Assembly: GCF_004010195.1 (NCBI RefSeq) | Contig: NC_057753.1 | Coordinates: 10,185,358 to 10,223,514 of the forward strand | Source: Chiloscyllium plagiosum | Lineage: Eukaryota | Reading direction: 5' to 3' | Length of the DNA: 38,157 nt | Program-made: the position numbers and the translations under genes | Notes under the pieces: generated by a model | What the model saw: the letters and a program-made list of their open reading frames with translations, nothing else | What the model was told of the DNA's origin: nothing | Databases searched by the model: none | In this document: in pieces, positions 1 through 38,157 of the stretch | Layout: each line of letters starts with the position of its first letter | Position numbering within the stretch: the stretch's first letter is position 1

Positions 1-14
1 TTACTCTACATTTA

Positions 15-226
15 TTTGGAGAAAGTGAGGACTGCAGATGCTGGAGATCAGAGTCGAGAGTGCGGTGCTGGAAAAGCACAGCAGATCAGGCAGTTTCCGA
101 GGAGCAGGAGAATCAATGTTTCAGGCATCATTCCTGATGAAGGACTTATGCCCAAAACGTCGATTCTCCTGCTCCTCAGATGCTGCCTGACCTGCTATGC
201 TTTTCCAGCACCACACTCTCGACCAG
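15..226. mobile_element. Penelope pLTR-derived hairpin insertion (family A) with degenerate hammerhead motif
   Basis: Inverted arms GTCGAGAG..GCTGGAAAAGC / GCTTTTCCAGC..CTCTCGAC. CTGATGA at 134-140, but GAAA has decayed to AAAA. 10-bp TSD TCTACATTTA at 5-14 and 227-236. Confidence 0.8.
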
Positions 227-480
227 TCTACATTTACCCCTGACGACTGCACCACACCTACACATCCCTGAACACTATGGACAATTTAGCTAGGCTAACT
301 CACCATAACATGTACATCTTTGTATTGTGGGAGCAAACTGGAACACCCGGAGGAAACCCACACAGACACGGCAGGAGAACATGCAAACTCCACACAGACA
401 GTCACCCCAAGAGTAGAATCAAACCCGGGTCCATGGCTCTATGAGGCAGCTGTGCTAACCACTGAGCCACCATGCCGCCC
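227..480 (-). mobile_element. HE1-type tRNA-derived SINE
   Basis: Minus strand starts GGGCGGCATGGTGGCTCAGTGGTTAGCAC (A box) and has GGTTTGATTC (B box). Body GTGGGTTTCCTCCGGGTG is shared with about 10 copies in the window. Confidence 0.85.
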
Positions 481-589
481 CGAGCTACTGTGGGGTTGCA
501 CTTGGGGGTGCGAGGCGGTGTGCAGTCCAGAAAACTTTTTAAAAAGCCCACCAACTTTCCCACTGCACCCATTGTCAGAGTGGGGCAGA

Positions 590-1580
590 AGGTTTGGTCC
601 ACAGTAGCGTCACTGGCAGAATCCGATTGTTGGGAGCACTGGTGCCCCCGCTGGGGTCTTCGCAAGTTGCTGGAAAATGTGAAGCTTTTGTTGCTTTCAG
701 GGCAGTAGAACGGCCACTCCCCAGTGTGGACCTGCCGGCGGGTCAGTAGGTAGGAGGAGCAGTTAAAGCGTTTCTCGCACTCTGGGCAGGAGAACGGCTT
801 CTCCCTAGTGTGGACCCACTGGTGCCTCAGCACGTGGGAGGAATTGCTGAAGGCCTTCCCGCACTCGGGACAGCTGAAGGGCCTCTCCCCCGTGTGGACC
901 CACTGATGGGCCACGAGGTTGGAGGAGACCGCAAAGCCCTTTCTGCACACTGAGCAGGAGAATGGCTTCTCCCCGGTGTGGACCCGCCGGTGGGTCAGCA
1001 GTTGGGAGGGCTGGGTAAAGCCCTTCCCACACTCAGGGCAGGCAAACGGCCTCTCCCCAGTGTAGACCCACTGGTGTGTCAGCAGGGAGGAGGAACTGCT
1101 GAAGCCCTTCCCACATTCAGGGCAGGGGAACGGCTTCTTGCCTGTGTGGACCCACAGGTGCCTCAGCAGGGCAGAGGAATCGCTTCCCATACTCGGGCCA
1201 ACTGAATGGCCTCTCCCCGGTGTGGACCCGCTGGTGCTTCAGCGGGTCGGAGGATTTGCTGAAGGCCTTCCCACAATCAGAGCAGGGGAAGGGCCTCTCC
1301 CCGGTGTGGACACGCTGGTGCGCCAGCAAGTGGGAGGAGTGGGTGAAGCTGTTCCCGCACTCGGGGCAGGTGAATGATCTCTCCCCAGTGTGGACCCGCA
1401 GTGGTCCAGTAGGTGGGAAGAGCGGATAAAGCCTTTCCCACACTCTGGGCAGGAGAACAGCCTCTCCCTGGTGTGACTGCGCTGATGAATTTCCATGGTA
1501 GACGGGACAATGAAGCCTTTCCTGCAGTCGCAACACTTCCACGGTTTCTCCATGGGGCGAGATTCCTCTGGTTTCTCCAT
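590..1580 (-). pseudogene. C2H2 zinc-finger pseudogene, copy 1 (about 11 fingers)
   Basis: GCCATGG start (ATG at 1580), [16 protein letters not shown]. The finger array is split over three frames (ORFs 1239-1586, 1117-1542, 402-1190). Several Cys/His residues are lost, and the paralogous HPQD-stop is missing. Confidence 0.9.
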
Positions 1581-1815
1581 GGCCAAAGCTTCAGCTGTTC
1601 ACAAATGCATGTACAGCCCCTCCCTGCCGTGAATTCCTCTTTCCAGGCCGTATAATTGTTACAGGCTCCACACTCAATGCGCTGCCACAGTAGCGTCTCT
1701 CATCCAGCTCCACTGATGCTGAAAATGTACCAAAGAATTTTGCTCCTTCTCACAGAATCGTAGTCAAAAATCGTTACAGTCCCAATGGATTGATTGACTG
1801 TCTGTCATTGACATG

Positions 1816-1934
1816 AAAATGAGGACTGCAGACGCTGGAGTGTCAGTCAAAATGTGTGGTGCTGGAAATACACAGCAGGTCAGGCAGCATCCAAGGAGCA
1901 GGAGAGTTGCTGTTTCGGGCATAAGCCCTTCATC
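1816..1934 (-). mobile_element. Penelope pLTR fragment in the predicted 5' UTR of ZNF copy 1
   Basis: Minus strand GATGAAGGGCTTATGCCCGAAAC...CTGCAGTCCTCATTTT, at the same position as in copies 3 and 4. Predicted splice acceptor TTTTTTCCAG at 1976-1975. Confidence 0.8.
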
Positions 1935-2094
1935 TGTTGATTTTGAAACTTGAGTCTACAGATCTTCAAATGCACTGGAAAAAAAGATTATGAAAGTCAT
2001 CAATGTCAGTCAGGGTAGAAATTCAGAACAAGCAATTCTACTTTATGTGGTACAGTCTTTTCTTTTGTAATTCCATGAACTTGAAAGCACCATT

Positions 2095-2360
2095 ACCCTA
2101 CTCTGACTGCTCTACATTTACACCTGATTAATGCATCTAACCTACACATCCTGGACACTATGGACAATTTAACATGGCTAATTCACCCAAACCTGCACAT
2201 CTTTGGATAGTGGGAAGAAACAGGTGCACTGGAAGAAATCCGCCGCAAACACCAGACGGAGAATGTGCAATATCCACACAGACAACGGCCCTGAGGCTGG
2301 AATCGTACCTGGCTCCCTGGTGCCGTGAGGCAGCAGCACTAACCACTGAGACACCGTACC
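2095..2360 (-). mobile_element. HE1-type SINE
   Basis: A box GGTGTCTCAGTGGTTAG on the minus strand. Body is similar to 227-480. Confidence 0.8.
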
Positions 2361-2499
2361 TTCCTTTTCCAGTCCCGCCACCAAGTCACTCAGCTTGAGC
2401 TCAAGCAAAGCACTAAGTTTAATTTTCGCTTCACGCTCACTGAGCTTTCGTCCCGTCCCCACTTCCTCTACAGGAAATGCAAAAAGCTGGGGGATGCCA

Positions 2500-2860
2500 C
2501 ATAGAATCCCTACAGTGCGGAAAGAGGCCATTTGGCTCAACAAGTACAAGCCAACACTCCGAAGAGCAACCTATCCACACCCATTTCCCTACTCCTATAA
2601 CTCTCCATTTACCTCCCACTAATATATCTAACCCACACATCTCTGAACACTATGGGGCAATTTAGCATGGCCAATTCACCCTAACCTGCACATCTTTGGA
2701 CTGTGGGAGGAAACCGGAGCACCTGGATGAAACCCATGCAGCCACGGGGGCGGTGGGGGAAACAATATGCAAACTCCACACAGACAGACAGTCACCTGAA
2801 GCTGGATTCAAATCCCTGTCCCTGGTGCTGTGAGGCAGCACTGAGCCACCGTGCAGCCCC
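2500..2860 (-). mobile_element. HE1-type SINE, near full length
   Basis: GGTGGCTCAGTG head, central domain, and tail ending GTAGGGATTCTATG. Confidence 0.85.
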
Positions 2861-2977
2861 TGTGTGCTGAAAGAGATGCAATGTGGAACTTTATTGACTG
2901 TACCGCACGGTGGATTGTTGAGTAAGGTCGAGTCTCGAAGGATCTGCAAAGAGGTAGCCAACATTTCGGAGCGCATT

Positions 2978-3090
2978 GCGACAGATGCTGGAATCCGTCC
3001 TGAAAACAACAAATGCTGGAGATCACAGCTGGTCAGACAGCGTCCACATAGAGAGAACAAGCTAACATTTCAGGTTCAGGTGACTCTTGG
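2978..3090 (-). mobile_element. Penelope pLTR fragment, third family (C), hammerhead truncated
   Basis: Shares the CAGATGCTGGA / GCTGGAGATCA / GGTCAGACAGC layout of family A. Minus strand has an AAGAGTC..GAAATGTTAGC relic. Confidence 0.5.
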
Positions 3091-3091
3091 A

Positions 3092-3790
3092 GATTTATAA
3101 AATCTTCCTGGATACAGAGAAGATGAATGTCAGGAGTCGTTTCCCTGGAATGAGGGATTTCAAGACTAGCGGACATATTTTTAAGGTGAGAATAGAAAGA
3201 TTTAAAAACAAAATAAGGGGTAACATTTTTACATAGAGTGCTTCACGTGTGGAATGAATTTCCAGAGGAAGTGGTAGATGTGCTTACAGTCACAACATTT
3301 AAATGACATTTGGATAAGTACATGAATAAAAAATGTTTAGAGGATATTAGGCCAAGCACATGTAGGTGGGACTAGTTTAGTTTGGGATTATGGGAGACAT
3401 GGACTGGTTGGACCGAAGGATCTGTTTCCGTGCTGTGTGACTGTGACTGGATACAGTGGATGTGGGGAAGATGTTTCCACCAGTAGGAGAAACGAGGACC
3501 AGAGGACACAGGCTCAGGGTGAAGGAATGCCCTTCAGAACTGAGATGAGGAGGAATTTCTGCAGCCAGAGGATGGTGAATCTGTGGATCTCATTGCTGTA
3601 GAGCGCTGTGGAGGCCAAGTCATTGAGGGCGTTTAAGATAGGGATAGATAGGTCCTTGATTAGTAAGGGAATCAAGGGTTACGAGGAGAAGGCAATAGAA
3701 TGGGGTTGAGAAACATATTGGCCATGATCGACTGGTGGAGCAGACTCAATGGGCCAAATGGCCTCATTCTGCTCCTGTATATTGTAGTCT
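3092..3790 (+). mobile_element. Two adjacent CR1/HER1 LINE 3' tail fragments
   Basis: Typical CR1 ORF2-end and tail motifs (GTGTGGAATGAA..CCAGAGGAAGTGG; GGCCAAATGGCCT..TCTGCTCCT). Confidence 0.75.
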
Positions 3791-3852
3791 TAAAACTGGG
3801 CAGATTACTGAAGTGGTTTTCATGAACAATTTCAGAGTCCTGAAGTAAAGCC

Positions 3853-6265
3853 GTAGAGGTGTACAGCATGGAAACAGACCCTTTAGTCCAACTCGTCCAT
3901 GCCGACCAGTTTTCCTAACCTAATCTCGTCCCATTTGCCAGGACTTGGCCAATATCGCTCTAAACCTTTCCTATTCATATACCCATCCAGATGCCTTTTA
4001 AATGCCGTAATTGTACCGTCCTCCATCACTTCCTCTGACACTCATTCCATACATGCACTACCCTCTGCATGAAACACTTGTTCCTGAGGTCCCTTTTAAA
4101 ATCTTTCCCTTCTCACTCTAAACCTATGCCCTCTAGTTCTGGACTCCACAACCCAGGGAAAATACCTTGTCTGTTTATAAAATCATGAGGATTATGGATA
4201 GAATAAACGTCTGGAAGGACACAGTCAAGTTCGTGAGACATGATTTCTCACGCACAAAGCCATGCTGACTATCCCTAATCAGTCCTTGCCTTTCCAAATA
4301 CATGTAAATCCTGTCCCTCAGGATTACCTCCAACAACTTGCCCACTGGCAATGTCAGGCTCACTGGTTGATAGTTCCCTAGCTTTTCCTTACAACCTTTC
4401 TTAAATACTGGTACCACATTAGACAACCTCCAGTCTTTCATCACCTCATGTGTTACTATCGATGGTACAAATACCTCAGCAAGGGACCCAGCAATCACTT
4501 CTCTAGCTTCCCATAGAGGTCTAGGGTACAACTGATCAGATCCTGGGGATTTATCCACTTGCATGCATTTCAAGACATCCAGCACCACCACCTTTGTAGT
4601 ATGGACATTTTTACATTTGTCAAGATATCATCTATTTCCCCACATTCTATTTCTTTCATGTCCTTCTCTACAGTAAACACTGATGCAAAATACTTGTTTA
4701 TTATCTCCCCCAACTCCTGCGGCTCCACACATAGGCCGTCTTGCTGATCTTTGAGGGGCCCTGTTCTCTCCCTAGTTACCCTTTTCTCAATGTATTTAAA
4801 AAACCCTTGGATTGTCCTTAACTCTACTTGTCGAAGCTATCTCATGTTCCCTTTTTGCCCTCCTGAGTTTACTTGTCATATGCTTCCTTCTTTTTCTGAA
4901 CCAAAAGCTCAATTCCTCGAGTCATTCAGCATTCACTACACCTACCAGCCTCCCCTTTCACCCTAGGTTCTAGATTAGAGTGGTGCTGGAAAAACACAGC
5001 AGTTCAGGCAGCATCCGAGGAGCAGGAAAATTGAGTAAAAGCCCTTCATCTAATCTAGAATCTGGTTTCCAGCATCTGCAGTCCTTGTTTTTACCGAGTT
5101 TTTCTCCTTTCACCCTAACAGGAATATACTGTCTCTGGACTCTCAGTTTCTCCCATTTTCCAGCCATCCTTTGCCTGCGAACATCTTTCCCAGTTAGCTT
5201 TTGAAAGATTTTGCCTAATACCATCAAAGTTAGTCATCCTCCAATTTAGATCTTGTATATACTTTATCATCTCTCTTTTATAGTTCATAGAATTATGGTC
5301 ACTGGCCCCAAAGTGCTCCACTGACAGCTCAGTCACCTGCCCTGCCTTATTTCCCAAGAGTAGGTCAAGTTTTGCACCTTCACTAGTTAGAACATCCACT
5401 TACTGAATCAGAAAATTTTCTTGTACACATTTAAATTCCTCTTCATCTAAATCCTTAACATTATGGCAGTCCCAGTCTATGTTTGGAAAGTTAAAATCCC
5501 TGACCACAACCACCCTATTATTATTACAGATAACTGAAATCTCCTTACAAATTTGTTTCTCAATGTCCCTCTGACTATTAGGGGGTCTATAATAAAATCC
5601 CAATAAGGTGATTATCCCTTTCTTATTTCTCAGTTCCACCCAAAGAAGCTTCCTGCATGTATTCCCAGGAATATCCTCCCTAAGCACAGTAATATATCCC
5701 TTATCAAAAAAGCCACTCTCCCTCCTCTCCTGCCCCCCTTTCTATCCTTCCCTTAGCATGTGTGTTCTGGAACACTAAGCTGTTAGTCCTGTTCATCCTC
5801 GAGCCATGTTTCTGTAACTGCCATGATATCTCAGTCCCAAGTTCCTAACCATCATCTACTTTCCCTGTTCGGCCTCTTCTAATTGAAATAAATGCAGTTT
5901 AATTTACCAGTCCTACCTTGTTCTCTGCTTTGTTCCTTCCTGCTCTGATTGTTTGACTCAGTCCCATTCCCAACTGGACCAGTCACAGATTGATCTCTTT
6001 CCTCACTATTTCTCTGGGTCCCAGCAATCCCTGCCCCCCACCCACCCCTACCTTACTAGTTTAAATCCTCCTGAACAGCTCTCGCAAATCTCCCAGCAAT
6101 ATATTAGTCCCCTTCCAATTCAGGTGCGATCCATCCTTCTTGTACAGGTCTTTTCTACCCCAGAAGAGATTCCAATATTCACATTTTTTGGATCCTTTCT
6201 CCCGTGCACCAGTTCCTCAGCCACGCATTCATCTGCCCTGTCCACCTATTCTCACCCTCACTAGC
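3853..6265 (-). mobile_element. CR1-clade LINE, degenerate and internally deleted (EN and partial RT)
   Basis: EN motifs LWVELRNKKG, YYRPPNS, DFNFPNIDW (5400-5687). RT motifs DKSPGSD, PVFKKG, QHGF..KSCLTNL (4175-4591). 3' tail at 3853-4200. Confidence 0.9.
4966..5105. mobile_element. Penelope pLTR-derived insertion nested in CR1
   Basis: GTGGTGCTGGAAAAACACAGC..AGCCCTTCATC followed by inverted TCCAGCATCTGCAGTC. 12-bp TSD CCTTTCACCCTA at 4954-4965 and 5106-5117. Confidence 0.8.
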
Positions 6266-6420
6266 AACATTCCCCATTAACTGGTTAAGTCCTGGATTGC
6301 TTTTCTAAAATGCAACACCTCACGTTCGTCTAAATTAAACTCCATCTGCCAATCCTCGGTCCATTATTCCATCCGATCGATTATAATTTATAGCAAACTC
6401 TCTTTCCTCTCTTATTCCCT

Positions 6421-6485
6421 NNNNNNNNNNNNNNNNNNNNNNNNNNNNNNNNNNNNNNNNNNNNNNNNNNNNNNNNNNNNNNNNN
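6421..6485. other. Assembly gap (65 N)
   Basis: Run of N. Confidence 1.
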
Positions 6486-6489
6486 TACA

Positions 6490-7190
6490 CTCAGGGGGGA
6501 TTTAATTGAAACATAAGAATGCTGAATGGCTTGGACAGAGTGCATGTTGGGGGAGATGTTTCCACTGGTAGGAGAGATGGGGACTCGAGGGCACAGCCTT
6601 CGAGTAAACGGAAGATCTTTTCAAACAAACAGAGATAAGGAGAAACTTCTTCAGCCAGACAGTGGCGAATCTATGAAATTCACTGCCACAGAAAGCTGCA
6701 GTAGCCAAGTCACTGAGTATATTTAAGACTGAAACAGACAGGTTTTTGAGTATCAAGCTGGAGAATGGGGTTGAGAAACTTATCAGCCATGATTGAATGG
6801 TGGAGCAGACCCACTGGGCGAATTGGCCTAATTTCTGCTCCTGTGTCTTATGGTCTCTTGCTGTCCTGGACACAGAAAATTGGGAGCAAGAGTAGGCCAT
6901 TTGATCTTTCGAGCCTTCACCAGCATTCAACAGATCATGACTGGATATTAATCTACCTATATCTAGGTGGATAAATTGGGGTTTTTGTTTTCACTGGAGC
7001 ATGGAATGTTGAGAGGTGACCTTACAGAGGATTATAAAATCACGAAAGATAGCGATGTCCTTTCCCTCAGATGTGAGTTTCAAGATTAGGGAGAAAACTT
7101 TTAAGGCGAGGGGAGAAAGATTTTAAAAAGACATCAGAAGCACCCTTTTTTAAGAGAGTAGTTTGTGTGTGGAATGAATGTCCAGAGAAA
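6490..7190 (+). mobile_element. CR1 3' tail fragments; the second continues at about 8507-8660
   Basis: Motif MFPLVGE..TRGHSLRV. The tail motif GGAATGAA..CCAGAGAAAG is interrupted at about 7190 and resumes with TGGTGGATG at about 8511. Confidence 0.7.
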
Positions 7191-8506
7191 GCCCAGAGGT
7201 CAGGTCAGTTTTCCTTTGTGTGAATCCAAGGAAAGCAATGGGACCAGACATTGGACCAGGCCGTGCACTCAGGGCATGTGCAGATCAACTGGCAGAGGTC
7301 TTCTCAGACATCTTCAACCTCTCCCTGCAGCAGGCCATTGTCCCTGCCTGTTTCAAGAGGGCCAACATCATCCCTGTGCCTCAGAAGACTCATGTAGTAC
7401 ATCTCAACAACTACCGCCCAGTTGCCCTAACTTCGGTAGTCATGGATTGCTTTGAAAGGTTGGTCATGGCATTAATCAACTCCAGTCTCCCCACTACTCT
7501 TGCTCCAGTCCAATTTGCCTATTGAACAGATACGTAAGAATCCTACTTATTGACTATAATTCAGGCTTCAACACTATTATCCCCTCGAGACTGATTACCA
7601 AATGTAGTGATCTCAGACTAAGCCCCACTCTCCGCAACTGGATCCTCAGTTTCCTGACCCACAGGCCACAATCAGTGAAGACTGGGGACACCATTTGATC
7701 CTCACTAACACTTAACACTGGAGCCCTCCAGGGGTGCGTACTCAGCTCCCTACTGTACTCACTGTATACCCATGACTACGTCACCAAATACCAGACTAAT
7801 GCCATTTACATATTCACTGGCACCACCATTGTCGGTCGAATCTCAGATGACAATGAAACAGACTACAGACGGGAGGTGGAAAATCTGGAAAAATGATGCA
7901 CTGAAAACAAACTAGATCTCAATGCTAGCAAAACCAAGAAACTCGTTATTGACTTTTGGCGGGATGTTACTCATGCCCCCATACACATTAACAGCACAGA
8001 GGTGGAATGAGAGGAGAGTGTCAAGCTCCTGGGAGTGGTCATCCACAACAAGCTGTCTTGGATGTATCACTACCTGGTATGGCAACTGTACCATTCAAGA
8101 TTGGAGACGGTTACAGAGAGTGGTGAACTCAGCCCGGACAATCACAAAGGCCAACATCCCATCTATAGAATCCATCTACCAAGCCTGCTGTCAAGGGAAG
8201 CCACCAGCAATCTTAAAGATACATCCCACTCTGGCAATGTTTGTCTACAACCTCTACCATCGGGGACAAGGTACAGAAGCCTGAACACCAGCCAGTTTTG
8301 TAACAGTTTCTACCCTACTATTGTTAGAACAATGAATGGACTCTCAAACTCTCAGCATTCACCTGAACCTGTGTTTTTGTTTTTGCCGCTGTTTATCTAT
8401 TATTTGCTATCTATGCTACTTACTATGTGATCTGCCTTTTTGATCGCAAGACAACACTTTTCACTGTGCCTCAGTACATGTGACAATAAATAAATTCAAG
8501 TCAGTT
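7191..8506 (+). mobile_element. Rex1/Babar-like LINE, 5'-truncated and degenerate
   Basis: RT motifs [46 protein letters not shown], and NTGALQGCVLSSLLYSLYTHD at about 7714-7776. 3' end GACAATAAATAAATTCAAG. Confidence 0.85.
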
Positions 8507-8894
8507 CAAGTGGTGGATGTATGTCCAGTTAAAAGGCACATGAATAGGAATGGTTCAGAGGGATATGGGCCAAACACTGGCAGGTGCAACTAGTTTAGTT
8601 TGACAACATAGTCAGCATGGACTAGTTAGTGCAGAAACAGACTGTTCTGTCCGTCTGACTGTCTAACTGTTCTATACTGGTCTTAAATCCATTTTCTTGC
8701 CTCCCCCATAACCATCCACTTCCTTGTTGTCAAAAATTCAAATGAACTCAGCCTTGAATATATTCAATGACCCCCTAACTTCAGGAAGGCATCCCCACTT
8801 CTGAACTCAATTCCTCTTGCTAATGTACCGCTTGCCTTGCTGATTGCTTGCTGGTATAGAAGGATGCTGAGGCCTGTTTGTACATCAACACATC

Positions 8895-9024
8895 ATTCCT
8901 GATGAAGGGCTCGTGCCTGAAACGTCGAACCTCCTGCTTCTCAGATGCTGTCTGAACCTGCTGTGCTTTTCCAGCTCTACACTTTTCGACTCTGATCTCC
9001 AGCATGTGCAGTCCTCACTTTCTT
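8895..9024 (+). mobile_element. Penelope pLTR fragment (family A) in intron 1 of ZNF copy 1, antisense to the host gene
   Basis: ATTCCTGATGAAGGGC...TCCAGCATGTGCAGTCCTCACTTTC. A paralogous insertion is at 15911-16045. Confidence 0.8.
8896..8929 (+). ncRNA. Minimal type I hammerhead ribozyme motif
   Basis: UUC-CUGAUGA-A-GGGC-UCGU-GCCU-GAAA-C-GUC-GAA: 3-bp stem I, 4-bp stem II with one G.U pair, ACGU palindromic stem III, GUC triplet. Confidence 0.65.
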
Positions 9025-9272
9025 CACATCCCAATATATCACCATTTAAGGAATACGTCTCCTTTCTGCTTTTTTTAAAAACAGCAAACACATTGTGGTA
9101 CTACATTTGCCAAGTGTTTGCTAATTGAGACACAATCTTGGACCAACTTTTCCAGAGTCTCTCCCCTCGCCGGGATTCACTCCCTTTCCTTTCAATTGCT
9201 GCAAAACAAAAATTGAATCCCAGAATGAAAACAAATGGAAAAGGGGGTGAGAAAAGAAAGTGCCGTACTCAC

Positions 9273-9570
9273 AGATGTTGGACAGAAGAAGAAAGTTGCA
9301 GTCTGGGGTGAAGCTCAATCTTTCTTCAGAGAGGAACAACAGCAGGAGCAGCTTCAGAAGCTCATGGTCAAACTTCCGTATTCAGACAATAGCAAGGCTC
9401 TGATTGACAAAAGAACCAGGCTCCTTCCGGTCATCCCGAACTCCCCATTGGCCCATCAAAAGAAGGTCGCGGTCCATAATTGCGGACAACATGGGGCATG
9501 CGCAGTTCTTGTTGACACCCGCTGAACATGCGTAATATTTACTGACACCGAGGAGTATGCGCAGTGTGGT
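9273..9570 (-). promoter_or_regulatory. Promoter and non-coding exon 1 of ZNF copy 1
   Basis: Inverted paralogue of 15355-15650. NRF1-like GCATGCGCA 9496-9504, CCAAT 9447-9451, ETS CGGAAG 9424-9430 and 9372-9378, donor CATCT/GTGAGT at 9272. Confidence 0.7.
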
Positions 9571-9894
9571 CTGTGGAGATGCCGGTGTTGCTGACAAGAT
9601 TTTGTACCCGAACGTCAATAGTTTAAAAAAAAAGCTGAAGCCATATTTTTTTTTTACCTGTAGCTCGACATTTTATTGCGTTTGCATTGTGAGACTACTC
9701 AACTTTTGTATGTCTTTTCACCAGGGTAGGGGGAGTCCAAAGCTTAGATTTAGGTTGAGATGGGGAAAGATTTAAAAGGGACCTCAGGATCAGAAAAAAA
9801 ACAGCGTGAAAGTTAATTCGCCTCAACACATGCCCCTTCTTATGCCCTGAACAAGATAGATTGTTCACAGCCTATTAATCATGAGTAGCAATGA

Positions 9895-10575
9895 TGGTGG
9901 GAAACTTGGAAGGGTTCAAAAACGATTTATAAATATGATTTGGAGATGCGGTGTTGGACTGGGGTGTACAAAGTTAAAAATCACACAACGCCAGGTTATA
10001 GTCCAACAGGTTTAATTGGAAGCACACTAGCTTTCGGAGCGACACTCCTTCATCCGGTGATCACCGGATGAAGGAGCGTCGCTCCGAAAGCTAGTGTGCT
10101 TCCAATTAAACCTGTTGGACTATAACCTGGTGTTGTGTGATTTTTATATTTATAAATATGTTGCAAGGGTTGGAGGGGTTCAGCTGCAGGGAGAAGCTGA
10201 ATAGGCTGGGGCTGTTTTCCATGTAGCATTGGATGCTGAGGGTTTATAAAACCTTATAGAGATTTATAAAATCATGAGGGGCATTGATAGGTTAAATACA
10301 CAAGGTCTTTTCGCTGGGGCGGGGGAGTCCAGAACTAGAGGGCATTCATTTTGGGAGAGAGGGAAAAAGATATAAAAAGGACCTAAGGGGCAAATTTTTC
10401 ACGTAAAGGGTGGTGCATGTATTGAATTAGCTGCCAGAAGAAGTGGTGGAGGCTGGTACAATTACAAAATTTAAAAGGCATTTGGTTGGGTATATGGGCC
10501 AAGATTAATTTAGGATACCTGGTCAGCATGGACCGACAGGTTTGTTTCCATACTTTACAACTCTATGGTTCTATT
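9895..10575 (+). mobile_element. CR1/HER1 3' fragment interrupted by a hairpin element
   Basis: GAAACTTGGAAGGGTTCAAAAACGATTT..ATGTTGC..GGGTTGGAGG (KLERVQKRF..ML.GL) running through to the tail CTCTATGGTTCTAT. Confidence 0.8.
9938..10147. mobile_element. Penelope pLTR-derived palindromic insertion (family B) with back-to-back hammerhead motifs
   Basis: 86-bp arms at 9975-10060 and 10061-10146 with no spacer and 2 mismatches. 13-bp TSD ATTTATAAATATG at 9925-9937 and 10148-10160. Confidence 0.9.
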
Positions 10576-10844
10576 TCTGCATAGTCAGAATCAATTTCAC
10601 AAGACTAGGAATAGGTCATACACAACTTACAGCCCGTCCTCAACTGTGCAAGTTTCAGAAAGATGTCTGCAGCTTTTCTATAAAGTTGAACATGCTTTCA
10701 TGATGCTTCTGAATATATCATTTTAGCTATTCTCAATTTTAAAGACGAGACTCTGCAAAGGTGCTCAGATGCTCTCTGTCCCTCAAATGTATTTTCACTT
10801 TTTTCCTTAATTTGACACATTCATTTAAATACAATTTGCACCCA

Positions 10845-10895
10845 TTAATTGTGTACATGAGGAAAGATTGCTTCTTTCCTCATGTACACAATTAA
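10845..10895. repeat. Perfect 23-bp inverted repeat with 5-nt loop
   Basis: TTAATTGTGTACATGAGGAAAGA-TTGCT-TCTTTCCTCATGTACACAATTAA. Confidence 0.95.
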
Positions 10896-11369
10896 AAGAG
10901 TAGCATGGAACTGAGCAGCATTTAAGGGATTAGCACATTGATATAAAAAGTACATATATGTTGCTTTATTTTTGTGTATATCTAATATTATTTGCTGTTG
11001 TAAAAGTTTAATGGCTAATATGTTTCACCTTCTAATAACATTCTATACTTCTTGTCATCTTTTTCATTAATAGGATAGAAGGAAGTCATTCAGCAACTTA
11101 AATGGCTTTCTTTTCTCAAGCGGCCTTGATATTTCATTTTCATGTCCTTGATTCAGCTCCATTTGCAGCATCTTTGACAGCATCTTGTTCCAGGTCATCG
11201 TGTATGGAGGAAAGCTTCACTGAAGTGATTCTTAAGGCTGGCTGCATGACAGTTTTCAGGTTTTGGTGCCCTGGATAACATGTGATCAGCAGGCATCTGG
11301 CAGTTTGCAGGAATTTGGTGCCTATGCTATGGTCATTTAACAGTACTTATTTTGTTAATTTTTCTGCAG

Positions 11370-12158
11370 GATATCAAGAGGAAGACATGCAGAAAGAAAT
11401 CTGAAACCAAGTGTAATATCAACTTCTGACAGAGCCACTTGACTTATTGGAACTTGAACATCAGCAGCCATTTAAATCAAGAAGCAATGTTTGTTTCTGT
11501 GTGCTCCAGAGATTTTGGACACTGGTGTGACAGGAAGAACATTGCGGAATAGATACCCAAGTAAGGGAGATTCAGGGCACTGACTGAAAAGCACTTGACC
11601 GAATTACTCAGCTTGGGGGATCAAAATCACACCACCAGAAACTGTGAACCTGCTCTGTTTGCAATTGCAGCTGGCCGGCAAACCCAGAGCAACACCAGGA
11701 GAACCCAAGCTCAAAAATGAAAAAAACAACTATGGAAACGTGGGGACACTAGGAAAAGATTCCCTTCGCTTTCGGCACTTAAAACCCACAGACGCTTTCA
11801 CAACGGGGAGAGGCTGTTCATCTGCTCTGTGTGCGTGTAGAGATTCATTGATTCTTCCACCCAACTGACGCACCAGGGGGTTCATACCAGAGAGAGGCTG
11901 TTCACTTGCCCCGAGTGCGGGAAAGGCTTCAGTCAGATGTGCAACCTGTGAATACTCCAGCGGGTCCACTCGGGGAAAGAGGGCATTCACAGCCCTGCAT
12001 ACGGGAAATGGTTTGCTCAGTTAGCTGCCCTGCTGATCCACCAACAGGTCCAAACTAAGGACTGACCATTCACTTGCTTTCAGTGTGGGAAAGGATTCAT
12101 TGACTCCTCCTACCTGCGCAAGCACTGGTGAGTTCATGTGCCATCACAGAGGGATTGA
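11370..12158 (+). pseudogene. Highly decayed C2H2 zinc-finger pseudogene, copy 2 (divergent subfamily, about 5 fingers)
   Basis: Acceptor TTTTTCTGCAG/G at 11369. Relic coding sequence from about 11717 includes [30 protein letters not shown] and VHVPSQRD-stop at 12158, with many stops and frameshifts. Confidence 0.8.
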
Positions 12159-12164
12159 AGTAGC

Positions 12165-12379
12165 GACAGTCTCGTGCTATTATTGACTGGACGATTAACC
12201 CAGTTCTGGGCACTCCCAGGTTCGAATCCCCGCCGTGGCAGCTGGTGAAATTTTAATCCAGTCAGAGGGCTGAAGCTTAGAATCTAACCATGAAATCATT
12301 TTCGGGGGAAGACCATCCGATTCACTAATGTCTTTTATAGGGAAGGTAAATGTCATCCTTTACCTGGTCTGCCCCACAT
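12165..12379 (+). mobile_element. Second tRNA-derived SINE family, 5' half; 3' half at about 15146-15240
   Basis: B box GGTTCGAATCC 12219-12229. Body ends CCTTTACCTGGTCTGCCCCACAT and resumes TGTGACTCCAGACC..GGGCAATAAATGCTG after the CR1. Confidence 0.7.
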
Positions 12380-12384
12380 ATTTG

Positions 12385-15134
12385 AGCTTCAGATTGATAT
12401 GACAGGTCGGCACAACACCGAGGGCCGAAGGCCCTGTACTGCGCTGTAATAGACAATAGGTGCAGGAGTAGGCCATTCTGCCCTTCGAGCCAGCACCACC
12501 ATTCATTTTGATTATGGCTGTTTCTGCCTTATCCCCATAACCCCTGATTCCACTATCCTTAAGAGCGCTATCCAACTCTTTCTTGCAAGTATCCACAGCC
12601 TTCTGGGGCAGAGCATTCCATACACCCACCACTCTCTGGGTGAAGAAGTTTCTCCTCAACTCTGTTCTAAGTGGCCTACCCTTTATTTTTAAACTGTGTT
12701 CTCTGGTTCAGGACTCACCCATCAGCAGAAACATCCGTCCACTCACCGAGCCTGTCCAGGTCACCCTGTATTCTCCTAACATCCTCCTCACATTTCACCC
12801 TGCCACCAGCTTTGTGTCATCAGCAAATTTGCTAATATTACTTTTAATACCCTCATCCAAACCATTAATGTACATTGTAAAAAGCTGCGGTCCCAGCACT
12901 GATCCCTGCTGCACACCACTTGTCACCACCTGCCATTCGAAAAGGGAGCTGTTTGTCACTACTCTGTTTCCTGTCAGCCAACCAATTTTCAATCCATGTC
13001 AGTATTTTGCCCTTAATACCATGTGCTCTAATTTTGCTCACTAACCTCCTACGTGGGACTTTATCAAAGGCTTTCTGAAAGTCCAGGTATACTACATCCA
13101 CTGGATCTCCCTTGTCCATCTTCAGAGTTACATCCTCAAAAAAGTCCAGATTAGTCAAGCATGATTTCCCCTTCATAAATGCATGCTGACTCTGACCTAT
13201 CCTGTTACTACTATCCAGATGTGTTGTAATTTCGTCCTTTATAATGGACTCCAGCATTTTTCCCACCACTGAGGTCAGACTAACTGGTCTATAATTCTCT
13301 GTTTTCTCTCTCCCTCCTTTCTTAAAAAGTGGGACAACATTAGCCACTCTCCAATCCACAGGAACTGATCCTGAATCTATAGAACATTGGTAAATGATCA
13401 CCAATGCATCCACAATTTCTAGAGCCACCTCCTTCAGTACCCTGGGATGTAGACCATCAGGTCCTGTGGACTTATCAGCCTTCAGACCCAACAGTCTCTC
13501 CAACACCATTTCCTGCCTAATATAAATTCCCTTCGGTTCAGGTCCTTCAGCCACTATTACATCTGGGAGATTGCTTGTGAACTCCCCAGTGAAAACAGAT
13601 CTAAAGTCCCAACTCAACTCTTCTGCCATTTCTTTGTTCCTTGTAATAAATTCACCCGTTTCAGTTTTCAAGGGCCCAATTTTAGTCTTAACCATTTTTT
13701 TTCTTTTCACATACCTAAAAAAGCCTTTGCTATCCTCCTTTATATTTTTGGCCAGTTTACCTTCGTACCTTATTTTTTCTTTGCGTATTTCCTTTTTTGT
13801 TATCCTCTGTTGTTCTTTAAATGCTTCCCAATCCGCCGATTTCCCACTCATCTTTGCTATGTGATACGTTTTCCCTTTTGTCTTTATATGGTCCTTAACT
13901 TCCCTCATCAGAGCCACAGCCACCCCTGCCTCCCCTTAGGATCTTTCTTCCTTTTTGGAATGAACTGATCCTGCATTTTCTCCATTATACCCAGAAATAC
14001 CTGCCATTGTTGCCATCCCTGCTAGGATATCACACCATTGAACTTTGGCCAGCTCCTCCCTCGTAGCTCCATAGTTCCCCTTATTCAACTGAAATATTGT
14101 CACTTCCAATTCTACCCTCTCCCTTTCAAACTGCAGATTAAAGCTTATTGTATTGTGGTCACTACCTCCTAATGGCTCCTTTACTTTGAGGTCCCTGATC
14201 AAATCCAGTTCGTTGCACAACACCAGATCCAGAATTGCTTTCTCCCTGGTAGGCTCCAGCACCAGCTGTTTTAAGAATCCATCTCGGAGGCACTCCACAA
14301 ACTCCTTTTCTTCGGGTTCTGTACCATCCTGATTCTCCCAGTCTACCTGCATGTTGAAATCCCCCACAACTACTGTAGTAATATCTTTGCAACAGGCCAA
14401 TTTCAGCTCCTTATTCAACTTACACACTACATCCAGGCTACTGTTTAGCAGCCTGTAGATAACTCCCATTAGGGTCTTTCTACCCTTAGAATTTCTCAGC
14501 TCTATCCATATTGACTCTACGTCCCCTGATTCTAGGTCCCCCTGCACAAGGGACTGAATATCATTCCTTACCAACAGGGCCACACCACTCCCTCTGCCAG
14601 TCAGTCTGTCCTTACGATAGCACGTATAGCCTTGAATACTCATTTCCCAGGATAACCCCACAACATCGTAACTGCCAATTTCCAAATGAGCTTCAAGCTC
14701 ATCCACCTTATTTCTAATGCTTCGTGCATTCATATGCAATATTTTTAATTTGTTACTCCCCTCACCCTTCCTATCAATCCCTATTTCACTTGACCTTACG
14801 GCATGATCCTTTTTTGAGTTTTCTGCTCCACTGATTCCTTTGTCTTTCTTGACTTTTCTTGTTCTACCTTCCCCTTAACTTCGTTCTTAAACTTCCAGTT
14901 TGTCCCCTCCCCCGCTATTTAGTTTAAACGCAGCTGGGTTGCAGTGGCAAACCTACCTGAAGGTAGGCAGAATAGACCTACTTAAATAACCTTCCCAACA
15001 GCCTCTGCGCTCCGACGTCACTTCCGCCCAGCTCCCGCCGCTCTCTGCTGCAAGGTAAATATCGCTCACCCACCTTCCCAACAGCCTCTGCGCTCCGACG
15101 TCACTTCCGCCCAGCTCCCGCCGCTCTCTGCTGC
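12385..15134 (-). mobile_element. CR1-clade LINE with 5' UTR monomers, EN and RT; lacks most of ORF1 and the C-terminal part of ORF2
   Basis: EN MNARSIRNK..VVVGDFN..SDHN (13936-14739). RT DKSTGPDGLHP, NYRPVSLTS, KSCLTNL, YLDFQKAFDKV (12865-13923) and QGSVLGP..FADDTKL (12795-12992). Tail at about 12450-12730. Confidence 0.92.
14989..15134. repeat. Identical 63-bp direct repeat (period 83) at the CR1 5' end containing an ETS-CRE motif
   Basis: ACCTTCCCAACAGCCTCTGCGCTCCGACGTCACTTCCGCCCAGCTCCCGCCGCTCTCTGCTGC at 14989-15051 and 15072-15134. Confidence 0.9.
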
Positions 15135-15354
15135 TGTCATGTTCTGTGACTCCAGACCGCGGCGGTGAGTTTGACTCTTGACAGTCCCCTCTCCCGCCGG
15201 GCAATAAATGCTGCTCTAACCAGTGACGCCCTAATCCCACAGAGTCATGGGGTTGTACAGCACTGAAACAGATCCTTCGGTCCAACTCGTCCGTACTGAC
15301 CAGAACTCCTAACCCAATTAGCTAAGATTTGGCCGCGTAAAATCTCCAAGGGGC

Positions 15355-15650
15355 TTACTACGCATGCTCCTCGGTGTCAGCAAGCACTGCGCATGTTCAT
15401 TAGTGTTGGCAACTTAGCGCGCATGCGTATCTCTCGACGCGAAAGCGCCGCGCGACTTTCTTTTGATGGACCAATGGAGAATCCTGGAGGACCGGAAGGA
15501 GTCTGGTCCTCCTGCCAATTAGAGCCCCGCTATTGTCTAAATGCGGAAGTTGGACCATGAGGTTCTGCACTTGTTACTGTTGTACCTCTCTCTCCGAATG
15601 AAGATTGAGCTTTACCCCAGACTGCAACTTCCTTCCTCTATCCAACATTT
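15355..15650 (+). promoter_or_regulatory. Promoter and non-coding exon 1 of intact ZNF copy 3
   Basis: CpG-rich. Three NRF1-like CGCATG sites (best GCGCGCATGCGT 15417-15428), CCAAT at 15471 and 15515, ETS CCGGAAG 15492 and GCGGAAGT 15543, donor CATTT/GTGAGT at 15651. Confidence 0.72.
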
Positions 15651-15910
15651 GTGAGTACAGCACACTCTTTTCTCACCCCTTTTTCATTCTGGGCTTTAGT
15701 TGTTTATTTGCAGCAACTGCATGGAAAGGTAGTGAATCCAGGGAGGGGACAGACTCTGGAAAATTTGGTACAGGTCAGTGTCTCAATCGGCAAACACGTG
15801 CCAAATGCAGCACCACAATGAGATGGTTTGTGTGAATGAATACCCTTTGCTGTGGAAAAAAAAGCAGAAAGGCTTTTTTAATTAATTTAAATAGTGTTAT
15901 ATTGTCATGT

Positions 15911-16045
15911 GGAGAAAGTGGGAACTGCAAATACTGGAGATCAGAGCAGAAAAATGTGACGCTGCATTGCACAGTTGGTCAGGCAGCATCCGAGGAGCAG
16001 GAGAAACGACATTTCAGGCATAAGCAAGCCCTTCTTCATTCCAGG
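15911..16045 (-). mobile_element. Penelope pLTR fragment (family A) in intron 1 of ZNF copy 3, antisense to the host gene
   Basis: GGAGAAAGTGGGAACTGC..GGTCAGGCAGCATCCGAGGAGCAGGAG..AGCCCTTCTTCA, with the same flank as 8895-9024. Confidence 0.75.
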
Positions 16046-16632
16046 ATATAAATGCTATAGGAAGGATAGAAAGTGAAGGAAGAGAGGAGGGGGAATTGCA
16101 TTTTTGATAAGGTATAGTATTCCTGCTGTACTCTGGAAAGATATTCCTGAGTACATTCAGGAAGGTGATTTGTGTGGAACTGAGAGATAAGAAAGGGATG
16201 ATCACCTTATTGAGATTGTATTATAGACCATGTAATAGTCAGCAGGAACTGACGAACAAATTTGTAAAGAGATTTCAGTTATCTGCAAGAATTATAGGGT
16301 GGCTATGGTAGGGGATTTTAACTCTTTAAACATAGACTGGGAGTGCAATTGTGTAAAGGGTTTAGGTGGAGAGGGTATTGTTACAAAGGGACTTAAGGGG
16401 CAACTTTTTCATGCAGAAGGTGGTGCATGCACGGAAAGAGATGGCAGAGGAAGTGGTGGATGCTGATCCAATTATGACATTTAAAAGACATCTGGATGGA
16501 TCTGTGAATAGGAAGGGTGATAGGGATGTGGGCCCAATGCTGACCAAATGGGATTAGATTAGGTTAGATATCTGGGCGGCATGGACAAGTAGGACCGAAG
16601 GGGCTGTTTCTGTGCTGTATACTCTATAACTC
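16046..16632 (+). mobile_element. CR1 EN fragment joined to a CR1 3' tail
   Basis: Similar to 5400-5750 (VELRDKKG..YYRP..VGDFN), then DLRGNFFMQKVV and tail CTGTATACTCTATAACTCT. Confidence 0.8.
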
Positions 16633-16830
16633 TGGCTTGCCACTAACATTTGCCATGTGTGTTTATATTTAGTTTCTCTCTGGTTGTCGGTGTCAATATT
16701 TTGAGGTCTCATTTCAACTATCCCTCCCCATCCCCGGTCCAACCTCCCTATCCCAGATTGACAGCTATGACTTTTGTAATCTCTTTTTAGAGTATTTGAA
16801 CATCTGAAGACGGAAGTTTCAAAATAAACA

Positions 16831-16950
16831 GATGAAGGGCTTATGCCTGAAACGTTGACTCTCATGCTCCTTGGATGCTGCGTGACCCGCTGAGCTTTTC
16901 CAGTGCCACACTCTCGAATCTGACTCTCCAGCATCTGCAGTCCTCACTTT
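16831..16950 (+). mobile_element. Penelope pLTR fragment in the predicted 5' UTR of ZNF copy 3 (disarmed hammerhead)
   Basis: GATGAAGGGCTTATGCCTGAAACGTTG...TCCAGCATCTGCAGTCCTCACTTT, 40 nt after the acceptor CTCTTTTTAG at 16790. Confidence 0.82.
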
Positions 16951-17196
16951 CACATCAATGTCTGACAGTCACTCAATGCATCGGGATTGCAACAAGTTTC
17001 GACTGTGATTCTGTGAGAAGGAGCAAAGCTTTTTTTTTTCTTTTTTCAGTCCATTTTTGGCATTTATGGGACTGGATGAGAGACCCTCCTGTTGCAGCGC
17101 ACTGAGTGTGGAGTCTGAAACAGTTATACGGCTTGGGAAGAGGAATCACAGTGGTGAAGGGGCTGTACACGTTTGTGTACAGCTGAAGCTTTGGCC

Positions 17197-17868
17197 ATGG
17201 AGAAACGTGAGAAATCCCGCCCCGTGGAGAAACCGTGGAAGTGTGGCGACTGCGGGAAAGGCTTCCGTGTCCCGTCTGCCCTGGAGACTCATCGGCGCAG
17301 TCACACTGGAGAGAGACCCTTCAGCTGCGCGGAGTGCGGGAATGGCTTCACCCGCTTCTGCAACCTACTGGTCCACTGGCGGGTCCACACTGGGGAGAGG
17401 CCATTCAGCTGCCCTGAGTGTGGGAAGAGGTTCACTAGCTCCTCCCACCTGCTGGCCCACCAGCGGATCCACACAGGTGAGAGGCCCTTCCCCTGCCCCG
17501 AGTGCGGGAAGGCCTTCAGCGAATCCTCCACCCTCATAAAGCACCGGCGGGTCCACACAGGGGAGAGGCCCTTCAGCTGCCCTGAGTGTGAGAAGGCCTT
17601 CAGCTATTCCTCTGACCTACTGGCCCACCGGCGGATTCACACGGGCGAGAGGCCCTTCAGCTGCCCCGAGTGCGGGAAAGGCTTTACCCAGTCCTCTGCC
17701 CTGCTGGGACACCGGCGTGTCCACACTGGGGAGAGGCCGTTCGCCTGCCTTGAGTGCGGGCGGAGGTTCACGGTGTCCTGCAACTTGCGGAAGCACCAGC
17801 GGGGGCACCAGCGTTCTCAACAATTGGATTCTGCTGGTGACGCTGCTGTGGATCACCCCCAGGACTGA
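17197..17868 (+). CDS. Intact tandem C2H2 zinc-finger protein, 223 aa, 7 fingers, no effector domain
   Basis: Kozak GCCATGG. Seven CxxC..HxxxH units with all zinc ligands intact, joined by TGERP linkers; ends DHPQD-stop. Predicted exon 1, intron and acceptor lie upstream. Confidence 0.9.
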
Positions 17869-17937
17869 ACCTCCTGCCTGCTCTGACAGTGGGCGCCGTG
17901 GTAAAGTTGGTGGGCTTTTTCTTTGTGCTGGACTGCA

Positions 17938-18121
17938 CAAAGGGTGGTGCATATATAGAATGAGCTGCCAGAGGAAGTGGTGAAGGTTGGTAAAATTACA
18001 ATATTTAAAAGGCATCTGGGTGGGGACATGAATGGAAAGGGTTTAGAGGGTATGGGCTGAGTGCTAGAAAATTAGTATAGATTAATTTAGGATATCTGGT
18101 TAGCATGGATGGGTTGGACCG
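17938..18121 (+). mobile_element. CR1/HER1 3' tail fragment
   Basis: GAATGAGCTGCCAGAGGAAGTGG..ATTTAAAAGGCATCTGG..GGTTGGACCG. Confidence 0.75.
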
Positions 18122-18262
18122 TTGAGTCCAAGTAACTTTGAAAAGTTCAATCTTGTTGAGCTCACGTCCTGAAAGATTTCAAATGCTTCCCTCCAAGTGA
18201 TACTGTTTAAATATGCTGAGTTAAACAAAGTATATCATCGAGTTCGACACAAACCCAGAGTT

Positions 18263-18472
18263 GAAGATGTCAGAAGTCACATGCCACCAGGTTACAGTCC
18301 ACAGTTTAGTTGAAATCCCAAGCTTAAGGAGCATTGTTCCTTCATCACTTCACCTGAGGAAGGAGCAGCGCTCTGAAAGCTCGTGAGTTCAAATAGACCT
18401 GTTGGACTCTCACCTGGTGCCGTGTGACTTCTGACCTTGATCCAGCCCGATCCAACACCAACACCTCTGCAT
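18263..18472. mobile_element. Penelope pLTR-derived hairpin (family B variant)
   Basis: Arms GTCAGAAGTCACA..CACCAGG..AGTCC / GGACT..CCTGGTG..TGTGACTTCTGAC. Candidate 7-bp TSD CAGAGTT at 18256-18262 and 18473-18479. Confidence 0.78.
18350..18386 (+). ncRNA. Minimal type I hammerhead ribozyme motif
   Basis: UCAC-CUGAGGA-A-GGAGC-AGC-GCUCU-GAAA-G-CUC-GUGA: 4-bp stem I, 5-bp stem II, AGCU palindromic stem III, CUC triplet. Confidence 0.68.
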
Positions 18473-18479
18473 CAGAGTT

Positions 18480-19110
18480 ATAGAGTTATAGAGTCATAGA
18501 GATGTACAGCATGGAAACAGACCCTTTGGTCCAACCCGTCCATGCCGACCAGACATCCCAACCCAATCTAGTCCCACCTGCCAGCACCCGGCCCATATCC
18601 CTCCAAACCCTTCCTATTCATATACCCATCCAAATGCCTCTTAAATGTTGCAATTGTATCAGCCTCCTCCACATCCTCTGGCAGCTCATTCCATACACGT
18701 ACCACCCTCTGCTTGAAAACGTTGCCCCTTAGGTCTCTTTTATATCTTTCCCCTCTCACACTAAACCTATGCCCTCTAGTTCTGGACTCCCTGACTTTGC
18801 CCATTTATCCTATCCATGCCCCTCATAATTTTGTCAACCTCTATAAGATTACCCCTCAGCCTCCGACACTCCAGGGAAAACAGCCCCAGCCTGTTCAGCC
18901 TCTCCCTGTAGCTCAAATCCTCCAACCCTGGCAACATCCTTGTAAATCTTTTCTGAACCCTTTCGAGTTTCACAACATCTTTCTGATAGGAAGGAGAGTA
19001 GAATTGCATGCAATATTCTAACAGTGGCCTAACCAATGTCCTGTACAGCTGCAAAATGACCTCCCAACTCTTGTACTTAGTACTCTGACCAATAAAGGAA
19101 AGTATATGGA
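18480..19110 (-). mobile_element. Young CR1/HER1 3' fragment
   Basis: LYRTLVRPLLEYC..KLERVQKRFTRMLPGL and tail. The tail is near-identical to 29789-30118 and 37972-38157. Confidence 0.88.
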
Positions 19111-19794
19111 TATTTTTCAGCATGATTTAGTGAGATGCTCACCTGGAAACTCAAAACTGTCGGAGCAACAAAGAGACGCGGGTCATAGAGTCCTACGGTG
19201 TGGAGACAGGCCCTTTGACCCAAACCGGTCCATGCCGACCAAAACATCCATCAACACTAACCCCATTTCCCTGCACTTGGCCCGTATCCTACTAAACCTT
19301 TCCTCTCCATGTATTTGTCCAAAAGCCTTTTAAATGTTGTTAATGTACCTGCCTCAATGTACTGGCAGCTCATTCCATACGAATACCATACACGGTGTTT
19401 AAAAAAAGTTACCCCTCATGTTCCCTGTTATTCTTTCCACTCTAACCTTAAACTGATGTCCTCTCGTCCTCAATTCCCCAACTCCAGGAAAAAGACTGAG
19501 TGCACACACACTATCCATGCCTCTCATGATCTTGGATACTTCTGTAAGGTCCCCCTCAGTCCCGTATGCTCTATAGAAAAGTCCTAACTTGTCGAACCTC
19601 TCCCTATAACTCAGACCCTTGAGTCCTGGCAATATGCTTGTAAATTTCTTCTGCACTCTTTCCAATTTAATACCATCCCTGTTATAGCAAGGTGACCAAA
19701 ACTGAACACAATACTCCACGTGTGGCCTCACCAACGTCCTTGAAACTGCAACGTAACTTCCCGACTGTTATACTCAGTGCCCTGACTGATGAAG

Positions 19795-20015
19795 CTGAAA
19801 ATGTGTTGCTGGAACAGCGCAGCAGGTCAGGCAGCATCAAGGGAACAGGAGAATCGACGTTTCGGGCATAAGCCCTTGTTCAGGATTCCTGAAGAAGGGC
19901 TTATGCCCGAAACGTCGAATCTCCTGTTCTCTGGATGCTGCCTGACCTGCTGCACTGTTCCAGCAACACATTTTCAGCTCTGATCTCCAGCATCTGCAGA
20001 CCTCACTTTCTCCCC
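19795..20015. mobile_element. Penelope pLTR-derived palindromic insertion (family A) with back-to-back hammerhead motifs
   Basis: Arms of about 93 bp centred near 19886, plus a 3' tail ending CCTCACTTTCTCC. 16-bp TSD GCCCTGACTGATGAAG at 19779-19794 and 20016-20031. Confidence 0.9.
19884..19921 (+). ncRNA. Minimal type I hammerhead ribozyme motif, best-preserved copy
   Basis: GAUUC-CUGAAGA-A-GGGC-UUAU-GCCC-GAAA-C-GUC-GAAUC: 5-bp stem I, perfect stem II, ACGU stem III, GUC triplet at 19914-19916. Confidence 0.78.
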
Positions 20016-20309
20016 GCCCTGACTGATGAAGGCCAGTGTGCCAAAAGCTGCCTTCACTGTCCTGTCTACCTATGTTGTCAGAAATATAGGACTTACTCCA
20101 AACTGGATCCACAATCCAGCTGATGGGACAGGAAACTGCTTCCTTTCTTGAGATTAGTCTCCCAGAGAGAGTTTGCTGGCTGACTGTCTGATGTACTGAA
20201 CCTCACAGTCCCCACTGTCCTTAGTTATCTGGAAGGGGTCCACACACATGTGCCTAAGGTGGAAGCCTTTATCATCTCTTTGGGATTGATCCCCATTCAT
20301 TTGATGCTA

Positions 20310-21150
20310 TTGAGTCATACAGCCCGGAAACAGACTCTTCGGTCCAACCAGTCCATGATGCCCCACTAAACTAGTGCCTTCTGCATACTCCGGTATCCAG
20401 TAGTCTGTATCCAGTAGGAATAGTCATAGAGATGCACAGCACAGAAACAGACCCTTCAATCCAACTTGTCCATGCTGACCAGATATTCCCACCTCATCTC
20501 ATCCCATTTGCCAGCACTTGGCTCATATCCCTCTAAACTCTTTCTATACTTACACACATGAAGATGCCATTTACATGTTGACATTGTACCAGCCTCCACT
20601 GCTTTTGCTGGCAGCTCATTCCATACACACACCACCCTCTGCATGAAAAGATTGCTCCTCAGGTCCCTTTTAAAACTTTCTCCTCTCACTTAAAACCTAT
20701 TCCCTCTCGTTCTGGACTCTTTTTTTTCCCCCACCTAAAGTCCTTGACTATTTACCCTATCTATACCCCTCATGGTTTTATAGACTTCTATAAGGCAACT
20801 GACACCCCAGGGTAAACAACCCCAGCCTATTCAGTCTCTCCCTTTCCTTCCAAACCTTCCCTATTCATGTACTTATCTAAATGTCTTTTAAATGTTGTAA
20901 TTGTATCCGTGTCCACCACTTCCTCTTGAAGTTCATTCCACACACGAACCACTCTCTGCATAAAAGATTTGATCCACATGTCTGTTTTTCAATCTCTCTC
21001 ATCTCACTGTAAAAATGTGTCCCCTGGTCTTGAAATCCCCCATCCTCGGGAAGAGACAACTACCATTAACCCTATCTACACCCCTCATGGTTTTATAAAC
21101 ATCGCCTCTCAATCTCCTCTGCTGTAGCGGGAAGGCATCCCAGCCTTCAT
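20310..21150 (-). mobile_element. Stacked CR1/HER1 3' tail fragments
   Basis: Three partial tails ([35 protein letters not shown]). Confidence 0.78.
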
Positions 21151-21635
21151 TCCAATTTGATAATAGTGGCACAGTGAAGATTTTGGCTCTGTGTGTCAAG
21201 GATCTCTCAATTCTAAGCCAACACCGTGCTTCTTAAGTTCACCTGATCTTAAAATGAAAGGCACCCTATTCATTTAAAATGTCTGTTTTCTGTGCAAAGT
21301 CAGTCCTGGTCGGCAAATTGCCAGTGGTGTCTTATATTCCCATAGGCTACTTGTGACTGGGTCATATGCTCTGTTTTGAGATGTATGAGTAAAAATTCAC
21401 AATAAAAGATGAATGGAGCCTTTATTGATGACTCATTATTGAACACACTCTCCATTTACAGATGTGATTGAGAGGCTTCTCCGAATAAATATTTGACTGA
21501 TAATGGAGTTTGTCAGGATTTTGAGAGTCACTGTGGCTCTGTCACAGCACAGGGGCGGGCTCTTTCAGACAGAATACTTCAAGCAGAAAATTCTCCCACA
21601 TCAGCCAAGCAAACTCAACGTGTTTGTAACAAATT

Positions 21636-21955
21636 GTGAAACTTGAAAGGGTTCAAAAAACATTTACAATGATGTTGGAGGGTTAGAGGGAGACGCTGAA
21701 TAGGCTGGAACTATTTTCCCTGGAACGTTGGTGGCTGAGGGCTAACCTCGAGGTTTATAAAATCCAGAGGGGCTTTGATAGCGTAAATAGGCAATTCTCC
21801 TCAAGGTGGGAGAATTTTGAATTAGAAGGCGCAGTTTTAGGGTGAGAGGGGAAAAGTTTAAGAGGGATCTCAAAGTGGTAAGTTTCTCACAGAGGGTAGT
21901 GTGTGTACAGGATGTGTCCAGAGGAAGTGTTGGAAGCTGGTACAATTACAACATT
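21636..21955 (+). mobile_element. CR1/HER1 3' fragment
   Basis: GTGAAACTTGAAAGGGTTCAAAAAACATTTAC..RGEKFKRDL. Confidence 0.75.
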
Positions 21956-21956
21956 A

Positions 21957-22239
21957 AGATTAGATTAGATTACTTACAGTGTGGAAACAGGCCCTTCGGC
22001 CCAACAAGCCCACGCCGAAGCGCAACCCACCCAGACCCATTCTCCTTCATTTACCCCTACACCTAATACTACGGGCAATTTAGCATAGCCAACTCACCTA
22101 ACCTGCACATTTTTTGGATTGTGCGAGGAAACCGGAGCACCCGGAGGAAACCCACGCAGACACTGGGAGAATGTGCAAACTCCACACAGAACCTGGGTCT
22201 CTGGCGCTCTGAGGCAACAGTGCTAACCACTGTGCCACC
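21957..22239 (-). mobile_element. HE1-type SINE with (TAATC)n tail
   Basis: GGTGGCACAGTGGTTAGCACTGTTGCCTCA head; AGATTAGATTAGATTAC on the + strand. Confidence 0.88.
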
Positions 22240-22414
22240 TTTGATGCGGTGCATCTCTCCGCACACAAAGAAACTGTCAGTGACATTGCCTCAACCTAAC
22301 TCTGAGACTCATTGTGGTAATTTTTGTACCGCAAGAAGACAGACCCTCAGAGGAAAGGGGCGGAGACACCTCTCCACCAATCACCAAACCTACTGTCGGT
22401 GTGGCCTAATTGGA

Positions 22415-22771
22415 GAGCTAAAAATCACACAACAGCAGGTTATAATCCAACAGGTTTAATTGGAAGCACACTAGCTTTCGGAGCAACGGTCCTTCATCAG
22501 GTGATTGTGGAGGGCTCGATCGTAACCAGGCATGGTACATTGGGGAAACCGAGCAAAGGCTACGACAACGGATGAATGGGCACCGCACAACAATCAACAG
22601 ACAGCAGGGTTCCCTCCCAGTTGGGGAACACTTCAGTGGTCCAGGACATTTGACCTCGAACCTTCGGGTGACCATCCTCCAAGGTGGACTTCGGGACAGG
22701 CAGCAGAGGAAAGTGGCCGAACAGAGGCTGATAACTAAGTTCGGTACCCATAGGGAGGGCCTCAACCAGGA
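22415..22771 (+). mobile_element. Penelope-like element (family B): inverted pLTR joined to the C-terminal part of the GIY-YIG endonuclease; runs into the gap
   Basis: YIGETEQRLRQRMNGHR..VGEHFS..EQRLITKFGT..GLN in frame from 22536. Segment 22415-22505 matches the arms of 9938-10147. Confidence 0.85.
22469..22503 (-). ncRNA. Minimal type I hammerhead ribozyme motif
   Basis: CAC-CUGAUGA-A-GGACC-GUU-GCUCC-GAAA-G-CUA-GUG. Core intact, with one C-C mismatch in stem II. Confidence 0.68.
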
Positions 22772-23070
22772 NNNNNNNNNNNNNNNNNNNNNNNNNNNNN
22801 NNNNNNNNNNNNNNNNNNNNNNNNNNNNNNNNNNNNNNNNNNNNNNNNNNNNNNNNNNNNNNNNNNNNNNNNNNNNNNNNNNNNNNNNNNNNNNNNNNNN
22901 NNNNNNNNNNNNNNNNNNNNNNNNNNNNNNNNNNNNNNNNNNNNNNNNNNNNNNNNNNNNNNNNNNNNNNNNNNNNNNNNNNNNNNNNNNNNNNNNNNNN
23001 NNNNNNNNNNNNNNNNNNNNNNNNNNNNNNNNNNNNNNNNNNNNNNNNNNNNNNNNNNNNNNNNNNNNNN
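22772..23070. other. Assembly gap (299 N)
   Basis: Run of N. Confidence 1.
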
Positions 23071-23149
23071 TGCCCTCTAGTTTGGGATTCCCCCTCCCCT
23101 GCGGGAGAGACAGGCAAAAGGAATGAGATGTGCAGTCACAGGGGAAAAA

Positions 23150-23720
23150 AATTGTGGCTCCCGCCTTTTTGATCCCAAATTGGCAATTGGACACAATCTC
23201 TGTCAGTAACAACCGGCGCCGGTCGCCATTGGTCAGGTGGAGTAAGGTGCGCTCTGATTGGAGGAGGCGCGGATGACGCGCGTCACTGAAGGAGGAGACG
23301 GAAAGAAGAAGAAAAACAAAGATGGCGGCGCGAGGCTGCGGTTTTCTCATCGACTCAGCGGGCGGTTTCTGACGGAGGGAGGGGGCAGACAGGCATCGTT
23401 TACCTCAGAAAATACTTTTAAAATACATTTCAAATTAAAGTCGGACCTTTTCAAACAAAAGTTGTGAAGAAAAGGAGGCAGTCCCCGGTGGGGTTTATTG
23501 TTTATTTTTGTATAATTCCCGGGGCCCGGGAAGTGGGAGGTGACGGTTACCGGGTGAACGAGAAAACACATTAAAAATGTCGGCGTTGGAGGAGAGAGAG
23601 CCGGCGCCCGCGGCTTCTTCGGCGGTGTCTGGAGCCCAGGAGCTCAACAACCCCCCGGAGCTGGAGGAAGGTCCGAGCTCCAAGAAGCGGGGGGTCCGGC
23701 TGGAGGCTGGATTTGCTCAA
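23150..23720 (+). promoter_or_regulatory. CpG-island-like promoter with candidate first exon of an unidentified gene
   Basis: High CpG density. Four ATTGG boxes (about 23179-23261), palindrome TGACGCGCGTCA 23274-23285, YY1 AAGATGGCGGC 23319-23329. ORF from 23577 MSALEEREP..GPSSKKR. Confidence 0.65.
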
Positions 23721-24261
23721 GGCTTGTATCTATTAACTTATTTAAATGGTACCTACTGTATGGGGCTATGGTTTACATTAAAACCGGAGGATCATGTCAG
23801 AGTGTTTGTTTATATTGAGCAGGTGTAGTTGGTAAAATACACTCCGTGGAGGAGCACCTTCTATGATGCTGCATTTCTTGCCTTCTGCCCTTCCCCTATT
23901 TGTTATCTCCCAAATTTAATTTCATATTAATGAGACTTGGTATTCACTGAGTGCTATTAATTTGTTTGTTGGATTATTGTAAGACAAAAATAATGGTGTA
24001 ATTTCATTTCTGATGTCAGAGTTTGACATTGAGTGTGCTGGTGTGAATACCAGTTAGGTTGTGAAAATAAGTCAAGAACTTGTAGTTTTTAATAAAAAGA
24101 GCAGTTCACCACTATCAATGGCATTGTCTCATTTGAAGGTGATGAGTTAAGCCTGACCAACAAACTGTTTCATGCAGTCACCCAATTTAATTAAAATTTT
24201 CTTTAACTTATTTAAAGAAAATAACTCTGGCAGGTGAAGATTTATACAATTTGTTTATAAG

Positions 24262-24806
24262 ATTTATTTATATGTTCACTGCTCTCTATGTGGTCTCTGC
24301 CACATTGGGGAGACTGGATACCATCTTGCAGAACAGTTCAGGGAACAGCTCTGGGACACCAAAACTAAACAACCCCACTGCCCTGTGACTGAACACTTTA
24401 ACTCCCACTCTGTCAAGGACATGCAAGTCCTGGGCCGCCTCCCCCTCCAACTCTAGCTATCTGACGCTTGTAGGAAGAACACTTCATCTTCCACCTTGGG
24501 ACCAACCAACTTCATGGGATCAATGTAGATTTCACCAGTTTCCTTATTTCCTCCCACTCCCACACCACACACCTTGTCCCAGATCCAACCTTCTAATTCT
24601 GCATCGGCCTCTTGAGCTGTCCTACCTGTCCATCTTGCTTACCTATCCATCTTGCTTCCCACCTATTCGCTCCACCCTCCTGTCTTACCTATCATGATCA
24701 AGTCCCACCTCCATCTACCTATTTCATTCACACCTGTCCCCCCATCCCCAATTATCTCTCAGCCCCCTTGGACCACCCCTCATTTCTGATGAAGAACTTA
24801 TGCTCT
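24262..24806 (+). mobile_element. Degenerate Penelope 3' fragment (GIY-YIG, 3' UTR, hammerhead relic)
   Basis: Reads CSLCGLCHIGETG..AEQFREQL..VTEHFN. Similar to 32812-33391 and ends CTGATGAAG at 24786. Confidence 0.75.
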
Positions 24807-25474
24807 AACCAAGACTGTGATGAAGCAACGTCCTCAACAAATAAGAAAGAGCTCCCAATTCAGATTTATTTCCCCATACTTTTAGAAATAAGAAATGTGT
24901 TTTTCTTCCACTTTGCGCTGTCTGAAGTGTTATGCCACACCACTTCTTTGCCCACCTTTTAAGAATCCTTTCAACTTGTTTTTCTGACAATGGTGGTGGT
25001 GACCAATAGCAATCGTTTCACTCCTCCTCAATGCCCCATTTCTCCTCTTATGAACCACTTTGACATGTTGTCTGAGTGTACTTGGTTTTCAAAATGCAGT
25101 TTGGCCATTGAAGTGAACAGGGTTAATCTTTATCGATCGCTAGCTGTGTTTACACAAACTGTAATTATCCACCGATTTGCTGTCTTTTATTCCACCAAAG
25201 CTGGAAACAATGATCTGTATTTATATTGCACTCAGGTGTAGAAAATCATCCCAAGGATTATCACATTATTATAGTTGACTGAAGCCATAACAGGAGGCAT
25301 TGCGTGGCAATTTGAGGCTAAAAACTTGGCTGGAAAGAATGTAGATTGATGAGAGAAGTCAAAAGACAGACTGTGGCCAGAGATTCTATCAGTCTGGCTT
25401 GATTAAGTGGTGGATCTTCAAAAGCATCTTCCAAGCCATCACCTCAACCACCAAGAGCAGGTAAGTGTGAACAT

Positions 25475-25703
25475 TGCATTCCTTTGCTTCTTTGCGTGGG
25501 TTTCCTCCGGGTGCTCCGGTTTCCTCCCACAGTCCAAAAATGTGCAGGTTAGGTGAATTGGCCAAGTTAAATTGCCCGTAGTGCTAGGTGAAGGGGTAAA
25601 TGTAGGGGAATGGGTCTGGGTGGGTTGCACTTCGGCAGGTCGGTGTGGACTTGTTGGACCGAAGGGCCTGTTTCCATACTGTAAGTAATCTAATCTAATC
25701 TAA
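25475..25703 (+). mobile_element. 5'-truncated HE1-type SINE
   Basis: GCGTGGGTTTCCTCCGGGTGCTCCGGTTTCC body and TAATCTAATCTAATCT tail. Confidence 0.85.
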
Positions 25704-25854
25704 AAGTCCTGGAATTTGCTACTGAACATTATTGTAGACCGCATCATATTTGTGTAGCAATTTGAGGCAGCTCAGCACCACTTTTTCAAGGACTGTTAGG
25801 GAAGAGTTGTTAGCAGAGCCATTGATATTCACATTTCATGAAATAATAAGCAAA

Positions 25855-26925
25855 GAGGATTGGCTAACCAATGATACAATTGGGATAAGTGGCATGTTTA
25901 GGATGGCAAATTGTAACTAGTAGTGTGCCACAAGGATCAGTGCTGGGGCCAAAATTATTTACAAAATATATATGAATTCCTTGGATAAGTAAAGTGAATA
26001 TACTATTGCCAAGATTGCAGAAGAGATGGTTGATGGGAAGGCAGGTGGTGAAGATGACGTGAAATATCTGCTGAGGGAAATAAACAGATTAAGCAAATGA
26101 ACAAAGCCCTGGCAGATAGAACAGAATGTGGGGAAATGAGGTTGTGCACTTTGGCAGGAGGAAAAGTGTTGAATGTTAAATGGAGAAAGCTGTTGAATAG
26201 AGGGATTTGGAAGCTCACCTCAGCCATGATTGAATGGCGGAGTGGACTTGATGGGCCGAATGGCCTTACTTCCACTCCTATGTCTTATGGTCTTATGCAT
26301 CTCTTCATCCAAGTTCAGTGAGTAATAGGGAAGGTAAATGGGAGGTTTTACTTAAATAGAGTATAAAAGTAGGGAGGTTATAGTGAACCTATGTCAGGCA
26401 CCAGTCAGGCCACAACTGAACACTGGGAACAGTTTAGGGCCCTTTAAGGAAAGATATACTGGCATTGGAGGCAGTCCAGAGAAGGTTTACCAGGATGATA
26501 TCAGGGATGGAAAGAATATCATATGAAGAGAAGTGAATAGGTTGGGCCTGTACTTATTAGAAGTTAGAAGATTTAGAGGTAACCTTATTTTCACATAAAA
26601 GATTCTGAGGAGGCTTGACGGGCGTGATGTGGAAAAGTTTACCTTTGTGGGTGAGTCTAGCACCAGAGGGAATAACTTGCAAATGAGGGATTGCATGTTG
26701 AAGACAGATAGGAATTTTTACTGAAGGCAGTTAGTCTGTGGAACATGTTACTACAGAGTGATGTTGAACCTGGGTCGTTAAGTGCATTCAAGGCTGACAG
26801 ATTTTTTTTCAACCAGTGAGGGAATTGAGGATTATGGGACAATGGCAGGGAAGTGGAGTTGATGTTTACCAGAGCAAGCACGATCTGAATAAATGGCAGA
26901 GTTGATTCAATGGGCTGAATTGAAT
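25855..26925 (+). mobile_element. Old CR1 RT and 3' fragment with nested tail
   Basis: GTGCCACAAGGATCAGTGCTGGGGCC (VPQGSVLGP), LEAVQRRFTRMI, CR1 tail. Confidence 0.75.
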
Positions 26926-27114
26926 ATTGAATAGTAAATAATAAAGGGGAAAAGGACACAACAGGCAACTACAGGCAGTGTTGGAAAGTTGGAGATTGTA
27001 CAGAGTTGGTGGCGTTTTGGCATTGTTACTGGATTTTAAAATCAATTAATATATCTGGAATATAAAGCTTATCACTGCTTTGGTGATCTTAGCAATTGAT
27101 ATAAGGACCTTTCT

Positions 27115-28752
27115 TGAAAAATGTTGTGCTGGAAAAACACAGCTGACCAGGCAGCATCAGAGGAGCAGGAGAATCGACATTTTGGGTATAAGCCCTTCTT
27201 AGGAATCTTTTAACGGGTGGTGCGGGGTTGTGGGACTATGAGGTTGGAGGCAGTGGATGGGAGATCCCCTGAGGTGATGAGGTTATGGATGGTCTGGGAG
27301 ATGATGGTTTGGTGGGAGGTGGGGTCATGGTCAAGGGGGCAGTAGGAGGAGGTGTCCGCGAGTTGGCGTCTAGCTTCAGCGGTGTAAAGATCGGTGCGCC
27401 AAACTACCACTGCACCTCCCTTGTCTGCCAGTTTGATGGTGAGGTTGGGGTTGGAGCAGAGGGAGTGGAGGGCTGCGTGTTGTGAGGGTGAGAGTTTGGA
27501 GTGGGTGAGAGGGGTGCACAGGTTGAGGCGGTCAATGTCGCGGCGACAGTTGAATATGAAGAGATTGAGGGCGGGTAAGAGGCCAGCACGGGGCGTCCAG
27601 GTGGATGGGGTGTGTTGGAGGCGGGAGAAGGGGTCGTCAGAGGGTGGGCAGGAGTCCTGGTTGAAGAAATAGGCGCGGAGGTGAAGGCAGCGGAAGAAAT
27701 GCTCTGTCTAGCCGCGTGTCGAACTCATTGATCTGGGAGCATAGGGGGATGAAGGTGAGGCCTCTGCTGAGGACTGATCATTCATCCTTAGAGAGGGGGA
27801 GGTCTGGAGGGATGGTGAAAACACGGCAGGGCTGGGAGTTAGTCGTGGGGGCGGCGTGGCGTACAGCGTGGTCCTTGAGCAGGTGAGTGACGTCACTGGG
27901 GGCGGAAGTTGCTGCGGCAACAGCAACTCCGGGGGCAGAAGTGGCACATCGGGCAGAAACGGCGCTGGTCCTGGTGGCCGTGTATCTGTTGGCAATGGTC
28001 TTCCTGGCGATCGTGGAGGCTGCATGGTCGGTGGTGGCTGTTGTCTGTGCGGCACTGGGGGCGGAAGTGATGTCACCGTTTGCCGCGGCGATGGTGGCTG
28101 CAACGGCCAAGTGGGCAATGGCGCCTGAGCGGCTCCGGAGGTCGCGAGAAGGTTCAGGAACGGTCGAGGAATTCGGAGTGTGGGGGTGAGTACGTGAAAG
28201 TGTTTTGTACTTACTTTCTTTGATGTTTGATATGGCTCGGAAAAAGCATTTGTTCAGTGTATGAATTCTTCTGAGGTTGAAGAACAGCAGAGGTCCTTTG
28301 CAGGTCTGGGAGGCTGTTGTCCTGAGCTTGGGCAGGGCTGACTGCAGGGAGTGTAGGTGGCGGCGCATGGCTGTGAGCGTGGAACGGAGGATCCGGAGGG
28401 AGGTCTGTTGCTGGAGGCTTCGGGTTTGTTGCAGGTACTGGTTGTCCTGGTTGAGTCCAAATTGTGTTGGTCTGAACGTAGTCCGGAGTCCATGCGGGGT
28501 CAGTCGGTTCCGTAGGCAGGTGCTGAGGAAAGAGTTGTGGCTGTAGTAGCAAGTTTGTTTCAGGATGTGTCTGAAAGAGCTTCAGGGCAGAGGAGATTGG
28601 GGGTGCAGTGAGGGAGAGACTCAGAGAGATCATTGTAGAGGGATGAGGAGAGCTTCTTCAAGGTAGGCATCCTTGCAAGAGGATTCGCAGTAGGTTAAAA
28701 TCAACTAGGAGAAAGTGAGGATTGCAGATGCTGGAGACCAGAGTTGACAATG
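27115..28752 (-). mobile_element. Penelope-like retroelement (family A), internally deleted: pLTR part, 5' 1.5 kb of ORF, pLTR part
   Basis: ATG at 28670 after acceptor-like CACTTTCTCCTAG (28705). Motifs HNSFLSTCL..PHGL, PLSKDE.SVLSRGLTFIP, ADKGGAVVVW..Y..EARRQLAD..Y..LDHDP. Family A pLTR sequence at both ends. Confidence 0.88.
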
Positions 28753-29289
28753 CGCAACAGAACCAGAACTTTATTGGGATCAAAGACATTTAAATGACAG
28801 GAGACATTGTCCCTGAAACGATCCGAATGTGAGCTGCAAGATTTTCACACACTAATCGGTTTCTCTGGGGATGCAGTGTCTGCCTCACTGCAGCCTGGTC
28901 AGTTCCTCTGCTCCCGTTCAGAGCTGAGTTGTGGGTGACCACATGCTTACCTGGGGTCAAGATGTAAGAGGGTAACGGTGAACTTGGATTGAGGGCATCC
29001 TGTGTCATGTCAGTGAGGTCAAGGGTCGCTGCTTTACTCAACTTATAATCGGGGTCAAGGGAATATTGGGCTGGGCTTGTATCAGTTTGAGCTTCAAAGA
29101 ATTAAATGATCTGATGGAGATGTATGACATTCTGAGAGGACTTAACAATGTGAATGTATGAATCCCTTTGTGCCAGAGACTAGAAATGAGTGGACACAGT
29201 TAACAAATAAGTGGCCCCTCATTTAAGATGGGAAAGTTTTGCTTTTCTCTCAAAGGTTCCCGAATCTTTGAAATTCACTCCCTCATAGA

Positions 29290-29520
29290 GCAGCACAGGG
29301 TGGTGGCCCAGGTTTGATTCCACCCTCAGCCAATTGTTTGCATGGTGTTTGCACATTCTCCCCGTGTCTGTGTGGGTTTCCTCCTACAGTCCAAATGATG
29401 TGCGGATTAGGGTGGATTGGCCATGGGAAATGCAGGGTTACAAGGATAGGGTAGCTGGATAGGATAGTTAGTGTCAACTTGATGGGCTGAATGGCCTGCT
29501 TGCATGCTGTAGGGATTCTA
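29290..29520 (+). mobile_element. HE1-type SINE (paralogous to 35270-35566)
   Basis: B box GGTTTGATTCC, HE1 body, tail GTAGGGATTCTA. Confidence 0.75.
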
Positions 29521-29578
29521 GAACTGCCTGGAGCGTGTAACTTACCAGATGATACGTGGACACTTTTCGTACACTGCT

Positions 29579-29584
29579 TTTATT
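29579..29584 (-). terminator. Candidate polyadenylation signal of ZNF copy 4 (paralogue at 35620-35625)
   Basis: CTTGAATAAAAGCAGTGT is conserved on the minus strand in both duplicated units. Confidence 0.45.
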
Positions 29585-29788
29585 CAAGCCTGCAGAGCCA
29601 CTTCGGCAATAAACCCCCCTAAATGATCAAGGTAATCTGTTTGATATACCGTTTTTTTATTTTAAGAGCAGCTTATGTATACCAATCAACAGTATACACT
29701 TGTCTTTGGGATATCGACATCCAATTATGATTAGTAGTTCTGATTACTTTATTTGTCTTACCTAATTGTATTTAACTAACTACAGCAT

Positions 29789-30118
29789 AGTCATAGAGAT
29801 GTACAGCATGGAAACAGACCCTTCGGTCCAACCCGTCCATGCCGACCAGATATCCCAACCCAATCTCGTCCCACCTGCCAGTACCTGGCCCATATCCCTC
29901 CAACCCCTTCCTATTCATATACCCATCCAAATGCCTCTTAAATGTTGCAATTGTACCAGCCTCTGGCAGCTCATTCCATACACATACCACCCTCTGTGTG
30001 AAAAAGTTGCCCCTTACGTCTCTTTTATATATTTTCCCTCTTACCCTAAACCTCTAGTTCTGGACTCCCCAACCCCAGGAAAAAGACTTTGCCTCTTTAC
30101 CCTATCCATGCCCCTCAT
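29789..30118 (-). mobile_element. Young CR1/HER1 3' tail, absent from the paralogous site at about 35835
   Basis: Near-identical to 18490-18790. The flanks AACTACAGCAT and TTGCCTAATTACAAT are nearly adjacent in the copy 5 unit. Confidence 0.85.
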
Positions 30119-31052
30119 TGTTGCCTAATTACAATTTCTAATGTCTATAGAGTACAATTTTTTTGTCATGACTGTTCTCTTGAACACTGACTTGTGATCT
30201 CTGCATTGTTGTCAAAGTTCCTTGTTTGTCCCTACATTGTCAAGGTTTTACTTTGTCGAATGTCTTCCTGGCATTTTGCAGTTAGCATCCTATATTCTGC
30301 TCTTGTCAACATTTTCCCTTCCAAGTCTGTGCTGAGGATTTAATGAGAAACTTCGAGTGTGGTGAGACTGTGGAACTCACTACCACAGTGAGTAGTTCGG
30401 GTGAAAGCAAGGGTAAGCAAGCCCATACAAACGATTGTCATTATCACCAGATTCACAGCACAGTGAAATTAAAACACGCAATGTCCCTCAGAATTTCACA
30501 ACTCTTCCTAGTCAGACTTGAAGAACAGATCTTGCACACCAAAAATTATAATTTAAACAAAAATTAACAATTATAAATGCTGCAACTTTACTCAGGCAAA
30601 ATTAAACAAGATAATCTAATTAATAGCAATGATTTAAGCTCTTTGATCATGCCCCCACCATCTCACAGACAGAGACTTAAGGGGCAAATTAAAAAAGAAA
30701 ATAAAGAAATGACCAATTCAACCAGTTTCCAACAATCGATTTCCAAGCTTTTGTGCAATTCTTGGACGATGAGTCGTTCACACGCATATAACCGTATATC
30801 TAATTTCAAAGTCACTGCCGAATGCGAATGGTTGTCCCGATGCACTCAGCGACTTCTTACAGACTGCAACTCATTCCCAGAAAGAGCCAACAGTTCTTTA
30901 ACTGGACAGAAAAAACTAGAGAGTAGCAGCTTCTGGGCTCAACATGCTGCAGCTCCCACTGGAAGGAAAGTTGGATGGAGGGAAGTCCAACAGAAAACAA
31001 AAATAGCTCACCGACTCTCCCATTGCACCCACTGCCAGAACGGGCGGGAGTT

Positions 31053-31501
31053 TCAGTCCTGGGGGTGACCCACAACAGCATCACCGGTGTAATCCGATTG
31101 GTTGGAAGCACTAGTGCCCCCGCAAGTTGCGGGACAACAAAAACCTTCACCCGCACTAGGGGCTGGCAAATGGCCTCTCAACAGTGTGGATCCGCCAGTG
31201 CCTCAGGAGATGGGAAGAATTGCTGAAGGCCTTCCTGCACTCGGGGCAGGGGAAGGGCTTCTCCCCAGTGTGGATCCGCCAGTGCCTCAGGAGATGGGAA
31301 GAATTGCTGAAGGCCTTCCTGCACTCTGGGCAGGTGAACGGTCTCTCACTAGTGTGAACCCGCTGGTGCCTCTGCAGTACATAGGAATTGCTGAAGTTCT
31401 TCCCACACTCAGGGCAGGAAAACGGCCTCTCCGGTGTGACTGCGCCGATGAGTCTCCAGGTTAGGCGGGACATGGAAGCGGGATTCCTCGGGTTTCTTCA
31501 T
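31053..31501 (-). pseudogene. C2H2 zinc-finger pseudogene, copy 4 (about 5 fingers)
   Basis: MKKPEESR followed by deletion of the first CxxC, a frameshift near 31430, an in-frame stop at 31156, and terminal HPQD-stop at 31053. Confidence 0.9.
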
Positions 31502-31742
31502 GGCCGAAGCTTCAGCTGCACACAAATGTGTGTGCAGCCGCTGCCGTGAATTCCTCTTTCCAGGCCGTATAACTGTTAAAGGCTTCACACTCGGGGCGCT
31601 GCAAAGATAGGGTGTCATCTTGTCCCACTGATGCTGAAAATGTACTGAAACAGGGACCAAAAAGCTTGGCTCCTTCACACAGAATCATAGTCGAAAATTG
31701 TTGCGGTCCAGATGGGTTGATTGACCGTCAGACATTGACATG

Positions 31743-31857
31743 AAAGTGAGGACTGCAGACGCTGGAGAGTCAGAGTCAAAAGGTGCGACGCTGGAAAAGC
31801 ACAGTGGGTCAGGCAGCATCCGAGGAGCAGGAGAGTTTTGGGCATTAGCCCTTCATC
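31743..31857 (-). mobile_element. Penelope pLTR fragment in the predicted 5' UTR of ZNF copy 4
   Basis: Same junctions as 1816-1934 and 16831-16950. Acceptor CTTTGTACAG at 31899-31898. Confidence 0.82.
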
Positions 31858-32332
31858 TGTTGATTTTGAAACTTCTGTCTTCAGATCTTCAAATACTCTG
31901 TACAAAGAGATTACAAAAGTCATCAGGGTCAATCCAGGGCAGAAATTCTATTTTCTGCAGAACTTTTTTTTTTGCTTTTGCACAAAAGAAAGCACCATCC
32001 TACACTCCCCTGACTGTGATACTTCAGGATCTTCCAGGAACAGAAAAGCCAAACGTCAAGACTGACATCTCTTTGAATTTTGGATAATTCCACCTGAGAG
32101 TTAATATCTTTCACGACATTGGAATAATGCTGAGAGTGAGCAGGTCTGATTTTGTGAAGCAAAAACAAAGTGTGTTAGTTCAGGATGAACCTACAATGCA
32201 GCTTCTTGAGAAATAACCAGACACAAAATGGTTAATGTCTGGGGTGCAGGATGTGTGTGGTGGAGATGAGACATAAAGGCATTTACACCAATACCAGAGA
32301 GAAACGGAATATACAGATATAGCAAGTTGGAG

Positions 32333-32605
32333 ACATAGAGATATACAGCATGGAAACACACCCTTCGCTCCAACTTGTCCATACCGACCACATATCCTAA
32401 CCTAATCAAGTCCCATTTGCCAGCACTTGGCTTATATCCTTCTATACCCTTCCTATTCATATAACCATCCAGATGCCTTTTAAATGTTGGAATTGTACCA
32501 GCCTCCATCACTTCCTGGGGCATCTCATTTCTTATACGCACCACACTCTGAATGCACCTTCGGTCCCTTTTAAATCCCCCCGCCTCCTCACCCCTAACCT
32601 TTTCC
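32333..32605 (-). mobile_element. CR1/HER1 3' tail
   Basis: AGTIPTFKRHLDGYMNRKG motif and tail. Confidence 0.8.
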
Positions 32606-32610
32606 CCGCT

Positions 32611-33548
32611 GGGGCAGCACAGTGGCTCAGTGGTTAGCACTGTTGCCTCTCAGCAGCAGGGACCCGGGTTCAATTCCTGCCTTGAGTGACTGTCAGTGTG
32701 GAATTTGGACATTTTCCCTGTGTCTGCGTGGGTTTCCTCCAGGTGCTCTGGTTTCCTCTCACAATCCAAAAATGTGCAGGTTCGTTGAATTGGCCATGCT
32801 AAATTGCCCATTGTAAACCTCCACCCACACCACCTCCCTCACCTCCATCCAAGGCCCCAAAGGAGCCTTCCACATCCATCAAAGTTTTACCTGCACATCC
32901 ACCAATGTCATTTATTATATCCGTTGCTCCCGATGCGGTCTCCTCTACATTGTGGAACTGGATGCCGCCTAGCAGAGCGCTTTAAGGAACATCTCTGGGA
33001 CATCCGCACCAATCAGTCACACCGCTCTGTGGCCCAACATTTCAACTCCCCCTCCCACTCAGTCGAGGACATGGAGGTCCTGGGCCGCCTCCACTGCCGC
33101 TCCCTCACCACCCGAAGCCTGGATGAAGAAGGCCTCATCTTCCGCATTGGAACACTTCAACCCCAGGGCGTCAATATGGACTTTACCAGTTTCCTTACTT
33201 CCCCACCTCACCCCAGTTCCAAACTTCCAGCTCACCACTATCCCCATGACTTGTCCTACCTGCCTATCTTCCTTTCCACCTATCCATTCCACCCTCCTCT
33301 CTGACCTATCAACTTCATCCCCACCTCCATTCACCTATTGTCTACTCTAATCCAGAATCTGGTTTCCAGCATCTGCAGTCATTGTTTTTACCTAAATTGC
33401 CCATAGTATCCAGGGATGTGGAAGTTACGTGCATTAGTCTGGGATAAATGTAGAGTCGTGGAGGAATCGGTCTGGATGGGTTACTCATCAGAGGGTCAGT
33501 GTGGACTGTTGGGCCAAAGGGCCTGTTTCCACACTGTAGGGACTCTAA
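32611..33548 (+). mobile_element. HE1-type SINE split by a Penelope insertion
   Basis: A box TGGCTCAGTGG and B box GGTTCAATTCC. The body resumes at 33405. Confidence 0.85.
32812..33391 (+). mobile_element. 5'-truncated Penelope-like element (GIY-YIG endonuclease plus pLTR tail)
   Basis: FTCTSTNVIYYIRCSRCGLLYI / TGCRLAERFKEHL..VAQHFN..LQPQGVN. 13-bp TSD CTAAATTGCCCAT at 32799-32811 and 33392-33404. Confidence 0.9.
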
Positions 33549-33554
33549 GTAGTT

Positions 33555-33860
33555 GTGGACTCCCCTATCCCAGGGAATATACCTTGCCTATCATACCCTA
33601 TCCCCATGCCCTTCATGATATTATAAACATCTGTAAGGTCACCCCTCAGCCTCCAGTGCCCAAGGGAAAACAGCCCCTCCCTACTCAGCTCAAACTCTCC
33701 AACCCTGGCAACATCTTTGTAAATATTTTTTGAACCCTTTCAGGTTTCGCAACATCCTTCTGATCGGAGGGAAACCAGAATTACAAACAATATTTCAAAA
33801 GTGGCCTAATCAATGTCCTATGCCACCACAACATAACCAACTAACTCCAATACTCAGTTG
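33555..33860 (-). mobile_element. CR1 3' fragment
   Basis: Similar to 18780-19090. Confidence 0.7.
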
Positions 33861-34116
33861 AAGGATTGGGCAAGTTTTCAAACCCCACAAAAAGCAACCA
33901 CGAAAGAATAGAAAGACAAATGGAACTTTTGAGGGTCAGCTTAGAAGCATCAATGCCTCGAGGCATAGATCCTTTTGTTACACAATGATTGTTCAATTCT
34001 GTGACCAAAATAATTGGATTCGTAATTATACCAGATATTCTCATTATCTCATGCAAGAACCCAGCCAAATTGTTTCAGACAGTACATTTACGTGATTTTA
34101 TACAATTCCCTATTCC

Positions 34117-34630
34117 CAGGATGTTGCCAGGAATGGAGGGTTTGAGTTATAAGGAGCCTGGATAGGCTGAGACGATCTTCTATTGGAGCTGAGGAAATTG
34201 ACAGATGACTTTACAGAGGTTTATAAAATCATGGGGGTATAGATAAGGTCTTTTTTCCTTTGGTTGATAGACAGGATGCTCATAGAATCCCTACACTGTG
34301 GAAACAGGCCCTTTAGCCTAACAAGTCCACACCGACCCTCCAAAGAGTAACCCACGCAGACCCATTCCCCTGTATTCACCCCTGATTAATTAACCTAACC
34401 TACACATCTATGGGCAACTGAGCATGGCAAATTCATCTAATCTGCACATCTTTGGATTGTGGGAGGAAACCAGAGGGTTTTGTTTTGTTTGGTCTCGTTA
34501 TTAGACTGTTAATTCCAGATTTATATTGAATTCAGATTCCATCATCTGCCGTGGCAGGTTTTGAACCCAGGTCCCCAGACCATTACCTGGGTGAATAGTC
34601 TGGCGACAATTCAAGTCGGCCATCGCCTCC
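34117..34630. mobile_element. CR1 fragment (+, 34117-34260), HE1 SINE 3' half (-, 34281-34472) and head of the second SINE family (-, 34500-34630)
   Basis: AGGATGTTGCCAGGAATGGAGGG; CATAGAATCCCTACACTGTGG; minus strand GGGGACCTGGGTTCAAAACCTGCCACGGCAG, resembling 12205-12250. Confidence 0.7.
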
Positions 34631-35269
34631 ACAGAACACATTGGCATATTATGTTTAGAGGTAACAAAGGAGCAAGGGACTTCAGCAGCTGCTGAGCTGT
34701 TGATATTACACAAGGGAAAATCAGCATTCTCAGTAATGGCACCTTCTGAAGCCAGGGCCTCACATCAGAGGTAAGGCCATGGGAGTCATCAGGAATAGGA
34801 ACAGCAGTCGGCCATTCGACCCCTTGAGCCTGGTCCTCCATTCAATAGGATCATGCCTGACCTGACATCCATGTCCACTTTCTGGCCCTTTCCCTGTATC
34901 CGTGGACCCCTGACTGATCGTGAATCTATAGTTCCCAGCCTGGGGTCTAGAGAGCAAAGGTCAACATTGGATTGAGAGCATCCTGTGTCATGCCAGTGAG
35001 GTAAAGGGTCGCTGATTTACTCAACTTATAAATTGGGGAGAAGGGGATGTTGCGATGGGCTTGTATTAGTTAGAGCTTAGAAGAATTAGATGAGGTGTAT
35101 GACATCCCGAGAGGACTTAACAATGTGAATGTAATGTCCACACATTTCTAGCTAGAGGCCAGAAATGAGTGGACACAGTTAACAAATAGGTGGCCTCTCA
35201 TTTAAGATAGGAGAGTTTTGTTTTTCTCTCAAGGGTTCCTGAGTCTTTGAAATTTACTCCTTTAGAGAG

Positions 35270-35566
35270 TAGCATGGGGTGGTGGCACAGTGGTTAGTAA
35301 TGCTGCCTGACAGCATCAGGGACAAAGGTTTGATTTCTCCTTTGGCCAACTGTGCAAACTCCACATACACATTCTCCCCGTGTGTATGTGTGGGTTTCTT
35401 CCGGGTGCTCCGGCTTCCTCCCACTGTCCAAAAAATGTGTGTTGGGGTGGATTGGCCATGGCAAATGCACAGTTACAGGGATAGGGTAGCAGAGTGGGTC
35501 TTGGTGGGACAGTCAGTGTCGACGTCATGGGCTGAATGGCCTGCTTGCGTGCTGTAGTGATTCTAG
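35270..35566 (+). mobile_element. HE1-type SINE
   Basis: GGTGGCACAGTGGTTAG head and HE1 body. Confidence 0.8.
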
Positions 35567-36089
35567 AACTGCCTGGAGCAATTGACCAGATGACATGTGG
35601 ACACTTTTCTTACACTGCTTTTATTCAAGGCTGCAGAGCCATTTCCACAAGGCGGCAACAAACTCTCCAATTAAAAGAAAACATCAGTTTTATATACTGT
35701 TGTGCTATTTTAAGAGCAGTTTACATAGATGAATCAATAGTATACACTTGTTTTATGTTTATCGATATTTGATTATAATTAGTGGTTCTGGTTATTTCAT
35801 CTGTCTTACCTTATCATATTCAACCAACTACAGCATCTAGACATTTGCCTAATTACAATATCCAATATCTGCAGAGTACATTTTCTTTTTATCTTGAACA
35901 CTGACTTGTGACCTTGTTGCTGTCAGAATGAGCCAAAAATTGATTAACTGGACAAAAAAAACTATAGAGAGTAGCTCCTGGGCTGAACGCAGCAGTGCCC
36001 ACTGGAAGCAAGGTTGGGGGGGGGGGGGGGTGGAGGCAGTCCAGCATAAAATACACTAAGCCCACTGACTCTCCCACTGTCAGAATGGG

Positions 36090-36884
36090 CAGGAGGTGAC
36101 CCAAGGCAGCATCACTGGGGAAATCGGATTGTTGGGAGCACTGGTGCCCCTGCTGGTGTTTCTGCAAGTTGCAGGACGACAAGAACTTCTGCCCACACTC
36201 AGGGCAGATGAACGGCCTCTCCCCAATGTGGACTTCCAGTGCCTCAGCAAGACGGATGAGTCAACGAAGCCCTTCCTGCGCTCGGAGCAGGCAAACGGTC
36301 GCCCGTCTGTGTGGACCTGCTGGTGGACAATGAGATGGGATGCTTGGGTAAAGCCCTTTCCACATTTGGAGCAGCTGAAGGGCCTCTCCGCGGTATGGAG
36401 CCGCTGGTGCCTCAGCAGGGCGGAGGAATTGCTGAAAGCTTTCCCACACTCGGGGCAGCTGAAAGGCTGCTCGCCAGAGTGGGCCAGCAGGTGGGAAGAA
36501 TGGCTGAAGGCCTTTCTGCACTCAGGGCAGGTGAATGGCCTCTTGCCCGTGTGAACCCACTGGTGCCTCTGCAGTGCATTGGAATTGCTGAAAGCCTTCC
36601 TGCACTCCTGGGCAGGAGAAGGGCCGCTCGCCTGTATGCACATGCCGATGAGTCAGCAGGATGGAGGCATCGCTGAATGCTTTCCCGCACTCAGAGCAGG
36701 AGAACGGCCTCTCTCCCGTATGGACCCACAGGTGGGTCAGCAGGTTGGAAGAATTGCTGAAGGCCTTCCCGCACTCTGGGCAGGAGAACAGCCTCTCCCC
36801 GGTGTGACTGCGCCGATGAGTCTCCAGGGCAGGCGGGAAACGGAAGCCTTTCCCACAGTCACCACACTTCCACGGTTTCTCCAT
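36090..36884 (-). pseudogene. C2H2 zinc-finger pseudogene, copy 5 (about 9 fingers)
   Basis: GCCATGG start at 36884, [14 protein letters not shown]. Frameshifts near 36610 and 36235, 12-nt deletion in finger 5, terminal stop lost. Confidence 0.88.
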
Positions 36885-37318
36885 GGCCAAAGCTTCAGCC
36901 GCACACAAACGTGTGCAACTCCTCTCCACTGTGAATTCCTCTTTCCAGGCTGTGTAACTGTTTCAGGCTCCACACTCAGTGCACTGCAACAGTAGGGCTT
37001 CTCATCCAGTCCCACTGATGCTGAAAACATACTCAAACAGGAACCAAAAGGCTTTGCTCCTTCTCACACAGACATAATTAAAAGTCATTGCCATTCCGAT
37101 GGACTGAGTGACTGTCAGACATTAACATGAAAGTGAGGAGTGCAGACGCTGACGGGGCTACTTCTGCATCGTGATGTCAAAAATGGGAAGAAGGTTCGCG
37201 GCGAGTCTGACAGTGGAGTCTGCGTTGTTCCTGCTCTGGACAGTCAGCTGCCTGGCCCATACTGTACCTTCGCTATCCTGAAGCAAAGGGCAGGAGAGTT
37301 GCAAATATCTCTTCCCTT

Positions 37319-37685
37319 CATAGAGTCCTTACCGTGTGGAAGCAGGCCACTCAGCACAACAAGTCCAACCCAACCCTCCGAACGGCAACACACCCAGACC
37401 CATTCCCCTACTCCCATTGCTCTACATTTACCCGTGACTAATGCACCTAACATAAACATCCCTGGGCACTATGGGACAATTTAGCATCGCCAAGACACCC
37501 CAACCTGCACATTCCTGGACACTATGGGTAATTAGGCACAGCCATTCCACCCTAACCTGCACATCCCTGGACACTATGGTTAATTTAGCATGGCCAACAT
37601 ACGAATAACCAGAACATCCTTGGGCATTGAGTAATTTAGCATGACCTGCGCATCGCTGGACAGTATGGGTAATTTAGCTCGGCTA
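37319..37685 (-). repeat. HE1 SINE 3' part with about 5 tandem copies of a roughly 52-bp internal unit
   Basis: Repeats of CCTAACCTGCACATCCCTGGACACTATGGGTAATTTAGCATGGCC-like sequence at 37446-37685. Confidence 0.8.
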
Positions 37686-37971
37686 AGGCCGAGGCTGCCA
37701 CAAGGTTGGAATTCTCTCCCAGAAATGACAGTTAATGGTGCCCTCACAAAGATGGCCGCCCACCCCAAGGCAACATGCGCCTTACCCTCATAAAGCTGGC
37801 GGGAGGTTGCCGGGCAACCCGAGAGGTCCTTCCCCAGTGAAGTAAACACTGGGGCTGTGGAGCTTTTATTTCTCCCCCTAGGAGTTTATAAACTCCCCAG
37901 TCTCTCTCCCTCCCGCGGTTTTCAATCCTACCCTGTCTCACTGTCTCCTCCCCCCAGGGGTAGGAGCGAGG

Positions 37972-38157
37972 TCATAGAATCATAGAGATGTACAGTAGGG
38001 AAACAGACCCTTCGGTCCAACCCGTCCATGCCGCCCAGATATCCCAACCCAATCTAGTCCCACCTGCCAGCACCCAGCCCATATCCCTCCAAACCCTTCC
38101 TATTCATATACCCATCCAAATGCCTCTTAAATGTTGCAATTGTACCAGCCTCCACCA
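37972..38157 (-). mobile_element. Young CR1/HER1 3' tail (runs off the window)
   Basis: Near-identical to 18490-18670. Confidence 0.88.

What the first reader, a model, noticed from the sequence alone, without database searches (positions are those of the whole stretch)
16791..16960. A disarmed hammerhead/Penelope cassette is fixed in the 5' UTR of the amplified ZNF subfamily, with an empty site in copy 2
Seen: the same roughly 120-bp pLTR piece sits 40 nt after the splice acceptor in copies 1 (1816-1934), 3 (16831-16950) and 4 (31743-31857), with a remnant in copy 5 (37130-37151), always sense to the gene. The junction gives CAGAUGA instead of CUGAUGA and removes stem I, so the ribozyme is predicted dead. 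The divergent copy 2 reads AAACCAAGTG-TAATATCAAC..CTGACAG (about 11404-11432) with no insertion. In copy 3 the cassette adds upstream ATGs (16832, 16843, 16864, 16875). Inference: one ancestral insertion predates the amplification. It may be exapted, for example for uORF control or for coupling ZNF mRNA to PLE-directed small RNAs in a transposon-sensing feedback loop.
Basis: partly seen in the sequence, partly recalled or inferred. Interest (0 to 1): 0.7.

Follow-up and report, generated by a model that had tools for sequence, protein, structure and literature searches.

The report
Transposon scrap riding shark zinc-finger leaders
A 120-base scrap of a very common shark jumping gene sits at one shared spot in the untranslated leader of several related zinc-finger genes and is present in their spliced RNA, most likely because it landed once and was copied along as a passenger rather than because it took on a job.

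Summary
A 121-nt piece of a Penelope-like element's terminal repeat (pLTR) lies 40 nt into exon 2 of ZNF copies 1, 3 and 4, with identical junctions and a shared 1-nt insertion. Copy 5 keeps 23 nt of it; the distant copy 2 has none. So one insertion preceded the amplification. RNA data show exon 1 spliced to 16791 with the cassette retained; none of 14 listed joints skips it whole.

Exaptation is not shown. A dead core is the norm: 7 of 9 non-ZNF copies lack it too, and single motifs of this class were reported inactive. A second, antisense copy of the element was co-duplicated in intron 1 of copies 1 and 3. The three shared uATGs come from the element and open frames of unconserved length, and copy 3's leader has 7 uATGs without the cassette. 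Only about 4-7% of the element's poly(A) read depth is ZNF-linked. Four of five copies are frameshifted.

One hint runs against neutrality: non-CpG substitution in the cassette is 0.5-0.7 times that of the flanks (p 0.007-0.22, depending on method). No small-RNA data were available. Verdict: likely a hitch-hiking, exonised transposon fragment.

The parts
16831..16951 (+). pLTR cassette in exon 2 leader of ZNF copy 3; 5'-truncated inside the hammerhead core
   Evidence: retained in a spliced contig (X1 record 4)
15530..15650 (+). Non-coding exon 1 of copy 3 (start approximate; donor GT at 15651), downstream of a CpG-rich promoter-like region at about 15340-15470
   Evidence: joint 15647->16791 in X1 and X19; homology to copy 1; donor located
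16791..17196 (+). Untranslated part of exon 2 of copy 3: 40-nt 5' flank, cassette, 245-nt 3' side
   Evidence: depth step at 16791 in 3 of 4 runs laid (the fourth had no reads laid)
17197..17868 (+). Only intact ZNF ORF in the window: 223 aa, 7 C2H2 fingers, no effector domain among the 25 of 37 Pfam hits shown
1815..1934 (-). Cassette in ZNF copy 1 (frameshifted gene); cleavage triplet lost
9273..9565 (-). Promoter-like region and exon 1 of copy 1, paralogous to 15357-15650
31742..31857 (-). Cassette in ZNF copy 4 (frameshifted gene); GAAA changed and 6-nt deletion; no exon 1 homolog found for it in the window
37129..37151 (-). 23-nt 3' remnant in copy 5; rest of cassette, 5' flank and acceptor replaced by unrelated sequence
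11370..11432 (+). Cassette-free homologous site in the distant, decayed copy 2
15911..16038 (-). Second copy of the same element, antisense in intron 1 of copy 3; co-duplicated with 8895-9023
   Evidence: shared 3' flank
8895..9023 (+). Paralogous intronic antisense element in copy 1; keeps a full core with a 3-bp stem I
19793..20015 (.). Head-to-head inverted pair of the element; the + copy (core at 19889) has a complete min-hammerhead with a 5-bp stem I
27118..28752 (-). Deleted Penelope-like element: element 3' end (28752-28708), ORF with DKG motif, then a hammerhead-bearing piece (27207-27118); places the cassette in the pLTR
24290..24803 (+). Decayed 3' end of a PLE (endonuclease-like by eye), pyrimidine tract, then the start of the hammerhead
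   Evidence: not detected by a library; element match weak (E 0.57)

Best explanation
A 121-nt fragment of an abundant shark Penelope-like element's terminal repeat sits at one shared site in the exon-2 leader of a zinc-finger subfamily and is present in spliced RNA; it most likely inserted once into the ancestral gene and was then multiplied as a near-neutral passenger by gene duplication. Shown: pLTR origin, shared junctions, a shared 1-nt insertion, retention after splicing, loss of the hammerhead core. Inferred: insertion by the element's own reverse transcriptase with 5' truncation; tolerance because a lone min-hammerhead would not cut the mRNA anyway and the leader already carried uATGs; later decay at about the rate of its surroundings.
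For: The element occupies 13 loci and 3.5% of the window; a rough 9% chance that any 0.4-kb leader receives one (9 independent events assumed). The same duplicated unit carries a second, antisense, intronic copy shared by copies 1 and 3. Only 2 of 9 non-ZNF copies keep the full core. Each ZNF copy has lost different further ribozyme residues. PMC4209133 (parts 1-2 of 4 read) found no cleavage by a single min-HHR. The three shared uATGs open frames of 8/17/3, 16/52/56 and 76/15/44 codons in copies 3/1/4; 7 of 11 uATGs in copy 3 and 5 of 8 in copy 1 lie outside the cassette. All-site substitution: cassette 28/356 against flanks 90/946, ratio 0.83, p=0.39; copy 1 vs 3: 15.1% against 19.8% over other non-coding parts, p=0.27. 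The pre-existing intron end and 5' flank are as slow (14/221) as the cassette. ZNF-flank depth is 4-7% of cassette depth in poly(A) reads. Copy 5 lost most of it; 4 of 5 copies are frameshifted. Precedent for co-duplicated TEs in mouse KZFP clusters: PMC11952569 (passages).
Against: Non-CpG sites change more slowly in the cassette: 11/98 against 57/236 variable columns, p=0.007 (this count drops the columns under copy 4's deletion, where copies 1 and 3 differ); 13/299 against 67/824, p=0.035, falling to p=0.22 when gap-adjacent columns are masked; copy 1 vs 3 alone p=0.10; exonic vs intronic element 12/107 against 19/100, p=0.12. Every point estimate lies on the side of constraint. No joint skipping the whole cassette appears among 14 joints in related sequences at 80% likeness, which fits retention by selection as well as descent. 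Only three whole copies were compared, two of them pseudogenes, so power is low.
Confidence: 0.7

Rival explanations
1. The cassette began as a passenger but is now a weakly constrained part of the leader: its three inherited uATGs or its stem-II hairpin would dampen ZNF translation, and removing it would raise output.
For: Non-CpG deficit, ratio 0.53-0.66. Three uATGs kept in 3 of 3 whole copies. ATG density 3.3 against 1.7 per 100 nt in the rest of copy 3's leader. Stem II still pairs in all three folds. Retained in spliced RNA.
Against: uORF lengths and frames are not conserved. The ATGs are part of the element itself. The leader has 7 other uATGs. The slow stretch includes the neighbouring non-TE intron end and flank. 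Folding z-scores of the three ZNF copies are 0.12, -0.29 and -0.93.
Confidence: 0.15
2. The cassette couples ZNF mRNAs to Penelope-directed small RNAs: being sense to the PLE transcript, it would be sliced by antisense piRNA/siRNA, so ZNF output would rise when PLE silencing weakens.
For: The cassette has the same orientation as the PLE ORF at 28752->27210. Element reads occur on both strands in poly(A) RNA, so antisense precursors are plausible. The cassette is retained in the subfamily's transcripts.
Against: No small-RNA data were available. About 93-96% of element depth comes from non-ZNF contexts, so ZNF leaders are a small share of possible targets. The copies are 14-20% from the majority of dispersed copies in one alignment, which would weaken pairing. 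Neither of the two papers returned by a targeted search (listing only) appears to describe such a loop.
Confidence: 0.07
3. The cassette mainly supplies alternative 3' splice acceptors (AG at 16903, 16931, 16940) that shorten the leader.
For: Pyrimidine-rich AG sites exist. In X19, depth 3' of the cassette (60-72) is about twice the depth 5' of it (33-38).
Against: The only exon-1 joint among the 15 of 156 joints shown goes to 16791, and depth steps up at 16791. The 3' excess also fits 5' fall-off or truncated paralogues such as copy 5.
Confidence: 0.05
4. The cassette helped drive the amplification, as a recombination seed or a retrotransposition handle.
For: It marks the amplified subfamily and is absent from distant copy 2.
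Against: Copies 1 and 3 share promoter, exon 1 and intron, so they arose by DNA duplication, not retrocopying. The shared homology does not end at the cassette.
Confidence: 0.03

Closest known systems
Minimal hammerheads (min-HHR) in pLTRs of metazoan Penelope-like elements (Cervera and De la Pena 2014, PMC4209133; parts 1-2 of 4 read)
   Same: The element family shows the core boxes, the extra base before stem II, the G-C pair opening stem II, the palindromic 15.2-16.2 positions and a 5-bp stem I in its best copy; most copies are single and broken.
   Different: The ZNF-borne copies have lost the 5' core box and stem I, so they are remnants and not ribozymes; they lie in a spliced host leader.
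TEs co-duplicated in young mouse KZFP clusters (PMC11952569; passages read)
   Same: An element inserted before segmental duplication is multiplied with the zinc-finger genes and keeps shared junctions.
   Different: Shark genes with no KRAB domain detected; a PLE rather than an ERV; the fragment is exonic in the 5' UTR.
Domesticated hammerheads in Clec2 3' UTRs and RECK/CTCL introns (as reviewed in PMC6155905; passages read)
   Same: A retroelement-type hammerhead sequence inside a host transcript.
   Different: Those are described as self-cleaving or highly conserved motifs; here the core is destroyed and decays differently in each copy.
PAc (Poseidon) PLE of Anolis (PMC11167929; parts 1-2 of 4 read)
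   Same: pLTR with a hammerhead; internal priming gives preferred element ends, as the similar 3' ends of copies here suggest.
   Different: In PAc the ORF starts in stem II and priming is 111-118 nt inside the ORF; here the dispersed copies end just before the apparent ORF.

Membership tests
PLE pLTR | Sequence abuts the 5' end of a PLE-type RT ORF | tested here: met
   The element's 3' end at 28752-28708 directly precedes an ORF whose fragment has a DKG motif; relatives at 81-85% in Chiloscyllium punctatum, two of which carry RVT_1. DKG is named as a diagnostic motif in PMC8557442 (passages).
PLE pLTR | C-terminal GIY-YIG endonuclease upstream of the repeat | tested here: inconclusive
   Pfam found nothing in 4 of 4 PLE-like fragments. 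A YIG motif is seen by eye at 22446. One RT homolog (P0130) matches both the RT fragment and 32972-33133 (E 2.5e-4).
PLE pLTR | 5'-truncated and inverted head-to-head copies | tested here: met
   Inverted pairs at 14-215 and 19793-20015; feature described in PMC8557442.
min-HHR (element family) | CUGANGA and GAAA boxes, stem II, palindromic 15.2-16.2, NUH triplet, helix I of 4-5 bp | tested here: met
   Complete in the copy at 19889, with a 3-bp stem I at 8899; 2 of 9 non-ZNF copies (0.24 matches expected by chance, 3 of 100 shuffles reach 2).
min-HHR (ZNF cassette) | Intact catalytic core and helix I | tested here: not met
   0 of 3 whole ZNF copies have CUGANGA; copy 1 also lost the triplet and copy 4 the GAAA box.
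min-HHR | Self-cleavage as a dimer | not testable with these tools
   Needs an in vitro cleavage assay.
Co-duplicated TE passenger in a ZNF cluster | Shared junctions and shared derived changes across paralogues | tested here: met
   Both junctions are shared by 3 of 3 whole copies; a 1-nt insertion is absent from the 5 dispersed copies covering that site.
Co-duplicated TE passenger in a ZNF cluster | Neutral rate of change | tested here: inconclusive
   All sites ratio 0.83, p=0.39; non-CpG ratio 0.53-0.66, p=0.035-0.22; p=0.007 in the cruder count.
Domesticated hammerhead (Clec2/RECK type) | Conserved catalytic core in a host transcript | tested here: not met
Exapted TE-derived UTR element | Inclusion in mature mRNA | tested here: met
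Exapted TE-derived UTR element | Measurable regulatory effect | not testable with these tools
   No reporter, ribosome-profiling or small-RNA data.

The most novel reading that the evidence does not exclude
A shark subfamily of effector-less zinc-finger genes has kept a dead Penelope pLTR fragment in its mRNA leader under selection, so that PLE-directed small RNAs or the fragment's uATGs set ZNF output: a built-in link between transposon activity and a candidate silencing-factor family.
Probability: 0.1. Interest if true: 0.75.

Novelty: new member of a known kind. Interest (0 to 1): 0.24.

Why it matters
As a passenger, the cassette is a useful marker. It defines a transcribed clade of shark ZNF paralogues and orders its expansion after the PLE insertion. 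With the co-duplicated intronic copy it offers a matched exonic-versus-intronic test of constraint on the same element. If constraint or small-RNA targeting were shown, it would link the piRNA and zinc-finger arms of transposon control through an mRNA leader. My searches returned no description of such a link, but the library lacks most subscription papers.

Tried and rejected
No whole genome is held for this window, so no genome-wide paralogue census was possible. Rfam found no hammerhead; its 6 matches are below gathering score and the best come from inverted repeats. The run search listed no holder on record as RNA; X19 and X20 came by species label, and X20 had 0 reads laid. A scan of metagenome contigs for the 5' junction gave 0 matches. 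A candidate target-site duplication was not favoured: the best score came with no bases trimmed for copies 3 and 4, and was tied for copy 1. Fourfold-site rates were uninformative (15 and 13 sites), and the copy 3 vs 5 codon comparison was out of register and was dropped. Copy 1's exon end was 8 nt off and was corrected. A PDB sequence search with a PLE homolog gave 0 hits. The ZNF homolog search returned generic arrays; the closest by identity among the 120 of 7447 listed included Carcharodon (68%) and Chiloscyllium (64%). Look-ups of earlier notes by place and by sequence were empty.

Full report
Observation. The window holds five C2H2 zinc-finger gene copies among dense repeats. Homologs point to a shark. 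Copies 3, 1 and 4 carry the same piece of about 120 nt, at 16831-16951 (+), 1934-1815 (-) and 31857-31742 (-), starting 40 nt after the exon-2 acceptor; copy 5 keeps its last 23 nt. With the cassette removed in silico, the three alleles align colinearly with copy 2 (61-69% identity, above all 300 shuffles each, narrowly for copies 1 and 4), and the cassette has no match there. The flanks taken singly mostly do not beat shuffles, so the empty site is likely but not resolved to the base.

What the piece is. It occurs at 13 loci, 3.5% of the window. Its 3' end directly precedes an ORF at 28752->27210 with a DKG motif. That ORF's relatives are 81-85% identical Chiloscyllium proteins, two with an RT domain. 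Head-to-head inverted pairs occur, as described for Penelope-like elements (PMC8557442, passages). Pfam did not detect a GIY-YIG domain in any of 4 fragments, so that part rests on a motif seen by eye and one weak protein link. The best copy (19889) has every min-hammerhead feature listed in PMC4209133. The cassette is therefore a pLTR fragment running from inside the hammerhead core to just before the PLE ORF.

One insertion, before amplification. Both junctions are shared, and the three copies share a 1-nt insertion absent from the dispersed copies. Copies 1 and 3 also share the promoter region, exon 1 and the start of intron 1, including a second, antisense copy of the same element. The unit was thus duplicated as DNA, and it carried at least two PLE pieces.

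It is in the RNA. A joint from exon 1 (15647) to 16791 appears in 2 contigs of X1 and 2 raw poly(A) reads of X19, but not in X15 or X10 (15 of 156 joints shown). One X1 contig carries 41 upstream letters and then 16791-16954 with one mismatch. Its three letters at the exon end differ from the window, so it is copy 3's counterpart or a close paralogue. At 80% likeness, depth steps up at 16791 in X19, X1 and X16; X20 had no reads laid. Position 16826, five bases before the junction, is covered by 34 X19 reads, and its family variant is seen in 33 X1 and 53 X16 contigs and in 22 contigs of a third organism label (X10). These are assembly fragments, not gene counts. None of the 14 joints listed skips the whole cassette; two single X1 contigs skip part of it. 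X1 is only guessed to be RNA and X16 is of unknown kind.

Is the disarming meaningful? None of the 3 ZNF copies has the core, but only 2 of 9 other copies do. A single min-HHR showed no cleavage in vitro (PMC4209133), and the Anolis PLE ribozyme needed the element's protein (PMC11167929). A lone copy would therefore probably have been harmless even if whole. The remaining ribozyme residues decayed differently in each ZNF copy.

uORFs. Three uATGs come with the element and are kept in all three copies, but open 8/17/3, 16/52/56 and 76/15/44 codons (copies 3/1/4). ATG 16864 is absent from copies 1 and 4. Seven of 11 uATGs in copy 3's modelled leader, and 5 of 8 in copy 1's, lie outside the cassette (exon 1 start approximate). 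A 74-codon frame through copy 4's cassette has no protein homologs.

Constraint. Over all sites the cassette changes at 0.83 of the flank rate (28/356 against 90/946, p=0.39). Between copies 1 and 3 it is 15.1% against 19.8% for other non-coding parts (p=0.27) and 20.7% for the intronic element (p=0.30). At non-CpG sites there is a deficit: p=0.007 in a three-way column count that loses the columns under copy 4's deletion, p=0.035 per copy, p=0.22 with gap-adjacent columns masked, and p=0.10 for copies 1 vs 3. The adjoining non-TE intron end and 5' flank are about as slow, so any effect may be regional. These tests are not independent, and two of the three copies are pseudogenes. Constraint is neither shown nor excluded.

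Small-RNA coupling. The cassette is sense to the PLE ORF and element RNA is present on both strands, so it could be a target. But ZNF-flank depth is only 4-7% of cassette depth in X19, and no small-RNA data were available.

Verdict. The most likely account (0.70) is an exonised pLTR fragment multiplied as a passenger, as described for TEs in mouse KZFP clusters (PMC11952569, passages). Rivals are a weakly constrained translational element (0.15), small-RNA coupling (0.07), alternative acceptors (0.05) and a driver of amplification (0.03). It is not a domesticated hammerhead of the Clec2/RECK kind (PMC6155905, passages). My searches returned no description of this insertion, but most subscription papers are outside the library. 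PMC10547256, PMC8455134 and bioRxiv 10.64898/2026.07.22.740005 were seen as passages only. No supplements were read; the min-HHR alignments in those of PMC4209133 could include shark families. Earlier notes of this scan agree on the element's identity but are unchecked leads. Interest 0.24.

Noticed in passing
window 15340-15470 and 9400-9565: CpG-rich promoter-like region with repeated GCGCATGC motifs (NRF1-like; label recalled), shared by copies 1 and 3. A second CpG-rich stretch with a 63-nt perfect tandem duplication (14989-15134) and a possible donor at 15166 lies just upstream and is covered by a near-identical X1 contig.
   Followed up: partly
window 17080-17196 and homologs: The leader just before the ATG reads like a decayed zinc finger or linker (seen in the predicted N-terminus of P0057), suggesting the present start codon is secondary.
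   Followed up: partly
window 16981/16986-17067: An 80-85-nt skip within the leader appears in X1 contigs (depth 556 and 35): a possible extra small intron in some paralogues.
   Followed up: no
window 37152-37330: Copy 5's remnant is joined to unrelated sequence that looks like a decayed promoter; no homolog elsewhere in the window.
   Followed up: partly
window 9964-10157 and 18274-18482: Long inverted-repeat elements (about 190 nt hairpins) of another repeat family; source of the sub-threshold plant miRNA hits.
   Followed up: no
window 12865-14874 (-): LINE remnant with endonuclease and RT Pfam domains, split over two frames.
   Followed up: no
window 11310-11720 versus the leaders of copies 1, 3, 4, 5: The non-TE leader stays alignable (about 60-65%) even to the very distant copy 2, so the host leader may be the more interesting conserved part.
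   Followed up: partly

Follow-up and report, generated by a model that had tools for sequence, protein, structure and literature searches.

Head-to-head hairpin insertions with hammerhead motifs in Chiloscyllium plagiosum: probable stub insertions of Penelope-like retroelements

Closest described systems and identity of the hairpin arms

In the twin priming of LINE-1, both target strands prime cDNA and an inversion is left inside the target site duplication (TSD), the two arms being adjacent, non-overlapping segments of the RNA. Penelope elements are described as typically leaving inverted, 5'-truncated copies of their pLTR with a one-sided tail of 30-40 bp and a TSD, and the insertions of the Pen2a_Av type combine a head-to-head inverted pLTR beside the 5' end with a one-sided tail, a TSD and palindromes at the junction (PMC3846280, PMC8557442). 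For the Anolis Poseidon element (PAc), in vitro work reports that the purified protein cuts and extends both target strands, that reverse transcription begins at two internal sites bounding the tail and that cleavage by the ribozyme is dispensable: ribozyme mutants left insertion unchanged and no RNA-seq ends fell at the cut site (PMC11167929). The pLTRs of Penelope elements contain minimal type I hammerheads with a CUGANGA core, an extra base before helix II, a short helix I and a palindromic remnant of helix III, and in Schistosoma pairs of such minimal motifs are reported on opposite strands, 100-700 bp apart (PMC4209133). An internal promoter has also been described in the Penelope pLTR (PMC2377424).

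The DNA studied here (hereafter the window) is a stretch of 38,157 nucleotides from Chiloscyllium plagiosum (contig NC_057753.1, positions 10,185,358 to 10,223,514 of the forward strand). The anatomy of its hairpins is mostly known for Penelope, and a new mobile element of the ribozyme-hairpin kind is not supported. Contrary to the arms produced by LINE-1 twin priming, both shark arms cover the same RNA segment and have two fixed start sites. They share the architecture of the Pen2a_Av-type insertions but differ from the published descriptions in that the units lack ORFs, have arms of about 95-130 bp and show copy starts piled up at the 5' edge of the hammerhead (PMC3846280, PMC8557442). Joined head-to-head products were not reconstituted in the in vitro work as described for PAc, and its transfer to the shark families would be by analogy (PMC11167929). 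The hammerheads follow the published minimal type, the helix III remnant being ACGU in one shark family (A) and AGCU in the other (B), whereas helix II has 4 bp in family A against the 7-8 bp given for the Schistosoma families (PMC4209133). The non-LTR retrozymes are likewise ORF-less, hammerhead-bearing and related to pLTRs; membership of the hairpins in that class was rejected, as retrozymes are presented as head-to-tail arrays of consecutive intact ribozymes (bioRxiv 10.64898/2026.07.22.740005) and the shark arms lie head to head, with two of eight intact. In the open-access literature, no paper was found on Penelope hairpins in sharks or on copy starts at the hammerhead edge.

Judged from sequence comparison, the arms derive from the pLTRs of Penelope-like retroelements and fall into two families; the Penelope origin claimed for them by the sequence-only reading holds. 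Remnants of coding sequence elsewhere in the window have matches among shark proteins. Three of the features by which an EN+ Penelope-like insertion is recognized were found: a minimal hammerhead within the pLTR, inverted 5'-truncated copies with a one-sided tail of 30-40 bp and a TSD and, in family A, a terminal repeat continuous with an ORF coding for reverse transcriptase (RT). The family A tail at 28760-28708 runs on, on the minus strand, into this ORF; a 165-aa piece of it matches bamboo-shark proteins at 81-85% identity, and in two of these RVT_1 scores above the Pfam cut-off. The fragment at 22530-22766 shares 92% identity with the C-terminus of the protein P0013 and 47% with the terminal part of an 888-aa RT protein, which has a YIGET-type endonuclease region. 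One homologue gave a weak GIY-YIG match (E 0.017, below the Pfam cut-off), and a Pfam search of four window fragments retrieved no family. P0013 has a CxxxxCxxC motif ahead of its endonuclease region, a motif that has been tied to Neptune-type elements (PMC8557442).

Other pieces of these elements are scattered in the window. Endonuclease-like coding sequence followed by 3' untranslated region occurs on the plus strand at 24301-24812, where it is broken off inside the hammerhead, and at 32847-33392, where it joins a tail piece directly and the hammerhead segment is missing. A solo piece of about 100 bp at 2968-3075 (minus strand) resembles the end of a third Penelope family (weak profile match, E 8e-7) and has an 8-bp direct repeat around it, at 2960 and 3064.

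Anatomy of the insertions

The sequence-only reading had reported four hairpin insertions, at 15-226, 9938-10147, 18263-18472 and 19795-20015. All four were recovered there as local inverted repeats and, as had been claimed, each has a tail on a single arm and no coding sequence. They are called here E1 (212 bp), E2 (210 bp), E3 (210 bp) and E4 (221 bp), a range of 210-221 bp; E1 and E4 belong to family A, E2 and E3 to family B. In a self-alignment of the window, the inverted arms span 53-223 in E1 (83% alike), 9967-10154 in E2 (95%), 18269-18435 in E3 (76%) and 19793-19979 in E4 (94%). E4 consists of a tail-less arm on the minus strand (19795-19885) and a tail-bearing arm on the plus strand (19885-20015), which overlap by one nucleotide at 19885; its one-sided tail, about 36 bp long, occupies 19980-20015 on the plus strand.

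The TSDs of 10, 13, 7 and 16 bp that had been assigned to these hairpins were found at their ends: 5-14 and 227-236 for E1, 9925-9937 and 10148-10160 for E2, 18256-18262 and 18473-18479 for E3, and the direct repeats 19779-19794 and 20016-20031 (plus strand) for E4. Among 600 random pairs of positions, with a slack of 10 nucleotides to either side, a direct repeat of at least 10 bp never occurred and one of at least 7 bp occurred in 20; the TSDs of E1, E2 and E4 are thus secure and that of E3, which adjoins an AGAGTT repeat resembling a LINE tail, is marginal. The E4 TSD (19779-19794) contains CTGATGAAG, nine letters of the start of the family's hammerhead core; this single case may reflect chance or a targeting aided by homology. 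Three other copies of the host repeat in the window cross the E2 site uninterrupted, and thus represent its empty site. The evidence is weak for E4, where a single copy, 70% alike, extends 6 nt beyond the junction; no copy of the E5 site (see below) was found in the window, and the search for E1 was limited by the window edge. The insertion of a MITE derived from a DNA transposon was considered and rejected, as the inverted repeats stop short of one end, leaving an unpaired tail of 35-37 bp there only, and as TSD length is not fixed (7-16 bp).

The hairpins had been described as uniform in size, which does not hold for the window as a whole: it also includes the 140-bp E5 and the long, lopsided E6. 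In what follows, positions with a sign are numbered from the C3 of the hammerhead core, the predicted cut being at +28. E5 (4966-5105) is a lopsided inverted insertion with a 12-bp TSD (4954-4965 and 5106-5117), a tail-less arm that extends to +3 and a second arm that is hardly more than the tail. E6 (22416-22771, family B) has a tail-less arm on the minus strand, at 22416-22506 and possibly reaching about 22526, and a second arm on the plus strand formed by an endonuclease-coding fragment (22527-22766) that enters a gap in the assembly. This gap of 299 N (22772-23070) opens inside the long arm of E6, whose inverted repeat may have caused it; the sequence beyond the gap is GC-rich and promoter-like. 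A further near-perfect palindrome (51 bp, 90%) at 10845-10895 is unrelated to families A and B.

Single arms of family A are present too. One with a tail and an intact motif (8895-9024, plus strand, C3 at 8899) starts at -4 and is surrounded by a 6-bp direct repeat (8889-8894 and 9025-9030); another with a tail (15911-16038, minus strand) starts at about +5; and a third (16832-16951, plus strand) starts at +3 and shares its flanks with the copies at 1815-1934 and 31742-31857, both on the minus strand, the three being counted as one event. This last arm was duplicated (1815, 16832, 31742) along with arrays of an 84-bp period that make up a locally duplicated cluster (595-1605, 11728-11995, 17163-17855, 31103-31443 and 36144-36886); the period is that which we would expect for C2H2 zinc-finger genes. 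A permuted remnant of family A extends over 27114-28760 on the minus strand: it begins with the tail piece (28760-28708), near the inner start site, continues through 1.5 kb of the 5' part of the ORF as far as the point where the RT region begins (27213), and ends in a tail-less arm (27206-27114) that starts at -4. The order is as if the enzyme had run off the 5' end of the RNA, switched to the 3' end of a broken molecule and from there copied until it was back at its point of departure. A search for direct repeats gave nothing convincing as a TSD for E6 or for the pieces at 15911-16038, 16832-16951 and 27114-28760.

Hammerhead motifs, copy starts and public sequences

The motif reported as complete at 19884-19921 (plus strand) is so indeed: it has helix I, CUGAAGA, the extra A, a 4-bp helix II, GAAA and the palindromic ACGU, with cleavage predicted after 19916. 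The claim of hammerheads on both strands of the hairpins fails, as no hairpin is intact on both and two of the eight arms are intact. In a strict scan of both strands of the window, three intact minimal hammerheads were found, each of them on the plus strand (C3 at 8899, 18354 and 19889); 100 shuffled sequences yielded no motif. The counterpart of the intact E4 motif (19851-19888, minus strand) carries the core change G8C at 19878, a change that is reported to abolish cleavage in the anole ribozyme (PMC11167929); 311 of the 354 RNA reads aligned at this position have the canonical base. E1 has an intact core on neither arm, GAAA being changed to AAAA on one and the core being absent from the other; both cores of E2 carry U4G; and E3 has its intact motif (C3 at 18354) on the plus strand, its left arm missing C3 and GAAA.

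According to fold predictions, helices I and II belong to the best fold of a single arm (cost 0), whereas forcing them in a transcript of the whole E4 costs +45.5 kcal/mol; a transcript of the whole hairpin would thus likely bury the hammerhead in a long duplex. Moreover, since the arms lie head to head and the second motif is on the opposite strand, one transcript cannot supply the partner of a dimer. An Rfam search of the window retrieved no hammerhead family; the models that scored at 9964-10157 and 19839-19932, without coming near the cut-off, are those of unrelated microRNA precursors, a result of the hairpin shape. A pattern scan of viral contigs gave no match, and three matches in metagenome contigs, limited to a 20-base word without further likeness, were set aside as chance.

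Nineteen copy starts could be placed in the window, with the three flank-sharing duplicates counted as one and the ambiguous start of the arm at 22416 scored outside the edge. Twelve of them fall between -7 and +6, and none falls at the predicted cut (+27 to +31). Against a flat null over -30 to +100, the clustering has a p of about 4e-9 (17 starts in range), with no correction for the post hoc choice of the range. The starts differ between the two kinds of arms. In all seven tail-less arms the start lies between about -27 and +3, and in six between -5 and +3, while the tail-bearing arms start at -5, -5, -4, +15, and about +85 or far upstream. Both arms of E2 start at about -5. The tail-bearing arm is shorter than the tail-less one in both E1 and E5: in E1 it starts at +15 on the minus strand against -5 for the tail-less arm on the plus strand, and in E5 at about +85 against +3. 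The outward ends lie at two fixed positions, about +91 for tail-less and about +127 for tail-bearing arms, some 36 nt apart. The claim that the inversion lies at or near the 5' edge of the hammerhead is therefore borne out by the twelve clustered starts and contradicted by the left arm of E1, whose start at +15 is inside helix II. The centres differ in all six inverted insertions of the window. Given that the core is retained and that the ends lie about 30 nt upstream of the cut, hammerhead cleavage does not set them.

The likeness between arms varies among insertions. The E4 arms are identical at 86 of 91 positions, compared with at most 88% to other copies, and those of E2 at 85 of 87, with U4G in common; local variants are shared by the arms of E3 and, likewise, by those of E5. 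The arms of E1 (66 of 76) and E3 (63 of 79) are not closer to each other than to unrelated copies, and these older insertions lack an excess of arm-to-arm likeness. The mismatches between arms (five in E4, two inside E2) include CpG-type changes and do not form the one-strand series of an A-to-G editing scar.

Public sequences contain these families in large numbers. With the solo arm as reference, 13,227 contigs aligned in the largest run and depth climbed steeply at 8888-8901; in 182 RNA reads, possibly from few loci, the match begins at -4 and the letters upstream are mixed (agreement 0.46). With E4 as reference, 34,642 contigs aligned in the largest run, 15,861 in a run from another organism, and 3,360 RNA reads, in which the family sequence appears in both directions. 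The contigs aligned to E4 contain 148 different joints. Each of the 15 listed among them was seen in 1-3 contigs per run; RNA reads lend support to none of these 15, and no contig among those listed spans E4. Of the 14 skips listed, twelve join a point within 19868-19894 to a second one that varies from skip to skip, the implied unit length being 112-175 bp; in five of these the second piece begins at +70 to +96, resembling E5. These joints are weak data, with a likeness of 80% and short sides of 20-42 letters; the E4 reference has no sequence upstream of -4, so that joint ends near the edge are partly forced, and 1-15 intervening nucleotides are listed for six of the twelve edge skips. Near-symmetric hairpins of 210 bp are invisible as joints. 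Five of the listed joints were shared between the runs of two organisms, and another was present in three contigs of a single run; such recurrent joints may be old shared insertions or, possibly, repeated junctions. In the one RNA run with reads, no place was found where many molecules begin or end, this run being a poly(A) single-cell library that may miss the 5' end of a transcript. The loose ends at 19885 (425 reads; 214 and 152 contigs) were rejected as 5' ends, as it is at this point that the reference departs from the family, and the consensus of these ends closes with letters known from upstream in the family.

Formation of the hairpins

The hairpins are probably stub insertions of endonuclease-bearing Penelope-like elements, in which two copies would have been built at the landing site by priming on both strands and joined head to head. 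In this scenario, a staggered cut of the target would give rise to the TSD, the two cut strands would prime at different start sites, one at the inner and one at the outer, which would correspond to the two internal sites reported for the anole element in vitro, and both copies would be read from one RNA, or from RNAs of one source, towards the 5' end. The inner copy would nearly always end shortly before helix I on its upstream side, where the RNA most likely has its 5' end, the outer copy would halt at variable places, and the joining of the two may be aided by overlaps of 1-2 nt. Such a geometry would leave the 3' ends outward, one of them tailed, and the 5' ends meeting centrally within a TSD. 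The size of about 210-225 bp follows from the sum of two complete arms (about 95 and 130 bp, minus small losses), without the need for a mobile unit. The marks shared by the arms of E4 and E2 point to one RNA or source locus, a later gene conversion being the alternative. The product is likely a dead end, since its transcript is predicted to fold into one long duplex that hides the ribozyme.

Of the steps in this model, the stop immediately upstream of helix I carries the least certainty. We prefer to interpret the common edge as a run-off at the start of the transcript, given the internal promoter of the Penelope pLTR (PMC2377424), although an enzyme stop or a splice boundary could also be envisaged and the long arm of E6, which comes from far upstream, implies that not every template starts at the hammerhead. 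A more specific version, proposed tentatively, resembles a strong stop: two enzymes would act on both target strands from two fixed sites on one RNA, making a short cDNA, the inner one running off the start upstream of helix I and the outer one either halting at the place where the inner one began or displacing it.

Several other scenarios may explain parts of these data. The one that survives best overlaps the preferred explanation and concerns one step only: the common 5' edge would be a stop of the RT at a protein-bound or folded hammerhead, or else a splice boundary, the rest of the model being kept. This is a minority possibility that draws on the position of the edge, which follows helix I in family A as well as in family B, on the E6 long arm, whose template continued upstream, and on Drosophila virilis, where the end of the Penelope intron is given as the 5' end of helix I (PMC4209133). 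Nevertheless, the arms traverse helix II and the core before stopping, which means that the fold did not block the enzyme, and no AG is found just before helix I in the family A upstream sequence (24756-24785).

The palindromes at inverted Penelope junctions have been read as signs of self-priming, proposed to take place on an antisense template (PMC3846280), and the corresponding scenario for the shark hairpins would be a fold-back: the 3' end of one cDNA would snap back near the hammerhead edge and extend on itself to produce the second arm. The near-perfect palindromes at the centres of E2 and E4 and the private changes shared by their arms suit it. Yet a single tail-primed cDNA that folds back should have a tail-bearing arm that reaches at least as far 5' as the other, and E1 and E5 show the reverse, as do five of the listed contig joints, which resemble E5; a fold-back also leaves the exact stop of the second arm at the inner start site unexplained. 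We consider it rather improbable for these reasons.

A non-autonomous ribozyme-hairpin element, transcribed and re-inserted whole by Penelope proteins, had been the first suggestion of the sequence-only reading, and is now very unlikely: the centres of the six insertions differ, most cores are dead and the hairpin would bury its ribozyme. The presence of four units of 210-221 bp from two families within 38 kb, a start site on the tail side, RNA reads of the family in both directions and the few listed joints that recur in 2-3 contigs or in two organisms would agree with it. Against this stand, besides the six different centres, the eight arms, two of which are intact and never on both strands of one hairpin, the predicted cost of folding the hammerhead in the hairpin compared with the single arm, the lack of RNA-read support for the 15 joints listed and of a listed contig spanning E4, and arm mismatches in E2 and E4 devoid of a one-strand run of A-to-G changes. 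The other suggestion of that reading, a stereotyped by-product of truncation defined by the ribozyme, fares better in its first half: a by-product is the better alternative, but cleavage as the agent of truncation is contradicted by the 19 starts, none of which is at the cut.

That self-cleavage of the hammerhead makes the RNA 5' end which sets the truncation is hardly credible, as a cut after +28 would remove the core and 12 starts lie about 30 nt upstream of it, and as the anole work, with its unaltered insertion by ribozyme mutants in vitro and its lack of RNA-seq ends at the cut, speaks against it (PMC11167929), despite two single contigs that jump back from 19916 and 19918 to 19884. In these two joints (19916>19884 and 19918>19884) the hammerhead core is present twice in tandem, and the first of the two copies stops at the predicted cut or beside it, which may be a trace of cleavage in vivo.

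The hairpins are valuable as a record of mechanism, namely of the origin of the inverted ends and tails of Penelope, and the asymmetry of their arms, with a fixed edge in the tail-less and a variable one in the tail-bearing arm, makes clear predictions by which two-strand priming would be told from fold-back. Their long duplexes probably also give rise to gaps in assemblies and to sequences wrongly called as microRNA precursors. If the strong-stop interpretation is true, shark genomes would hold many thousands of fossil intermediates, from which one could read, for the Penelope class, where the transcript starts and in which order priming takes place.
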